From contig JAWLHJ010000007.1 in assembly GCA_041690395.1 (NCBI GenBank), positions 1 to 64,000 of the forward strand: a stretch of DNA of 64,000 nucleotides, read 5' to 3'. Shown here piece after piece: positions 1 to 64,000 of this stretch. Both the position numbers and the translations under genes were made by a program. Below the pieces are notes generated by a model. The model was given only the letters and a program-made list of their open reading frames with translations, was not told the DNA's origin and did no database searches. How positions within the stretch are numbered: position 1 is the stretch's first letter; the number at the start of each line of letters is the position of its first letter. This DNA is from Longimicrobiales bacterium. Its GTDB lineage: Bacteria; Gemmatimonadota; Gemmatimonadetes; Longimicrobiales; Gaopeijiaceae.

Positions 1-214
1 CGAAGTTGCTCGCGTCGATCTGGTCGAGCGGGCTGTAGCGCGTCCCGTAGTCGTCCGCGCCCCACTGCCTCCACTCACCGACCGGCGTGCCGCGCTCCAT
101 AGCCTGCGCCCACACGGACGAGGGCGTGAACGCCCCGATCGCGGCCAGGGTCAGCACGGCGACCGTGCCGAGCCCGAATACGAGGTCACGCCTCGCGTTG
201 ATCGAATCCACCAT
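1..214 (-). CDS. PQQ-dependent dehydrogenase (quinoprotein), N-terminal part; runs off the window edge
   Basis: Manual translation from ATG at 214: MVDSINARRDLVFGLGTVAVLTLAAIGAFTPSSVWAQ...GEWRQWGADDYGTRYSPLDQIDASNF. Signal peptide plus the W..YG.D...TRYSPLDQI start motif shared with the paralog at 37648-39576. Confidence 0.8.
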   Translation of the reverse strand, partial: MVDSINARRDLVFGLGTVAVLTLAAIGAFTPSSVWAQAMERGTPVGEWRQWGADDYGTRYSPLDQIDASNF

Positions 215-389
215 GGTCCAGCCACACTCCTGCAAGAGGAACCGATGTCACGCGAACGAATCCGCGTCGGCGGGCGAGCGGCAACGTAGAGGCCGTGTGT
301 TGCATGTGCAAGCGAACGGGCGGAGCCTTCGAGGGTGCCGCGACGGCCCCGGACTTTCTAGCTTTGTGCCTGCAGCTTCAGCAGCACCT

Positions 390-562
390 GGAGGGGTGGC
401 AGAGCGGTTCAATGCACCGGTCTTGAAAACCGGCGGGCGCAAGCCCTCGTGGGTTCGAGCCGAGCGGCCTGGTGGGTCATTCCGCGCAGCGGGCCAGCTG
501 GTGATCCGCGAGACGAGCGAGGACGCGCTGGTAAGCGCGCCCGGAGCTCCATCCCACCTCCG
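390..562 (+). pseudogene. tRNA-Ser(TGA)-derived copy interrupted in the T-loop by a 92-nt insert; 3' acceptor strand lacks 3 nt
   Basis: 390-458 matches the tRNA at 602-670 except in the variable arm. The insert spans 459-550, then ATCCCAC-CTCCG resumes (the intact gene has ATCCCAC-CCCCTCCG). Confidence 0.8.
459..550. repeat. 92-nt structured element, copy 1 (in tRNA T-loop)
   Basis: Aligns with 780-871: shared blocks gccgagcggcc, ccgcgcagcgggcc, cgcgagNcgagcgaggacg, gcgcgcccggaRctcc. Confidence 0.85.
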
Positions 563-601
563 GCAGCGTGGACGAAGTAGGATGGTAGATTAGCATCCCC
601 T

Positions 602-685
602 GGAGGGGTGGCAGAGCGGTTCAATGCACCGGTCTTGAAAACCGGCGGACTTCGGTCCTCGTGGGTTCGAATCCCACCCCCTCCG
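602..685 (+). tRNA. tRNA-Ser(TGA), intact, CCA not encoded
   Basis: Acceptor GGAGGGG/CCCCTCC, anticodon arm ccggt-ctTGAaa-accgg, long variable arm ggac-ttcg-gtcc, T arm gtggg-ttcgaat-cccac, discriminator G. Confidence 0.97.
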
Positions 686-779
686 CTTACAAGCCGAGTG
701 GCCATCGGAGACCTTCACGCGTCATCCGACCGATCCGTCGAACCCACGCGCGCTTTCGGAGCGCGCCTTATGGGTTCGA

Positions 780-871
780 GCCGAGCGGCCCGGCAGTTGG
801 TCCCGCGCAGCGGGCCGAGCGGGCAGCCCGCGAGCCGAGCGAGGACGTGCCGTAGGCGCGCCCGGAACTCC
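780..871. repeat. 92-nt structured element, copy 2, inside a tRNA-Ser T-arm remnant (771-883)
   Basis: Flanked by TGGGTTCGA (771-779) and ATCCCACCCCCG (872-883); same length and junctions as copy 1. Confidence 0.85.
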
Positions 872-1289
872 ATCCCACCCCCGCGTTGTCAGTATCCAGG
901 CGTTCGGCGACCCCGCCGGTTGTTCCGGTCCTCCGTAGAACCCGCTGCGATCTCTCAAGGAGAGCGCTAGAATGCGCTCGCTGCCTCCGAGAGGCGCGGG
1001 CGCCGGGACAGAGTCCTGCTGGCGTCAACCTGACAACGGGGCCCCTGCGGATAGTGACTTGGCGACTTGACCGCCCTAGTCGGCGGAAAAGTGACTCGCC
1101 AGGGAAGGCCGCGCGCGCGCCTGAGCGATTCGACGCCGCATACGGCGGAAAAGCCGACATGGCCCCGAACGCCGCGCACGAATGCAGGGTTCTCGCCGAG
1201 GTGGCGGGGCGAGGCCGGCGCGGTGATCCGACTCCATGCTGTGGACGGGGCGCCGGCAGGGTCGGTAACGTGGCATCGCCAACGGGGCC

Positions 1290-2297
1290 TCACCGCCACG
1301 CCCCCACGATATCCTCCGCGATCCGCCCCAGCGTGGCCTCCAGCTCGAAGAAATCCCCCGTGTTCTGGTTGGTGAACACCGAGACGATGGTCGGCCCGCC
1401 ATCGTAGAAGAGGATCCCGACGTCGTTGCCGGCGATCGGGGGCCAGTCGCCCGTCTTGTGCGCGACGCCCACGCCCTGCCATCGGACCCGCTGCGGAAGC
1501 CGGCTGGTGTAGAGCTGATCGCCCAGGATGTCGATCATCCGGCCCGTCGACGCCTCCCCGGCCAGCTCCCCCTCCAGGAGTTGCTCGAGCAGTCGGCCCA
1601 TCTCCCGCGCCGTGGTGCGGCCCAGCCAGGCCGTGGAGTCGCCCTCGAGCTCGAACGACCGGGCCGCGGATCCCTCGTCGGAAGGGAATCCCGCCTCGAA
1701 CACCTCGCGGTCCGTCATCGAGGCGAACGCCGGGTCGGCCCGAACCCACACCTCCCTGAAGAGATCGCCCGTGGTCATCCTGAGCCGGGTCTGCGCGTAG
1801 CCTTCCGCCGCGAGCAGCTCGTTCACCCGCTCGAGGCCGACCGCCTCGATCACCATGTCGGTCGCCGTGTTGTCCGAAGTGATGATCATCTGGGTGACGA
1901 GGTCGCCGAGCGTCGGCGTGAGTCCGGGAGCGAATCCCTGGAGGAGCCCGCTTCCGCGCCGCATGTCGTCGACACCGACCATGTACCGCTCCGACATGTC
2001 CAGGCGCCCGGCTTCCGCGTCCCGGAACGCCTGAGCCATGATCGGGATCTTGATGACGCTGAGCGTGTTCATCGGCCGGTCCGCGCGGATGGCGATCTCG
2101 CGGCCGGTGGGCAGGTGTTTGGCGTACACCGAGCTGATCGCGTCGAGCTCGTCGAGGCGAGCCGCGACACGGTCGGCCAGCGTGGGTACCTCGGCCGCGG
2201 AACGCTCGGGCGGCTCCGAGCAGGCGGCTAGGCCGAGGACGACAAGAGCCAGCACGGCCGTCGGGGAGGGCCTCGTCGGGAGGCGCAGGGTGGCCAC
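1290..2297 (-). CDS. serine hydrolase, class A beta-lactamase-like lipoprotein
   Basis: Lipobox LAAC; SxxK (SVIK), SDN and HKTG motifs. Confidence 0.9.
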   Translation of the reverse strand: MATLRLPTRPSPTAVLALVVLGLAACSEPPERSAAEVPTLADRVAARLDELDAISSVYAKHLPTGREIAIRADRPMNTLSVIKIPIMAQAFRDAEAGRLDMSERYMVGVDDMRRGSGLLQGFAPGLTPTLGDLVTQMIITSDNTATDMVIEAVGLERVNELLAAEGYAQTRLRMTTGDLFREVWVRADPAFASMTDREVFEAGFPSDEGSAARSFELEGDSTAWLGRTTAREMGRLLEQLLEGELAGEASTGRMIDILGDQLYTSRLPQRVRWQGVGVAHKTGDWPPIAGNDVGILFYDGGPTIVSVFTNQNTGDFFELEATLGRIAEDIVGAWR

Positions 2298-2307
2298 GGC
2301 CGGGGGC

Positions 2308-2517
2308 TCAGCCTTCGTACTTGAACGACACCTTCACCTTCGCGCGGTAGGCCTTGATCTTGCCGTCCTCGAGCTGCAGGTCGAGCTCGGAGACCTCGGC
2401 GATCCGTAGGTCCCGGAGGGACTGCGACGCGCGGGTCACCGCGGCCGTGGCGGCCTTCTCCCAGCTCTCCGTGGACGTTCCGACGAGTTCGATGACCTTG
2501 TAGACGCTCTCAGCCAT
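2308..2517 (-). CDS. dodecin family protein
   Basis: 69 aa, VYKVIELVGTS..SWE.A...A..RA..SLRDLR...Y..KVKVSF pattern. Confidence 0.9.
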   Translation of the reverse strand: MAESVYKVIELVGTSTESWEKAATAAVTRASQSLRDLRIAEVSELDLQLEDGKIKAYRAKVKVSFKYEG

Positions 2518-2607
2518 GGTGTCTCTCCTGCAAATGGAGTGATCAGAACCCTGACTATGGCGGTCGGGACGTCGCGTCGCCAGCGTCGGTCGTGCCGCGA
2601 GGACTCC

Positions 2608-3264
2608 CTATCGCACCTCCGCCGCCTTGGCCAGATCCTCGTCGTTCCCCGCCATCAGCAGTGTGTCCGATTCCTTGAGCGGGGCATCCGCATCGGGCAC
2701 CGAGAGGATCCGGTCGTTGAGCATGTCGTGCACGGCGACGACGGAGATCCCACGCTTGCGCGGCAGCTCGAGTTGCCGCAACGACTGCCCGACCCAGCTC
2801 TCGGGGACCGCCATCTCCTGGAGGCTGAAGTTCTCGCCGAGCGCCACGTAGTTCAGCAGAGATCGACTGGATATCCGCTTGCCCAGGCGAACTCCGGACT
2901 CCCGTTCAGGAAAGATCGTCTCGGTCACCCCGATCTTCTCGATCAGCCTGCTGTGGTCGTCCGAGATGACCTTCACGTAGATCTCCGGAACGCCGAGCTC
3001 CCTGAGCAGCAGCGCGCTCATCGCGCTGGCGGTGATGTTGTCGCCCGTGCTGATGACGGCGGCGTCGGCGTCTTCCGCTCCGATCTGCTGGAGGGTCCGG
3101 GTATCCGTGCCGTCCCCCACGGCGGCTCGCGCGACGGCCCGGGCCATCCGGTCCACACGGTCCTCGTCCCGGTCCATGGCGATCACGTCGTGCCCGATGG
3201 AGTGGAGGGTCCTGGCCACCGTCGATCCGAAGTTGCCGAGGCCGATGACGATGAATCGCTTCAT
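2608..3264 (-). CDS. ktrA: Ktr/Trk potassium uptake regulatory (RCK) subunit
   Basis: N-terminal GLGNFG Rossmann motif, PERESG, TrkA-C domain; adjacent to the ktrB-like gene. Confidence 0.9.
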   Translation of the reverse strand: MKRFIVIGLGNFGSTVARTLHSIGHDVIAMDRDEDRVDRMARAVARAAVGDGTDTRTLQQIGAEDADAAVISTGDNITASAMSALLLRELGVPEIYVKVISDDHSRLIEKIGVTETIFPERESGVRLGKRISSRSLLNYVALGENFSLQEMAVPESWVGQSLRQLELPRKRGISVVAVHDMLNDRILSVPDADAPLKESDTLLMAGNDEDLAKAAEVR

Positions 3265-3277
3265 GAGGGTATCCCGG

Positions 3278-4684
3278 TCATCCGATGATCACGTCTTCAT
3301 AGGCGTAGCGGACTTCGCTCCGGCGAGATCTTCGACGGAGGGCGATGGCCGCTGCGAAGGTGAGTGGGCCCACGCGGCCGACGTACATGAGAACGATGAT
3401 GAGCGCCTTGCCCCATCCCGATAGACTTCCCGTCGCGCCCATCGAGAGCCCCACGGTGTTGAATGCGCTCACCGCCTCGAACATGTGCTCGAGAAAGCCG
3501 CCGGGGTTGGGTGCGCCTGGCACGGATCCGACGATCGTGAACAGGAGGATCCCCAGGGTCACGACGGCGAAGCCCACCACGAAAAGCCCCGTCGCGCGCT
3601 GAACGGTCTCTTCAGGAAGCGAGCGCGCCTGGAATGTGGCGACCGTATGCCCGGTGAGGCGTGCCACAGCCAGGAGCAGGAGGACGGCCAGCGTCGTCGT
3701 CTTCATGCCGCCGGCCGTCGATCCCGGAGATCCTCCCACGGACATCAGCACGATGGTGACGAAGTTGGTCCCTTCGGATACCGAGGCGTGGTCGACGGTG
3801 TTGAAGCCCGCGGTTCGGGACGTGACGCTCATGAAGAGGCTGTTCACGAATCGATCCGCGGTCGCGAGGTGCCCCAACCCACCGCTCCACTCGAGCAGCG
3901 CGAAGACCAGCCACCCTCCCACCAGCAGCGCGGCGGTCGTCCACAGCACGAGACGCGAGTGGAGGGACAGGCGCTGACGCGCCCGCGTGGTGCGCCGCCG
4001 CCACTGGACGTGGACTTCCTCCAGGGTCAGGAAGCCGAGCCCGCCCAGCACGATGAGTCCCATGATCACGCCGAGCACCCCGGTGGAGCCCTGGAAGCCC
4101 ATCAGGGAGTCGCTGAACGTCGAGAAGCCCGCGTTGCAGAACGCGCTGATCGCCTGGAACACCGCGTGCCAGGCGGCCTCCGTCGGTGTGAACGTGGGCA
4201 GCCAGAGGACGAAGAGCAGGAGGGCTCCCACCGCCTCGAAGGCCAGGGTGAACCGTACGATGTTCCTTACCAGATTCTTGAAGTCCACGTCGGGGACGAT
4301 CTGCGCCGTATTGGCCGTGAGGGCCTCGTGGTGCAGCGAGAGGCGCCGACCCAGGGCGAGAATCACCAGCGTGGTGAACGTCAGCATGCCCAGGCCGCCC
4401 AACTGGATGAGCAGCAGGATGAATGCTTGGCCGAGAGGCGTGAAGTACGTCGCCGTGTCCACCACGATCAGGCCGGTCACACAAGCCGCGCTCGTCGCGG
4501 TGAACAGAGCGTCCATCCAGGAGAGACCGGGGCCGACATAAAGGCCCGGTATGGTCTTCAGCCCGATGGTTCCGAAGGCGATGAGAATGAGAAACGAGAG
4601 GACCAGCAGGCGCGGCGGCGTGAGCCTGCTGCGGAGCGTCGCAAGAAGCCGTTCGTTCGCCAGCGCGGGTAGCTTCACCGGCAC
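3278..4684 (-). CDS. ktrB: Ktr/TrkH potassium uptake membrane subunit
   Basis: Four pore loops: SAACVTGL, SAFCNAGF, RTAGF, SAFNTVGLS; GGSPGSTAGGMK. Confidence 0.93.
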   Translation of the reverse strand: MPVKLPALANERLLATLRSRLTPPRLLVLSFLILIAFGTIGLKTIPGLYVGPGLSWMDALFTATSAACVTGLIVVDTATYFTPLGQAFILLLIQLGGLGMLTFTTLVILALGRRLSLHHEALTANTAQIVPDVDFKNLVRNIVRFTLAFEAVGALLLFVLWLPTFTPTEAAWHAVFQAISAFCNAGFSTFSDSLMGFQGSTGVLGVIMGLIVLGGLGFLTLEEVHVQWRRRTTRARQRLSLHSRLVLWTTAALLVGGWLVFALLEWSGGLGHLATADRFVNSLFMSVTSRTAGFNTVDHASVSEGTNFVTIVLMSVGGSPGSTAGGMKTTTLAVLLLLAVARLTGHTVATFQARSLPEETVQRATGLFVVGFAVVTLGILLFTIVGSVPGAPNPGGFLEHMFEAVSAFNTVGLSMGATGSLSGWGKALIIVLMYVGRVGPLTFAAAIALRRRSRRSEVRYAYEDVIIG

Positions 4685-5145
4685 TCGTCCGCCTGCGGGG
4701 CGTCCGGGCGGTCGATCCAGAGGAGGCTGGCGCGGCAGAGCAGACGGGGAAGGGAGTCGTCTTCCACTCGGACGCGGGCGTCCGGAGTGACGAGCGTCCA
4801 GGTTCCGGTGTCCGACGCGGACAAGCGAGCGCCGTGGCCGGCGAAGATCCCCGCCCGCTCGGCCGCCCGAAAGGCGAGCCCGGTATCGGCGGAATAGCCG
4901 GGTAGCCTACGGTATGGCTGGGGCGCCAGCGGTGCACCGGGGTCTGCCGGCACGTAGTGATGGGCGAGCATGTCTCCCGGGTGCCCGACGAAGCGCCCGC
5001 CCTCGTACAGAGGGGTGTGCCCCAGTCCAGCCGGGTGCCACTCGACCCACGTGTATTCTTCGATGCGTAGCGCTATCTCCAGATCGAGGTGGAGCTCCGC
5101 ATCCGACCTCTGGGCCGCGTTCCGGGATTCGTCTTTCGCGTTCAT
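4675..5145 (-). CDS. hypothetical protein, resembles phage ABA-sandwich / BC1872-like family
   Basis: LD.EIA at the N-terminus, LPGYSADTGLAF and C-terminal SLPRLLCRASL recall that family. Start placed at ATG 5145; overlaps the ktrB start. Confidence 0.55.
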   Translation of the reverse strand: MNAKDESRNAAQRSDAELHLDLEIALRIEEYTWVEWHPAGLGHTPLYEGGRFVGHPGDMLAHHYVPADPGAPLAPQPYRRLPGYSADTGLAFRAAERAGIFAGHGARLSASDTGTWTLVTPDARVRVEDDSLPRLLCRASLLWIDRPDAPQADECR

Positions 5146-5169
5146 CACGACGAAGCATGACGACAACCC

Positions 5170-5220
5170 CGTTAAGGACGTACGAAGATCGGGCGGGAAG
5201 GCGTTAAGAAGTCATCAAGA
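5170..5220 (-). promoter_or_regulatory. tandem direct repeats, putative KdpE binding sites
   Basis: cgttaagg (5170), tacgaaga (5181), cgttaaga (5202), catcaaga (5213); 11-bp phased pairs upstream of the ktr operon. Confidence 0.6.
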
Positions 5221-5241
5221 CTTCTGCCACGGGCCGTCGAG

Positions 5242-6816
5242 TCAGGGCAGATCGTACAGATCTTCCGCCGGGAGTCGCAGCTCGAACACGCTCCCGCCGC
5301 CCGGTCTCGGGTGGTAGGTGACGGACCCTCCCTGGGCTTCGGCGACCTCCCGCGCGATCGCGAGCCCGAGTCCGGTGCCGGCGTGGTCGGTCGTCGATGC
5401 ACGCTGAAACGGCTCGAAGATGCGGTCACGCGCCGCTGGCGGCACGCCGGGGCCCCGATCGAGGACGGCGAAGCACAGAGTATCTCCCTCCCGGGACACG
5501 CGGACCTCGACCCTGCCGTCGTCGTCGGACGAATGATGGAGCGCGTTCTCGACGAGGTTCCCGAGCGCACGGAGCGCGTGCACGAAGTCGAACCGCCCGA
5601 TGAGCAGGTCGCCGGGCGGAAGCGTGACATCCACGCGGTCGTGCCCTCCGACGCCTCGTAGACGTTGGAGCATCGATCCGACCAGGTCTTCCGCGGCATT
5701 GAGGCCGGTCTCCATGGGCAGCGATCCGCTGCGGATGCGGGAGAAGTCGAGCAGGTCGGTCACCAGCCGATTCAGGTGCTCGGCTTCCTCTTCGATCACG
5801 ACGAGACGCTCGTCTCCGGTGGCGCGGAGCTCGTTAGCCAAGGCCCGGATCGTCGTAAGCGGCGTACGCAGATCGTGGGAGACGCTGGCGAGCAGGGCGT
5901 CCTTGACCCGATCCGCTTCTCGGAGCGCCTCCACGTGCTCGACCTCCTCGCTGAGCCTCACGCGCTCGACGGCGAGGGCGGCGTAGTAGCTCAGCGTATC
6001 CGCAAAAACTGCCTGGTCGCGGTCGAAATGAAGGCCCCGCTCGCTCGTCAGGTCCAGCACACCCAAGCTGCGTTCGCGCACTCGGAGAGGGATCAGGACC
6101 GAGCGTGCCAAGGGGTTGGCGCTCAGAACGGCCGGGACGTCGGACCCCGGCACGGATGGACGGACGACACCATCCGGTCCGAGGACCACCGGGTGGCCTT
6201 TCTCGATCTCGGACCGCGCATCCCCGGGGAAGAGCTCCCTCGCAGAGGGCTTTGGTGCCGAGGCCAGTAGCCGAGGCGCACTGCCGTCATCATCGAAGAT
6301 CCAGACCCGCGCCAGCGCGACCGGCAGCTCCGAGTGGACCACGCGCACGATGGCGTCGACGGCGTCGACCGCTCGAGGTACGGACAGGCTTTCTGCGCCG
6401 AGCGCCGACAACCTGCGGACCTCCGCCGTCCGGTCCTCGGCCACGGCCAGGGCACGCCGCGTTCGGTGGAACAGCTGAGCCGCAACGGCGCCCGTCACGA
6501 GGAAGGAGACCAACACCCACCAGTCGAGTGGATCCTCGACCGTCAGCGTGTAGTAGGGCTCGAGGAGGAAGAAGTTGAAGCACAGGAACGATGCGACGGC
6601 GAGCCCCAGCCCTACCAGCCGCCCGTGGCGCGCGCTTCCACCGAGGACGATGAGCAGGTAGGCGAGGGCCATGTGCGCCTCGTGGGCCTCGCCACGGAAC
6701 AGCCACAGGGCGAGCGTGCACGCCATGAGCACGACCAGCCAAGCGCCGAGCGCCAGCCAGGGGGCGGGCGTGTCCGGAGGGCGGGCGTCAGCCCGGGAGC
6801 TCGAATCGATATCCAA
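5242..6816 (-). CDS. kdpD: KdpD-like sensor histidine kinase (4TM DUF4118 + GAF + HisKA/HATPase), lacking the N-terminal KdpD/Usp domains
   Basis: FNFFLLEPYYTLTV membrane motif, SHDLRTPLT, NLVENA, DRGPG, GTGLGLAI. Confidence 0.85.
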   Translation of the reverse strand: MDIDSSSRADARPPDTPAPWLALGAWLVVLMACTLALWLFRGEAHEAHMALAYLLIVLGGSARHGRLVGLGLAVASFLCFNFFLLEPYYTLTVEDPLDWWVLVSFLVTGAVAAQLFHRTRRALAVAEDRTAEVRRLSALGAESLSVPRAVDAVDAIVRVVHSELPVALARVWIFDDDGSAPRLLASAPKPSARELFPGDARSEIEKGHPVVLGPDGVVRPSVPGSDVPAVLSANPLARSVLIPLRVRERSLGVLDLTSERGLHFDRDQAVFADTLSYYAALAVERVRLSEEVEHVEALREADRVKDALLASVSHDLRTPLTTIRALANELRATGDERLVVIEEEAEHLNRLVTDLLDFSRIRSGSLPMETGLNAAEDLVGSMLQRLRGVGGHDRVDVTLPPGDLLIGRFDFVHALRALGNLVENALHHSSDDDGRVEVRVSREGDTLCFAVLDRGPGVPPAARDRIFEPFQRASTTDHAGTGLGLAIAREVAEAQGGSVTYHPRPGGGSVFELRLPAEDLYDLP

Positions 6817-7486
6817 CGCCGGGTTCCGTGATGATCAGCGTGGGCCTGACCGCGTCGGGCTCGAGCTTTCGCCGGAGATTCGCGACGTAGACGCGGAGGT
6901 ACTGCTGAGGGTCTCCCGAGGAGGCCGCCCAGACGGCGCGGAAGAGCTGATGATGGGTCAGGGTGCGGTCGGCGTCGCGCAGGAAGGCGCGGAGGAGCTC
7001 CCATTCCGTGGGTGTCAGATGCACGTTCGCGTCCCCGCGCTTGACCGTGCGTGCCCCCGGGTCGATCACGAGGTCGCCGATTCGGATCGGGCCGTCGTCG
7101 CGCGGCATCTGCGCCATGCGGGCCCGTCGAAGCTGAGCGCGAGCCCGGGCGAGAAGCTCGACCGGGCTGAACGGCTTCGTCACGTAGTCGTCCGCTCCCT
7201 CCTCCAGCAGCCGGACCTTCTCCGACTCGGAGTGCTGGGCGGTCAGCACGATGATCGGGGCGATGGACCATTTGCGGATCTCCGCGCACACCCAGAGCCC
7301 GGGACGGTCCGGCAGCCCCAGGTCGAGAACGATCAGATCCGGCCGACGTGCCGCGGCGAGATCCACGGCGTCGCTGGCCGTGCCGGTCTCCAGTACCTCG
7401 TCGAAATCCTCTAGCAGCGCGTTGCGCACGGCCCTGCGGATGTGCGCTTCGTCGTCGACGACCAGCGCGAGGGTCGGAGCGGTCAC
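6788..7486 (-). CDS. kdpE: KdpE-like OmpR-family response regulator
   Basis: Receiver domain DLIVLDLGLPD; wHTH tail YLRVYVANLRRKLE...TEPGVGYR. Confidence 0.9.
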   Translation of the reverse strand: MTAPTLALVVDDEAHIRRAVRNALLEDFDEVLETGTASDAVDLAAARRPDLIVLDLGLPDRPGLWVCAEIRKWSIAPIIVLTAQHSESEKVRLLEEGADDYVTKPFSPVELLARARAQLRRARMAQMPRDDGPIRIGDLVIDPGARTVKRGDANVHLTPTEWELLRAFLRDADRTLTHHQLFRAVWAASSGDPQQYLRVYVANLRRKLEPDAVRPTLIITEPGVGYRFELPG

Positions 7487-7589
7487 GGTCGGTTGGGTCG
7501 CAGGGGGAGCGGTGCGGCGAATCGGAAGCTACGCTCCCGCCGTAGTAGGTGACAGATCATTCTGGCTCAACTCGAACCATGGGAATTGC

Positions 7590-8162
7590 ATGCGAACACA
7601 GTATTACGGCGCGTCCAGCCTCGACGGCTTCATCGCCGACGAGAACCACTCCCTCGATTGGCTGACGCATGGCGACGCGACCGTTCCGCCGCCCGAGAGC
7701 AGCTACATGGACTTCATCCGGGACGTCGGTGCGCTTGCCATGGGATCGAACACCTACGAGTGGGTCGTCGAGCACCTGGCGGAAGGCGTGGACGGGGGGA
7801 AGGGGGCGGGCGCTTGGCCCTACGAGCAGCCGTGCTGGGTTTTCTCGAGCCGGGCGCTGAAGCCGTTGCCGGGCGCGGATCTCCGCTTCGTGGAGGGCGA
7901 CGTCAGACCGGTCCACCGGGACATGGTGGAGGCGGCGGCCGGCCGGAACGTCTGGATCGTGGGCGGAGGGGAGCTTGCCGGGCAGTTCCACGACCACGGG
8001 CTACTCGACGAGCTGATCATCCAGATCGCACCCGCGACGCTGGGACGGGGTGCCCCGCTGCTGCCACGCCGCATCGCCTTTCCCCACCTCACGCTGACGT
8101 CGGTGCAACGGTACGGGACGATGGTGGAGCTGCGCTACGACGTGCCGAGAGACCGCGCCTAG
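7590..8162 (+). CDS. dihydrofolate reductase / RibD C-terminal family protein
   Basis: ASSLDGFIAD, MGSNTYE, VWIVGGGEL, LGRGAPL; start moved to ATG 7590. Confidence 0.88.
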   Translation: MRTQYYGASSLDGFIADENHSLDWLTHGDATVPPPESSYMDFIRDVGALAMGSNTYEWVVEHLAEGVDGGKGAGAWPYEQPCWVFSSRALKPLPGADLRFVEGDVRPVHRDMVEAAAGRNVWIVGGGELAGQFHDHGLLDELIIQIAPATLGRGAPLLPRRIAFPHLTLTSVQRYGTMVELRYDVPRDRA

Positions 8163-10057
8163 GTCACCGTCGCGCCGAAGTCGAGGTTGCCCGTCTGCCG
8201 CGTTCCGTCGCGCCCGAACGCCTCCAGGAACCGGTCGATGCGTTCACACGCCACCTCCCAGTCGTGGTTGCCGAGGTTGAGGTTGAGGAGGTCGATGTAC
8301 CAGGGCGGCTTCACGTCGCTCGCGAGGTACGCCTCGACGATGGCCCGCGCGATGGGCAGGGTGGTCGTCTTCGAGTCGTCATGCACGTCACGGTCGCGCG
8401 CGGTCAGCAGCTTCCGGTACTCCTCGTCCATCAGACGGTCGAAGAGCTCGCGCATGAACGGGTCGCCGGCCCGGACTCCGACCTCGGCGTCGCCCTCCGT
8501 GAGGCGCGCCCCCTTGTGGAGCCATTCCCAGAGGATGGACAGCCGGATCTCCCCGGTGGCCATGTCCTCCATGAGGTAGAGGATGTCGTCGTTGCCGAAG
8601 AAGTCGGCGGGCTTGAGCGCGGCCGCCTGATAGCCCCGTCCGAAGGCGTTGCCGTACTGCAGCGCCACCGACAGGAGATCCCTCGCCCCCGCCACCGTCC
8701 GCGGGGCGGGCTCGAGAAGCGTCAGCGCCGCCGCGTCGTCGGGCGTGTGGGTCAGGGGTGCGAAGTCGCGGCCCATCTGGTTGGCCTGGCCCACCCGCTC
8801 CCAAACCGGCCGGACGATGTGGACCATCTTCCAGTGCGCGACCCATTTCCCGCTGGCGCCCTCGCGCTGCTCCCGCTCGGCACCCGCGACCGCCTTCTTC
8901 ATGCTTGCGGTCACGCCTTCCGCTGAGCCCACGGGGATGTTCGGCTCCATGCCGCCCTGCCAGAGCGCGTGGAGGCCGTTCCGGTCCGGCGTATTCACCG
9001 CGCGGCGCACCCGGTCCTCGTAGACGCGCATGTACCCGTAGGTCATGCCGATGGCGTCGATGTTCGGGTTGATGAACGCCGGGTCCCAGGCCATCGCGTC
9101 GGACACGCTGTTGATGTAGTCCCACCGGCCCGTGTTGAAGCCCACGAACCGTGGCGCGAGGGCGGCGCGGATCTCCATGAGCTGGTAGGAGGCCTCGAGC
9201 TGCTCCACGAGCACGTAGCAGCGGATGGTGCCCGAGGGGAGGCCGATATGCTCCTCGAGGGCGCCGAGCATCTCGTTCCAGAGCGCCGCTTCCTCCGCGG
9301 TCTGGATCTTCGGGAGGTAGAGCACGACGGAGCGTCCCTCGGAGCGGAGCCGTTGGTGGTTGCCGACCACGTACAGCACCAGGTCCACGATCGATGCGGA
9401 GAACCCCGTGCCGTCCCGCTCCCGCACGTGCCGGTCGTCCAGGTGCAGCCCACGGGCGCGGAAGATCCGGGTCGTGAAGGCGAGCTGCTCACGCCAGTCG
9501 GCGATGATCTCGCGACCGAAGAAGTCCATGGCCCATGCGTTCATCTCGCGGGCCACCGCCTCGGTGACGTCCATGAACGCGGGGTCGGAGGCGAACGCGA
9601 GCTTCAGGTTGCGCTGGTTGTCGAGCGACATCGTGTCGACCTGGCCGAGCGCGTCCTCCCCGTCGAACATCCACCCGTCGGCGCCGGAGAGCAGCGCATA
9701 CGCCACGTTGCGGAGGCCCTGTTCGGCCGACGCGCGGGGCCGTGTGGCGGGACCTGTCCCCTGGATCCACTGGCGCTGTAGATCCGGAGGGATGTCTCCA
9801 CCGTCGAAGTTCCCCGCGCGGGCGTCGGAAACGCGGACGTCCGTGCGCGGGATGAGCTCGTCGGGGGCGAGGAAGTCGATGCGCGTCCCCGTGCGGGCTC
9901 GTTCGGCGCGCCGGCGCGTACGCCGGGCCATGACGTCGAGGCGGTCGCGGTTCAACGGCGCGAGGGCCTCGAGGGCCGCGACGGCGTCGGTGGTGAAGAG
10001 GTCCGGGTAGCGCTCCCTCACGCCCGGTCTGTATTCCAACGTCTCATTTCCCTTCAT
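8159..10057 (-). CDS. malate synthase
   Basis: WMFDGEDA, LYLPKIQ, GFNTGRWDYINS, GASGKWVAH, LMEDMATGEIR; start MKGNET overlaps the upstream stop (ATGA). Confidence 0.9.
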   Translation of the reverse strand: MKGNETLEYRPGVRERYPDLFTTDAVAALEALAPLNRDRLDVMARRTRRRAERARTGTRIDFLAPDELIPRTDVRVSDARAGNFDGGDIPPDLQRQWIQGTGPATRPRASAEQGLRNVAYALLSGADGWMFDGEDALGQVDTMSLDNQRNLKLAFASDPAFMDVTEAVAREMNAWAMDFFGREIIADWREQLAFTTRIFRARGLHLDDRHVRERDGTGFSASIVDLVLYVVGNHQRLRSEGRSVVLYLPKIQTAEEAALWNEMLGALEEHIGLPSGTIRCYVLVEQLEASYQLMEIRAALAPRFVGFNTGRWDYINSVSDAMAWDPAFINPNIDAIGMTYGYMRVYEDRVRRAVNTPDRNGLHALWQGGMEPNIPVGSAEGVTASMKKAVAGAEREQREGASGKWVAHWKMVHIVRPVWERVGQANQMGRDFAPLTHTPDDAAALTLLEPAPRTVAGARDLLSVALQYGNAFGRGYQAAALKPADFFGNDDILYLMEDMATGEIRLSILWEWLHKGARLTEGDAEVGVRAGDPFMRELFDRLMDEEYRKLLTARDRDVHDDSKTTTLPIARAIVEAYLASDVKPPWYIDLLNLNLGNHDWEVACERIDRFLEAFGRDGTRQTGNLDFGATVT

Positions 10058-11166
10058 GTCTCGCGCGTCCCCCTCAGCGCCTGGTCGAGGTCGTCCCAGA
10101 TGTCCTCCACGTCCTCGCACCCGACGCTGAAGCGGATGAGGGACGGAGGGATCCGCTCCTGGCCTTCGATGACGGCGCGCCGCTCCATGGTCGACTCGAC
10201 GCCGCCCAGGCTCGTGGCGTGGTGGATCAGCTCGAGTCGCGCGCACACGTCGCTGGCCCGTTCCCCGGGGCCGGTCGGGTCGAAGGAGATCAGCGCTCCG
10301 AAGTCCTTCATGAACGAGGCGGCCGCTCGGTGGGTCGGGTGGGTCTCCAGCCCGGGATAGCGGACCAACGCCACCTCGGGATGGGCCTCCAGCCGCCGGG
10401 CCAGCTCGCGTGCGTTGTCCTGGGCCCGCTCCATGCGCAACGAGAGCGTTCGGATGCCCCGGATGGTGAGGAACGCCTCCATGCCCCCGATGGTGCCTCC
10501 GTACAGAAGGCGCCGGCGGTGGAACTCTTCGTGGAGCTCCGGGTCGCGGGTGACGAGCACCCCGGCCAGGAGGTCCGAATGGCCCCCCATGAACTTGGTG
10601 GCCGAGTGCATGACGACGTCGGCGCCGTAGTCCAGCGGCTGCTGGTTCAGGGGGGTGGCGAAGGTGCTGTCCACCGCCACGAGGGCGCCTTCCTTGCGGG
10701 GGGCGCCGCAGATGGCCGGGAGATCGGCGACGGCGATCAGCGGGTTGGACGGTGACTCGATCCAGAGCAGGTCCGCCGTCCGCGCCGCCTCGACCCAGGC
10801 CTCCGTGTCCGCCGGGTCCAGTCGGGTGGCCCGCCAACGTCCCTGGGTCACCCCCTCGTCGATGAGCCCTTCGACACCGTGGTAGGGGTCCGAGGGCACC
10901 ACCACGTGCGCGCCCGTCGGAAGCCGATGCAGGACCGCCGCCGCGGCCGCCATTCCCGAGGAGAACACGAGGGCCCGGCCGCCGTCCAATCCGCCCACGA
11001 CCTCCTCGAGCGCCAGGCTCGTGGCGGTGCCGTCCGACCGGGAATAGACCCGCTCGGTCGGGAGGTAGTAGTTGGACGCGAACTCGGGGGGGACGTTGAG
11101 GGGCTCGCCCGGCGCGCGGGTGCGTCCGCTGGCCACGACCCACGTGGCCCGATTCCTGTCGTGCAT
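10054..11166 (-). CDS. PLP-dependent trans-sulfuration enzyme (cystathionine gamma-synthase/lyase family)
   Basis: FSSGMAA, ESPSNP, DSTFATP, HSATKFMGGHSD, TSLGGVES, RFSVGCE; start ATG 11166. Confidence 0.92.
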   Translation of the reverse strand: MHDRNRATWVVASGRTRAPGEPLNVPPEFASNYYLPTERVYSRSDGTATSLALEEVVGGLDGGRALVFSSGMAAAAAVLHRLPTGAHVVVPSDPYHGVEGLIDEGVTQGRWRATRLDPADTEAWVEAARTADLLWIESPSNPLIAVADLPAICGAPRKEGALVAVDSTFATPLNQQPLDYGADVVMHSATKFMGGHSDLLAGVLVTRDPELHEEFHRRRLLYGGTIGGMEAFLTIRGIRTLSLRMERAQDNARELARRLEAHPEVALVRYPGLETHPTHRAAASFMKDFGALISFDPTGPGERASDVCARLELIHHATSLGGVESTMERRAVIEGQERIPPSLIRFSVGCEDVEDIWDDLDQALRGTRET

Positions 11167-11349
11167 GTTCCTCTCTAGATGGATGGACGGAAACGCACGA
11201 TAGGGTAGGGGCCCGGGTCCCCGAGAGCGAGGGGTGGCGACGTCGACCCTCGCCGAATCGACGTTTCCGTCCCAAGTTGCCCGGGCGTTGGTGACGCGAC
11301 CGGCGTTCGCCCGACCCGGCAGCCGCATTTCCATGAAAGGGATACGTCC

Positions 11350-13914
11350 ATGATCCGTGCACCGCTTCCCCGTCCGATCGTCTCGGCTCTCGCGCTCGTC
11401 CTCACCGTCTTCCTCCTCCCGAGCCCGACCCTCGCGCAGGGCTCCGGCTCTGGAGCGGATGACGCCCTTCCTTCCATCGCCGACAAGACGGCGGGCATGG
11501 AGCGGATGGACGGGATGCTCCCGCTCTACTGGGACGCGGACCTGGGCCAGCTCTGGATGGAGATCCCGGAGCTCGACACCGAGATGATCCACTACGTGGG
11601 ATACGGGGCTGGTCTGGGGTCGAACGACCTGGGTCTCGACCGCGGGGCGCTCCGCGGATCGCGCATCGTCGAGTTCGAGCGGGTCGGGCGGAAGATCCTC
11701 ATGGTCCAGCCGAACTACGACTTCCGGGCGAGCAGCGACAATCCGGACGAGGTGCGGGCCGTGCGGGAGGCGTTCGCGCGTTCGGTGCTGTGGGGCTTCA
11801 CCGCCGCCGCGGAGACCGACGGGCGGGTGCTTGTCGATATGACCGACTTCCTCATCCGTGATCCCATCGGCGCGGGCGACCGGATGCGGCCCGGGACGTA
11901 CCGGCTCGACGACAGCCGCAGCACGATCTACACGGACTACACCGGCTCGTATCCCGAGAACACGGAGATGGAGGTCGAGCTTACCTTCGTGCAGCAGGGC
12001 GGTGGGGGCGGCGGGGGCTTCGGCGGCGGTGACTTCGAGGGTGTCGGGCAGGTGGCGGCGACCGGTGAGGCCGCGAGCATCCGCATCCACCACTCCTTCG
12101 TGGCGCTGCCCGACGACGGCTACGAGCCACGCGCTTTCGACGCCCGGGCCGGCTTCGGATCCGTATCGTACCAGGACTACGCGGTCGGCCTCGGGGAGGA
12201 CATGACCCAGCGGTTCATCCGCCGTCACCGTCTCGTGAAGCGCGACCCGGGCGCCGCCGTCAGCGAGCCGGTCGAACCGATCATCTATTACCTCGACCCG
12301 GGGACGCCCGAGCCCGTGCGCTCCGCGCTCCTCGACGGGGCCCGTTGGTGGGACCAGGCCTTCGAGGCCGCCGGATTCCGGAACGCGTTCCAGGTCGTCA
12401 TGCGGCCGGACTCCATCAGCCCGCTCGACGCGCGCTACAACGTGATCAACTGGGTGCACCGCTCCACGCGTGGCTGGTCGACGGGTGGCTCCGTCACCGA
12501 CCCGCGCACGGGTGAGATCATCAAGGGCGTGGTGACACTCGGATCGCTGCGTATCCGGCAGGATTACATGATCGCCGAGGGGCTGCTGTCGCCGTACGCG
12601 ACCGGCGACGAGACGCCGCCGGAGCTCGCCGAGTGGGCGGTCGCCCGCATCCGCCAGCTCTCGGCGCACGAGGTCGGTCATACCATCGGGCTCGGACACA
12701 ACTACTACAACAGCGAGGCGGGCCGGATCTCGGTGATGGACTATCCGCACCCGCTCGTCGAGCTCAACGCCGACGGCTCGCTCGACCATTCGCAGGTCTA
12801 CGACGCCGATATCGGGGAGTGGGACAAGGTCGCCATCACCTATGGATACGCGCAGTTCCCGGAAGGCACGGACGAGTCGGCCGAGCTCCGTCGCATTCTC
12901 GACGAGGCGTGGGAGGACGACGTCCGCTACATGAGCAACCAGGACATCCAGACGACCCCCCAGGCCGACCAGTGGGCCAACGGCACCGACATGGCGGCGG
13001 AGCTGGAGCGCATGATGGACGTGCGCGCCGCAGCGCTGTCCCGGTTCGGCGTGAACGCGATCCAGAACGGCCGCCCCATGGCGACGATCGAGGAGGTGCT
13101 CGTTCCGCTGTACCTGCACCACCGCTACCAGACCGAGTCCACGGCCACCGCGGTCGGTGGTGTGGCGTACACCTACGCCATGCGCGGGGACGGCCTGACC
13201 CCTATGTGGCGGGTTCCGGCAGACCAGCAGAACCGAGCCCTGGACGCACTCATGCGGACGCTCGCGCCGTCCGAGCTCACCCTTCCGGTCTCGGTGGTCG
13301 AGGCGATCCCGCCGCGTCCTCCGGGCTGGGGTCGCACGCGCGAGCTCTTCCCGAGTTACACCGGGTCGGCCTTCGGGGCCGTGGTCCCGGCCGTCGTCGC
13401 AGCGAGCCACACCGTGAGCGCGCTGCTCACGCCGGACCGCGCCGCGCGCATGATCGAGCAGAAGGTCTTCGACCCATCGCTACCAGGGCTCGACGACGTG
13501 CTCGATCGGCTCGTCGACGCGTCCTTCGGCGCGACGACGAACGGTGCCTATGAGGCCGAGGTCAAGCGGGCCGTCGAAGGGGTTGTCGTCGAGCGCATTC
13601 AGTGGCTCGCGGCCAACGCGGATATGCCGCACGTCCGGGCCATCGCGACCTCGACCCTGAGTGGCCTCCGGAACGTCCTCATGGCGATGAGCGATGCGCC
13701 GCACGCCACCATGCTCGCCATGGATATCGAGCGGTTCCTCGAGCGCCCGGCCGCGCCGGCCACGATGCCGGGCATGCCGAGCGCGCCTCCCGGAGCGCCG
13801 ATCGGCCAGCCCGCGATGAATTGGCTGGGCTCGCTCGGCATCGGGCAGCCAGCCATGGATTGGCTGTACCGGACCGAGCCGCTCTGCACGTGGGAGGAGC
13901 ACGGCTGGCACTAG
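11350..13914 (+). CDS. secreted zinc-dependent metalloprotease (metzincin, EcxA/DUF5117-DUF4953-like)
   Basis: Signal peptide; HEVGHTIGLGH zinc motif; Met-turn SVMDY. Confidence 0.9.
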   Translation: MIRAPLPRPIVSALALVLTVFLLPSPTLAQGSGSGADDALPSIADKTAGMERMDGMLPLYWDADLGQLWMEIPELDTEMIHYVGYGAGLGSNDLGLDRGALRGSRIVEFERVGRKILMVQPNYDFRASSDNPDEVRAVREAFARSVLWGFTAAAETDGRVLVDMTDFLIRDPIGAGDRMRPGTYRLDDSRSTIYTDYTGSYPENTEMEVELTFVQQGGGGGGGFGGGDFEGVGQVAATGEAASIRIHHSFVALPDDGYEPRAFDARAGFGSVSYQDYAVGLGEDMTQRFIRRHRLVKRDPGAAVSEPVEPIIYYLDPGTPEPVRSALLDGARWWDQAFEAAGFRNAFQVVMRPDSISPLDARYNVINWVHRSTRGWSTGGSVTDPRTGEIIKGVVTLGSLRIRQDYMIAEGLLSPYATGDETPPELAEWAVARIRQLSAHEVGHTIGLGHNYYNSEAGRISVMDYPHPLVELNADGSLDHSQVYDADIGEWDKVAITYGYAQFPEGTDESAELRRILDEAWEDDVRYMSNQDIQTTPQADQWANGTDMAAELERMMDVRAAALSRFGVNAIQNGRPMATIEEVLVPLYLHHRYQTESTATAVGGVAYTYAMRGDGLTPMWRVPADQQNRALDALMRTLAPSELTLPVSVVEAIPPRPPGWGRTRELFPSYTGSAFGAVVPAVVAASHTVSALLTPDRAARMIEQKVFDPSLPGLDDVLDRLVDASFGATTNGAYEAEVKRAVEGVVVERIQWLAANADMPHVRAIATSTLSGLRNVLMAMSDAPHATMLAMDIERFLERPAAPATMPGMPSAPPGAPIGQPAMNWLGSLGIGQPAMDWLYRTEPLCTWEEHGWH

Positions 13915-15191
13915 CCGGAGTGGGCCGCTTTCGACGGCAGGGTCTCCGGCATCCGGAACCAGACGACCAGCGTCGACAGGAAGACCAGAACGCCGACCGC
14001 GGCGGTAGCCGGGGCGATGCCCAGTCGGTCGGCGAGCACGCCGGCGAAGATCGCGCCGAAGGCATAGCCCGAGTCGCGCCAGAGTCGGTATACCCCGACC
14101 GCGGAGCCGCGCCAGGTCGGGTGCGCGACGTCGGCCACCGCCGCCAGTAGGGTCGGATAGGCCATCGCCGTGCCCGCGCCGAGGAGGGCGCTCGCGGCGA
14201 ACCAGGGCCAGAACGAGGACATGCCGGCTACCATGAAAAGGGCGGTGGCCTGGACCACCATGCCGCCCGCGATGAGGGGCTTGCGGCCCCAGCGGTCGGA
14301 CAAGCCACCGGTCCATAGCTGCAGCACGCCCCACGCCGCCGGGTAGATGAACGTCAGGATGCCGATCTGACCCATGGTCAGGCCTCCGGCAGCGAAGAGG
14401 AGGGGGAAGAGCCCCCAGGCCAGCCCGTCGTTGAAGTTGGTCACCAGCCCGGCCTGGCTCGCGCTGAAGAGAGCGGGATGCTTCCAGCTCGCCATGGCGA
14501 AGATTTGACGGGTCGTGAGCAGTCCGGCGAGCTCCGGATCGGCGTCGTCCTGGACGTGATCCCGAGCGTGTTCCTCGGCCTCCAGCGTCGCGTGATGGGC
14601 GGTCTCGCGAACGAAGAGGAGCGTGAGGCCGAGGCCCAACGCCACGAACGCGATCCCCAGATAGAAAGGCTCCGGCCGGAGCCCGTACGCCTCCGCCACG
14701 TATCCGGTGGCCAGGGCGGACAAGGCGACCGCCAGATATCCCGCGAACTCGTTCAGGCCCATGGCCAGGCCGCGCGCCTTCGGACCCACGAGGTCGATCT
14801 TCATGATGACCGTCGTGGACCAGGCCAACCCCTGGTTGATGCCCAGGAGCACGTTGGCGAAGACGATCCACGACCACGACGGGGCCCACATGAGCAGGAA
14901 GGGAACGGGGATGCCGAAGAGCCACCCGGCTACCAGAACCCACTTCCGGCCGAAGACGTCCCCGAGGCGGCCGGCGAAGAAGTTCGTGGCCGCCTTCACG
15001 AAGCCGAACGTGACGATGAAGGAGAGGATGGCGCTCCGCGCCACGAGGCCGAACTCCTCTTCCGCCATCAGGGGGAGCACGGTGCGCTCGAGGCCCACCA
15101 TGGCGCCCACGAACCCGTTCACCAGGACGAGCAGCCAGAACTGCCTCCAGTTCTCCCGCAGGCCGAGGCGGACGGGTCCGGCCCCGCTCAT
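13911..15191 (-). CDS. MFS transporter
   Basis: About 12 hydrophobic segments; motif A GRLGDVFGRK and GGLSDRWGRK; start coupled to the ArsR stop (ATGA). Confidence 0.9.
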   Translation of the reverse strand: MSGAGPVRLGLRENWRQFWLLVLVNGFVGAMVGLERTVLPLMAEEEFGLVARSAILSFIVTFGFVKAATNFFAGRLGDVFGRKWVLVAGWLFGIPVPFLLMWAPSWSWIVFANVLLGINQGLAWSTTVIMKIDLVGPKARGLAMGLNEFAGYLAVALSALATGYVAEAYGLRPEPFYLGIAFVALGLGLTLLFVRETAHHATLEAEEHARDHVQDDADPELAGLLTTRQIFAMASWKHPALFSASQAGLVTNFNDGLAWGLFPLLFAAGGLTMGQIGILTFIYPAAWGVLQLWTGGLSDRWGRKPLIAGGMVVQATALFMVAGMSSFWPWFAASALLGAGTAMAYPTLLAAVADVAHPTWRGSAVGVYRLWRDSGYAFGAIFAGVLADRLGIAPATAAVGVLVFLSTLVVWFRMPETLPSKAAHSG

Positions 15192-15841
15192 CGATGCACC
15201 GGAAACCCCAGTGACGCCCATTCCTGGACGCCCTCCTCCATCCGGAAGGCCTCGAAGCCCTCGGCCCGGAGGCACTCGACGGCCTGACGCGAATAGAGAC
15301 AGTAGGGCCCACGGCAATACGCGACCACCTGTCGGTCCCGGGGGATCTCCGACAGGCGTCGCTCGAGCTCGTCGATGGGCATGGACACGGCACCCGCGAC
15401 ATGGGCGGACGCGTACTCGTCGGGTGGACGGACGTCGAGCAGCACGACGTCACCCTCGGCGAGACGCGCGCGAAGCGTGGCCGCGTCGACGGCCTCGAGA
15501 GCGTCCGGATCGTCGTAGTAGTCCCGCACGACTTCCCTGACCTCGGCCAGGTGGTCGAAGGCGACGTCCTGGAGGGTGCGGATGAGGTCGTGCACGGAAG
15601 GGCTCGCCAGACGATACAGGACGCTCTGCCCGTCGCGTCGTGTGCGCACCAGGGAGGTCGCGCGAAGCTCGCGGAGGTGGTTGCTGGTGTTCGTGACCGA
15701 GAGTTTCGCCTGGGCGGCCAGGGTCTCCACCGCTTTCTCACCCTGGGCCAGGAGGTCGAGGAGCACGAGCCGCGACGGGCTGGCGAGCACCTTACCGACG
15801 CGGGCGAACTGGGCGAAGAGGGTGGTCTTGGGATCGGGCAT
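15188..15841 (-). CDS. ArsR/SmtB regulator fused to a rhodanese domain
   Basis: N-terminal wHTH (LASPSRLVLL...SNHLRELR); C-terminal LDVRP..EY..AHVAGA and YCRGPYC. Confidence 0.92.
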   Translation of the reverse strand: MPDPKTTLFAQFARVGKVLASPSRLVLLDLLAQGEKAVETLAAQAKLSVTNTSNHLRELRATSLVRTRRDGQSVLYRLASPSVHDLIRTLQDVAFDHLAEVREVVRDYYDDPDALEAVDAATLRARLAEGDVVLLDVRPPDEYASAHVAGAVSMPIDELERRLSEIPRDRQVVAYCRGPYCLYSRQAVECLRAEGFEAFRMEEGVQEWASLGFPVHR

Positions 15842-15865
15842 TCGACTCGAACCTATTTACATTGA

Positions 15866-15881
15866 TTCAGCAAGTGCTGAA
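15866..15881. promoter_or_regulatory. inverted repeat, putative ArsR operator
   Basis: ttcagca-ag-tgctgaa in the AT-rich divergent intergenic region, 25 nt upstream of the ArsR start. Confidence 0.6.
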
Positions 15882-15939
15882 GTATACTCCGGAGGTCGCT
15901 CTGGTAAAGAGGCCCTCGAACCCGAACCACGTGCGATGA

Positions 15940-16430
15940 ATGTCGAGTCCGGAGGCCTACGCCAGCTGGTACCTGCAGCCCCGAGGCGCGTGGATCGGGG
16001 AGCGCGAGTTCCTCCTCCTCCGTCGCCTCCTCGAAGCTCGGTCCGAAGATGCGATCCTGGATGTCGGATGCGGGACGGGGTACTTCACGGGTCGATTCTC
16101 AGAGGAGACCCGGCGCCCCATGGTGGGGCTGGACCCCAATCACGAGTGGCTTCGGTACGCGCGCCACAACGTCCCCTGCGCGAGCTGGGTGGCGGGGACC
16201 GCCGAGGCGCTGCCGTTTCGGGACCGCTCCTGTCGATGGCCGTGACGAGCCTGTGCTTCGTCGAGGAGGACCGGAAACCGTGCAGGAGATCGCCCGCGTC
16301 ACGCGTAGGCGCCTCGTCCTCGGGCTACTCAACAGGAACAGCCTGCTCTGGCGTGAGAAAGGCGAGGATCCCATCGGGGCTCGTACCAGGGGGCCCGGTG
16401 GCATAGCCCGGCGGAGCCTTCGCGCCTCCC
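15940..16430 (+). pseudogene. class I SAM-dependent methyltransferase, multiply frameshifted
   Basis: ILDVGCGTG...AEALPFRDRS in one frame; MAVTSLCFVEE in a second; VQEIARVTRRRLVLGLLNRNSLLW in a third; GSYQGARWHSPAE after a further shift. Confidence 0.75.
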
Positions 16431-16498
16431 TTGGGGGGCGTTCCTGGCCGTGGTGTGCGACCTGCGGGAGTAGGCGAGTGTGGCCTCGGCGGGCGGCG

Positions 16499-16888
16499 TC
16501 ACCTGCCGGTCATGTCCGCGTGCATCCGCCGCATCATGTGCCGCCGATGCTGCTCCAGCCATCCGCGGAACTCCGGCCGCACACCCGGGTCGAGCGACTC
16601 CTCGATCCGACGGTGCGCCGCCTGGGTGGCAGCTCTCAGCGCTTCCGGGCCTTCCGCCGCCGCGGCCATCACGCCGGTGTGAAGTGAGTCCAGGAGGGTA
16701 CGCAAGCGGGCGGCTTCCGCTGGCGAGAGATCGATGTGGTCGGCGAGGGACTCCACGGTGAGGGCGCCTGCGTCGGCGGGGGGCGGCGTGAGGAGCGCAC
16801 GATCCACGACGATGCCCAGGGCCATGCCCGCCACCACCAACAGCGCGCCCGCCCCCGCGGCCCGGGCCTTATCGGTCATCTTCCTCAT
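16499..16888 (-). CDS. small membrane-anchored helical protein (Spy/CpxP/heavy-metal sensor-like)
   Basis: One TM segment, helical L..LSPAEAA.L repeat, His/Met-rich tail; ATGA-coupled to the upstream gene. Confidence 0.6.
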   Translation of the reverse strand: MRKMTDKARAAGAGALLVVAGMALGIVVDRALLTPPPADAGALTVESLADHIDLSPAEAARLRTLLDSLHTGVMAAAAEGPEALRAATQAAHRRIEESLDPGVRPEFRGWLEQHRRHMMRRMHADMTGR

Positions 16889-17337
16889 CGCCGCGCTCCA
16901 TCGAAGGTCAGCCAGGCGAGGACCGGGTCTGCGGGAATCCCGAGCCGGTCCCACAGCAAGGTGGGGTCGCCGTCGGCCGCGATGAGAGCCAGCGCCACGT
17001 CGTCGGTGCCGGGGGTCGGCGGCTCCGCCCCCCGCTCGCCGATCCCGACGGCCAGCAGCGTCGCGACGGCCGCCGCCGCGAGCAGGGCGGTGGCGCCCCA
17101 CCGGTCTCCGAGCTCGGCTGTCCAGGACCTCCCTTGTGACGGTTCCACCGCCCCGGCAGTCGGCTCCGTCCGGGCGGACAGCCCGGGCTCCAGCGCCGTC
17201 ATGACTCGCCGGGCGTACTCGTCCCAGTAGGCGTCGGCGGCCGGGGGTCGACGCTCGGGGAGGTAGCTCGCGGGAATGGGCTCCACGCCGGGATCCCCAG
17301 CTCCATAGCTCGGTCCGTCGTGTTCACGATCGTTCAT
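16885..17337 (-). CDS. putative anti-sigma factor (single TM)
   Basis: Directly downstream of the ECF gene; PP..DAYWDEY..RV motif followed by AAAAVATLLAV TM helix. Confidence 0.6.
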   Translation of the reverse strand: MNDREHDGPSYGAGDPGVEPIPASYLPERRPPAADAYWDEYARRVMTALEPGLSARTEPTAGAVEPSQGRSWTAELGDRWGATALLAAAAVATLLAVGIGERGAEPPTPGTDDVALALIAADGDPTLLWDRLGIPADPVLAWLTFDGARR

Positions 17338-17341
17338 CTGC

Positions 17342-17917
17342 CTATCCTCCGGCTTCGTCCGTCACGTCGGCGTGCGCGGCGAGCGCCGACCGTAGATGTC
17401 TCCGTGCATGGTGCACGTGCGAGCGTACCGTGCCCGGGGAGATCTCCATGATCCTCCCCGCCTCCGCGGCTCCTATCCCCTCCACATCGACCAGCCGGAA
17501 GGCGGTCCTGCGCTGTTCCGGGAGATCTTCCATCGCTCGAGCGAGCCGCACCCGGAACTCCGCATCCTCCGCCATCCGGTCCGGTCGAGCCTCGGTAGCC
17601 TCCGGACCGGGAATGGGGAGCGGCTCGGTGCGGCGCACGCTCTCGGCCTCGATCCGGTTCCGGGCGACGTTCCTCGCGATCTGATAGAGCCAGGGCGCGA
17701 AGGGCCGCCCGGGGTCGTAGCTGTCGATGGCCCGGAGCGCGCGTACGAAGGTGTCCTGGGCCACGTCCTCGATCTCCGCGGCCTCCGACAGGAACGAGGC
17801 GACCACGGCCTGGACGGGCCGGACATACCTCCGAACGAGTCGCTCGAGGGCGATCCGGTCGCCGGCCTGGACCTGCCGCGCCAGGGCCTCGTCCGTCGCA
17901 TCCTCGTCACCCAGCAC
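17342..17917 (-). CDS. ECF RNA polymerase sigma factor
   Basis: EDVAQDTF, FAPWLYQIARN, region 4 ISPGTVRSHVHHAR. Confidence 0.92.
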   Translation of the reverse strand: MLGDEDATDEALARQVQAGDRIALERLVRRYVRPVQAVVASFLSEAAEIEDVAQDTFVRALRAIDSYDPGRPFAPWLYQIARNVARNRIEAESVRRTEPLPIPGPEATEARPDRMAEDAEFRVRLARAMEDLPEQRRTAFRLVDVEGIGAAEAGRIMEISPGTVRSHVHHARRHLRSALAAHADVTDEAGG

Positions 17918-17935
17918 CTACGCCCCGGGTCCGGG

Positions 17936-19006
17936 CTACGGCGCGGGCGGGCCGTGTCCCCCGCGCTGCATCATGCCGCGCATCATCGCGGCCATGCCCT
18001 CGTCGACCATCTCCGTCACCTCGGCCGCGTGGCCCTGGAGCGCCTCGACCAGGGCCGGATCGTCCGAGGTCTGCACCACGGCGACGCCCTTGTCCGTGTA
18101 CTCGAATTCCGACTGGATCCGCTCGTAACCGTCGAAGATGGCCGGCAGGGTATGGCTGAAGAGGTTGAAGACCTCACCGCTCTCGAGCCGACCTTCCATG
18201 CTGGCCACGTGCGCGACGATGGCGCTCGCCACTTCCGGGTACGGCGACTCGGTGACGGTGCGGATGCCGTTGGGCAGGTGGACGACCGTGCGCGTGATGG
18301 AGCCGTGGTTCGCGAGGAGCTCGTGCACGAGCTGCATGTCCGCCGCGAACGCGGGGTCGCCGCCTCCCATCTGCATGTAGTGCCGGCCCATGGCGTCCTG
18401 ATCCATCCGACCCATGCCCCCGTGGTCCATGCCGCCGCGACCTGTCGGACCCATCCCGCCGTGATCCATTCCGCCGTGATCCATGCCGCCGTGATCCATC
18501 CCGCTGTGATCCATCCCCTCGGCTCGGTGATCCGAGCGCTGGAACGCCATGAACTCCCGGATGGCCTCCAGCGCCTGGGCATCTTCGGTGATGAGCCGAA
18601 GCTCACCGCCGCGGGGCAGGTCCCGGTACACGTACTCGATATGCTCCCGGCGGGCCGCCATCACGTCCGTGCCCGGCACCTGCTGCGCGTGCACGAACGC
18701 CGGGGTGCTGAAGTCACCGGCCTCGAATGCGGCCTGGATCTCCCGAAGGTGCCGGCGGATCTGCTCGATGCCCGCCGAGTCGTCCCGGTCATGCTGGTAC
18801 TCGATGCGACCACCGTCGGGGAGCGCGTCGAAAACGTGCGTGGACGCGTACTGATCGACGCCCATGCCGATGGCGCCCCGCTCCTGGAGGGCCTCGAAAT
18901 CGGGATGCTCGGCGGGTGGGACGGCCTGGGCCGTGGTCCGGAGAGGGAGCGCGCCCAGGGAAAGCGCGAGCAACAAAGCGATCCGAGACGTGGGACCTGG
19001 AGACAT
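17936..19006 (-). CDS. secreted His/Met-rich protein with MDHGG repeats
   Basis: Signal peptide (TTAQA); two domains joined by a (GMDH[S/G]G)n linker. Confidence 0.8.
   Translation of the reverse strand: MSPGPTSRIALLLALSLGALPLRTTAQAVPPAEHPDFEALQERGAIGMGVDQYASTHVFDALPDGGRIEYQHDRDDSAGIEQIRRHLREIQAAFEAGDFSTPAFVHAQQVPGTDVMAARREHIEYVYRDLPRGGELRLITEDAQALEAIREFMAFQRSDHRAEGMDHSGMDHGGMDHGGMDHGGMGPTGRGGMDHGGMGRMDQDAMGRHYMQMGGGDPAFAADMQLVHELLANHGSITRTVVHLPNGIRTVTESPYPEVASAIVAHVASMEGRLESGEVFNLFSHTLPAIFDGYERIQSEFEYTDKGVAVVQTSDDPALVEALQGHAAEVTEMVDEGMAAMMRGMMQRGGHGPPAP
18412..18517 (-). repeat. 15-nt coding tandem repeat (MDHGG x4 plus one dispersed copy)
   Basis: gtgatccatNccgcY repeated on the + strand. 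Confidence 0.85.
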
Positions 19007-19291
19007 ATGGACATCCTCGACGAGTGGGTCTTGGGGAATGTTCTACTCCTCTGTACAGACGAGGGTCACCGGGCGTTGAACCGCGTGCCCCGGGCGCCAT
19101 GACGACGTCGTACAGCCGCGCGTCGCCGCGGGATGCGTAGAGCCGTATGCCGAGGAGCATCGTCCATCCTCCGTGAGCGAAGGGTGTCACAATAGGATAC
19201 CCGATTCTCGCGGAACCCTCCCGCCCATCATCCGGTTCGGGGCGCATCCTCGGCGGTCGGCCGGCGGCTCCTCGAACCGGGCGTTATCGAC

Positions 19292-20442
19292 ATGGGCGAG
19301 TCCAGACCGTACCTGCGCACCGACCCTACCGATCGGAGGTCGTTTCTTCGGCTTGCGACCGGCATCCTGGCGGGTGGGTCGACCCTTCTCGCCCAGGTCG
19401 CCTGTGATGGCGACGGGTCCACGGGACTCCAGCCTGGCGGAGACCCGGACATCTCGTCCCCCGACGACGGCGGGTCGGGATCCTGCTCCATCTCGGAGGA
19501 CGAGATCTTCCAGGGCGCCGTTCGCGACGCCATTCCGGCGCTTTCGGACCCCAGCATGTCCGCGGCCGAGAGCGCCGACTTCCGATTCCTCGAACCCAAC
19601 GACCGTGTCATCGGGCTCATCGGGGGGTCCGTGGCGCTCGCGGTGCCGCTGAACATCCTCTGGTGGCACGAGATCGTGAACGTCTGGTTCGAAGGACGCC
19701 GGATCGCTGTGACGCACTGCCCGCTCACCGGATCGAGCCTGGTCTTCGACACTGGCGCCGCGAACGCAGACTTCGGCGTCTCGGGTCTGCTCTATCGGAA
19801 CAACCTGATCATGTACGACCGCGGAACCGGTGAGTCTCTCTGGCCTCAGATGCTCCGGCGGGCAGCCTGCGGACCCCTTCGCGGCACGAACGTCGAGATG
19901 GTGCCGGCCGTGGAGATGAGCTGGCACCGTTGGCGCACGCTCCACCCGGGGTCCGAGGTCGCAACGTCCGACACGGGATTCTCGAGGAGCTACCGGGTCT
20001 ACCCCTACGGCGCGTACGGTGCGGAAGACAATGGGCAACTCCTCTTCCCGCTGTCGGCGAGATCGATCGTCGACGCCCACCCAAAGAGCGGGTTCTGGGC
20101 ATCGCCGACCGAGCGCCGACGGTGGCGTTCCCCTTCGGATGGCTGGCCGAACTCGGGAGCGTCGCCGTGGTCAACGACGCGCACCGGGTCGTGCTCTGGG
20201 ACGAGGCGGGGCAGGCGGCGATGGCGTATCAACGGGACCTCGACGGTCAGACCCTCGGCTTCGAGGTCGCGGGCGGACGCGTGGTCGATCGCGAGACCGG
20301 CAGCACGTGGCGAGTGGACGGCCTCGCGGTGGCAGGACCGCTGGAGGGCCGGCGCCTGACGCCCATCGCCGAAGCCTACGTCGCGTACTGGTTCGCCTGG
20401 GCCGCCTTCCATCCGGACACGTTCGTGCGCGGGGAGGAGTGA
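19292..20442 (+). pseudogene. DUF3179-family Tat lipoprotein with a single frameshift near 20055
   Basis: DRRSFL Tat motif, DAIPAL, WHEIVN, HCPLTGS, FGVSGLLY.NNLIMYDR, SLWPQ; continues in another frame as PKERVLG...YWFAWAAFHPDT. Confidence 0.8.
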
Positions 20443-20538
20443 GACCGACGCACGGTCTCAGCGGGTCGAACAATGGCCTCTTATCCGTCGCGGGCCACCG
20501 GGGCAACGCATCCAGGCTGCGCGACGATCTCGCACGAC

Positions 20539-20583
20539 TTGACGGGAGAGGTGAGGGTCATGATAGTTAGGAGTCCTAACAAT
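20539..20583 (+). promoter_or_regulatory. sigma70-type promoter overlapped by a perfect palindrome (putative MarR operator)
   Basis: TTGACG (20539)-17 nt-GATAGT (20562); gttagga-g-tcctaac at 20566-20580. Confidence 0.7.
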
Positions 20584-20613
20584 TAACGCTCCTTCTTGTC
20601 GCCGAGGTCTTCC

Positions 20614-21354
20614 ATGTTCTACACGGCACTGCGCTTCGTACTGGTCTCCGCCCTCGCGTCGCCCCTGGTAGCGGCCTGCCAAAGCCCCGTGACACCGACG
20701 CCCGCTTCCTCCGATCTCGATATCACGGCCGTCGCCGTCCACCACGTGCCGGCCCTTCGGGTTCTGGTCTTCGAGCAAGAGGTGGCCGGCTCGGCCGGAG
20801 CGACGGTGCCGGACGCTCGCGGTCAGATGGACGGCGCTCCGGTTCTCGGGTACGTCTTTCCTACCTCGCTCAGGCCCGAGGACGTGGGCTTCGCGCCGGG
20901 TGAGGGTGTGGTCGCTCTGGCCGTCACGTCGCACCCCGATTTCGACGACACGCCGCTATGGGACGAGGACGGCGATCGCGATTACGACAACGACGGCGTA
21001 CGATTCCACACGCACTGGGTGGTTCTGACCGGCGACGATCGGGTGCCAGGCGGACTCTCGGTGAAGGAGACGCAGCGCATCGAGCAGGATCTCCCGCCGA
21101 CCAATCCGGGCATGCCCATGTACCTCGATTCGCCGGGCTTCTCGGTCGTGCTCGACGGCAGTACGCTTCGCGTCGTGGTGCCGCTCGACCGGGTGTCCGG
21201 CCGTAGGGACTTCACTTTCGACGCGGTCACGGCGTACATGGAGGTGAACACGTCGGACGCCGAGCGCCCGTTGCTGGGCGTCTACCACGTCTACGAGGTC
21301 CTCTCGGGCGACCTCGGGATGCCTTACAGGGTGACGGAGGGAAGGACCTTTTGA
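20614..21354 (+). CDS. conserved hypothetical lipoprotein
   Basis: Lipobox VAAC; VTSHPDFDDTPLWDE.GD.D..NDG..FHTHWV acidic/His motif. Confidence 0.75.
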   Translation: MFYTALRFVLVSALASPLVAACQSPVTPTPASSDLDITAVAVHHVPALRVLVFEQEVAGSAGATVPDARGQMDGAPVLGYVFPTSLRPEDVGFAPGEGVVALAVTSHPDFDDTPLWDEDGDRDYDNDGVRFHTHWVVLTGDDRVPGGLSVKETQRIEQDLPPTNPGMPMYLDSPGFSVVLDGSTLRVVVPLDRVSGRRDFTFDAVTAYMEVNTSDAERPLLGVYHVYEVLSGDLGMPYRVTEGRTF

Positions 21355-22028
21355 CCGACGGATCCATGGGTGAACATCCACCCACCCGGAGCGCGGGGGG
21401 CAGCGTGCCGTTCGAGGACGACGAAAGTGCGAGCCGCCGCACGCTGGTCGCGCTGTCGAAGGTCGGCCTCGCGCTCCGGGACCAGGCGTGGAAGGATACG
21501 GCTCCGCGGGGGCTCAATCCGACCCAGGCCCAGGTGCTGATGGTTCTGGCCCGCTCCGGGTCTTCGCCCCTACGCCTGTCCGCCATCGCCGAGCACCTCG
21601 CCGTGAGCGCGCCGACCGCCTCGGATTCCGTGTCCGCGCTGGAGGCGAAGGCCTTGGTCCTTAAGGGACCGGCTCCGGATGATGGACGTGCCCTGGCGGT
21701 GACCCTGACGAAGGAGGGCCGAGCTGTCGCGCGGGAGCTGGCCATGTGGCCCGATGTTCTCCTGGAAGCGGTAGACGTGCTCGATGAAGTCGAGGAGGGC
21801 GTGCTCCTCAAGGCGCTTCTCAAGATGATTCGGGAGCTGCAGGATCGGGGTCGGATCGCCCCCGCACGGATGTGCATCACCTGCCGTTACTTCAGGCCGC
21901 ACGTCCACGCCGACCCGCGGGCGCCACACCACTGCGCCTTCGTGGACGCACCCTTCGGCGACCGCAATCTCCGTGTGGACTGCCTGGATCACGACGCGGC
22001 TGAAGCCGACTCCGGGTGTCGGAGCTGA
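21351..22028 (+). CDS. MarR-family regulator with C-terminal Cys/His domain
   Basis: wHTH (LNPTQAQVL...SAPTASDSVSALEAK...DGRALAVTLT); tail CITCRYF...HHC...DCLDH. Confidence 0.88.
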   Translation: MTDGSMGEHPPTRSAGGSVPFEDDESASRRTLVALSKVGLALRDQAWKDTAPRGLNPTQAQVLMVLARSGSSPLRLSAIAEHLAVSAPTASDSVSALEAKALVLKGPAPDDGRALAVTLTKEGRAVARELAMWPDVLLEAVDVLDEVEEGVLLKALLKMIRELQDRGRIAPARMCITCRYFRPHVHADPRAPHHCAFVDAPFGDRNLRVDCLDHDAAEADSGCRS

Positions 22029-22180
22029 TGGCCGATGGGCGCCGGACATCTGGCACTCACCGTGTAACGACCGCGGAGCTCGCGGCTTGCCGCGACGCCC
22101 CCGAGACCGGATGTTGGCGCGAACTGCCGTCCCGCCCGGCGACCGCCCACCGTGCCGGGTTCCGTCTGCGTGGAGTCGTC

Positions 22181-23302
22181 ATGGTTCGTCTCGCTCGTGC
22201 TCTCAGCCTCACCGCCGTGGTCCTCATGACCGCGAGCTGCATCGCGCCTCCCGACGACGAAGCGGTCGCCGACGCGACGGGCGCCGTGCTCCCGGAGTGG
22301 GAGATCGACCCGACCTGGCCGCCCACGCTGCCGAACGACTGGATCCTCGGGGACATCCGCGGCCTGTTCATCGACGACGACGACCACCTGTGGGTGATCC
22401 ACATGCCGTCGAGCCTGACGTCCCAGGAGATCGGCGCCGCCGTGGACCCGCCGATCGCCGACTGCTGCTATCCCGCGCCGCCGGTGCTCGAGCTCGACCC
22501 GGAGGGGAACGTGATCCAGGCATGGGGCGGGCCGGGCGACGGATACACCTGGTTCGACCAGGAGCACGGCATCTACGTCGACCACAACGACTTCGTGTGG
22601 ATGGGCACGAGCAACGGCCAACACGTGATGAAGTTCACCCGGGACGGCCGCCACGTCCTCACTATCGGCGAGCCGGGGGTGAACATGGGGAGCAACGACT
22701 CGACGCACCTCGGGGGGCCCGCTGCGTTCTACGTGGAGCCGAGCACGAACGAGCTGTTCATCGCCGACGGATATCGTAACCGACGGGTGGTGGTCTTCGA
22801 TGCGGAGACCGGCGTGTACAAGAGGCATTGGGGGGCGTACGGAAACCCGCCCGACGACGAGTACCGCTACGACTACCCGGCGCGAGAGGACGACCCGCCC
22901 CTGCAGTACTCGACGGTGCACGGACTCATCGGGTCGGACGACGGACTCATCTACGTCGCGGACCGCCGGGGCAACCGCATCCAGGTGTTCCGCCAGGACG
23001 GCGAGTACCTCATGGAGCGCTTCGTCCTCCCGGAGACCGGTGGCTCGGGAAGCGGGTTCAGCCTGGGACTGTCGCGGGATCCCGAGCAGAGCATCCTGTA
23101 CCTGATCGACGGAACCAACCAGAGGGTCTGGATGCTGCGGCGTGACGACCTCGAGATCCTCGGTCGCTTCGGCCGCCCCGGGCGGCAGGCCGGCGAGTTC
23201 ATCCGCGCCCACATGGTCGTGCTCGACTCGCGCGGCTACCTGTACACCGGCGAGGCGGGGAACGGCCGGCGGCTGCAGCGGTTCCGGCAGCCCTCCCGGT
23301 AG
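22181..23302 (+). CDS. NHL-repeat beta-propeller lipoprotein (peptidyl-alpha-hydroxyglycine lyase-like)
   Basis: Lipobox TASC; HGIYVD, FIADGYRNRRV, YVADRRGNRIQVF. Confidence 0.85.
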   Translation: MVRLARALSLTAVVLMTASCIAPPDDEAVADATGAVLPEWEIDPTWPPTLPNDWILGDIRGLFIDDDDHLWVIHMPSSLTSQEIGAAVDPPIADCCYPAPPVLELDPEGNVIQAWGGPGDGYTWFDQEHGIYVDHNDFVWMGTSNGQHVMKFTRDGRHVLTIGEPGVNMGSNDSTHLGGPAAFYVEPSTNELFIADGYRNRRVVVFDAETGVYKRHWGAYGNPPDDEYRYDYPAREDDPPLQYSTVHGLIGSDDGLIYVADRRGNRIQVFRQDGEYLMERFVLPETGGSGSGFSLGLSRDPEQSILYLIDGTNQRVWMLRRDDLEILGRFGRPGRQAGEFIRAHMVVLDSRGYLYTGEAGNGRRLQRFRQPSR

Positions 23303-23379
23303 AACGGTGGGGGGACACGAGGCGGGACGAAGCTGATAGCTTCAGATGCTCCGCGACTCCACGAGACGACTACGCGCCC

Positions 23380-24207
23380 ATGTCCGACGCCATCATTCCC
23401 CCGCTCGCCCTCCACGGGTGGTACATGCTCACCCAGTTCGTCGACGTTCCTCCGCCCTTCGGAGACGACGGGGATGAAGACCGGACCCGGCGCCTTGACG
23501 AGCTCGGCGCGCTGCTTGCCGAGTGGGAAGACCTGGGGGAGGGCGGCTGGAGCGCGCTGTATCGGGTCGTGGGCGGCAACAGCGACTACATGCTCCTCCA
23601 TCTCAGGCCGACGCTGGACGAGCTGGGCGAAGCGGAGCGCGTCCTGAGGCTCCATTCGTCGAATCAGGACCTGGTCGTGACCGGCGACTACGTCTCCGTG
23701 GTGGAGCTCGGGCTCTACGGCCACACGCTCGGTCTGGCCAAACGCGCCGAGCGCGACGGCGTCGAGATCGGTTCCGACGAGTGGAAGGCGATGGTCCAAG
23801 AGTTGCTTGCCGAACAGCTCGGGACACCCTACACGCAGCGCCGGCTCTATCCCCGGCAGCCCGACGACATGCCCTACGTGTGCTTCTATCCGATGAACAA
23901 GAGGCGCAACGTGGAGCAGAACTGGTACACGCAGACCCTGTCCGAGCGGGCCCGGCTCATGCAGGAGCATGGCCACACAGGGCGGGGGTATGCGGGCAAG
24001 GTATCCCAGATCATCACCGGCTCCGTGGGGCTCGACGACTGGGAGTGGGCCGTCACGCTCTTCTCGCCCGACCCGCTGCACTTCAAGGAGCTCGTGACCG
24101 ACATGCGCTACGACGAGGTCACCTCGATCTACGGGGAGTTCGGCAGCTTCTGGGTGGGGCACCGGATCGCGACGGAGCGGGTCGCGGGGGAGTTGAAGGG
24201 GGAGTAG
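23380..24207 (+). CDS. hemQ: coproheme decarboxylase (chlorite dismutase superfamily)
   Basis: YPMNKRR fingerprint, NWY, MQEHG proximal His, GLDDWEWAVTLF, MRYDE. Confidence 0.85.
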   Translation: MSDAIIPPLALHGWYMLTQFVDVPPPFGDDGDEDRTRRLDELGALLAEWEDLGEGGWSALYRVVGGNSDYMLLHLRPTLDELGEAERVLRLHSSNQDLVVTGDYVSVVELGLYGHTLGLAKRAERDGVEIGSDEWKAMVQELLAEQLGTPYTQRRLYPRQPDDMPYVCFYPMNKRRNVEQNWYTQTLSERARLMQEHGHTGRGYAGKVSQIITGSVGLDDWEWAVTLFSPDPLHFKELVTDMRYDEVTSIYGEFGSFWVGHRIATERVAGELKGE

Positions 24208-24255
24208 GCGCGGGAGGGACCTTCGGCCGTGGTGGCGACCGCCGGAGCTCGGAGG

Positions 24256-24906
24256 TCAGCCGTCCGAGCGCTCGGGACCGGCCTCTTCTTCCAGTTGCTT
24301 GAACGCCCCTAGGAAAACGTGCGTCGGCTGGGCCCCCGACACCGCGAGCCGGCCGTCGAGCACGAAGAAGGGCACCCCCCGGATGCCGATCTGGCGCGCC
24401 CGGGCCTGGTCCATCCGGACCTCCTGCTCGAACCGGTCGGTCTCCAGCAACGCGCGGACCTCGTCGGCGTCGAGCCCCACGTCGGCCGCCAGCGCTGCCA
24501 ACTCGTCACGGTCGGAGATGGCGCGGCCCTCGGTCATGTACGCCCGGAACAGGCGCTCCTTCATCTCCGATTGGAGATCCCGGGACGCGGCGAAGTGGAG
24601 GAGACGGTGAGCGTCCAACGTATTGCCCCGCTTCGCGCGGTCGAAGTTCAGCTCGAGCCCCTCCTCGGCGGCCGTACGGGCCATCCCGTCCATCATGGCG
24701 CGAGCCTCGTCGACCGATGTCCCGTACTTCTCGGCGAGGGCTTCGTCGAGCTTGTCGATCGGCTCCCTCGGGGCCATGGGATCGAGCTCGAAGCTCCGCC
24801 AGACGATCTCCACAGGCTCGGAGTGGTCGTCCAACGCGCGCTCCAGCCGTCGCTTGCCGATGTAGCACCAGGGGCACACCACGTCCGACCAGATCTCGAT
24901 CTTCAT
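24256..24906 (-). CDS. DsbA/FrnE-family oxidoreductase
   Basis: WSDVVCPWCYIG; GVPFF; SGAQP. Confidence 0.93.
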   Translation of the reverse strand: MKIEIWSDVVCPWCYIGKRRLERALDDHSEPVEIVWRSFELDPMAPREPIDKLDEALAEKYGTSVDEARAMMDGMARTAAEEGLELNFDRAKRGNTLDAHRLLHFAASRDLQSEMKERLFRAYMTEGRAISDRDELAALAADVGLDADEVRALLETDRFEQEVRMDQARARQIGIRGVPFFVLDGRLAVSGAQPTHVFLGAFKQLEEEAGPERSDG

Positions 24907-26573
24907 GCCGACGCTCCCACCCGCCGTAGCGTGCCGGTGAGGAAGGGAAGGAGCTGCTTCTTGCGGCTGACGACCCCCGGAAGGCTGTAGATCTCGCCGG
25001 GGTAGATGGGCGTGTACGTGATGGCCTCCACGAGGACGGAGCTTCCGGACACGAGGAGCAGGGAGTCCTGGCTTTTCACGTCGGTCACGAGGAGGGCGGC
25101 GAAGTCGAGTCCTTCACTGGTACGGCTCTTTTCCAACTCCTCCCTGAGCGGCACGCAGCGATCCCAGAACTCCTCGAAGCCGACCTCTTCGACCTGGGAG
25201 ATCGCGAAGCGGAAGTCGCCCTCGGCGTATACCTTGCGGTCTAGTCGGATCACCTCGGCTGGCGACCGGGTCGCCACGACCGAGCCCGACGAGAAGATGA
25301 CGTCCGCCATCTCGCTCCCGGTCAGCCCCGCGATCCCCTCGAGCCAGGACAGGATCTCCTGGTCCGTGCCGGTGGTCGTGGGGCTCTTCAGGTTCAGCGT
25401 GTCCGAGATCAGCCCTCCCATGAGCACGCCCGCGATCTCGCGAGTCGGAGTGAGGCCCGCCTGACGGTAGAGGTCCGCGACGATCGTGCACGTGGATCCC
25501 ACGGGACGGTTGATGAACAGGATGGGATCCTGGGTCCGCAGATCCCCCAGTCGATGATGGTCCACGACCTCCACGATCTCGACCTGGTCCGCGCCGGGGA
25601 CCGCCTGGCTGAGCTCGTTGTGGTCGACGAGGATGATCTTCGTCGCGCTCGGGCGCAGGATGTCGCGCCGGGTGAAGACCCCCAGCAGCCGGCCGCCGTC
25701 GTTCGTGACCATGAAGACGGCCGGGTCCAGCGTGGCGGTCTTCCTGCGTACGCTCTTCACCGTCTCCTCGGGTCTGAACGCCACGTACTCCGCGGACATC
25801 ACCGCGCCGATGTGGGTCGCGGTCCGGATGGTCCATGCCGTCGTGGCGGAGTCGTACGGGCTCACGATCACGCTGACACCCCGGGCCCGCGCCTGCTCGA
25901 GGACCTCGGGCGCGGCGGCGAGGCCCCCGGTGATCACCAGAAGGCGCACGCCGAGCTCGATGGACCGCTCCTGGATGTTCCGTCGGTCTCCGACCACGAT
26001 GGCCGTCCGCGTGACGTCGGTGGGCTCGGCGGTGGCGAACGCCTCGAACGAGTCGGGCGCCATGGCCGCGATCCGCACGTAGATCGGCTCGATGCGCTCG
26101 CCATCGACGAGGTGGAGGACCTCCGCCCCGAGCGCCCGTACGATGCTCGTGATCGACGTGTCGACCCATCGCATGTCCCGGTCGCGTTCCAGCCGCGGCA
26201 CGAGATGATGTCCCAGCTGGAAGATCGAAACGATGCCCTGGAGCCGGGTCTCTCGGTCCACCACCGGAAGGACCTGGATGTCGCGCTCGTCGATGAGATC
26301 CAGGGCCTCCGCGCAGGTCGCCTCGGCGCCGACGGTGACCAGATCCCGGGCCATCACCTCGTGGAGGCGGGGGGTGACGTCTCCGACGAAAGTGGGCAGG
26401 CGTACCCCGAAGTGCTCGAGCACGGCGTCGATGCGGGGGTTGGAGTTCCCGCAGCGTGCGGCCTCGTAGGTGCCGGAGCCGGTGCGTGTCTTGAAGTCGG
26501 CGTAGGCGAGCGCCGAGCAGATCGCGTCGGCGTCGGGGTTGCGGTGACCGAAGACTCTGATGGGGTTGGGCAT
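24903..26573 (-). CDS. ppaC: Mn-dependent inorganic pyrophosphatase with CBS/DRTGG insert
   Basis: GHRNPDADAICS, LVDHNE, VDHHR, SDTL, PGVVSRKKQ; CBS and VGDR segments in between. Confidence 0.92.
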   Translation of the reverse strand: MPNPIRVFGHRNPDADAICSALAYADFKTRTGSGTYEAARCGNSNPRIDAVLEHFGVRLPTFVGDVTPRLHEVMARDLVTVGAEATCAEALDLIDERDIQVLPVVDRETRLQGIVSIFQLGHHLVPRLERDRDMRWVDTSITSIVRALGAEVLHLVDGERIEPIYVRIAAMAPDSFEAFATAEPTDVTRTAIVVGDRRNIQERSIELGVRLLVITGGLAAAPEVLEQARARGVSVIVSPYDSATTAWTIRTATHIGAVMSAEYVAFRPEETVKSVRRKTATLDPAVFMVTNDGGRLLGVFTRRDILRPSATKIILVDHNELSQAVPGADQVEIVEVVDHHRLGDLRTQDPILFINRPVGSTCTIVADLYRQAGLTPTREIAGVLMGGLISDTLNLKSPTTTGTDQEILSWLEGIAGLTGSEMADVIFSSGSVVATRSPAEVIRLDRKVYAEGDFRFAISQVEEVGFEEFWDRCVPLREELEKSRTSEGLDFAALLVTDVKSQDSLLLVSGSSVLVEAITYTPIYPGEIYSLPGVVSRKKQLLPFLTGTLRRVGASA

Positions 26574-26755
26574 GCTGTGGGGCAGGGTGGATGGAGGGTG
26601 TTCGGCACGGTAGTCGATCCCCGGCCGGGCACCAAGTCCTCGGACGACGGTCTCTCGGTGGGCCCGGCGGACGTTTCGTCCGCACGCGTGATTCGCGCCT
26701 TGCCCGTCCCACACCCCACCAGTACCGTGACGCCTCATCCAGACCGGGAAGCCCC

Positions 26756-27694
26756 ATGCTCCGTCGACAATCCCGAAACGCCCTCCGCCGCTCCCTCGTG
26801 GGGCGGACGCTCTTCACCGCTCTCCTGGCGGTGCTCGGACTCTCCGCCGCACCGCCGGTCCAAGCTCAGGCGCCACCCGACCTCGATCCCTTCGCCACCG
26901 GCCGCAGCATGGTGCAGGCGGACCTGAACGGGACGGTCCTGAACCTCTGGGTCTACAAGCCCGACAACTACGTGGGAGACGGCTTCGTCCTCCTCCTGCA
27001 CGGCGCCTCCCGGGCCGCCGAAGCGTACCGCGACAACGCCCGGGGTTTCGCGGACCTTTACGGACGGATGGTGGTGGTCCCTGAGTTCGACGCAGAGCGC
27101 TTCCCGAACCGCCTCTACCAGATGGGCGGCGTCTTCCGGGAGGACGGGTCCTTCGCCGACGAGGAGGAGCGCACCTTCGCCTACATTCCCATGCTGGTGA
27201 GCCACATCCGGGGGCGCGAAGGAACGACCGAGCTACCGTGGATGGTCCTCGGGTACTCCGCCGGGGCCCAGTTCCTGGAGCGCCTCTCGGCCTTCATGGA
27301 CCTGGACGCGGAACGGTTGGTGATCATGAGCCCCGGCTCCGCCATGTTCCCCACCCGCGACATGGACTACGGCTTGGGCTTCGGCGGGCTTCCGGACGAG
27401 TTCAGCAGTGAAGACCGGATCCGGCGCTACCTGGCGTTACCCATCACCATTGCCATCGGCTCGGCGGACCGGGAGATGGAACAGCTTCCCACCGGGGACG
27501 CCTACGACCAGGGGGTGCATCGCTACTCCCGGAACCTGCGGTGGTTCAACACCGCCATGGACCTGGCGTTCGAGAATGGATGGGACTTCAACTGGCGCAT
27601 GGTCATCGCCCACGGCGCCGGCCACCCGCCTCCGGAGATGTTCAACCATCCCCAGATCGGGAACGCCCTCTTCGGGCACCGGCGCCGGCGTTAG
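26756..27694 (+). CDS. secreted alpha/beta hydrolase
   Basis: Signal peptide; LHGASR, GYSAGAQF nucleophile elbow, GAGH. Confidence 0.8.
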   Translation: MLRRQSRNALRRSLVGRTLFTALLAVLGLSAAPPVQAQAPPDLDPFATGRSMVQADLNGTVLNLWVYKPDNYVGDGFVLLLHGASRAAEAYRDNARGFADLYGRMVVVPEFDAERFPNRLYQMGGVFREDGSFADEEERTFAYIPMLVSHIRGREGTTELPWMVLGYSAGAQFLERLSAFMDLDAERLVIMSPGSAMFPTRDMDYGLGFGGLPDEFSSEDRIRRYLALPITIAIGSADREMEQLPTGDAYDQGVHRYSRNLRWFNTAMDLAFENGWDFNWRMVIAHGAGHPPPEMFNHPQIGNALFGHRRRR

Positions 27695-28662
27695 GGTCGG
27701 CGGTCCACCGGCGGCACCGAGCGCAGGAAGAGCCAGAGCGCTTCCATCTCCGTATCCGTCATCTGCTCCGCGTAGGGCCGGATCATCGTCATCGGCGCGA
27801 GGAGCGGGGTTCCGTCGGGACGCGTTCCCGCGCGCATCGCCGTGACGAAGTCCTCGTAGCTCCAATCCGCCAGTCCGTTCTCGTGCGGGGTGAGGTTACG
27901 CGCGGGCGCCCAGCTGGGGTCGCCGCCCGGGATCGGGCCTCCGCCGAGGTCCTGTGTGTGGCAGCCGATGCAGACGCCTCCGAGGTGGCGGCCGAACTCG
28001 ACGGAAGCCTCCGCGACGGGCGGTACCGGGGCGTGGTCCGCGGCGTGGGAGGGGATCGCGTGTGCAGACAGGGGGATCTTGCCCGCCGCGAGGAGCACGC
28101 GGCCCAACGGGCCGAGGGTCACGGGGGGCACGTCCGCGTCGATCGGGGGGAGCCCCTCGATATAGGCGACGATGTCGGATAGCTCCTGGTCCGACATGAG
28201 CTGGAAATCGACCGCCGGCATCGCGCTGGGCCGCCCGTCCGGGAGGATGCCGTGTCGCACGGCCCGGTCCCAATCGGCGGCGGTGTAGCTCGCGGTCCGT
28301 CCGCCGGCGCCGGACGTCAGATTCGGGCCGAGGAGCCGGCCGATGGCGGGGTCGTCCACCATGACGCCGCCTCCAAAGTCCTGGCCATGGCAGTCCGCGC
28401 AGGGGTACCGGGAAGCGACCAGGTGACGACCCCGCTCCCTGGCGCGTTCCAGCGCGAGGGCCGTCGCCTCTTCGTCGCTAAGCTCCAACGCGGCGACCTC
28501 CTCCGTGGCGAGCGGGAAGGGGACGGGGAAGTCGACCGAGTGCGACTCGACCGTGCTCGCCAGGAGGCGGTTGCTCGCGAAGGTCGCCCACACGTAGACG
28601 CCGATCACCACCAGGAGGACGGCGAGGACGCCGCCACCGAGCCACTTCAGAAGCCGTGCCAT
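27691..28662 (-). CDS. membrane-anchored di-heme cytochrome c
   Basis: CADCH and CIGCH heme motifs, each followed by PNLT/RNLT and a distal Met. Confidence 0.9.
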   Translation of the reverse strand: MARLLKWLGGGVLAVLLVVIGVYVWATFASNRLLASTVESHSVDFPVPFPLATEEVAALELSDEEATALALERARERGRHLVASRYPCADCHGQDFGGGVMVDDPAIGRLLGPNLTSGAGGRTASYTAADWDRAVRHGILPDGRPSAMPAVDFQLMSDQELSDIVAYIEGLPPIDADVPPVTLGPLGRVLLAAGKIPLSAHAIPSHAADHAPVPPVAEASVEFGRHLGGVCIGCHTQDLGGGPIPGGDPSWAPARNLTPHENGLADWSYEDFVTAMRAGTRPDGTPLLAPMTMIRPYAEQMTDTEMEALWLFLRSVPPVDRRP

Positions 28663-28897
28663 CGTTCGATCTCGGTGAGGGTTGAAACGGACGGGGCTTG
28701 CCCGATCGTGGCATCATTCGGCCGGTGACCTCGCTTGTCAATCGCCGCGAGTGGGCAGCGATCGGCCGGGAGCGCCCACCCGTGGGCGCCGTGGCCGACG
28801 CTCACGCGACCCTGTGAAGGGCGGCCGGGCCGCGCTAGGATTCCGTCTCCCGGTCGCGGGCCTCCGCGCCGACGGAACCACCTGCAGGAGAAGCGCC

Positions 28898-29845
28898 GTG
28901 TCCCAAGCTTCCGCGTCGCTCGCCGTCCGAGCGACCGGGCTCGTGAAGCGATTCGGCTCGCTCACGGCCGTCGACGGGCTGGACCTTCAGCTCGCCCGGG
29001 GCACCTGCCTCGCGCTCCTCGGTCCGAACGGCGCCGGCAAGACCACGACGATCGAGATGCTCGAGGGTCTAACGCGGCCCGACGCGGGGGAGATCGAGAT
29101 CCTGGGACGGGCCTGGGCGACGGACGCCCAGGGGATCCGTGAGCGCATCGGCGTGCAGCTCCAGGAGACGCGGTTGCAGGAGAAGGTCACGGTGTTCGAG
29201 ACGCTTCGGCTGTTCCGCAGCTTCTATGAGCGAGGGCGCGATCCGGAGGATGTCCTCGAGGTCGTGGAGCTCACCGACAAGCGCGACGCGAGGGTCGAGA
29301 CCCTTTCCGGAGGCCAGCACCAGCGCCTCAGCCTCGCCTGCGCCCTAGTGTCCGATCCCGAGGTGCTGTTCCTGGACGAGCCGACCACCGGCCTCGACCC
29401 GCAGGCCCGGCGACGCGTCTGGGAGATCGTGAACGCCTTCAAGTCGGCAGGGGGGACGGTGCTGCTCACCACGCACTACATGGAAGAGGCCGAGCGGCTC
29501 GCCGACGACGTGGTGATCGTCGACGCGGGTCGGATCATCGCCGAGGGCTCGCCGACGGCCGTCATCGGCAGCCTGCACGCCGAGAGCATCGTCGAACTCC
29601 ACCCCCGCGACGGCACCGACGGGCTGCTCACGGACGTGGCGTTACGCTCGCTCGCCGGAGTTCGCGAGGTCCGACGCGAGGGCGCCGCGTTCACCCTCGT
29701 CGTCACCGACACACAGGCGAGCGTGGGCGCCTTGCTCACGCATCTCGAACAGGTGGGCGTCGAGCTCGAGTCGCTCCAGACGCACTCGCCCACGCTGGAG
29801 GACGTTTTCGTGGCCCTCACCGGGAAGCACCTGCGCGATGGCTAG
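28898..29845 (+). CDS. ABC exporter ATP-binding protein
   Basis: GPNGAGKTT, LSGGQ, FLDEPTTGLD; GTG start after caggag. Confidence 0.93.
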   Translation: MSQASASLAVRATGLVKRFGSLTAVDGLDLQLARGTCLALLGPNGAGKTTTIEMLEGLTRPDAGEIEILGRAWATDAQGIRERIGVQLQETRLQEKVTVFETLRLFRSFYERGRDPEDVLEVVELTDKRDARVETLSGGQHQRLSLACALVSDPEVLFLDEPTTGLDPQARRRVWEIVNAFKSAGGTVLLTTHYMEEAERLADDVVIVDAGRIIAEGSPTAVIGSLHAESIVELHPRDGTDGLLTDVALRSLAGVREVRREGAAFTLVVTDTQASVGALLTHLEQVGVELESLQTHSPTLEDVFVALTGKHLRDG

Positions 29846-30869
29846 CCCGTTCCCCCGGCGGGCCGAGCTCATCGAGCTCACGCGCCACCGTACGCTCTCG
29901 TTCCTCCGGCAGCCGGAGGCGGTGTTCTGGGTGTTCGCGTTCCCGGTGGTGCTCGCCGCGGTGCTCGGGTTCGCGTTTCAGGCGCGAGAGCCCGCACCTA
30001 GCCTCGTGGGCGTGGTGGGACAGCCGGGCGCGTGGACGGAGCGATTGGAGGCCGACCCGCTCATCGAGCTCACACGCTTCGAGACGCTGGCCGAGGCGGA
30101 GCGGCGCCTTGCGGGCGGCCATATCGACGCGCTCGTGCGCTCCGTGGAGCCGGCCGAGCTACGGCTCGACCCGGCGCGTCCGGAAGCGGAGCTCGCGAGG
30201 CTTCGCGTGCTCGTGGTGGTCGGGGACGTGCCTTCCGAAGCGCTCACCGTCGAGCCGGTCACCGAGAACGGCGCGCGCTACATCGACTTCCTCTTCCCGG
30301 GTCTCCTCGGGATGAGCCTGATGGGCACCGGCCTCTGGGCCATCGGGTTCGCCGTGGCCGATATGCGGCAGCGCAAGGTGCTGAAGCGCTTGCTGGTGAC
30401 GCCCATGCGGAGGTCGTCGTTCCTCGCGTCGTTCCTGACCTCGCGGCTGATGTTTCTCGCCGCCGAGCTCGCCCTCATCACGGGGTTCGGGGTGTGGATT
30501 CTGGATGTGCCGCTGCGCGCGTCTCTCCTGGCCTTTGCGACCGTGTGCACGGTCGGCGCCGTCGCGTTCTCCGCGGTCGGGCTCCTCGTCGCCTCGCGCA
30601 CCCGGACCATCGAGGGCGTGTCCGGGCTCCTCAACCTGGTCATGGTACCCATGTGGCTCGGCTCGGGCGTCTTCTTCAGCTACGAGCGCTTCCCCGAAGC
30701 GATCCACCCGCTCCTGCGGGCGCTCCCGCTCACGGCGCTGAACGATGCGCTGCGGGCGGGCATGATCGACGGAGCTGGGCTCGCCCAAGTCCTGCCGGAG
30801 CTCGCGGTGCTGGGCGTCTGGACCGTCGTGCCGTTCGCGGTGGCGCTGCGGGTGTTCCGCTGGGCGTGA
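29838..30869 (+). CDS. ABC-2 type permease
   Basis: YIDFLFPG, LKRLLVTP, SGVFF, LPLT motifs. Confidence 0.9.
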   Translation: MASPFPRRAELIELTRHRTLSFLRQPEAVFWVFAFPVVLAAVLGFAFQAREPAPSLVGVVGQPGAWTERLEADPLIELTRFETLAEAERRLAGGHIDALVRSVEPAELRLDPARPEAELARLRVLVVVGDVPSEALTVEPVTENGARYIDFLFPGLLGMSLMGTGLWAIGFAVADMRQRKVLKRLLVTPMRRSSFLASFLTSRLMFLAAELALITGFGVWILDVPLRASLLAFATVCTVGAVAFSAVGLLVASRTRTIEGVSGLLNLVMVPMWLGSGVFFSYERFPEAIHPLLRALPLTALNDALRAGMIDGAGLAQVLPELAVLGVWTVVPFAVALRVFRWA

Positions 30870-31014
30870 GCGCCCCGTGTATCCGCTTGCGCGCAGGTGG
30901 GTATCCGCGCGCCATCTCGCTGGCAAGGTCCAGGTTCGGAGTCTATGGTGCCGCATAGGACTCTCGTCGGGACGACCAGGCGGAGTCGATCACCGAACCC
31001 GGACGCAGTGAACG

Positions 31015-31443
31015 ATGAAACGCGATCCCCGGCTGCACGGCCTATCCTCTGACCACCACCAGGCGCTGGTTCTGGCCCGTCGCATCGGGCGGCGGGCCAA
31101 CGCCGGAACTCTGGACGCCGAACTGGCGCGAGACGCCGTCCGGCGCTTCCACGATGATGTGGAGCCCCACTTCGTGGTGGAGGAAGAGGTACTGCTGCCG
31201 GCGCTCACCGAAGTCGGTGAAGACGAGCTCGTGCGGCGGACGATCGAGGACCACGAAGCCCTGAAGGCCCTGATGGAATCGGTCGCTGAGGGTGCCGTCG
31301 AGTCCCTCGCAGCCTTCGCCGAGCGTTTGACGGCCCACGTTCGCTTCGAGGAACAGATCCTCTTTCCGGCGTGCGAGGAGAAGTTGGCCGACGCGGTGCT
31401 GGACGAGGCGGCTCGCCGGGCGCCACATCCAGCCACGGGTTGA
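31015..31443 (+). CDS. hemerythrin-domain protein
   Basis: LSSDHH, HFVVEE, EDH, HVRFEEQILFP. Confidence 0.88.
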   Translation: MKRDPRLHGLSSDHHQALVLARRIGRRANAGTLDAELARDAVRRFHDDVEPHFVVEEEVLLPALTEVGEDELVRRTIEDHEALKALMESVAEGAVESLAAFAERLTAHVRFEEQILFPACEEKLADAVLDEAARRAPHPATG

Positions 31444-31527
31444 GCGGCGACGAGCTCGCTCACCGCGCTCGGATGATCCACCGTCAGGAGGAAGCCACAC
31501 GGACGCACCTTAGTGCCCGGCGTCGGT

Positions 31528-31553
31528 ATTATCAAGGGGTGTGCCTTGACAAT
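31528..31553. promoter_or_regulatory. 10-6-10 inverted repeat containing TTGACA upstream of ric
   Basis: attatcaagg-ggtgtg-ccttgacaat (9/10 match between arms). Confidence 0.65.
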
Positions 31554-31623
31554 TGTGTGGCGAGGCGCCAACCTGGGATGACCCCATAGAGGTAGAAGAT
31601 CCGGGGAGCCCAGGAGGAGTCCA

Positions 31624-32340
31624 ATGACGAGCATGACGGAGTGGGGCGAGCGTAAGGTGGGCGACGTCGTCGCCGAGGACTACAATCGTGCGGCGGTTCT
31701 ACAGCGGCATGGGATCGACTTCTGCTGCGGAGGCGGACGGAGCCTTCGGTCGGCGTGCGAGAAGGCCGGGGTGGAATACGAGGTGGTAGCGCGCGAGCTG
31801 GCGGAGGCGGAGCCACGGGGGTCGACGGAGGACCCGGCACCGGACGCCCGGTCGTGGGACCTCGAGGAATTGGCTGGCCACATCGTGAGGGAGCACCACG
31901 CCTACGTACGGGAGACCCTGCCCGTGTTGCGCCAGTTCACGACGAAGGTGGCCCGGGTGCATGGAGCCACGCATGGCGAGCTGGAGGTGATCCAGATGCT
32001 GGTCGGCGAGCTCGGTCAGGAGATGGAACGCCACATGGAGGAAGAGGAGACGGTCCTCTTCCCGAGAATCGCGGCGCTGACATCAGCTGCCGGCGCCGTG
32101 GATCTCGGTGACGTTCTCATGCCGTTGGAGGACGACCACGAGCGAGCGGGTGCGCTCATCGCCCGGATACGGACTTTGAGCGGCGGGTTCCGCCCACCTG
32201 CGGACGCGTGCACGGCCTACCGTGCGACGTATGCGAAGCTGGAGGAGTTCGAGGCGGACCTGCATCGTCACGTGCATCTGGAAAACAACGTTCTGTTTCC
32301 TCAGGCGCGGGCCGCGGCGGAGAACGCGAGGTCCGCGTGA
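31624..32340 (+). CDS. ric: iron-sulfur cluster repair di-iron protein (RIC/YtfE/ScdA)
   Basis: GIDFCCGG, EHH.Y, HMEEEETVLFP, HVHLENNVLFP. Confidence 0.93.
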   Translation: MTSMTEWGERKVGDVVAEDYNRAAVLQRHGIDFCCGGGRSLRSACEKAGVEYEVVARELAEAEPRGSTEDPAPDARSWDLEELAGHIVREHHAYVRETLPVLRQFTTKVARVHGATHGELEVIQMLVGELGQEMERHMEEEETVLFPRIAALTSAAGAVDLGDVLMPLEDDHERAGALIARIRTLSGGFRPPADACTAYRATYAKLEEFEADLHRHVHLENNVLFPQARAAAENARSA

Positions 32341-33035
32341 TCCACGCGTCGGTGGAGCGCGGTGGGAGCGGTGTGCACGCACCGGGATTGGGCGAAAGTC
32401 GACGAGCGATCCTCTCCGCCCTGAAGCAGTCGGGCGGCGCGACGGTCCCGGTGCTGGCGCGGATCGTGGATCTCAACATCGAGACGGTCCGCGAGCATCT
32501 TCGGACCCTCAGGTCGCAAGGGCTCGTGGAACGCCGTGGCACGCGAAGCGAAGGCCCGGGTCGCCCGACCGTGGTGTACGGCCTGACGGCCGATGCCGAC
32601 GCGCTCTTCCCTCGTCGTGAGGCGGAAGTGCTGCGTGAGTTGGCCCTGTTCTTGGAGGAAACAGGGAGGAATGAGGTCCTGAGCGAGTTCTTCGACGATT
32701 ACATCCGGCGGACGCGTAGGGAGGCGCTGGAGCGCGTCCAGGGCCTCGAGGGACGGGAGCGACTGGAAGAGGCCGCCCGCATCCTGTCGGAGCAGGGTTT
32801 CATGGCGATCGTGGAAGAGAGAGACGGCGTCCCCGAGCTACGCCTGTGCCATTGCCCGCTTCGGGAGTTGGTCGAGGTATCGAAAGTCCCCTGTCGCGCG
32901 GAGGTCGAGTTCGTCGGAGCGCTGGTGGGGGAGAAGCTCGTGCGCATCGGGTACATGCCGGATGGGGACGCCACGTGCTGCTATCGTGGCGTGGCGTCAG
33001 CGCTGCGGACCAACTCCACGACAACCGGAAAGTGA
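32337..33035 (+). CDS. SufR-like HTH transcriptional regulator with C-terminal Cys ligands
   Basis: VREHL..L...GLV, GRP...Y.LT, FPRR; CHCP...C..E...TCCY; start position uncertain. Confidence 0.8.
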   Translation: MIHASVERGGSGVHAPGLGESRRAILSALKQSGGATVPVLARIVDLNIETVREHLRTLRSQGLVERRGTRSEGPGRPTVVYGLTADADALFPRREAEVLRELALFLEETGRNEVLSEFFDDYIRRTRREALERVQGLEGRERLEEAARILSEQGFMAIVEERDGVPELRLCHCPLRELVEVSKVPCRAEVEFVGALVGEKLVRIGYMPDGDATCCYRGVASALRTNSTTTGK

Positions 33036-33814
33036 TCCGAGGCCATGCGCTCGTCCACGACGCCGGCCTCGAGGACGTCCCAGCCGGACGTCGGCGCCGC
33101 GAAGACGAAGTCGATCTCCTTCCGGGGATCGTCCGTGGAGAAGGTGTAGCGATAGCCTTCGGCCTTGGCGGCCTCGGCTGCGCGCTCCTGGAAGAGGGCC
33201 AGTGTCCGTGATCCCGGCTCGTCGTTGAAGTCGCCGAGCAGGATCCAGGGGTGGGGCAGAGTGTCCAGGACCCGGCTCAGGGCGGAGGCCTGCCGGAAGC
33301 GATCGACGTCGTCATCGATCCAGTCGAAGTGGACGTTTACGGCCACGATGGTATCACCCTCGGGGAGGACGACTTCGGCCGCCAGCGCGATTCGCGGTTC
33401 CTGGCCTTGGGGGAGCTCGATCTCCCAGGAACGCTCCAGGGGAAGACCCGAGAGGATGGCCATGCCGTACTGCCCGCCCTGGTACTCCATGAAGGCGCCG
33501 AAGAGCGGCGTCATGTCCAGGAGGCGTCCCAGCTCTGCCGCCTGGTCCACCGATCCGCTTCGCTCTGCCTCTCGATCCACTTCCTGGAGCCCGATGAGGT
33601 CGGCTCCGACCACGCGAAGCACGTCGGCCGTGCGCTCCAGGTCGACGGTGTCGTCCATCCCTCGGCCGTGGCGGATGTTGTACGTGACGACGCGGAGAGC
33701 CTCGCGCGCGTCGGCCCCGTCCGCACCCGTGTCTGCCCCCGGGTGGGTGTCGGCAGGCCCGCAGCTCCACGGGCCGAGCGCTAGAAGCAGAAGCGCCGGC
33801 CACCTCCGGCTCAG
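32981..33814 (-). CDS. endonuclease/exonuclease/phosphatase (EEP) family lipoprotein; probable CTG start
   Basis: TYNIRHG, GLQEVD, GDFND, IDFVF, SDHFP; the frame extends to a lipoprotein signal starting at CTG 33814. Confidence 0.85.
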   Translation of the reverse strand: MSRRWPALLLLALGPWSCGPADTHPGADTGADGADAREALRVVTYNIRHGRGMDDTVDLERTADVLRVVGADLIGLQEVDREAERSGSVDQAAELGRLLDMTPLFGAFMEYQGGQYGMAILSGLPLERSWEIELPQGQEPRIALAAEVVLPEGDTIVAVNVHFDWIDDDVDRFRQASALSRVLDTLPHPWILLGDFNDEPGSRTLALFQERAAEAAKAEGYRYTFSTDDPRKEIDFVFAAPTSGWDVLEAGVVDERMASDHFPVVVELVRSADATPR

Positions 33815-35208
33815 AGCCGCACCTCCTCCACCGAGCCAGCCAGCCGGCTCCGCTCCGCCGCGAAGGCCATGACGTGGCTCTCGACCGAAGCGCCGAGGGA
33901 CGAGGTGAGGAGCGAGCTGTCCTGCTGCGACACCGCCTGTACCCAGTTCGCGATGAGCCTCCAGTCTCCGCCACCGTGGCCCGAGCCCGCGTACCGGTCC
34001 ACGTCCAGCACCCGGCTCTCGATGACCTCCCGAGATCCCGTACGGAAGTCATAGACGGTCATCTCGCTCATGTCACCCTCGATGTAGCCCATGCTCCCCA
34101 TGACCCGGGTACGGCGCCCACCCCAGGGGGTGAAGGCCTCCATGGAGAAGCTCGCCGTCACCCCGCCCTCGAAGAGGATGTTCGTGACATAGTGGTCGCA
34201 CTGGTCGTTGTCCATCCGGTAGACGCAGCGCCCGTAGTTCGTCGTGCGGAGGTACTCCAGGATGGCGTCGCCCCACGCCTCGCGGTCGTCCGGCAGGTCG
34301 AACACGTAGAGCCAGGTCCGGTCCCGGTGATAGATCTTCAGGGCGGAGTAGGGGCACTCGGCCTCCACCGCGCATCCGTCCATGCAGCGGGCGGTGCTGC
34401 CCTCGGGCGCGTTGCCCGAGTGGAACCAGGAGAGATCACCGAACGCCTGGATCCGCTGGCTGGGGCGGTCGATCAGCCAGCGGAGCATGTCCAGGTCGTG
34501 CGACGACTTGGCCAGGATGATGGGCGCGGTGGCCACGCTGTCGTGCCAGTTCCCCCGGACGAAGGAGTGGGCCATGTGCACGTGCTCGATGGGCTCGAAG
34601 TGCTGCACGCTTACGACCCGACCGATGGCGCCCGAGCGCATGAGCTCCCGGAGCTTCACGAAGTACGGCGCGTAGCGGAGCACGTGGCAGACGGCCACGA
34701 TTCGACCCGTCTCCTCGGTGAGGGCCAGGATGTCCCGGCATTCCTGTTCGGAGGGCGAGATGGGCTTCTCCAGCAGCACGTCGTACCCCATGCGGAGCGC
34801 CGCCATGCACGGGCCGTAGTGGAGGTCGTCCGGCGTGGTGATGATGATGGCGTCGGCGAACTTCGGCCGGTCGAACACGTGCTCCCAGGTGACGAAGCGG
34901 TGCTCGTCCGCGATGGCGTGGGCCTGTGCGTAGCGCTCGTTCCGGATGGGGATCGGCTCCGCGACGCCCACGATGTCGATCTGATCGGGGTAGGCCAGGG
35001 CGAAGTCACCGTAGGTGTTGCCTCGTGAGCCGGCGCCCAGGGTGATGGCGGTGACGGGCCGCTCGGGCACGCGGAGCGCCTCGGGGTCCGGCAGGATGAG
35101 CGGCTCCCCCGCTTCGTTCCGGGCGTGGGCGGACCACGGGAAGAAGGTGCCTCCGAGAAGAAGGCCCATCGTCTTCAGCGATTCCCGGCGCGACAGATTC
35201 GAGGACAT
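33811..35208 (-). CDS. Tat-exported Gfo/Idh/MocA oxidoreductase
   Basis: SRRESLK Tat motif, GAGSRG, LLEKP, KSSHDLD, GHGGGD. Confidence 0.9.
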   Translation of the reverse strand: MSSNLSRRESLKTMGLLLGGTFFPWSAHARNEAGEPLILPDPEALRVPERPVTAITLGAGSRGNTYGDFALAYPDQIDIVGVAEPIPIRNERYAQAHAIADEHRFVTWEHVFDRPKFADAIIITTPDDLHYGPCMAALRMGYDVLLEKPISPSEQECRDILALTEETGRIVAVCHVLRYAPYFVKLRELMRSGAIGRVVSVQHFEPIEHVHMAHSFVRGNWHDSVATAPIILAKSSHDLDMLRWLIDRPSQRIQAFGDLSWFHSGNAPEGSTARCMDGCAVEAECPYSALKIYHRDRTWLYVFDLPDDREAWGDAILEYLRTTNYGRCVYRMDNDQCDHYVTNILFEGGVTASFSMEAFTPWGGRRTRVMGSMGYIEGDMSEMTVYDFRTGSREVIESRVLDVDRYAGSGHGGGDWRLIANWVQAVSQQDSSLLTSSLGASVESHVMAFAAERSRLAGSVEEVRL

Positions 35209-35298
35209 GAACGCCTCCATGGGGTGCGGAGGGGGATGGCGTGCGTGCGCCGCTAGAGTACGCGTCGGTCCGCCCCCCAGCAACGAGCGGTGGCTCGC

Positions 35299-36765
35299 TC
35301 AGACCAGCCGGAACGCCGCCGGTCCGGCGCCTGTCGACAGGAACGCGCACGCACCTTCGCGGTCCGGGAACCGCCGGACGTAGTCGGTGCGCCACGCCGC
35401 GAGGAAGCGGGTCACGTCCCCGGCCGGCACCAAGGCCCAGACCGCGCCCCCGAACCCGGCCCCGAAGGCTGAAGCCGCCGGGGCGCCGAGCTCCCGGGCC
35501 GAAGCCACGAGATGGCTCGTTTCCGGGACCTGGTTCCCCAGGACCTCCTCGGCGAGGGCCTGCGAACGTGCGGCGAAGTCCCCCAGGGCGTCCAGGTCAC
35601 CGGCCTGGATCGCGACCGCGGCGCCGGGGACGAGCTCCGAGGACTCGGTGGCGAACTGACGGAATCGGGCGAGGAGACGGGTATGGCCCCCTCGGCGTAG
35701 GATATGCTCCATTCGCGTGGCTGCGTCGGGCGAAACGTCCAGAATGGCGCCCAGATGGGGCTCCTCCCTTCCGGTCTCCTCCCGCCAGATACGGGCCGCG
35801 GCGTGCGTCTCCTCGGCCAGGCGGTTATAGACGTCTTTCGCCCCCGCCGCCTTCTCCGCGCGTAGGCCACTGGACGCCACGGCGAAGACCCAGCCCGGGG
35901 GGACGGGTGCGGCTTCTTCGAAGCGCGTGGGGAGAAATCCGTACCGGACTACCTGACCCGGGCGCGCCGCAAGAATGGCAGCATGGTCCTCGTTGCCTCC
36001 GTCGGTGCCCACGCCGGTGGGTCCTTCCAGGCTCGCGGTGGATCGCGGGTGTTCCGCGCCGAGGCCCGGGAAGGGGCGCCCCGCCTCCACCGCCGCGAGG
36101 TAGGCCGCCAGCCGTTCCCGGGCGCCGAAGTCGGCCGGGACGCCCGCGGCGAGTCCGGACCCCAGCGCGTCGGTGGGCGAGGCCGGGCCCTCCGGATCGA
36201 GCCCGGCGGGCCGTTCGGGCCCTGCTGCCCACTCGAGCCCCGCGGCCAGCGCCAGGAACGTGCCCACCACCAGGGCGCTCGAGCTGCTCATCCCCGACGC
36301 GGGAGGAAGATCGCTGACGAAGGCGACCGAGACGCCGCCTGCCACCTCGGGGAAGTCCCGAGCCAGGCGTCGAACCACGGTGGTGGGGTACAGAGCCCAG
36401 CCCCGGGCCGGGGCTGCCGGCGGGGGCCGGAGGGGGAGCCTCAGCGTCTTTCCTCCCTCGGCGTCGAGCATGAGTACCCCGTCTCCGACGGGCTCGCCGC
36501 GGCCTACGAAGCCGAAGCCCCACTCCATCGCAGCGAGTAGGCTGCGACCGCCCGCGTAGTCGGTGTGCTTGCCCAGGACCTCGATGCGCCCGGGCACGAA
36601 GAAGGCGAAGTCCGGGGCCCCACCGGTTCGGGCCTGGAGGCAGGCACTCGCCTCGACCAGGCCTCGGGCCACACGCTCCGAAGCACCTGTTGACAGCCCT
36701 CCGGCTTCGAGGCGCGCCGTCCAGGCGTCGGGCCCGTCCCGTCGCGCGGGCGCCGGTCCGCTCAC
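35299..36765 (-). CDS. galactokinase-like GHMP sugar kinase
   Basis: PGRIEVLGKHTDY, P.ASGMSSSSA, GAGFGGAV. Confidence 0.88.
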   Translation of the reverse strand: MSGPAPARRDGPDAWTARLEAGGLSTGASERVARGLVEASACLQARTGGAPDFAFFVPGRIEVLGKHTDYAGGRSLLAAMEWGFGFVGRGEPVGDGVLMLDAEGGKTLRLPLRPPPAAPARGWALYPTTVVRRLARDFPEVAGGVSVAFVSDLPPASGMSSSSALVVGTFLALAAGLEWAAGPERPAGLDPEGPASPTDALGSGLAAGVPADFGARERLAAYLAAVEAGRPFPGLGAEHPRSTASLEGPTGVGTDGGNEDHAAILAARPGQVVRYGFLPTRFEEAAPVPPGWVFAVASSGLRAEKAAGAKDVYNRLAEETHAAARIWREETGREEPHLGAILDVSPDAATRMEHILRRGGHTRLLARFRQFATESSELVPGAAVAIQAGDLDALGDFAARSQALAEEVLGNQVPETSHLVASARELGAPAASAFGAGFGGAVWALVPAGDVTRFLAAWRTDYVRRFPDREGACAFLSTGAGPAAFRLV

Positions 36766-37592
36766 AAGCGCACCTCCCGCCCTTCGAGCAGCGTCTCGAC
36801 CCGGGGTATGTCCGAGCGCCTCGTGAGGTCCAGCACGCCGGCTTCCACGGGGACCACGCGGACGCAGGCGCCGTCTTCACGCATCCGTAGACGGACCGCG
36901 TCGGGGAGCTCGTACTCACCCCGAGCGGAGAGCGGCACGCGTCGGCAGGTGTCCAAGGTGGCCGGCGTGAGGCGCCAGCAGGTCATGCTCACCATGGGAT
37001 CCGCACCGAAGGTGGCGGCCTCGCCCTTGTCCGGCTTCTCCACGATCCGGTCCATGCAACCCTGCCCATCGACGGAGATCAACGCGAATGACGCGATCCG
37101 CGAGGCCTCGATGCCCGACTTCTCGACGAGCGCTCGCGCCCGGAATCCCGCCAGGCCGTCTCCCTCCAGGCGGCGCACTTCCGAGACCACTGCGGCCGGG
37201 TAGAGGTTGTCGCCGTTGACGACCAGGACCGGATCGTCGTCGGCGAAGCCTCGAGCGGCGAGCAGCGCGTGGGCGGAGCCCGTGGGTTTCTCCTGTACCG
37301 CAACATGCACCTCGAGACGCCGGGAGCCCCTCCGGACCTCTTGCTGTCGCAGGTATCTCCCGATCGGATCGTCGCCCGGGCCCACCACCACGCACACATC
37401 CTGGATGCCACCGTCGGCGAGGGCGCTCATGACGTGGGCCAGGAAGGGGTGGCCGTGGAACGGGATGAGCGTCTTCAGTCCGAGGTCGGCCCAGTGTGCC
37501 TGCCGTTCGTCCAGCGTAGGGTCGCCTGCGTGACTCGCCCGCATGCGCGATCCCCGACCCGCGGCCAGCACCACGGCCTTCGCGGCGCTCAC
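36762..37592 (-). CDS. sugar-phosphate nucleotidyltransferase
   Basis: LAAGRGSRM, QEKPTGSAHA, NGDN, VEKP, S.RGEYELPDA; GTG start at 37592. Confidence 0.88.
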   Translation of the reverse strand: MSAAKAVVLAAGRGSRMRASHAGDPTLDERQAHWADLGLKTLIPFHGHPFLAHVMSALADGGIQDVCVVVGPGDDPIGRYLRQQEVRRGSRRLEVHVAVQEKPTGSAHALLAARGFADDDPVLVVNGDNLYPAAVVSEVRRLEGDGLAGFRARALVEKSGIEASRIASFALISVDGQGCMDRIVEKPDKGEAATFGADPMVSMTCWRLTPATLDTCRRVPLSARGEYELPDAVRLRMREDGACVRVVPVEAGVLDLTRRSDIPRVETLLEGREVRL

Positions 37593-37647
37593 GCGCCGCG
37601 GACGGGGCCGCCGCCCACGGGTGCGCCGCCCACGGGCGCGCCGCCGC

Positions 37648-39576
37648 TCATCGACCCGCGGGAAGCGCGAGCGCCACGAGCTCGGCCGGCTCACCGTTTC
37701 CTCCGACGGACATGACCACGTACTGCCGTCCGCGGTGCATGTAGGTCATGGGAAGACCGACCTGAGGTGCGGGCAGGGCAATCTCGGCGACGACCTCGCC
37801 GGTGGCCTTGTCGTAGGCACGAAAGATGGGGTCGCCCGACGCGCCCTCACCCCCCATCAGCAAGGTGCGGGTCACGACGAGGCCTGCCCGGGACGTCTGG
37901 CCGGTCTGCGGGATGAGCGCCGGATCCAGGCCCAACTCCTCGGCCACGTGCGGCGGCGTTCTGCCGTTCGGCACCATCCAGGCATGCTCCCCCGAGGTCA
38001 GGTCGATGGCCGTGATCCGCCCCCACGGAGGCTCGACGATGGGGACGCCGGGGGCGAGTTGGGCACGGGCAGGGCCCGCGATGTAGTCCATGTCGGAGAG
38101 ATCGCCTCCGGGCACGAGGGCCAGCACCGAGGGCGACGTGTGGGACCCGACGTAGAGGAGCCCCGTTTCAGGGTCCAGCGCGCCCCCTTCCCAATTGGCA
38201 CCGCCCAGGGAGCCCGGCAGCGACAGGGTCCCTTTCGTGCCGTCGGGGGCGTCCGCAAGCGACGGCGGGGTGAAGATCGGTCCCATCCGGTAGGCTCGGG
38301 AGATCTCCAGGGCGCGCGCCCTGATCTCCGGCGTGAAGTCGATCAGGTCGTCTTCGGAGAAGCCCTGGCGCTCGAATGGTGCCGGCCGGGTGGGGAAGGG
38401 CTGGGTGGCGGCCGTCCATTCACCGGGGACATCGGTCTGGGGCACTGGACGCTCTTCGATGGGCCACACGGGCTCCCCCGTCAGGCGGTCGAAGACGTAG
38501 ACCCATCCCTGCTTCGTGAGCTGCGCGACGACCTTCCGCGGACGACCGTCGATGACGATGTCCGCGAGGATCGGTGCCGTCGGGTTGTCCCAGTCCCAGA
38601 TGTCGTGATGGATGAGCTGGAAGTGCCAGACCTTTTCTCCGGTCCGACTGTCCAGACACACGAGGCTGGTAGAGAAGAGGTTGTTTCCGGGCCGGTGGCC
38701 GCCGTAGTAGTCGCCCGTGGCGGCCTCGGTCGGGAGGTACAGGTAGCCGGTCTCCGGGTCCCAGGAGATCTGAGCCCACACCGCGGCGTTGCCCGTGTAG
38801 CGCCAGGCGTCGTCGAGCCACGTGTCGTGGCCTTCCTCCCCGGGGTCCGGGATCGTCTGGAAGGTCCAGAGCTCCACACCGGTCCGAACATCGAAGGCCC
38901 GGACGTCGCCCGGGGTGTTGACCCTCGAGGGCGGGCGCATGCCGACGTGGTGCGCGGAGCCCACCACGACGATGTCGCCGACCACGGCGGGAGGCGAGCT
39001 GGCCCCGATGGAGCCCACCAGATCGATTCCGTCCCGGGTGCGGTGCCCCCGGTGCAGGTCGATGACGCCCGCATCCCCGAACTCCGGCACCGGGAGCCCG
39101 GTCGAGGCGTCGAGCGCCACGAGCTGGTAGCCGGGCGTGATGGCCAGCACGCGGCCCCGACCGTCTTCGTCCGCCCAGTACGCCACGCCGCGCCCGGGGT
39201 TGGCCCGCGGCGCGAGGTCGAGCCGCTCGCCTTCTTCGATGCTCCAACTCCAGAGCGTCTCGCCGGTCCCCCCGTCGATGGCGACCACCGACCGATCGAT
39301 GCCGGCAGTGGCATACAGGACGCCCTTCACCATGAGCGGCGTCGTGGCGCTGCGGATGAGCGGGTTGCTGCCGTAGTCGCGCGCGCTCCAACGCCACGCG
39401 ACCTCGAGGTCGCGAACGTTGCTCCGGTCGATCTGGTCGAGCGGAGCGTATCGCGTGTGCCCGGGATCCCCACCATAGACCGGCCAGGCGCCGTCGGGGG
39501 CGCCTGACTGAGCGGTTGCGGATGCGGTGAAGAGCCAGAACGAGAGAGTCGCGACGAGCAGCGGCGGACGTGGCAT
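37648..39576 (-). CDS. PQQ-dependent dehydrogenase (quinoprotein glucose dehydrogenase family)
   Basis: Signal peptide; TRYAPLDQI, WHFQLIHHDIWDWD, GGANWEG, PMTY...GRQYV. Confidence 0.92.
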   Translation of the reverse strand: MPRPPLLVATLSFWLFTASATAQSGAPDGAWPVYGGDPGHTRYAPLDQIDRSNVRDLEVAWRWSARDYGSNPLIRSATTPLMVKGVLYATAGIDRSVVAIDGGTGETLWSWSIEEGERLDLAPRANPGRGVAYWADEDGRGRVLAITPGYQLVALDASTGLPVPEFGDAGVIDLHRGHRTRDGIDLVGSIGASSPPAVVGDIVVVGSAHHVGMRPPSRVNTPGDVRAFDVRTGVELWTFQTIPDPGEEGHDTWLDDAWRYTGNAAVWAQISWDPETGYLYLPTEAATGDYYGGHRPGNNLFSTSLVCLDSRTGEKVWHFQLIHHDIWDWDNPTAPILADIVIDGRPRKVVAQLTKQGWVYVFDRLTGEPVWPIEERPVPQTDVPGEWTAATQPFPTRPAPFERQGFSEDDLIDFTPEIRARALEISRAYRMGPIFTPPSLADAPDGTKGTLSLPGSLGGANWEGGALDPETGLLYVGSHTSPSVLALVPGGDLSDMDYIAGPARAQLAPGVPIVEPPWGRITAIDLTSGEHAWMVPNGRTPPHVAEELGLDPALIPQTGQTSRAGLVVTRTLLMGGEGASGDPIFRAYDKATGEVVAEIALPAPQVGLPMTYMHRGRQYVVMSVGGNGEPAELVALALPAGR

Positions 39577-39698
39577 CGGCCCTCGGTGTAGGTGTGCGGC
39601 TGGAATCCGGCTCGCAATATGGAGCGGGGGCCAGGAGGGCGCGACCATGTAGGATCCGGGGCTGGCACGCCGGCCTTAAGTCCCTCTGACTCTAGGAT

Positions 39699-39818
39699 TG
39701 CATGGATCTGTACAAGCGGCACGCGATTGCATAATTTAATGCACTTCAAGTTCTGGATCGGAGCCACCCATCGTGCATCTTTTCGTACACGGCGACGCGA
39801 CTTGCCCGAATCCATGCA
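39699..39818. promoter_or_regulatory. array of four TGCA-N8-TRCA-like palindromic sites upstream of satD
   Basis: Sites start at 39699, 39728, 39774 and 39803 (spacing 29/46/29). Confidence 0.7.
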
Positions 39819-39855
39819 ATACGGGCCCGTCCGGGCATCCCTTCGGCACCCCGCG

Positions 39856-40488
39856 ATGAGCTACTTTGCGATCATCGGGGACCTCGTCGGCTCGAGGCAG
39901 ATGAACGACCGCGCCGCGGTGCAGCTTCGCTTCCGCGAGGCGGTTGACGAAGCCAACGATGTGGCCCACGGACATCTCACCGTGCCTCTCAAGCTGACGG
40001 CGGGTGACGAAGTGCAGGGCATCACGGGCCGGCCGGAGACGCTCGTCGAGATCATGGTGCGCGTGTCCGACGCCCTCGCGCCAGCGAGCCTCGCCTGGGG
40101 TTGGGGATACGGCGAGCTCACCACGGACCTGGTGGACGACGTCTCGTTGCTGGACGGACCCTGTCTGCACCGAGCCCGTGACGCTGTGGAGGCGGCGAAG
40201 AAGGCCTCGAGCTGGCTCGAAATTTCGGGTTTCCCCGAGCCTTCCGCCCAGGTCCTGTCTGCGTTGATGAACCTCATCGGCTCCGTTCGCGCGGGCTGGA
40301 CGGAACGGCAAGCCGAGGTCGTACGGGCCTCCAGGGGGAGGCTGCAGGTGGAGGCGGCGGAGCTGCTGGGAGTCGGCCCATCGACCGTAAGCCGCGCACT
40401 GAGCTCCGCACATGCTTCCCGTGTGTTCGCTGGAGAAGAGGCAGCCAAGGCGCTCCTGGAGAGCCTGACCTGGAGCCGCACCCCGTGA
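39856..40488 (+). CDS. SatD-family protein (nucleotide-cyclase-like motifs + C-terminal HTH)
   Basis: IIGDLVGSR, TAGDEVQG, G.GE, DGP..HRAR; WTERQ...Q.EAAELLGVGPSTVSRAL helix-turn-helix. Confidence 0.85.
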   Translation: MSYFAIIGDLVGSRQMNDRAAVQLRFREAVDEANDVAHGHLTVPLKLTAGDEVQGITGRPETLVEIMVRVSDALAPASLAWGWGYGELTTDLVDDVSLLDGPCLHRARDAVEAAKKASSWLEISGFPEPSAQVLSALMNLIGSVRAGWTERQAEVVRASRGRLQVEAAELLGVGPSTVSRALSSAHASRVFAGEEAAKALLESLTWSRTP

Positions 40489-41309
40489 CGATCCTGGATA
40501 CACTCGAGCGCCTCGACCTCCTGGTGCCGCTCCTTACCGCGCACCTGTTGGCCGACTTCGTGTTCCAGACCGACCGGATGGCGGCGGGCAAGGACCGATG
40601 GGGTGCTCTGCTGGGCCACGTGACGGTCGTGGCGATCACGAGCTGGGCTCTGATCGGCCACGTGGGTGCCGTGCAGCTGATCGTCCTCGTTTCGCTGCTC
40701 CATCTCCTGATCGACATGGCGAAGACCACGGTGGAGCGACTGGCATTGACCGGCCGCGGGGATGACGCTTCGGAGCTGGCGTCGGGGTTCTGGCCTCGGA
40801 ACGGTCGTCCGACGCTGTTCCTGGGCGATCAGGCGCTCCACGTCGTGTCCCTGGTCGTCGCCGTGCAGGTGACGGCCGGGGTGCCGTTCCTCTCCGTTCC
40901 TCCTCCGGACGGGGGTATCTGGGCGGCCGCGCTCGGCCCCTCGTACCTCCGCTTCCTCGTGCTCGTGTCGGGCTGGGTCGTCGCCACCACGGGCGCCGGG
41001 TACTTCTTCGCCCAGTTCCTCGAACGCTTCGAGACCCAGCTGGAGCCTGATCAGCGTGGCGGGCTCTCGAAGGGCGGGTATTGGATCGGCGTGACCGAGC
41101 GGTCCCTCATCTACCTCTTCATCCTCGTCGGCGAGCCGACGGGCATCGGCTTCCTCGCCGCCGCCAAGTCCGTCTTCAGAATCGGGGAGCTGAGAGAGTC
41201 GAAGGACCGAAAGCTGGCCGAGTACATCCTGATCGGCACGTTGCTCAGCTTCGCCGCGGCGATGGTGGTCGGTCTCGCGACCCGGGCGGCGCTCGACGCG
41301 TTGCCGTAA
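40485..41309 (+). CDS. DUF3307-family membrane protein
   Basis: AHLLADFVFQ, H..ID, DQALH; G.WIG..ER, AAKSVFR, AEYILIGTLLSF; GTGA-coupled to satD. Confidence 0.85.
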   Translation: MTILDTLERLDLLVPLLTAHLLADFVFQTDRMAAGKDRWGALLGHVTVVAITSWALIGHVGAVQLIVLVSLLHLLIDMAKTTVERLALTGRGDDASELASGFWPRNGRPTLFLGDQALHVVSLVVAVQVTAGVPFLSVPPPDGGIWAAALGPSYLRFLVLVSGWVVATTGAGYFFAQFLERFETQLEPDQRGGLSKGGYWIGVTERSLIYLFILVGEPTGIGFLAAAKSVFRIGELRESKDRKLAEYILIGTLLSFAAAMVVGLATRAALDALP

Positions 41310-41324
41310 GGCGTCCGCCCGCCC

Positions 41325-42761
41325 TCAGCCGTCCCGCCGCCCCACCTGGCCCCCCACGCGGATCCAGCGCACCTCACCGGACTCATCGCGGATGAAGTCG
41401 CAGTTGATTCGGTCGCCACGGGTGTGGAACGCCACGTCCTCGCCGTAGAAGAGGACCGGTTCCGCCGGGTCTCCCACCAGCAGCCCACCGTCCGGAGCCG
41501 ACCGGACCTCGCGGGAGCGGCCGCGTCCGGTCCGGTAGCTGCCCACGTACTCGTCCGGTGATGGCTGACGGGCCAGGGGTGTGACGTGGTCGAGGGTCTC
41601 GGTGTGGCCCCGGTATCCGCAGATGGCCTGGTCGGAGGCCAGGGAGAGCCCTTCGTAGGCGCTCAGCGTGGCGCGTTCCACGACCTGGAGCAGCCGCCAG
41701 CCCTCGGTGTGGTTCGTGAGGATGGCGAACGCGAGGCGCCGCTCCGGGACGAGTTGGATGTGGCAGCGATGCCCCGCGCCCGCCGTCCCCCCGTGGGCTG
41801 CCGTGAGCACGCCGTCGAGGGTGCGCAGATGGAACCCCAGCCCCATCTGCTCGGTGGTGGGCTCCTTACGCAGTTGGGGACGGCGCATCGCTTCGCGACC
41901 CTGCCGGCCGAGGGCGCCGGGGCCCTCCCCGTCGTGCTCGCCCAGATGGAATGCCAGGTAGGTCATCAGGCTGTCGAGGCTCATGTTGACCCCGCCGGCG
42001 GGGATGCTGGAGCCCATGGAGTAGGGCCGCACGACCTGGGGCTCGCCTCCCGTCCCCGGGCGATGCCCCAGCGCCACCGGCCAGGTCACGATCTCCTCGA
42101 GCCGGGTGGACGCCCGCTCGAGTCCCACCGGCCCGAAGACCAGTGTATCCAGCGCATCGCGGAACTCCACGTCCGTGACCACTTCCACCAGACGCCCCGC
42201 CAGGCCGTACGCTGGGTTGTTGTAGCTCCACACCCGACCCGGAGGGGCGATCTGCTCGAGATCCCCCATGGTGGGGACCCACCGGGCGAGGGCGTCGGGC
42301 CCCTCGCCGACGTCGTAGCGCGCCTCCCAACCCGGTGAATGGGTGAGGAGGTGGCGCACCGTCACGTTCGAGCTGGTGATCGGGTCGCGGACGCCGAAGT
42401 CCGGCAGGTAGCGGCGGACGGGCGCGTCCAGATCCAGATGCCCCCGCTCGACGAGGGTCAGCACGGCCGTGGCGGTCACGGTCTTCGACAGGGACGCCAA
42501 CTCGAAGACCGTGTCCGTGGTCACCGGCCGCGGGTCCTCGACGCTCGTGACGCCGAAGCCCCGGGTGCGCAGGGTGCCGTCCTTGATCACCCCCAAGGCC
42601 GCCCCGGGAATCCGGTGCTCGGCCATCAGGCTCCGGACCCGGTTCGCCAGGTCGTCGAACGGTTCCGGCTGCGCGGGCCGCGGGCGCGCTGGAGCGTCCG
42701 CGACGCCCCGGAGCGCGGCCGGCAGCGCGAGGCCGGTGGCGAGGAAATGTCTTCGGTCCAA
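41325..42761 (-). CDS. Tat-exported serine hydrolase (beta-lactamase/AmpC-like)
   Basis: DRRHFL Tat motif; FELASLSK, LLTHSPG, YNN, HGG. Confidence 0.9.
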   Translation of the reverse strand: MDRRHFLATGLALPAALRGVADAPARPRPAQPEPFDDLANRVRSLMAEHRIPGAALGVIKDGTLRTRGFGVTSVEDPRPVTTDTVFELASLSKTVTATAVLTLVERGHLDLDAPVRRYLPDFGVRDPITSSNVTVRHLLTHSPGWEARYDVGEGPDALARWVPTMGDLEQIAPPGRVWSYNNPAYGLAGRLVEVVTDVEFRDALDTLVFGPVGLERASTRLEEIVTWPVALGHRPGTGGEPQVVRPYSMGSSIPAGGVNMSLDSLMTYLAFHLGEHDGEGPGALGRQGREAMRRPQLRKEPTTEQMGLGFHLRTLDGVLTAAHGGTAGAGHRCHIQLVPERRLAFAILTNHTEGWRLLQVVERATLSAYEGLSLASDQAICGYRGHTETLDHVTPLARQPSPDEYVGSYRTGRGRSREVRSAPDGGLLVGDPAEPVLFYGEDVAFHTRGDRINCDFIRDESGEVRWIRVGGQVGRRDG

Positions 42762-43050
42762 GGTGCCGCTCCGCGGTTCGGGTGAGGTGATGGGCGCGCC
42801 GGCCCGCCTGCACGGACCGATCTACGGGATCTCCGCCTCCTGCACCACCCTCGGGGAGGGGCGGGTGAGGATCCCCGGAGGCGGTGTCCGACCGGAGCGT
42901 CGCGTCCTGGCGGCGCCTGCCGCTGACCGGCGCCATCGGAATGGTCACCACATCAGTCTTTACGCCCTGTTGGCGAGGCTCGCTTCTTGCTTGTCGATTT
43001 CCTGGGAGGCGTGTCTGGCGCCTAAGATGCTTGAGGGCGAGGGGGCGGCC

Positions 43051-44880
43051 ATGAAGCGGGCGGCGTTCATCGGATTGGCGGGGTTTCTCGTGGGTGTGAG
43101 CGGGTGCGCACCGGATGCTCTTGCGCCCGAACTCATGGATGATCCCGGCACCCTCGCGGAGCTCGGTCACTCCGGCGCGCTGGAGGGAGCTGGGTTCATG
43201 CTGATCAGCGCGACCGGCGCCCCTTTCACGTGCGCTCTGAAGTCGCCCGGGGTGCCCTACTGCTGGGGCGTGGGCCGCGGCGCCGTCCCCACAGTCGTGA
43301 CCGGCGCGCCTGAGTTCATCCATCTCAGTGTCGGGCACGGTCATACCTGCGGAATCGACGCGGACGGCAACGCGTACTGTTGGGGGCAGAACGATTTCGG
43401 GGCGCTCGGGGACGGGGCCACGACGGTGCGCTCGCTGCCCGGGATGGTGACTGGTGGACACCGCTTCACGTCCATCAGTGCCGGATTCAGTCATACGTGC
43501 GGCCTCGAGGCCGATGGCGATGTGTACTGCTGGGGGAGCAACGCGACTGGCCAGCTCGGTGACGGTACGACCCTACATCGGCAAGAGCCTGTCGTCGTGA
43601 TGGGAGGGCAGCGCTTCGTTTCCATCGACGCCGGGTGGTTCCACACCTGCGGGCTCGAGGCCGACGGGTCCGCCTATTGTTGGGGTCTGGGTCGCGACGG
43701 GCGACTCGGCCACGGAGGAACGGACGACCGTTCCGTGCCCACTCGGGTGAGCGGCGGACTCATGTTCGCGTCGATCACCGCCGGAGGCTCACACACGTGC
43801 GGCACCGATACCGTAGGCGATGCCTACTGCTGGGGTAACAACTACTATGGAGCGCTGGGCGCATCAGGCGATCCCCACGCGCCGGCGCCAGTTATCGGGG
43901 CGTTCGCGTTCACCTCGATCAGCGCCGGAAGTTTTCACACATGTGCATTGGACCGGGAAGGACATGCCTACTGTTGGGGCGACGCCGAGTCCGGCAAGCT
44001 CGGTACGACGACCCATGCGCCCGGACCGAATCCCGTGGTGGGTGGCCTGGTCTTCGCGTCCATCAGTGCGGGAAGCGAGCACACGTGCGCCATCGACATG
44101 GAGGGAGACGCCTACTGTTGGGGCCAAAACGTGTGGGGGCAGATCGGCGATGGGACGACGGTGGACCGTGCGGTTCCCACAGCCGTCGTCGATCCGAGCG
44201 GTCACTCGGGCGCCGTGCCGACCGCCGCCGTCACCGATCTTTACCCCTGGGTCGTGACGGATACGCTGGTCCTCGTGCGCTGGACCGAGGTGGACGATGG
44301 GACCGGAGCTCCGGCGGACTACCGAGTGAAGTATTCGGAAGGGCAGCTGGCCGACTGGAAGACCGCCACCGTCGGTTGCGATCGCTGGGTCCGAGGTGAG
44401 GCGGTGGGCGCATTCATCCAGTGCGAGGTGGAAGGGTTGGAGCCGTCGACCGAGTATGAGTTCCAGCTCATGTCCTTCCGCATGGAGGATGGCCGCTGGG
44501 CCGGCGCGCGTTACTCCAATACGGCCAGGGCCACGACCCTCCAGCTGCGCACGGATCCGGTGACGGACCTGGCGGCTCGGGACGTGACGGAGGCCAGCAT
44601 GACCCTGGCCTGGACGCAGGTCGACGATGGCACCGGCGAGCCAGCCCGCTACCGGCTGAGATATGGTCCGGAGCCGATGATTCCTTGGCGAAGCGGTGCC
44701 ATCGGGTGTGACCTCGCGGGCGACGCCATCGGGGCGGAGATCGAATGCACCATCGATGGTCTCGAGCCCGGCGTCACCTACAGGGCCCTGCTCATGTCCT
44801 TCCGCCTGGAAGACGGAGTGTGGGTAGGAGCGCGCTATTCGAACTACGTCCTGATCACCACGGCGGAGAGCGGCGGCTGA
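43051..44880 (+). CDS. RCC1-repeat lipoprotein with two C-terminal FN3-like domains
   Basis: Lipobox VSGC; about 7 SAG..HTC.....G.AYCWG repeats; duplicated VTDL...WT.VDDGTG.PA.YR...GLEP...Y...LMSFR domain. Confidence 0.88.
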   Translation: MKRAAFIGLAGFLVGVSGCAPDALAPELMDDPGTLAELGHSGALEGAGFMLISATGAPFTCALKSPGVPYCWGVGRGAVPTVVTGAPEFIHLSVGHGHTCGIDADGNAYCWGQNDFGALGDGATTVRSLPGMVTGGHRFTSISAGFSHTCGLEADGDVYCWGSNATGQLGDGTTLHRQEPVVVMGGQRFVSIDAGWFHTCGLEADGSAYCWGLGRDGRLGHGGTDDRSVPTRVSGGLMFASITAGGSHTCGTDTVGDAYCWGNNYYGALGASGDPHAPAPVIGAFAFTSISAGSFHTCALDREGHAYCWGDAESGKLGTTTHAPGPNPVVGGLVFASISAGSEHTCAIDMEGDAYCWGQNVWGQIGDGTTVDRAVPTAVVDPSGHSGAVPTAAVTDLYPWVVTDTLVLVRWTEVDDGTGAPADYRVKYSEGQLADWKTATVGCDRWVRGEAVGAFIQCEVEGLEPSTEYEFQLMSFRMEDGRWAGARYSNTARATTLQLRTDPVTDLAARDVTEASMTLAWTQVDDGTGEPARYRLRYGPEPMIPWRSGAIGCDLAGDAIGAEIECTIDGLEPGVTYRALLMSFRLEDGVWVGARYSNYVLITTAESGG

Positions 44881-44942
44881 CCTGGCTGGTGGCTTTGGGG
44901 GCTGCGCATTCGCCGTAGGCTGGGCCGTGAGGTGGCCGCCCT

Positions 44943-46040
44943 CTAGGGCAGCGACACCTGCTGATCCTCCGGCATGTGGAATCCGGGCGTCGACACCGAG
45001 AGGGCCTTCTCCTCCTCCGTCATCCCTTCGGGGATGTCTTCGAAGAGCGGGGACGAGAGGTAGCGCTCTCCCGTGTCCGGGAGCATGCAGCAGATGACCG
45101 ACCCGGGCTCCGCGTCCTCGGCCACCTTCAGGGCGGCGCCGAAGGTCGCGCCTCCCGAGATGCCGGTGAAGATGCCCTCCGACCTCGCGAGCTTCCGTGA
45201 CCAGGCGATGGCGTCGGGTCCAGCGATGGGGACGACCCGGTCGACGTACCCCCCGTCCAGCGCTTCCTGCATGACGTGTGGGATGAAGTCGGGCGTCCAT
45301 CCCTGGATCGGGTGCGGCTCCCAGGACGGGTGGCTCTCCGCCGGCGCGTGCCCGGCGCCCCGCTTCTGGGGAATGCCGGAGCCGACGAGGGCGGCGTTGG
45401 TGGGCTCGCTCATGACGATCCGCGTCTCGGGACGTTCCCTACGGAGCACGCGTCCCACACCCGTCAACGTGCCGCCGGTGCCGTATCCGGTCACCCAATA
45501 GTCGAGGCGCTCCCCCTCGAAGTCGGCGAGCAGCTCCCGCGCCGTCGTATTCTCGTGGATCTTCGCGTTGGCGTCGGTCTCGAACTGCCGGGCGAGGAAC
45601 CAGCCGTTGGCCTCGGCCAGCTCCTTGGCCTTCATGTACATGCCGTACCCCTTCGCCGCCCGGGGCGTGAGCACGACCTTCGCGCCGAGGAAGCGCATCA
45701 GCCGCCTTCGCTCGATGGAGAAGCTGTCGGCCATCGTCACGACCAGCGGATAACCTTTCGCCGCGCACACCATGGCGAGGCCGATGCCGGTGTTGCCGCT
45801 CGTCGCTTCCACCACCGTCTGCCCGGGCTTCAGCGCCCCGCTGCGCTCGGCCTCCTCGATGATGCTGATCGCGAGGCGGTCCTTCACCGATCCGGCGGGG
45901 TTGAAGAGCTCCGCCTTCACGTACATCCGGACGTGATCCGGGGCGAGCCTGCGGACTCGCACGCACGGGGTGTCGCCGATCGTGTCGAGGATGCTGTCGT
46001 ACAACCGGCCGCGGCCGGACGTGGTCCTGGAGGAAGCCAT
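44943..46040 (-). CDS. cysK: cysteine synthase
   Basis: NPAGSVKDR, EATSGNTG, GTGGT, HPIQG, PDTGERYLS. Confidence 0.93.
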   Translation of the reverse strand: MASSRTTSGRGRLYDSILDTIGDTPCVRVRRLAPDHVRMYVKAELFNPAGSVKDRLAISIIEEAERSGALKPGQTVVEATSGNTGIGLAMVCAAKGYPLVVTMADSFSIERRRLMRFLGAKVVLTPRAAKGYGMYMKAKELAEANGWFLARQFETDANAKIHENTTARELLADFEGERLDYWVTGYGTGGTLTGVGRVLRRERPETRIVMSEPTNAALVGSGIPQKRGAGHAPAESHPSWEPHPIQGWTPDFIPHVMQEALDGGYVDRVVPIAGPDAIAWSRKLARSEGIFTGISGGATFGAALKVAEDAEPGSVICCMLPDTGERYLSSPLFEDIPEGMTEEEKALSVSTPGFHMPEDQQVSLP

Positions 46041-46148
46041 GGTGAGCCCTCGAATGGGTGTCTTGGATCGTACGGGCAACGGTAGTGTCCGCGCCGTGAG
46101 CCCCGGTCGCAAGGAGAGGCCTCGAGCGGTGGTCGTGTGCCCCTGTTC

Positions 46149-46184
46149 ATACATTGCAGCGTTATGTATACTAGATCTATGTAT
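46149..46184. promoter_or_regulatory. putative PadR operator
   Basis: atacat-N9-atgtat palindrome plus a second atgtat half-site, AT-rich, just upstream of padR. Confidence 0.6.
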
Positions 46185-46204
46185 CATGCCAGGCATCGCT
46201 CTCC

Positions 46205-46585
46205 ATGAGCATCAACAAGGATCTGGTCGCGGCGTCCTCGACGCCCATGGTCCTCGCCATCCTGGCCGAGGGCGACAGCTATGGCTACGCCATCCTGCAG
46301 CGGGTCCGTGAGCTCTCCGGCGGAGCACTGGAATGGACCGACGGGATGCTCTATCCGGTGCTCCATCGCCTGGAGAAGGCGGGCTTCGTTCAGTCCCGCT
46401 GGGAGAAGGCGGAGACGGGCAGGCGACGGAAGTACTATCGGGTGACCGAGGCAGGGCGGGAGCAACTGGCCGACGAGCGCCGCCAATGGCGGACCGTCGA
46501 CGACACGCTCCGTAAGGTCTGGTCCGCCCTGTCCGAGACCGCGCAGGGTGACGCGGGGCCCGTTCCCCTTCCTCGGTGGAGCTGA
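46205..46585 (+). CDS. PadR-family regulator
   Basis: SYGY.I, GMLYPVLHRLE, RRKYYRVTEAG. Confidence 0.93.
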   Translation: MSINKDLVAASSTPMVLAILAEGDSYGYAILQRVRELSGGALEWTDGMLYPVLHRLEKAGFVQSRWEKAETGRRRKYYRVTEAGREQLADERRQWRTVDDTLRKVWSALSETAQGDAGPVPLPRWS

Positions 46586-46590
46586 GTCCG

Positions 46591-48003
46591 ATGGATCCGA
46601 GTCATCCGGGTGACGTCGCGGCGGGCTCGCTCGAGCAGCAGATCGACGCCTGGCGGGCCCACCTCCGGAGGAGTCGGGCCATCGCGGGCTCCGATGCAGA
46701 GGAGTTGGAAGACCACCTCCGTGAGCAGATCGCCACCCTCGGCGAGCACGGCCTATCCGATGACGAGGCCTTCCTGGTGGCGGTCAAGCGCATGGGCGCC
46801 ATCGACGCCCTGACCCGGGAGTTCGCGCGGGAGCACTCGGATCGTCTCTGGAAGCAGCTCGTCCTTGCGGGGGACGGGGCGGGCGGGGTCGGTGCCGAGC
46901 CACTGTCGGCCTATGGTTCCCGGCGCATGCGGATGGCCCTCGCCCTGGCGGTGGCCGCCGGCGTGGCCATCAAGGTTCCGGGGCTCTTCGGGATTCCGTT
47001 CGACCCGGACGCGAGCCTTTTCTACCCCGTCAACATCGCGTTCTTCACCCTCCCGTTCATTGCGGCGTACTTCGCGTGGGAACGGCCCCTGTCGACCTCC
47101 GGCCGGCTCTGGGCGGCGGGTGCGTTCATACTCGCGGCGGTCGCGGTCAACACCTTTCCGTTCTCCTTCGCGCCCTCCGAGGAGGCCGACACGCTCATCC
47201 TCACCATGCTCCACCTGCCCATCACACTCTGGATGGTCGTGGGCTTCGCCTACGTCGGTGGCCGGTGGCGGGGGAGCGAGCGGCCGATGGACTTCATCCG
47301 CTTCACCGGTGAGCTCTTCATCTACTACGTGCTCATCGGTCTGGGCGGGGGCGTCCTCATAGGGCTGACGTTCGTCCTTTTCGAAGCGATCGGCATCGAC
47401 GTGGAGCCCCTCGTGCAGGGGTGGATCCTGCCCTGCGGCGTCGCGGGCGCCACCGTCGTCGCCACGTGGCTGGTGGAGGCCAAGCAGAGCGTGATCGAGA
47501 ACATGGCGCCGGTGCTGGCGCGGATCTTCATCCCGCTCTTCGCGCTGGTGCTTCTCGCCTTCGTCGCGACCATGGCCGCGACGGGCCGGGGCATCGACGT
47601 GGAGCGGGAGATTCTGATCGCCGTCGACCTGCTGCTCGTGGTGGTCTTCGGATTGCTGCTCTATTCGATCTCGGCCCGGGATCCCCTGTCACCTCCCGGA
47701 CTCCTCGACGGGCTCCAGCTCACGCTGGTGGGGACCGCGCTGCTCGTCGACGTCCTCGCGCTGTGGGCCATCGGCGCCCGCATCTCGGAGATGGGGTGGA
47801 CGCCCAACCGCTTCTCGGCGCTGGGTATGAACGTGGTGCTACTGGTCAACCTGGCCGGCTCGGCCTTCCTCTACACACGGTTCCTCCGGGGCAGGGTCGT
47901 GTTCTCACGGCTCTGGGATTGGCAGATGACGTACGTCTGCGTCATTGCCGCATGGGCGGCTGTCGTGGCTTTCCTGTTTCCGGTGGTGTTCGGGTTCCGC
48001 TGA
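46591..48003 (+). CDS. multi-pass membrane protein with N-terminal 'permease prefix' domain
   Basis: ELEDHL...GLSDDEAF..AVKRMG followed by about 11 TM segments; typical PadR partner. Confidence 0.8.
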   Translation: MDPSHPGDVAAGSLEQQIDAWRAHLRRSRAIAGSDAEELEDHLREQIATLGEHGLSDDEAFLVAVKRMGAIDALTREFAREHSDRLWKQLVLAGDGAGGVGAEPLSAYGSRRMRMALALAVAAGVAIKVPGLFGIPFDPDASLFYPVNIAFFTLPFIAAYFAWERPLSTSGRLWAAGAFILAAVAVNTFPFSFAPSEEADTLILTMLHLPITLWMVVGFAYVGGRWRGSERPMDFIRFTGELFIYYVLIGLGGGVLIGLTFVLFEAIGIDVEPLVQGWILPCGVAGATVVATWLVEAKQSVIENMAPVLARIFIPLFALVLLAFVATMAATGRGIDVEREILIAVDLLLVVVFGLLLYSISARDPLSPPGLLDGLQLTLVGTALLVDVLALWAIGARISEMGWTPNRFSALGMNVVLLVNLAGSAFLYTRFLRGRVVFSRLWDWQMTYVCVIAAWAAVVAFLFPVVFGFR

Positions 48004-48039
48004 GGCAACGGGCACGCCTCGGAGAACTCCGGCGGCCGG

Positions 48040-48900
48040 CTACCTTCTGACCCAGACGGACTTGGGACCGTTGAGCAGCCGCATGTGTCCGGATCGGTCG
48101 ATGGCGAGCTGGAGGAGGTCGGGGCCGTCGGGCCTCTGGTATTCCAGGGTCACGATGCGCTTGCCCTCGTCGCTCTTCGTTTGGGCTTCAGTGATCACAC
48201 CGCCGACGCGAACGTCTCCTGGTCCGAAGTGGCTGAACGCATAGCCCGGCGCGATCCGTATGGTCCGGCCCTCGAGACGCTCGTCCATGGTCGTCCAAAC
48301 GCCGCGCACGATATCGGGCGCCAGCCCATCTCCCACGGGCTCCGAGACGTGGCCTCCCGCGGAGAGCCTGAGCCCAACCAGCCCGAGCGCGGCGATCCCG
48401 AGCAGACCCGCCAGAACGAACCTCAGGGGCACGCCACCGTCGTCTTCGGGGACGGGCGTCTCCACGACCGTGGGCCGGGGCACCGTTGTTGTCGGGCCTC
48501 CGAGCGACCAGGCGATCCCAGGCTGGTTACGGAGGTGCATGGTTCCGTCCGGACGCGTGACCATCTCCAGGCTGTTCGGTCCTTCCCGGGTCTGGTACTC
48601 GAGCCGGACGACCCGGTCGCCTTCCGCCTCGAACGCCCGGGCGGAGGTGAGTCTTCCGACCAGGGGCTCGGCGTCGCCGCGCTGGAGGACGACGGTGGTC
48701 GCCGACACCTCGATGCCGCGACCGGCGTAACGGGCGTCCGACGTCGTCCATTGCCCGCGGACATCCGCTGGAGCTTCCTCCAAGGCGGCGCCGGGCTCCC
48801 GGAGCACCCACCACCGCACGCCCACCGTCACGAGGAGCAAGGTTCCCAGAACGAAGTAGATCGCGACCGGTCGACGCTTGGCCTCTTTCTGCGCGACCAT
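48040..48900 (-). CDS. hypothetical membrane protein with an internally duplicated domain
   Basis: TM-domain-TM-domain layout; both domains share VRG.WTT.D.R..GR.I...LEYQ...GP..L...G.M.L.N.P...W. Confidence 0.75.
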   Translation of the reverse strand: MVAQKEAKRRPVAIYFVLGTLLLVTVGVRWWVLREPGAALEEAPADVRGQWTTSDARYAGRGIEVSATTVVLQRGDAEPLVGRLTSARAFEAEGDRVVRLEYQTREGPNSLEMVTRPDGTMHLRNQPGIAWSLGGPTTTVPRPTVVETPVPEDDGGVPLRFVLAGLLGIAALGLVGLRLSAGGHVSEPVGDGLAPDIVRGVWTTMDERLEGRTIRIAPGYAFSHFGPGDVRVGGVITEAQTKSDEGKRIVTLEYQRPDGPDLLQLAIDRSGHMRLLNGPKSVWVRR

Positions 48901-49352
48901 CAGAAGATCTCCGCGAGGCCGATGAACCCGCCGTCGTTGGCGCGGACCACGTCATCCAGGGCGTTCGCCGCCGAGAAGGCCGCGGTGGTGGAGCCGTCCG
49001 GCCCGAGGCTGTAGAGGTCGAAGTCGCTGTTGACGTTCACCAGGAACTGGTCCTTCCGCTTCTCGGACTCGGCCGCTCCGGCGTGATCGAGGTAGACGTA
49101 CGCTCGACCCCAGGGGTCGAGCTCCATCGACCGGCCGACCTCCGCGAGGTTCGCGGGCAACCGGTTGTTGAGGATCCTGAACTCGTTGATCTCCTGTTGG
49201 AGCGCCGAAATCTCACCCACCGCATTGGCGACCTGTGCCCGCTCTCGCACGTCCTCGAAGGTCGGGATCGCGATGCTGGCCAGGATTCCGATCAAGCTCA
49301 TCACGACGAGGAGCTCGATGAGCGTGAAGCCCTTGTTGTCGTTGGGTATCAT
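48900..49352 (-). CDS. type IV pilin / GspG-like pseudopilin
   Basis: KG|FTLIELLVV N-methylation motif; DPWGRAYVY; FDLYSLGPDG. Confidence 0.9.
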   Translation of the reverse strand: MIPNDNKGFTLIELLVVMSLIGILASIAIPTFEDVRERAQVANAVGEISALQQEINEFRILNNRLPANLAEVGRSMELDPWGRAYVYLDHAGAAESEKRKDQFLVNVNSDFDLYSLGPDGSTTAAFSAANALDDVVRANDGGFIGLAEIF

Positions 49353-49412
49353 GTCCGGCTCGAATGCAACTCGATCAGTTCCCGAGGCGTTTCTCCGCAT
49401 CGCCGGTGGTTG

Positions 49413-49428
49413 ACAAGATGCGTGCCAA
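49413..49428 (-). promoter_or_regulatory. sigma54-like promoter upstream of the pilin
   Basis: Minus strand TTGGCACGCATCTTGT; the -12 element reads GT instead of GC. Confidence 0.5.
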
Positions 49429-49866
49429 CGCCCGCTGTCGCGCCCCTCACCGAGCGGGTGCGCTACGTGCGCGCGCCGCTCGCACGCCCTCTTGGATGGT
49501 CCGGAAACCCCCCGGCCCGCACGGGTGTGGCGCCCTATCGAGGGTGCGTAACGGGTCAGGTGACGCTCCGCAGCACAAGTTCTGCCGCCCCCTGTGCGGA
49601 GCGGCGCCCGGCGGCCCCGACTCTCGCGGGACGCCAGACTCTCGCGCAGAACTCAAAGGGGAGGCGCCCCCGCGCGGTCAGTCTGCTCCCGGCGCCCGCA
49701 CCGGATCGACGTTGCCGCGCGCCGGGCCGGCGCACGACAGGCGGCTGAGGCCGATAGCGCGATCCACGGCGGCCCCATAGGCGTCGGCGTCCGCTTTCGG
49801 GTGGCCGTTGCGCGCGGATTTCGGCGTACGTGCCCGACCTTGCTTCCGGGTGCATAACTTTGGAGC

Positions 49867-52434
49867 ATGCCCGACCGTCTACCCGAGCCTCGCGCCACCC
49901 TGCCCGACCTTCCCGTCGTTCCCGTCCTCGACGACGTGGCGCGGGCCCTGGCCCACCATCGCGGTGCGGTGCTCGTGGCTCCGCCCGGTGCAGGAAAGAC
50001 CACCCTCGTGCCGTTGGCGCTTCTGGACGTCGAATGGCTGGGGAAGCAGAAGATCATCGTTCTCGAGCCGCGCCGTCTGGCCACCCGGTCGGCCGCCCGG
50101 CGCATGGCCTCGCTGCTCGGCGAGGACGACGCCGGCGGAACCGTGGGCTACCGGGTGCGGATGGACACGAAGGTCGGACCCCGCACCCGCATCGAGGTCG
50201 TGACGGAGGGGGTGCTTACGCGCATGCTGCTCGACGACCCGGGGCTAGCCGGTGTCGGGCTGGTCGTCTTCGACGAGTTCCACGAGCGGTCGTTGCACGC
50301 CGACCTGGGGCTCGCGCTCACGCTGCAGTCCCGTCAGTTGCTGCGCGACGATCTGCGCCTTCTGGTGATGTCCGCGACGCTCGATCCGGCGCCGGTCGCG
50401 GAGCTCCTGGGCGACGCGCCGATCGTGCGGAGCGAGGGGCGGAGCCATCCGGTGGAGACCCGGTTCCGGGACCGGCCGGTGGAGGGATGGATCGAGCCCA
50501 CGACGGTCGCCACGATCCTGGACGCGCTGGACCGAGACGAAGGGGACGTCCTGGTCTTCCTTCCCGGAGCGGGAGAGATCCGGAGGACGGCGGATCGGCT
50601 ACGCGAGGCGGGCCTCGCGCCCCAGGTCGACGTTCACCCGCTCTTCGGCGCGCTCCCCCGGGACGAGCAGGACCGGGCCATCGCGCCGAGCCCGCGGGGA
50701 CGAAGGAAGATCGTGCTCGCCACCGCGATCGCGGAGACCTCCCTCACCATCGAGGGTGTGCGCGTGGTGGTCGACAGCGGCCTCATGCGGGTTCCGCGCT
50801 TCGATCCGCGGAGCGGCATGACAAGCCTGGCTACGGTGACCGTGACGCGCGACTCGGCGGATCAGCGACGCGGACGCGCCGGTCGCACGGCGCCCGGCGT
50901 CTGCTACCGGATGTGGACCAAAGGGGAGGACCATGGCCTGGTACCGACCCGCAGGCCCGAGATCGAGGAGGCCGATCTGGCGCCGCTCGCCCTCGACCTC
51001 GCGGTCTGGGGCGCTCGTCCGGAGGAGCTGCGCTGGATGACGCCGCCGCCCGCGGCCTTGCTGGCCCAGGCGTCCGAGCTGCTCCGTGAGTTGGATGCCA
51101 TCGACGAGGACGGCGTGATCACCGGGCACGGCCGCGAGCTCGCGGGTGCGGGCGTCCATCCACGTCTGGCGCATATGCTCGTCCGGGGCCGGGAGCTCGG
51201 TCACGGGGGCGTGGCCTGCGACGTGGCCGCGCTGCTCGGCGACCGGGACATCCTGGACGGCCCGGGTCGCGCGCCGGACGCCGATCTCCGTCTCAGGGTG
51301 GAGGCCATGCGGCGAGCGCGGGCGCAGTCCGTCTCGCGGGTCGGGTCCGTCGGTGGCCAGCGCGTCCGGGGGGGCGGGCTCCACCGGGCCCTCAAGGAGT
51401 CGAGCCACCTGCGCCGCTCCCTCGGCGTTCCCGATCGCGACGGCGGCCCCGAAGAGGTGGAGCACGTCGGGCTCCTCCTGGGCTTCGCGTATCCGGACCG
51501 GATCGCGCGGCGGCGGGAGGGAAGTCGTGGGCGCTTCCTGCTCCGCAACGGGAAGGGGGCCGAGCTCGGCGACGGGGAAGGGCTCGGCGATGCCGAATGG
51601 ATCGTGGCCGCGGATCTGGACGACCGCGGACGGGACGCCCGGATCTTCCGCGCCGCGCCCGTCGACCAGGAGGAGATCGAGCGGCACTTCGCGGGTCACG
51701 TCCGGGTGGTGGAGGAGGTCACGTGGCGCGCGGACGCCGGCCGGGTCGAGGCCCGCCGCCGCGAGCTGCTCGGCGCGATCACCTTGCGGGAGGCGCCCCT
51801 GAGTGATCCCTCGAGAGACGCGCTCGTGGCCGCGCTCCTCGACGGGATCCGGGCGGAGGGAGTCGGGAGCCTGCCCTGGACGAAGGACGCCGAGCACCTC
51901 CGTGACCGATTGGCTTTCCTGCACGGGATCGATCCGGAGCGCTGGCCCGATCGCTCGGACGACGCTCTCCTCACGGGGCTCGAAGTCTGGCTCGTCCCCT
52001 TCCTGTCGGGCATCGCGTTCCCGCGCCGACTCGGAGACCTCGACCGGATCGACCTCCAGGAGGCGCTGCTCTCCGGTGTGGACTGGGGCGACCGGGCCCG
52101 GCTCGACGAATGGGCGCCCACCCACCTCGAGGTGCCGAGTGGCGCGCGCGTCCCGATCGACTACTCGGACCCGGAGGCCCCGGCGCTCGCGGTCAGGCTC
52201 CAGCAGGTGTTCGGCATGACCGAGACGCCGCGCCTCGGAGGCGGCCGGGTCCCGCTCACCATGAAGCTGCTGTCACCCGCCCACCGGCCGGTGCAGGTGA
52301 CGCGCGATTTGGAGAGCTTCTGGCGGGACGCGTACTTCGACGTCCGCAAGGACCTGCGGGGGCGATATCCGAAGCACCCGTGGCCGGAGGACCCTCTGGT
52401 GGCGGAGCCTACGAACCGGACGAAGCGGCGGTAG
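49867..52434 (+). CDS. hrpB: ATP-dependent helicase HrpB
   Basis: APPGAGKTT, DEFHER, MSAT, QRRGRAGR; C-terminal LLSPA.RPVQVT.DL.SFW...RGRYPKHPWP. Confidence 0.96.
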   Translation: MPDRLPEPRATLPDLPVVPVLDDVARALAHHRGAVLVAPPGAGKTTLVPLALLDVEWLGKQKIIVLEPRRLATRSAARRMASLLGEDDAGGTVGYRVRMDTKVGPRTRIEVVTEGVLTRMLLDDPGLAGVGLVVFDEFHERSLHADLGLALTLQSRQLLRDDLRLLVMSATLDPAPVAELLGDAPIVRSEGRSHPVETRFRDRPVEGWIEPTTVATILDALDRDEGDVLVFLPGAGEIRRTADRLREAGLAPQVDVHPLFGALPRDEQDRAIAPSPRGRRKIVLATAIAETSLTIEGVRVVVDSGLMRVPRFDPRSGMTSLATVTVTRDSADQRRGRAGRTAPGVCYRMWTKGEDHGLVPTRRPEIEEADLAPLALDLAVWGARPEELRWMTPPPAALLAQASELLRELDAIDEDGVITGHGRELAGAGVHPRLAHMLVRGRELGHGGVACDVAALLGDRDILDGPGRAPDADLRLRVEAMRRARAQSVSRVGSVGGQRVRGGGLHRALKESSHLRRSLGVPDRDGGPEEVEHVGLLLGFAYPDRIARRREGSRGRFLLRNGKGAELGDGEGLGDAEWIVAADLDDRGRDARIFRAAPVDQEEIERHFAGHVRVVEEVTWRADAGRVEARRRELLGAITLREAPLSDPSRDALVAALLDGIRAEGVGSLPWTKDAEHLRDRLAFLHGIDPERWPDRSDDALLTGLEVWLVPFLSGIAFPRRLGDLDRIDLQEALLSGVDWGDRARLDEWAPTHLEVPSGARVPIDYSDPEAPALAVRLQQVFGMTETPRLGGGRVPLTMKLLSPAHRPVQVTRDLESFWRDAYFDVRKDLRGRYPKHPWPEDPLVAEPTNRTKRR

Positions 52435-54946
52435 GGGGCGCCTCGGCTTCCGACTCCCGGGCCTCCTGCTCGATGGCCTCGGCTTCGCCGACGCGTCCGA
52501 GCTCCCTCAGCACCAAGGCGTAGTCCGTCAGGATGATCGGGTGGACCGGGCCGGAGCGCCTCAGGAGACCGACGGCTTCGCCGAACGCCTCCGCCGCACC
52601 GGGCCAGTTCTCCTGGAGCCTGCGCGTATTGGCCACCCCGAGAAGGGTGGACACGGCCGCGGGGTGATCCGGCCCGAGCCGGGTCTGACGGATCTCCGTC
52701 GCCCGGACCCACAGCGCCTCGGCCTCGGCGAGATTGCCCTGCTGCTGCCGGAGCGAGGCCAGATTGTTCAGGACCGTGGTCGTGAGGAGCTCCTCCTCGC
52801 CGAAGATCCGTGTGCGGAGCTCGAGCGCCTCGAGGAGATATGGCTCGGCCTCTTCCAACCGGCCCATGTCGGCCAGCATGCTGCCCAGATTCGCGATGGT
52901 CTGGACCGTCTGTGCGTTCTCCGGCCCGTACACCACCCGCTGGATCGGAAGGACCCGCTCGAAGAGCACCGAAGCCGAGTCGAAGAGGCGCATCGAGGCG
53001 TAGGTCGCCGCCAGCCCCTCGGTGGCCTCGAGGATCCCGGGGTGCCGGGGGTCCAGCTCGGGCTCATAGACCTCGAGGGCCCTCCGATAAAGTGGAATCG
53101 CGTCCTCGGGGCGGCCGAACCTGTTGTACCCGGTGGCCAGCCCGATCATCGACTCGCCTACCGCCTCGGCGTTGGGACCTCCCAGACGCTCCCGGAGGCG
53201 AACTCCCCGCTCGAGGGCCTCGACGGCCCGCGCGGAGTCTCCGAGGTCGGCCAGGACCAGGCCGCGCTCTTGCAGGCCGACGACCAGGGCGTGGGACAGC
53301 TCCGGCGTGCGACGCATGGACGGGCCGTCGGTGGTATCCACGACCGCCTCCACCTCGGCCATGAGGGTGTCGAGGACGGCGAACGCCTCGTCGTATTGGT
53401 CGGTGTATCGTAGGGCGCCGGCGAGCGAGTGAGCGATGGTGGCCCGGAGCTCGGGCGTGTCGGCCAGGTCGAGCGCCTCGCGATAGAGGCGCTCCGAGCG
53501 CTCGAAGTCGTCGAGCGCTCCGTAGCTACCCGCCATCACGTTCTTGAGTCGGGCCTGGAGCACGGGCTGCCCCACGAGCTCGGTGTCGATGCGCTCGACG
53601 CCCCGGTCGAGGAGCTCACGAGCGGTCGCCTCCTCGCCAAGTGAGTTCTGTGGATCGGACTCGCCGAAAAGGCCGACCAGGAAGTCCGAGACCTCCTCCG
53701 CCACCCGGGCCTCCTCGAGGGCCGAAGCCTCCGCGGCACGTGCCCTGAGCATACCGGTGGTCGCGGCCGCCGCGCCTCCGACCACCGCGGCGGTCGCGAC
53801 GAGTGCGGCCACCACCGCGGCCCGGTTCCGCCGGACGAACTTTCGGGTGCGGTAGGTCAGGGTCGGCGGGCGCGCCGAGATCGGCAGGGAGCCCTGGAAG
53901 GCCGCCACGTCCTGCATGAGCCGGTCCACGCTCGGGTAGCGCTCGGCGGGATCCCTCCGCATGGCGGTCAGAACGATCGTGTCCAGGTCGCCGGCGAGGC
54001 TCCTGTCTCCGGAAGCCACCGACGGCGGTTGGGGGTCGGAGTCCGTGATGCGGCGCGCGAGCTCGGCCGAGGTCGTGGCCGTGTCGTGTGGGCGCCGGCC
54101 CGTCAGCAGGAGGTAAAGGAGCCCGCCGAGCGCGTAGACGTCGGTGACGACGGTGGCCGGCTCGCCGGAGACCTGCTCGGGGCTGGCGAAGCTGGGCGAC
54201 ATGATGCGTGTGCCGGCCGCGTCCGGATCCCCGGGCTCGAGGAGCTTCGCGATCCCGAAGTCGAGGAGTCGAGGCGTGCCCGTCCGGTCCACGAGGATGT
54301 TTGCGGGCTTGATGTCCCGGTGGATGACCAGCCGCGCATGTGCGTGACGCACCGCGTCGCATATCTGGAGGAAGAGGTCGAGGCGGGCCTCGAGGTCAGG
54401 GGCGTCCTCCTCGCAGAAGCGGTCGACGGGGCGGCCATCGACGTACTCCATGACGACGTAAGGCACACCCTCGGGCGTGCTCCCGCCGTCCAGGAAGCGT
54501 GCGATCGCGGGATGCTCGAGGCCGGCCAGAATCCGGCGTTCGTTGCCGAAGCGCCAGGCCATCTCTTCGGAGTACAACCCGCCGGGCAGGAGCTTGACCG
54601 CCACGATCTGCTCGAAGTCCGCGTCTTCCCGGACGCCGAGGTAGACTACGCCCATGCCGCCCCGGCCGATCTCCTCCGTCAGGCGATAGGGCCCGATCTT
54701 CAGCCCCACGGCGCTCCCGGGCCTCGCGTCACCCTGCGCGGCGGCGACCAGGTCGCGCATGCGATCGGCGACCCGGGTCTCGGCGTGCGCCAGCAGGCTC
54801 TCGACCTCCGCGACGACCCGGGGATCGTCCCCGGCCGCGCGCCGCAGGTACCCGATGCGCTCTTCCTCCGGGAGGGACATCACCTCGGAGAAAAGGCGCT
54901 CGACGCGCGCCCAGACGTCGGGCCCAAGAGGTTCGCTCATGTTCAC
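52409..54946 (-). CDS. membrane Ser/Thr protein kinase with C-terminal TPR repeats
   Basis: GRGGMG, HRDIKPANIL, DFG, SPEQ; TM helix; TPR repeats. Confidence 0.93.
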   Translation of the reverse strand: MNMSEPLGPDVWARVERLFSEVMSLPEEERIGYLRRAAGDDPRVVAEVESLLAHAETRVADRMRDLVAAAQGDARPGSAVGLKIGPYRLTEEIGRGGMGVVYLGVREDADFEQIVAVKLLPGGLYSEEMAWRFGNERRILAGLEHPAIARFLDGGSTPEGVPYVVMEYVDGRPVDRFCEEDAPDLEARLDLFLQICDAVRHAHARLVIHRDIKPANILVDRTGTPRLLDFGIAKLLEPGDPDAAGTRIMSPSFASPEQVSGEPATVVTDVYALGGLLYLLLTGRRPHDTATTSAELARRITDSDPQPPSVASGDRSLAGDLDTIVLTAMRRDPAERYPSVDRLMQDVAAFQGSLPISARPPTLTYRTRKFVRRNRAAVVAALVATAAVVGGAAAATTGMLRARAAEASALEEARVAEEVSDFLVGLFGESDPQNSLGEEATARELLDRGVERIDTELVGQPVLQARLKNVMAGSYGALDDFERSERLYREALDLADTPELRATIAHSLAGALRYTDQYDEAFAVLDTLMAEVEAVVDTTDGPSMRRTPELSHALVVGLQERGLVLADLGDSARAVEALERGVRLRERLGGPNAEAVGESMIGLATGYNRFGRPEDAIPLYRRALEVYEPELDPRHPGILEATEGLAATYASMRLFDSASVLFERVLPIQRVVYGPENAQTVQTIANLGSMLADMGRLEEAEPYLLEALELRTRIFGEEELLTTTVLNNLASLRQQQGNLAEAEALWVRATEIRQTRLGPDHPAAVSTLLGVANTRRLQENWPGAAEAFGEAVGLLRRSGPVHPIILTDYALVLRELGRVGEAEAIEQEARESEAEAPPTAASSGS

Positions 54947-55057
54947 ATTCTACGGCCCTTCGGAGCATCCGGCATGTAGACGCCAGGCCGCGCGAGCTAC
55001 ACGCGCCTCCCCCGCGAGGCTACGCAGCCCTGGACGAACGCCGCGGGGCGTTGAATC

Positions 55058-55642
55058 GTGGACGACATGGACATTCCTCCACCGGACGAACGAGCCGACG
55101 TCACCGCCCTCATCCGCCGCCTCACCTCGGGGGACGAGGAAGCCCTCGACCGGCTGATTCCGCTCGTGTACGACCAACTCCGGGCCGTGGCCCACCGGAG
55201 ACTCCGCTCCGAGCGCACCGGTAACACGCTCCAGACGACGGCGTTGGTGCATGAAGCATACGCCCGCCTGGCGGGCGCGGAGCTGAGCCTGCGGGACCGG
55301 GCCCACTTTTTCGCCCTCGCGGCGCGCACCATGCGCAGGGTCCTGGTGGACGCATCCAGAGCTCGCCTGGCGGGGAAGCGCGGCGGTGGGGCCGAGGTCG
55401 TTCCAATCGGGGCGGCGGCGCTCGAGCTGGCGGACGGGCGCGACGCCGAACAGGTCCTCGAGCTGCACGAGGCGCTGGAACGGCTGGAGGCCCAGGATCC
55501 GCGCAAGGCGAAGGTCATCGAGGCCCACGTGTTCGCGGGGATGACCCGCGACGAGATCGCCGAGGCCGTGGGCGTCTCCACGCCGACGGTCGATCGGGAT
55601 CTCCGGATGGCGCGGGCCTGGCTGGCCCGGGAGCTGGCGTAG
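55058..55642 (+). CDS. ECF sigma factor, kinase-associated (TIGR02999/ECF43-like)
   Basis: TLQTTALVHEAY, RAHFFALAA..MRRVLVD, TVDRDLRMARAWL. Confidence 0.9.
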   Translation: MDDMDIPPPDERADVTALIRRLTSGDEEALDRLIPLVYDQLRAVAHRRLRSERTGNTLQTTALVHEAYARLAGAELSLRDRAHFFALAARTMRRVLVDASRARLAGKRGGGAEVVPIGAAALELADGRDAEQVLELHEALERLEAQDPRKAKVIEAHVFAGMTRDEIAEAVGVSTPTVDRDLRMARAWLARELA

Positions 55643-55744
55643 CAGCCCTGAACGGCCACCACCGGCTCGTGGGTCGATGATAGGGTTCCTTCGGATTTTC
55701 CGCGCAGGGGGGTGAAGGCTCACACGCTTCACCTCGGAGGAACC

Positions 55745-57853
55745 ATGGACCCGCGCAACTCCTGGCCTGTACGCCCGGCCACGATGCTCGCCCTCTTCGC
55801 GACGTTGACGCTCACCCTCGTGGCTGCTTGCGGCGAATCGCCGACGGCGCCCCCCGCCGGAAACGGCGACCCCGATCCGGATCCACCCGCGGACACCGTG
55901 CCCCCGATCGAACAGCTACCGGTGTCCAATCTCACCCGGGACGACCTCGAGGCGACGGGGACGGTGGTCGATACGGAGGACGGCTTCACCGTGGATGGCG
56001 CGCTCACCATGACAACGAGCGACACCAGCGCGGTCACCTTCACGAACGCGGAGCTCGTCGTGCGCCACGACGAGCAGGGTCGCGTGCGTAGCATCAGCGG
56101 GAAGGCCGAGATCCCCTCACCGCACGAGCGTATCGAATTCGAAGACCCCGTGCGGGCCGACGTGGGCTTCTTTCCCGGGAAGTGGCTGAACGAGAACCGG
56201 GACCTGGGGATCACGCTTCAGGAGGACACGGACTACTTCGTGTTCGATTTCGAGGCGCGCCTCCAGATGAACATCGCGACCGGGGAGACCGGTGAGGACG
56301 CGGTCCGGGCCGTGTCGGTGCAGGCTCCGGTCGGCGGCCGGGCGCTCATGGTGATGGATTTCGCCGATCCCATGTACTACGTGTACGGCCAGCAGGACCT
56401 GCTGGGGAACGTCGGGACGGGGTGGTCGCTCAACCAGCGGATCCCGTTCCGGCCGAGCCGAAGCGTGGGGGCCGGCGTGGTCGACTTCGGCGCCTTCGAC
56501 GGGGGCGCGATCCGCAAGGGCTCGTTCCCGATCTTCAAGATCATCAAGGTGACCGGGGTCTCCGTGGACAACGCGTACACGGAGTTCCACATGAGCACCG
56601 AGGACCCGCTGTCGTCCGATCTTCGCGTCGGCTACCGGCTGGGCTCCGAAGGGGAGGCTGAGCTCGACCTCGGCATCAAGGACATGGTCGGGATCTCGAT
56701 CCCGCTGGCGTCGTCGAGCTCGGGGGTCTGGGCGGAGGCGAGCGTGCAGGACGTTTTCAACGGCTACTACTACGCCGAGGGCCAGACGTCCGACGACCGC
56801 TCGTGGTGGCCGAGCTTCATTCCGGTGAAGCCGGCCAACGTGCTGGCGGCGAACGCCTATGTGACCAGCGAGGGCGCCTTCGAAGTCGGGCTGTCGGGCA
56901 CATACGGCTGGGAGTTTCCCGACGGGCTCCACACCATGGGCGGCGTCTTCAACCTGAACAACGACGCCATGCTCCTCGAAGGCCGGGTGGTCTCGGGCGA
57001 CATCGAATACGCCGTGGGCGGCCGTGTCACCGAGCAGGAGACCCGCGCGTACTTCCAGCCACCCCAACAGCTCATGGACGAGATCGCCTCGACGGTGAAC
57101 GACGAAGTGCTTCCGCGGATCGACGAGGCGGAGGCGGCCTGGAACGATGTCCAGGAAGCCACCCAGGACTACGAGTTCGAGTTGAGCCTGCGGGGTCTGC
57201 GTGAGGACATCCCGCCGATGATCGACGAGGGGAGGGCCCAGCTTTCGGCGGGCGTCGCGTCTGCGATCGCCCAGCAGGACGGAAAGGCCTGGGAGAGTGA
57301 CTTCCGGTCGAAGATCACCGCCGCGGACAACGTCTACCACGATCAGCTCACCCAGCTCCGGAACGCCGCGACCAACGCGACCGACAACGCCACGACGCGC
57401 GCGGTGCTCGAGCGGGAGCTCAGGGAGATGGCTGCGCGCAAGATCTTCAGCTTCACGTATCGCTACCAGGTCTTCGGCGTGACCGTGTACTCGACGACCG
57501 TCACCCGCCGGATCCTCTCGGACACCCAGGCGAACCGACTCCTGCAAGCCGCCGACAACGTGCACCGTATCGGCGAGACGTCGGACATCAAGGTCCAGAT
57601 GGAGCAGGTCTACGAGACCGTGAACGAGCGCGAGCTCTTCGAGGACGTGCGTGACGACCTCGAGAACGGCGTGCTGCGCATGGCGGCCATCGACGAGATG
57701 GGCTTCGTGGTCGTGCACGACGAAGGCAGCTTCGGCCTGTACGCGGGAATCGCCGGCGAGCACTACGAGCTCGGTACGATCTCGGCGCTGACCATCGAGG
57801 AGCTCATGAAGGAGCTCCCTGACGCGATGATCGAGGCGCTGCGGGGGAACTGA
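55745..57853 (+). CDS. large hypothetical lipoprotein
   Basis: RBS ggagg + ATG; lipobox VAAC; beta-rich N-terminal part and helical C-terminal part; coding-like codon bias. Confidence 0.8.
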   Translation: MDPRNSWPVRPATMLALFATLTLTLVAACGESPTAPPAGNGDPDPDPPADTVPPIEQLPVSNLTRDDLEATGTVVDTEDGFTVDGALTMTTSDTSAVTFTNAELVVRHDEQGRVRSISGKAEIPSPHERIEFEDPVRADVGFFPGKWLNENRDLGITLQEDTDYFVFDFEARLQMNIATGETGEDAVRAVSVQAPVGGRALMVMDFADPMYYVYGQQDLLGNVGTGWSLNQRIPFRPSRSVGAGVVDFGAFDGGAIRKGSFPIFKIIKVTGVSVDNAYTEFHMSTEDPLSSDLRVGYRLGSEGEAELDLGIKDMVGISIPLASSSSGVWAEASVQDVFNGYYYAEGQTSDDRSWWPSFIPVKPANVLAANAYVTSEGAFEVGLSGTYGWEFPDGLHTMGGVFNLNNDAMLLEGRVVSGDIEYAVGGRVTEQETRAYFQPPQQLMDEIASTVNDEVLPRIDEAEAAWNDVQEATQDYEFELSLRGLREDIPPMIDEGRAQLSAGVASAIAQQDGKAWESDFRSKITAADNVYHDQLTQLRNAATNATDNATTRAVLERELREMAARKIFSFTYRYQVFGVTVYSTTVTRRILSDTQANRLLQAADNVHRIGETSDIKVQMEQVYETVNERELFEDVRDDLENGVLRMAAIDEMGFVVVHDEGSFGLYAGIAGEHYELGTISALTIEELMKELPDAMIEALRGN

Positions 57854-58274
57854 CGCGCGGAGACGGGGCCGGGGCGGGGGGCGGTTCCCTGGCCCCGGCT
57901 CCACCCGACGCCACTCGGCGCGGCTCCCGGACCGGGGCCTCTCGCCGGTTGTGGCGCCCGTCCATCGCCTTTCGGTCGGTGAGACGATCGCGTGGATGCG
58001 CCCAGGAGCGGCCGGACTGCGCGTGCCGAAGCATCCGCCGTGCCACCGGGGGAAGTCCCTGGTCTGAATGGATTTGTGACGACGCGACCCTCCATGTCGG
58101 CAACGAATCCCGCCCTGCGGCATGGAATGCAGCCTGCTCGCGATGTGGCGCCTATGCAACGGCACGTCCTGTTCCGGTCGAGCACTTAGTGCCTCGAAAG
58201 GAGCGAGCCGGTCCTGGTCCAGTGACCCACCGAAAACCCATGCGCGCCAAGCGATATCGCCTGTCTGAAGTGCC

Positions 58275-58290
58275 GGGGCACACCGGTTGC
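58275..58290 (+). promoter_or_regulatory. sigma54-like promoter upstream of flp
   Basis: GGCAC-ACCGG-TTGC (GG-N10-GC) about 90 nt before the flp ATG. Confidence 0.6.
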
Positions 58291-58379
58291 CCCCCATGTG
58301 TGCCACGTGGCGCGGCGTCCGCAGTGACCCGCCGACTCTCACTTCACGCATGCGGCCCGAGCGGGCCGAGGAGCACACG

Positions 58380-58583
58380 ATGCAGGCAATGTTCGCGCGG
58401 TTCTGGAGCGACGACTCCGGGCAGGGGCTCACCGAGTACGCGCTGATTCTGGCGCTGGTCTCGATCGGGCTCATCGCGGTTCTGGTGGTCTTCCGTGATG
58501 CCATCGGCGGCATCTTCGACCGGGTCGCCCAGGTTCTCCAGGGTGCGCCTTCGGAAGGCTTCACCCCGGGCGCCGGCGGCTGA
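58380..58583 (+). CDS. flp: Flp/type IVc pilin
   Basis: DDSG|QGLTEYALILAL Flp motif. Confidence 0.93.
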   Translation: MQAMFARFWSDDSGQGLTEYALILALVSIGLIAVLVVFRDAIGGIFDRVAQVLQGAPSEGFTPGAGG

Positions 58584-58710
58584 GCCGGACGCCCCGCCTT
58601 CGGTTGAACGCCCTCGGGCGTCGGGCGGCACCCGGGTCAGACCGGTGGTCGTCCGGCGCGCGGGGCGGGCCGGGGCACGCTTCCCCCCCATCCCCCCACG
58701 AGTCGATCCG

Positions 58711-59253
58711 ATGCCTTCGCTATCACCCATCTTCTCGGAGCTGCTGCCCGCGACGCTGATCGTCGTCCTCGGCCTGGCCGTGTGGTTCGACGTACGCGAG
58801 CAGCGGATTCCGAACGTGGTCACGGCGGGAGGCTTCCTCGCCTTCCTGGCCGCCCGCGCGGTCGTGGGTCCGGAGGCATTCCTCTCCGGTCTCGCCGGAG
58901 GCGTGGTCGGTCTCGTGCTCGGGATCGCGCTGTTCGCGGCCGGTGCGATGGGCGCGGGGGATGGAAAGCTGTTGGCGGCCGTCGGGGCCGCGCTCGGTCT
59001 CGAGGTCTTCCTCCTGTGTCTTCCCCTCATCGGCGCGTTCGGGGGATTCCTCGCGCTGGTGGAGGCCGGAAGGAGCGGGACGCTGATCGCGACGTTGCTG
59101 CGCTTCCGGCAGCTCCTCTTCTACGTGGTGACCTTCGGCCGCATCGGCGCGCGCAGGACGCTCGCCATGCCCGGTGCCGTCACGGTCCCCTACGGCGTCG
59201 CCGTCGCTGCGGGCGCGGCCACGGCGTGGCTCGGATGGGGACTCGGGCTATGA
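58711..59253 (+). CDS. cpaA: prepilin peptidase (A24, CpaA/TadV)
   Basis: FDVREQRIPN, GAGDGKL, VPYGVA. Confidence 0.9.
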   Translation: MPSLSPIFSELLPATLIVVLGLAVWFDVREQRIPNVVTAGGFLAFLAARAVVGPEAFLSGLAGGVVGLVLGIALFAAGAMGAGDGKLLAAVGAALGLEVFLLCLPLIGAFGGFLALVEAGRSGTLIATLLRFRQLLFYVVTFGRIGARRTLAMPGAVTVPYGVAVAAGAATAWLGWGLGL

Positions 59254-59672
59254 GTCCCCGCTCGCTCGGCCTTTGGCGGTCCCGGAGCGGTCAGGCACTC
59301 ACCGAGTTCGCACTCGTCGTTCCGGTACTCCTGCTGATGATCCTGGGGCTCGCGGAGTTCTCACGCGCCTGGAGCACCAAGCAGGTCCTTACCGACGCCG
59401 CCCGTGAGGCACTCCGGAGCTCGGTCGTGGCCAACCCCGACTTCACCTACGAGGCGATGCGGTCCCTCGTCGACCAGGCGCTCGTCCGCGCCGCGCTCGA
59501 TCCGTCCAAAGCCGACGTCGCGGTGGACGGTTGGAAGGCCGGCACCGGCACGCCGGCCCGCATCCGCATCGACTACCTGTACGAGTTCGGCTTCCTCGGT
59601 CCCGTCGTGGGATGGGCCACCGGCGGCCGGAGTCTCGCCCTCACCACCTCCTTCGTCATGCGCAACGAGTGA
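59250..59672 (+). CDS. tadE: TadE-like pseudopilin
   Basis: SGQALTEFALV.P, AAREA, C-terminal MRNE. Confidence 0.9.
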   Translation: MSPRSLGLWRSRSGQALTEFALVVPVLLLMILGLAEFSRAWSTKQVLTDAAREALRSSVVANPDFTYEAMRSLVDQALVRAALDPSKADVAVDGWKAGTGTPARIRIDYLYEFGFLGPVVGWATGGRSLALTTSFVMRNE

Positions 59673-59685
59673 TCGGAAGACCCCT

Positions 59686-60528
59686 ATGAACACCTCAAGA
59701 ACATGGTGGATGCTCTTCGGGGCGGCCGTCTCCGGGCTTCTGGCCGGGTACGTCGCGCTGGTCTACGTGAGTGAGGAGCCGACGCCCCTGCAGGCGGCGA
59801 CCCCTTCGCGGACCATCGTGGTTGCTGCCCGGGATCTTCCCGCCGGGACCATCGTCAGCCGGGAGGACGTGGAGGCGGTGGCCTGGCCCGGCTCGGCGGT
59901 GCCCGAGGGGATCGCCCAGCAGGCCGGCGACGTCGTCGGCCGAGGGTTGATCGTGGAGGTTCGCAAGAGCGAGCCGATGCTGGCCTGGAAGATGGCGGAC
60001 CGGGAGGCCGGAGGCGGGCTCCCGATCACGATTCCCGAGGGGATGCGGGCCGTTTCCGTCGAGGTCGACGAAGTGGTGGGCGTTGCCGGCTTCGTTCTCC
60101 CCGGGACCCGGGTCGACGTCCTCGCGACGGTCATGCCCGGCACGGACCGGACCCAGACGACGACCCGGATCATCCTGCAGAACGTGCGCGCGCTCGCCGC
60201 GGATCAGCGCTATCAGCAGGACATCCAGGGCGAGCCGCAGTACGTGACGGTGGTGACGCTCCTGGTCACCCCCGAGCAGGCGGAGGCCCTCACGCTGGCC
60301 GCCACGGAGGGCCGCATCCAACTGGCCCTACGCAACACGCTGGACGCCGACGAGGTCGAGACCTCGGGACGGAGGATCATCTCGCTCCTGACCGTTGGGG
60401 GGCCGAGCGCGCCCCGCGCCACCTCGACACCCCGGCCGGTCACGCCGGTCGACCCGGAGCGTGTGATCGAGAGCTACGAAGGTGGTCAGAGAACCCTGCT
60501 GCGATTCGGAACCGGAGGCGGTCGATGA
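59686..60528 (+). CDS. cpaB: Flp pilus assembly protein CpaB/RcpC
   Basis: SAF domain VVAARDLPAG; GMRAVSV, GVAGFVLPG.RVDV, ILQNV. Confidence 0.92.
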   Translation: MNTSRTWWMLFGAAVSGLLAGYVALVYVSEEPTPLQAATPSRTIVVAARDLPAGTIVSREDVEAVAWPGSAVPEGIAQQAGDVVGRGLIVEVRKSEPMLAWKMADREAGGGLPITIPEGMRAVSVEVDEVVGVAGFVLPGTRVDVLATVMPGTDRTQTTTRIILQNVRALAADQRYQQDIQGEPQYVTVVTLLVTPEQAEALTLAATEGRIQLALRNTLDADEVETSGRRIISLLTVGGPSAPRATSTPRPVTPVDPERVIESYEGGQRTLLRFGTGGGR

Positions 60529-61811
60529 AGGGCTCGTGGAAGGTGGCGATTCTGGTGGTGGCGACGGTCCTGAGCACGGCCCGTCCGGCCTCGGCGCAGC
60601 GGTTCATCACCGAGCCGGAGGGCTCCGTGAGCCTGGCCAGGGGAACGTCGGCGGTGCTCGTGAGTCCGGTCCAGTTCAACCGGATCTCCATGGCGGACCC
60701 GGAGGTCGCCGAAGCGGTGGTGATGTCGCCGACCGAGGTCCTCATCAACGGCCGCAACCTCGGGAGCACGACGTTCGTGGTCTGGGACGAGGCGGGAGTT
60801 CGGAGGATCTACGGCGTGGAAGTCACGGCCGACGCAGGCGCCCTCGGACGGTCCTTCGCCACGCTCTTCCCGAACGAGACGATCGATGTCCAGGCCCGGG
60901 GCAACACCCTGATCCTCTCGGGGCCCGTCAGCTCGGCCTTCGTGGCCCGGCGCGCGCTCGAGCTGGCCGAAGGTACGGGGGCCGTCCTGATCAACAACCT
61001 GCAGACCCCCGCGCCGAGCCAGATCCTGTTGCACGTGCAGTTCGCGGAGGTCAGCCGGACCGCGCTGGCCGGTATGGGTAACCAGGTCGTCGACGTCCTC
61101 AACCCGCACGAGATCCACGAGAGCGGCGACTGGCGGGGGCAGACCGACTCGGATGGTGCCATCGAGCTCTCGCTCATCAACAGCAACGCACACCTGCGGA
61201 CCATCCTGAACGCGTTCCGGGAGAGCGGAGACTTCAGGAGCCTGGCGGAGCCGACGCTGCTCGCGCTCGACGGCGAGACGGCGTCGTTCCTGGCGGGCGG
61301 TGAGTTCCCCTTCCCGACGGTGCAGGGCGCCCAGAACAGCAACGCGGTGAGCATCGAGTGGCGGGAGTTCGGGGTGCGCCTCGACTTCACGCCCTCGGTC
61401 ACGAACATCGGAAACATCCGGCTCGACATCGCGCCGGAGGTGTCGTCGCTCGACTTCGCCAGTGGGCTCACGATCTCCGGCTTCCAGATGCCGACGATCC
61501 TGTCGCGGCGCACGGAGACGCAGGTCGAGCTCCGCGAGGGACAGCACCTGGTGATCGCGGGGCTGCTCGACCGGTCCATCCAGGAGAGCATCCGGAAGAT
61601 CCCGCTCCTCGGTGACATCCCGATCCTCGGTTCGCTGTTCCGGTCGTCCGACGACCGCCAGCAGGTGACCGAGCTCCTGGTGATCGTCTCGCCGCGGATC
61701 GTGGAGCCGGTGGACACGCGTCCCGACCTGCCGACCGGAGCTCCGGAGGACTGGGATTGGGATGACCGGCTCGCACCCGCCGACACGACGCGGACCGGGC
61801 CCGGGCGCTGA
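60525..61811 (+). CDS. cpaC: Tad secretin CpaC/RcpA
   Basis: LAEPTL, ASFLAGGEFP, KIPLLGDIPILGSLFRS. Confidence 0.93.
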   Translation: MKGSWKVAILVVATVLSTARPASAQRFITEPEGSVSLARGTSAVLVSPVQFNRISMADPEVAEAVVMSPTEVLINGRNLGSTTFVVWDEAGVRRIYGVEVTADAGALGRSFATLFPNETIDVQARGNTLILSGPVSSAFVARRALELAEGTGAVLINNLQTPAPSQILLHVQFAEVSRTALAGMGNQVVDVLNPHEIHESGDWRGQTDSDGAIELSLINSNAHLRTILNAFRESGDFRSLAEPTLLALDGETASFLAGGEFPFPTVQGAQNSNAVSIEWREFGVRLDFTPSVTNIGNIRLDIAPEVSSLDFASGLTISGFQMPTILSRRTETQVELREGQHLVIAGLLDRSIQESIRKIPLLGDIPILGSLFRSSDDRQQVTELLVIVSPRIVEPVDTRPDLPTGAPEDWDWDDRLAPADTTRTGPGR

Positions 61812-61841
61812 GCGCGGACTCAGGAAACGGAGAGCAAGATC

Positions 61842-63350
61842 ATGAGCGATTCGATGCGGAACGAGCGGAAGACCCTGTGGCGCCGGTGGCGGTCGGACCA
61901 GCGCGGCTCGGTATCGGTCATCGTGGCGCTCTCGATGTCCGCGCTGCTGGCTCTGCTGGCGCTCGGGATCGATCTGGGTGCTCTGTTCGACGCCCGCTCC
62001 GAGGCGCAACGCGCGGCCGACGCTGCCGCGCTCGCGGGAGCCAGTGCGTTTCTCGACTTCCAGCAGGCCCAGGCGCAGCAGGCCGCCGTGATCCGCGCCA
62101 CGGAGTTCGCGACGGGAAACGCGATCCGGAGTGAGCCGATCGCCCCGGAGGACGTGAGCGTCGCGGTCGATGTCGACGCCTCGACGGTCCGGGCCCGGGT
62201 GCAGCGAACCGGTGTGCCCACCTGGTTCGCGCGGCTCGTCGGAATCGACTCGGTCGACATCGGGGCCGAGGCCACCGCCTGGGCCGGGAGCGCCGGGGCC
62301 GCGCAGTGCGTGAAGCCGTTCGCGGTGCCCGACATGTGGGAGGAGCGCTCCGACGATGTGAACGGGAACCGCATCTGGGACGAGGGCGAGCGTTGGAGCT
62401 ACGACCCCGGGAGCGGCGACCGGTACGCGGGCTACAGCGGGGGCGGGAGTGGCGTCGATGAGACCGGCTACGGGAGCGGGTGGCGCGACGGGCGCGTGGA
62501 CGCCGATGGACAGCGGTTCGACGGCGACTACGGACGGCGCATCACCATCAAGGTCACGAACCCGCGCGACACGTTCGTCCCGTCGTTCTTCCTGCCCTGG
62601 GTGCTCCCCGGCGACGACGGGCAGGCGGAGTGCGGGTCCGGCCTGCCCGGCGGTGGCGGGAACGGCGGCGGTGGCAATGGAAACGGCGGTGGGAATGGGA
62701 ACGGTGGCGGTGGGAATGGCGGCGACCCTGACGGGGGCGACGGGGCGGCGGATCCGCCCGGCGAAGGAAATGGAGGTGCCCTCGGCTGGTTGAAGTGGTG
62801 GGAGAAGCGTGAAGACCTCGGCGTCCCGAGTGGTGGGGGAGGCGGGAACGGTGGTGGGGCCGGCGGCTCGGGCGGCGGCGGCGTCTCGGGCGGCACCGGT
62901 GGTGGTGTGCGTCGCGTGGACGGACCGCGCGGTGCGGCTGCTTATCGGCGAAACATCTGCTCCTGCAACCGCTCCATCATCGATCTCGACAGCGAATACC
63001 TCATCGAGCCGGGCAACATGGTCGGGCCCACGCATCAGGGCGTCAGTGCCCTGATCGCTATGGACCCGGACGCCTACTGGGACGACCGCACCGGCACCGT
63101 CGTGAGCGAGTACGGCATGGACAGCCCTCGCGTGGTCACGGTCGGCCTCTTCAATCCGGCCGAGATCAAGAAGCCCGGCCGCCAGTACATCCGCTTCAAC
63201 AACTTCGCCCGGGTCTTCATCGAGGAGCAGGCATCTCGCCAGGACCCGGTCACGGGCCGTTTCCTCTACTACGTGCGCGGAGCGGGGCTGGCCGGCCGGG
63301 CGGGTGAGACGACCGGCTCTCTCGTACGCGTGCTGCAACTCATCAAGTGA
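61842..63350 (+). CDS. tadG: TadG-like tip pilin with a Gly-rich insertion
   Basis: RG cleavage site + TM, AQRAADAAALAGA, CVKPFAVPD, EPGNMVGPT. Confidence 0.8.
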   Translation: MSDSMRNERKTLWRRWRSDQRGSVSVIVALSMSALLALLALGIDLGALFDARSEAQRAADAAALAGASAFLDFQQAQAQQAAVIRATEFATGNAIRSEPIAPEDVSVAVDVDASTVRARVQRTGVPTWFARLVGIDSVDIGAEATAWAGSAGAAQCVKPFAVPDMWEERSDDVNGNRIWDEGERWSYDPGSGDRYAGYSGGGSGVDETGYGSGWRDGRVDADGQRFDGDYGRRITIKVTNPRDTFVPSFFLPWVLPGDDGQAECGSGLPGGGGNGGGGNGNGGGNGNGGGGNGGDPDGGDGAADPPGEGNGGALGWLKWWEKREDLGVPSGGGGGNGGGAGGSGGGGVSGGTGGGVRRVDGPRGAAAYRRNICSCNRSIIDLDSEYLIEPGNMVGPTHQGVSALIAMDPDAYWDDRTGTVVSEYGMDSPRVVTVGLFNPAEIKKPGRQYIRFNNFARVFIEEQASRQDPVTGRFLYYVRGAGLAGRAGETTGSLVRVLQLIK

Positions 63351-64000
63351 GCGACGACATGAACGGCTTCGAACACGACGGATCGCGGCAGCACGGTGCG
63401 CCCCAGCAGCTCGGGGCCGTGCTGGTGTCATCCGACGAGCGGATCCGGGACACCGTGTTCCGATGCATCCAGGACCTCGGGCTGCCCCTTCAGGTGGGCC
63501 TCGAGATCACGGCACCCGAGCGACCGCTTCATCCGGAGCACGTCGAGCGGCTGCGCGCGAGCAACCCGCACGTCGTGCTGCTCGACATGGCCAGGGACCC
63601 CGAAGGCTCGATACGGGCGGCCGCGGCCATCGCCGCCGGTACCCCTCGTGCCGCCATCGTGGGGGTCGGACCGGAGCTCGAGTCGTCTCGGTTGCTCGAC
63701 GCCATGCGTGCAGGCCTGGTGGAGTATCTGCCGCAGCCCGTGGACGCGGCACAGATGGCGGATGCGCTATCGAGGGTCATGAGGAAGCGTGGTTGGGGCG
63801 ACGTGGCCGACGGCCATCGCCTCGGGAAGCTACTCGCCTTCTTCTCTCCCAAGGGTGGATCGGGATCGACGTCCGTGGTCACCAACGTCGGGATCGAGCT
63901 CCACCGCATGACCGGCCGCAAGACGCTCCTGGTGGATCTGGACCTCGAGCTCGGCGAGATCGCGTCGCTCCTCGGCGTGCGGCCGCGGTTCCACTTCGTG
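63347..64000 (+). CDS. cpaE: CpaE/TadZ receiver + ParA-like ATPase, partial; runs off the window edge
   Basis: Receiver-like region (AMRAGLVEYL), then FFSPKGGSGSTS and LLVDLDL..GE. Confidence 0.88.
   Translation, partial: MSDDMNGFEHDGSRQHGAPQQLGAVLVSSDERIRDTVFRCIQDLGLPLQVGLEITAPERPLHPEHVERLRASNPHVVLLDMARDPEGSIRAAAAIAAGTPRAAIVGVGPELESSRLLDAMRAGLVEYLPQPVDAAQMADALSRVMRKRGWGDVADGHRLGKLLAFFSPKGGSGSTSVVTNVGIELHRMTGRKTLLVDLDLELGEIASLLGVRPRFHFV

Follow-up and report, generated by a model that had tools for sequence, protein, structure and literature searches.

The window, that is, the whole stretch of 64,000 nucleotides analysed here, carries near its start an intact tRNA-Ser(UGA) gene with tRNA-derived sequence on both sides, and each of these neighbours is split by an insert of 92 nt. 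The features of the locus are the following.

390..458, + strand: 5' part, up to A58, of a tRNA-Ser(UGA) copy; with the insert removed, the copy is called as tRNA-Ser(tga)
459..550, + strand: insert copy 1, 92 nt; 75.2 bits with covariance model R1, of which it is a training sequence
459-514: arm 1 of copy 1, with a GCGG/CCGC stem, tandem GA and a CCGC-GCA-GCGG tip (helices from family covariation)
515-549: arm 2 of copy 1, with a GAGC/GCTC stem, a GA/GSA loop and a terminal hairpin, followed by the last base of the insert, C
551..562, + strand: tRNA 3' end in degenerate form, following copy 1 and lacking 3 nt relative to the intact gene; repeat family D5
563..601, + strand: linker from the interrupted copy to the intact gene, with a TAGATT hexamer as in the linkers of other upstream-type copies
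602..685 (686 in one call), + strand: intact tRNA-Ser(UGA), called by ARAGORN; 61.9 bits with Rfam RF00005
738..779, + strand: fold-back arm made of an inverted T-arm copy (738-746), a hairpin (748-766) and a T-arm 5' strand (771-779); inverted repeat I3
780..871, + strand: insert copy 2, 92 nt; 57.9 bits with model R1, of which it is also a training sequence
872..882, + strand: duplicated tRNA 3' end, 11 nt identical to the intact gene

Both inserts lie between T-loop positions 58 and 59, with GGGTTCGA on the left and ATCCCACC on the right, i.e. at GGTTCGA^ATCC. A sequence-only reading of this DNA had described both neighbours of the gene as tRNA-derived copies carrying an insert. The junctions agree with this description, and the left host (390-458 plus 551-562) is a near-full tRNA copy, without 3 nt of the 3' acceptor strand. 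The right host, however, is only a T-arm fragment (771-779 plus 872-882, matching 9 nt on the left and 11 nt on the right), preceded by an inverted copy of its T-arm (738-746). The two inserts have 55 of 92 positions in common when compared without gaps, and BLAST aligns them at 79.6% over 93 columns. The nearest relatives of copy 2 are the tRNA-Ser(UGA) copies of genome G004. The DNA fold of 686-779 has a z of -3.56, and an equivalent fold-back arm is found behind tRNA-Ser(UGA) at loci L002, L009, L079, L085, L099, L102 and L142.

Copy 2 is not an assembly artefact, since it is covered by contigs of the DNA runs X2 (675-1000, with 4 differences and 2 gaps), X3 (680-906) and X1 (761-897); one of these runs may be the source sample, and read runs of small share were left out of this check. 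The RNA run X15 covers the tRNA parts only, not the inserts, and shows nothing on insert transcription.

The window thus displays two layouts at one tRNA gene, downstream type (copy 2) and upstream type (copy 1). The variable arm of the copy 1 host is that of 3/3 same-genus relatives and of 14/22 other rows, and that of the working gene (602-685) was found in 0/22 other rows. Therefore the interrupted tRNA-Ser(UGA) copy at 390..458 is likely to be the original gene, and the duplication would have brought in the 5' part of the working gene. The TAGATT hexamer in the linker is a possible -10 element; a sigma-70 scan detected no full promoter in the linker region.

No enzyme for the insert is encoded in the window, as had been noted from the sequence. 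Downstream of the tRNA locus lie, both on the - strand, a Beta-lactamase2-family gene (1293-2297; PF13354, E 2.5e-55) and a dodecin gene (2311-2517). A second non-coding repeat of about 170 bp, unrelated to the insert, occupies 1020-1190. The genome has five further copies of it with 75-83% identity (C7:123410, C6:160182, C1:726202, C2:661838 and C2:526230), the C6 copy adjoins a degenerate insert copy, and an Rfam scan of the repeat gave no match of note.

Family and fold of the insert

Covariance model R1, built from 29 copies, was searched against the window's own genome (G000, 98% complete) and found 13 places at E <= 0.1, including two partial matches. With four shorter copies that follow tRNA-Ser(GCU) and Ser(GGA), the total reaches at least 17 copies, beside tRNA-Ser, Pro, Cys, an Arg fragment and tmRNA. 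In the loci fetched, 167 copies were parsed, of which 160 were well parsed and 7 were dropped (slipped start or false parse). The small, gene-less, structured element read from the two inserts is therefore present in many further copies. Both inserts do measure 92 nt, as had been reported, but this identity is incidental: parsed copies span 77-99 nt, and shorter forms of about 57-78 nt also exist. The insert explains false or broken tRNA calls beside real tRNA genes.

Two places in this genome deserve mention. At C1:919395-922679, a cluster of 17 tRNAs contains six insert copies of two forms, behind Ser(GCU), Ser(GGA) and Pro(CGG). At C1:911200-915700 (L021, 1700-6200), a 4.4-kb segment lies between tRNA-Pro(GGG) and a 3' fragment of tRNA-Pro(GGG) bearing half an insert; the segment encodes a 1000-aa protein that, as judged by eye, may be a PHP-domain/ATPase fusion.

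The 160 well-parsed copies, in the loci fetched, belong nearly all to Gemmatimonadota. An exact pattern occurs at 115 loci of a species-level genome collection, and of the 80 for which titles were listed, 77 belong to Gemmatimonadota and 3 carry other labels; the window is assigned to this phylum on that ground. A strict pattern matches 17/126 genomes of the window's own family, and the control matches zero. The same pattern gave 4 matches among 124 genomes of two sister families, which look like chance because the hairpin is absent from them. These counts are low estimates, as looser patterns reveal copies missed by the strict one; the loose pattern is mostly noise and serves only to note one missed copy. 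A phylum-wide covariance search found the insert in at least 2/151 genomes, with 29 candidates per genome scored, and gives no frequency. The insert patterns had 0 matches among viral contigs, and BLAST of the insert gave one chance match among plasmids and none among phages. Rfam scans of the window and 14 loci returned only tRNA, tmRNA and RNase P, together with sub-threshold tRNA look-alikes.

Taken singly, the inserts have ordinary folding energies (z -0.97 and -0.12), so it is covariation that carries the argument for structure. Across the family, 88.2% of 601 cells are paired, a value equalled in 0/500 shuffles, with slid controls at 32-43%. Double changes affect 14/21 pairs of the structure, and none of the 500 shuffles reaches these values; these sequences also served to draw the structure, and relatedness among them inflates such a shuffle test. 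Two helices are conserved, GCGG/CCGC and GAGC/GCTC. In a set of 152 distinct inserts, the sequence of the arm-1 stem is GCGG/CCGC in 82, GGCG/CGCC in 38, GCGA/TCGC in 7 and GGGG/CCCC in 4, and the arm-2 stem GAGC/GCTC in 133, GACC/GGTC in 4 and GATC/GATC in 3, the parser having demanded at least 7/8 of the arm-1 and arm-2 pairs. This covariation supports two arms with tandem G·A pairs. Of the compensated changes first seen between the two window copies, the cgcgct/agcgcg versus cgtgcc/ggcgcg hairpin is there in the sequence. In contrast, the pairing of tgg/cca versus cgg/ccg is not supported at family level: the region aligns poorly, 46% of its 84 cells are paired, and 59/500 shuffles score as high.

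The arm-2 tip is a GNA triloop in 116 of the 152 inserts, GNRA in 9 and UNCG in 0, closed by C-G in 145, and G-T pairs account for 6/756 stem pairs (a control set of terminator loops, with 22 hairpins, was too small to use). GNA mini-hairpins are a stable DNA motif, and for a related hairpin the RNA form, GCGAAAGC, has far lower stability than the DNA form (PMC13037366, in excerpt). Since C-GNA-G triloops are frequent and G·T pairs rare, the fold was probably selected as single-stranded DNA and not as RNA. Of the two options given by the sequence-only reading, a fold as RNA or as ssDNA, the fold itself stands and the DNA option is favoured.

Target sites, layouts and descent

The TTCGA^AT T-loop had been named as the target. 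It accounts for most copies, but the range of targets is wider: the 160 copies comprise 134 T-loop-like sites (tRNA and tmRNA), 16 in the anticodon arm of tRNA-Pro(GGG), where the site reads CCTGA^ATGG, 4 in Y2 transposase genes, 3 placed in tandem on another copy, 1 in a tRNA-Ser D-loop and 2 others. The insert lies between A and A/C of YYGA^AT-like sites. The 4 copies in transposase genes, which are of the ISCR/IS91 type (Pfam PF04986), occupy two sites in two orientations: the sense site carries a frame-breaking 94-nt insert and the other site is antisense. A fifth insertion of this kind is found in L232, and the empty allele of its site in L078.

The absence of a target-site duplication holds across the family. 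The flanks overlap by no base in 92/160 copies and by one in 57/160, so that duplication at the target is nil or one shared A. These exact junctions also bear on the reading of the insert as a small spliced tRNA intron, whose interrupted copies would yield working tRNAs. Its position is fixed, and removing it gives a callable tRNA in about 10/167 cases, window copy 1 included. However, most hosts are fragments unable to form a tRNA, the copy 1 host is without 3 acceptor-stem bases, and one site is antisense in a protein gene. Intron signatures are seen in 0-8 of the 160 copies. Bacterial group I introns, which have U at -1 and end in G, sit in tRNA anticodon loops or in the tmRNA T-loop (Williams, bioRxiv 10.1101/2020.01.27.920355, in excerpt). 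The inserts have U at -1 in 3/160 and a terminal G in 2/160, with no Rfam intron match in the window and 14 loci, in keeping with the earlier rejection of a group I intron. Group II introns start with GUGYG and end with AY, and either terminus occurs in 0/160. The BHB motif of archaeal-type introns has a 4-bp central helix between two 3-nt bulges, and such a helix is found in 8/160. An intron is therefore very hard to credit. At L107 (about 1380-1480), sequence that we take, from its motif, to resemble a group II intron 3' end lies directly 5' of an insert copy.

Four layouts recur. In the downstream type, the intact gene is followed by a spacer, an inverted arm, GGTTCGA, the insert and a 3' end. 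In the upstream type, the 5' part of the tRNA from +1 is followed by the insert, a short folded-back 3' piece, a linker and the intact gene. Island-end fragments hold clean inserts, and full tRNAs in arrays form the fourth layout. The tRNA-linked arrays predicted from the window thus exist, as do tandem copies, and several arrays end with a truncated unit. In one dense tRNA array (L268, G375:C1:1035256-1038268), three otherwise complete tRNAs have clean T-loop inserts. At L037, L050, L111, L160 and L277, two copies stand head to tail, the second right after the last base of the first.

The 5' boundary of upstream-type duplicates often coincides with the start of the mature tRNA, and downstream-type duplicates extend as far as the discriminator base. 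Moreover, the insert is sense to the tRNA in 69/69 copies whose flank matched a tRNA gene in the same locus. Both features would suit movement through RNA, in which a transcript spanning tRNA and element is copied by a reverse transcriptase and the resulting cDNA recombines next to the gene. Against this stand duplicates that often run 20-45 nt beyond the tRNA end, the DNA-type loops, the lack of any reverse transcriptase match in G000 and the lack of group II termini, and we regard this route as improbable.

Descent was examined with 81 copies (host-target representatives) from 48 hosts, leaving out loci L121-L155 and the 'other' targets. The nearest neighbour has the same target in 44/81 cases (shuffles: mean 13, maximum 27) and the same host in 3/81, and target beats host 46 to 8 as clustering factor. 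Inserts cluster by target tRNA and not by host; therefore recent jumps within genomes are rare. Insert lineages thus appear to remain at their locus, whether through descent or through homing to one and the same tRNA, and the units are probably mostly inherited per locus. Indeed, orthologous copies behind tRNA-Ser(UGA) recur across genera. Presence is nevertheless patchy, and relatives have tRNA-Ser(UGA) loci without an insert. This patchiness, together with empty alleles and several unrelated target types, shows that insertion events have taken place.

Clustering by target, the orthologous copies across genera and the sense orientation (69 to 0) could also be expected of old, vertically inherited host modules with a role at the RNA level, such as precursor processing or trailer small RNAs, spread by rare rearrangement or gene conversion. 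The tRNA-linked repeats (TLRs) of E. coli, compared with the inserts below, lend this reading a precedent: PMC8144298, cited here from excerpts, treats TLRs as RNAs and not as mobile DNA, and reports that three of them are transcribed, processed and bind Hfq and CsrA, with transcription and small-RNA processing shown for rrA/B/F. Host modules fit poorly with precise insertions at unrelated sites, including the antisense and the frame-breaking 94-nt ones in transposase genes, and with DNA-type loops and few G-T pairs. The insert was also not found in most relatives searched, and a supplement row of PMC8144298 lists one strain without all 22 TLRs. We consider a host RNA module unlikely.

Candidate enzymes and proposed mechanism

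The window's own genome gave no match to Y2, Y1, reverse transcriptase or IS110 and has six tyrosine recombinases; the Y2 family search in this genome was run without a positive control, and a Y2 protein search matched 52/251 genomes. A regular-expression search for HUH motifs over this genome returned three frames, all implausible. Y1 genes are present in 2/126 genomes of the family, and RAYT or IS200 enzymes are therefore disfavoured. Y2 genes occur in 12/17 element-bearing genomes of the family versus 17/60 others, a comparison that leaves out 49 genomes of genera g6 and g32 (18/109 with them). Integron-like integrases (11/17 versus 18/60) and IS110 (11/17 versus 22/60) behave alike, so the Y2 enrichment is not specific, and general mobile load may explain it. 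All these counts include related genomes, which are not independent, and some copies in the 'negative' set were missed. Thus no single family stands out as the co-occurring HUH/Y1 transposase or integrase that the sequence-only reading had proposed to look for. Clustering of neighbouring ORFs recovered tRNA-derived frames, conserved neighbours and a Y2 group, with no dedicated partner gene.

The ISCR/IS91 Y2 transposase is nonetheless our leading, if tentative, candidate. Repeated landing in ISCR genes may merely reflect exposure of ssDNA there. The ISCR-like loci L202-L231 had no insert-like end, and no version with a gene between two insert ends was found (left-end search, 5 genomes, 30/70 matches). 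In L078, an ISCR-like element has at 940-1010 a tandem duplication of 48 bp, in what is presumably its oriIS end; a tmRNA-linked insert lies some 490 bp away.

The same ssDNA element might instead be recombined by an integron-like tyrosine recombinase, one strand of the folded substrate being exchanged with the T-arm and the product resolved by replication. tRNA genes are common targets of tyrosine integrases, and IntI acts on folded ssDNA. A SAM_4-type integrase is encoded in G000 at C2, about 762.9-764.3 kb (212.9 bits with an integron integrase model whose cut-off is 265), and this is the integrase enriched among element-bearing genomes. It is absent, however, from 6/17 of them, and around 15 copies of its gene a scan for strong GNA hairpins and tRNA genes revealed no insert-like array. 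The insert junction is without a shared overlap of 6-8 bp, nor does it fit the integron crossover, G^TT. Recombination of this kind is accordingly a minor prospect in our assessment. A 2.5-kb integrase-bearing element in seven near-identical copies in G015:C1 (L485-L490), with ends that resemble integron cassette sites by their CTAAC/GTTAG motif, proved to be unrelated.

HUH chemistry fits best, since folded ssDNA is the substrate of both IS91-family and REP systems and neither produces direct repeats (PMC9330008 and PMC8266576, in excerpt). On balance, we favour the view that the inserts are the Gemmatimonadota form of the TLR core: gene-less, likely folded as ssDNA, and likely cut and joined into tRNA stem-loops by an HUH-type enzyme in trans. 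A cut-and-join enzyme for ssDNA, supplied from elsewhere, would act at both insert junctions. Use of both ends would give a clean insertion, tolerated only in spare targets such as island-end fragments, tRNA arrays and ISCR genes. One-ended strand transfer between one insert junction and a tRNA T-loop would give a short duplication and leave one gene intact, the outcome being either the downstream type (copy 2) or the upstream type (copy 1, where the old gene is interrupted). This one-ended step was fitted to the two layouts, not observed. Direct repeats would then expand or shrink the arrays, and the units would mostly be inherited with their locus.

A broader claim is possible, though we hold it with less assurance: TLRs in general would be traces left by a class of gene-less ssDNA transposons that spans phyla. 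A borrowed rolling-circle (ISCR/IS91) transposase would cut the transposon core at its two junctions, and the core would home to tRNA loops, rebuild an intact gene by one-ended transfer (here replacing the 5' part of the working tRNA-Ser) and parasitise the transposase gene.

Comparison with known systems

IS91-family elements lack direct repeats and move via ssDNA circles (PMC9330008, in excerpt). The inserts resemble IS91/ISCR elements in the absence of direct repeats, in their tandem head-to-tail units and in landing in ISCR-like genes. They differ by having no transposase gene and no match to the ISCR-like oriIS ends found here. The IS91/ISCR cut site follows a GTTC/CTTG rule, and that of the insert differs. 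REP/REPIN-RAYT (TnpA-REP) systems and IS200/IS605 miniatures likewise have small folded ssDNA substrates, bulged stems and an enzyme in trans. As in these systems, a 4-nt stretch 5' of a hairpin pairs next to the 3' junction in a guide-like manner, by analogy only. Unlike REPs, however, the inserts are without a GTAG tag 5' of the hairpin, and their junctions are not CT/CA cuts (PMC8266576, in excerpt). In islands and prophages integrated at tRNA genes by tyrosine integrases, a duplicated tRNA piece also keeps the gene intact, whereas here the units are gene-less, 150-210 bp long, and the core also inserts without restoring its target. A MITE has terminal inverted repeats and a target site duplication (PMC3184786, in excerpt). 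This assignment was rejected: the insert ends pair internally, not together, and there is no target duplication.

The closest likeness is to the TLRs of E. coli, of which 22 at ten loci are described, defined by an 18-19-bp copy of the end of the upstream gene and with a function that is not known (PMC8144298). They include the 178-bp tyrT-tyrV repeats, or RtT RNA (Rfam RF00391; Egan and Landy 1978 and Rudd 1999, as cited in PMC8144298). The E. coli tyrT unit runs from an inverted 3' end through GGATGAGAA and GGTTCGA to a 68-nt insert, which consists of GNA hairpins and has A as its last base; ATCC and the tRNA end complete the unit. The frame of the Rfam RtT consensus is identical, with the inverted arm and the insert between GGTTCGA and ATCC. 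The units described here similarly stand behind a tRNA or tmRNA gene, end in a copy of the 3' end of that gene and form tandem arrays. They have the inverted arm GGATGAGAA before GGTTCGA and the insert between GGTTCGA and ATCC, and this insert starts with NYCGAG, ends mostly in A or C and forms GNA hairpins with tandem GA. Among T-loop copies (n=101), a GAASC arm lies upstream in 65 and the exact GATGAGAA in 17. In many copies the 3'-end duplicates are 15-16-nt matches up to the called gene end (genes being called without CCA); copy 2 has only 11 nt exact. Moreover, 45 distinct similar inserts stand beside a matching tRNA in the E. coli locus and in 121 metagenome and 33 viral loci, 41/45 of them with a C-GNA-G hairpin.

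There are also differences. The inserts have two long arms (77-99 nt), whereas the 68 nt of tyrT form four short hairpins. As in TLRs, copy 2 and most copies of the family are downstream of the gene, but copy 1 is upstream, a layout absent from the TLR descriptions in excerpts of PMC8144298. Here there are, in addition to the upstream type, insertions in the anticodon arm, in the D-loop and without duplication. RF00391 had no match in G000 at E <= 1 (gathering threshold 45 bits) and none in 14 loci, the control being found in E. coli. Conversely, model R1 had no match to the E. coli units (best E 0.72). A match to an already described repeat family had been raised as a possible objection; it applies to layout and junction, which are those of TLR/RtT, and not to the RF00391 sequence model. 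The junction and the inverted arm recur in the E. coli tyrT repeats; the inserts are therefore a distant variant of the known but unexplained TLR kind and not members of RF00391. A literature search, mostly outside subscription papers and not covering Rudd 1999 or Egan and Landy 1978, turned up no description of these inserts, nor any of TLRs as mobile DNA.

TLRs have been without known function or origin for decades. To a layout already known from E. coli, the present family adds a separation of the insert from its tRNA-derived flanks, which rests on clean insertions at several unrelated site types, on both layouts at one gene and on empty alleles. With an ssDNA fold based on covariation and with exact junctions, the TLR question becomes a cleavage and strand-transfer assay with named candidate enzymes.
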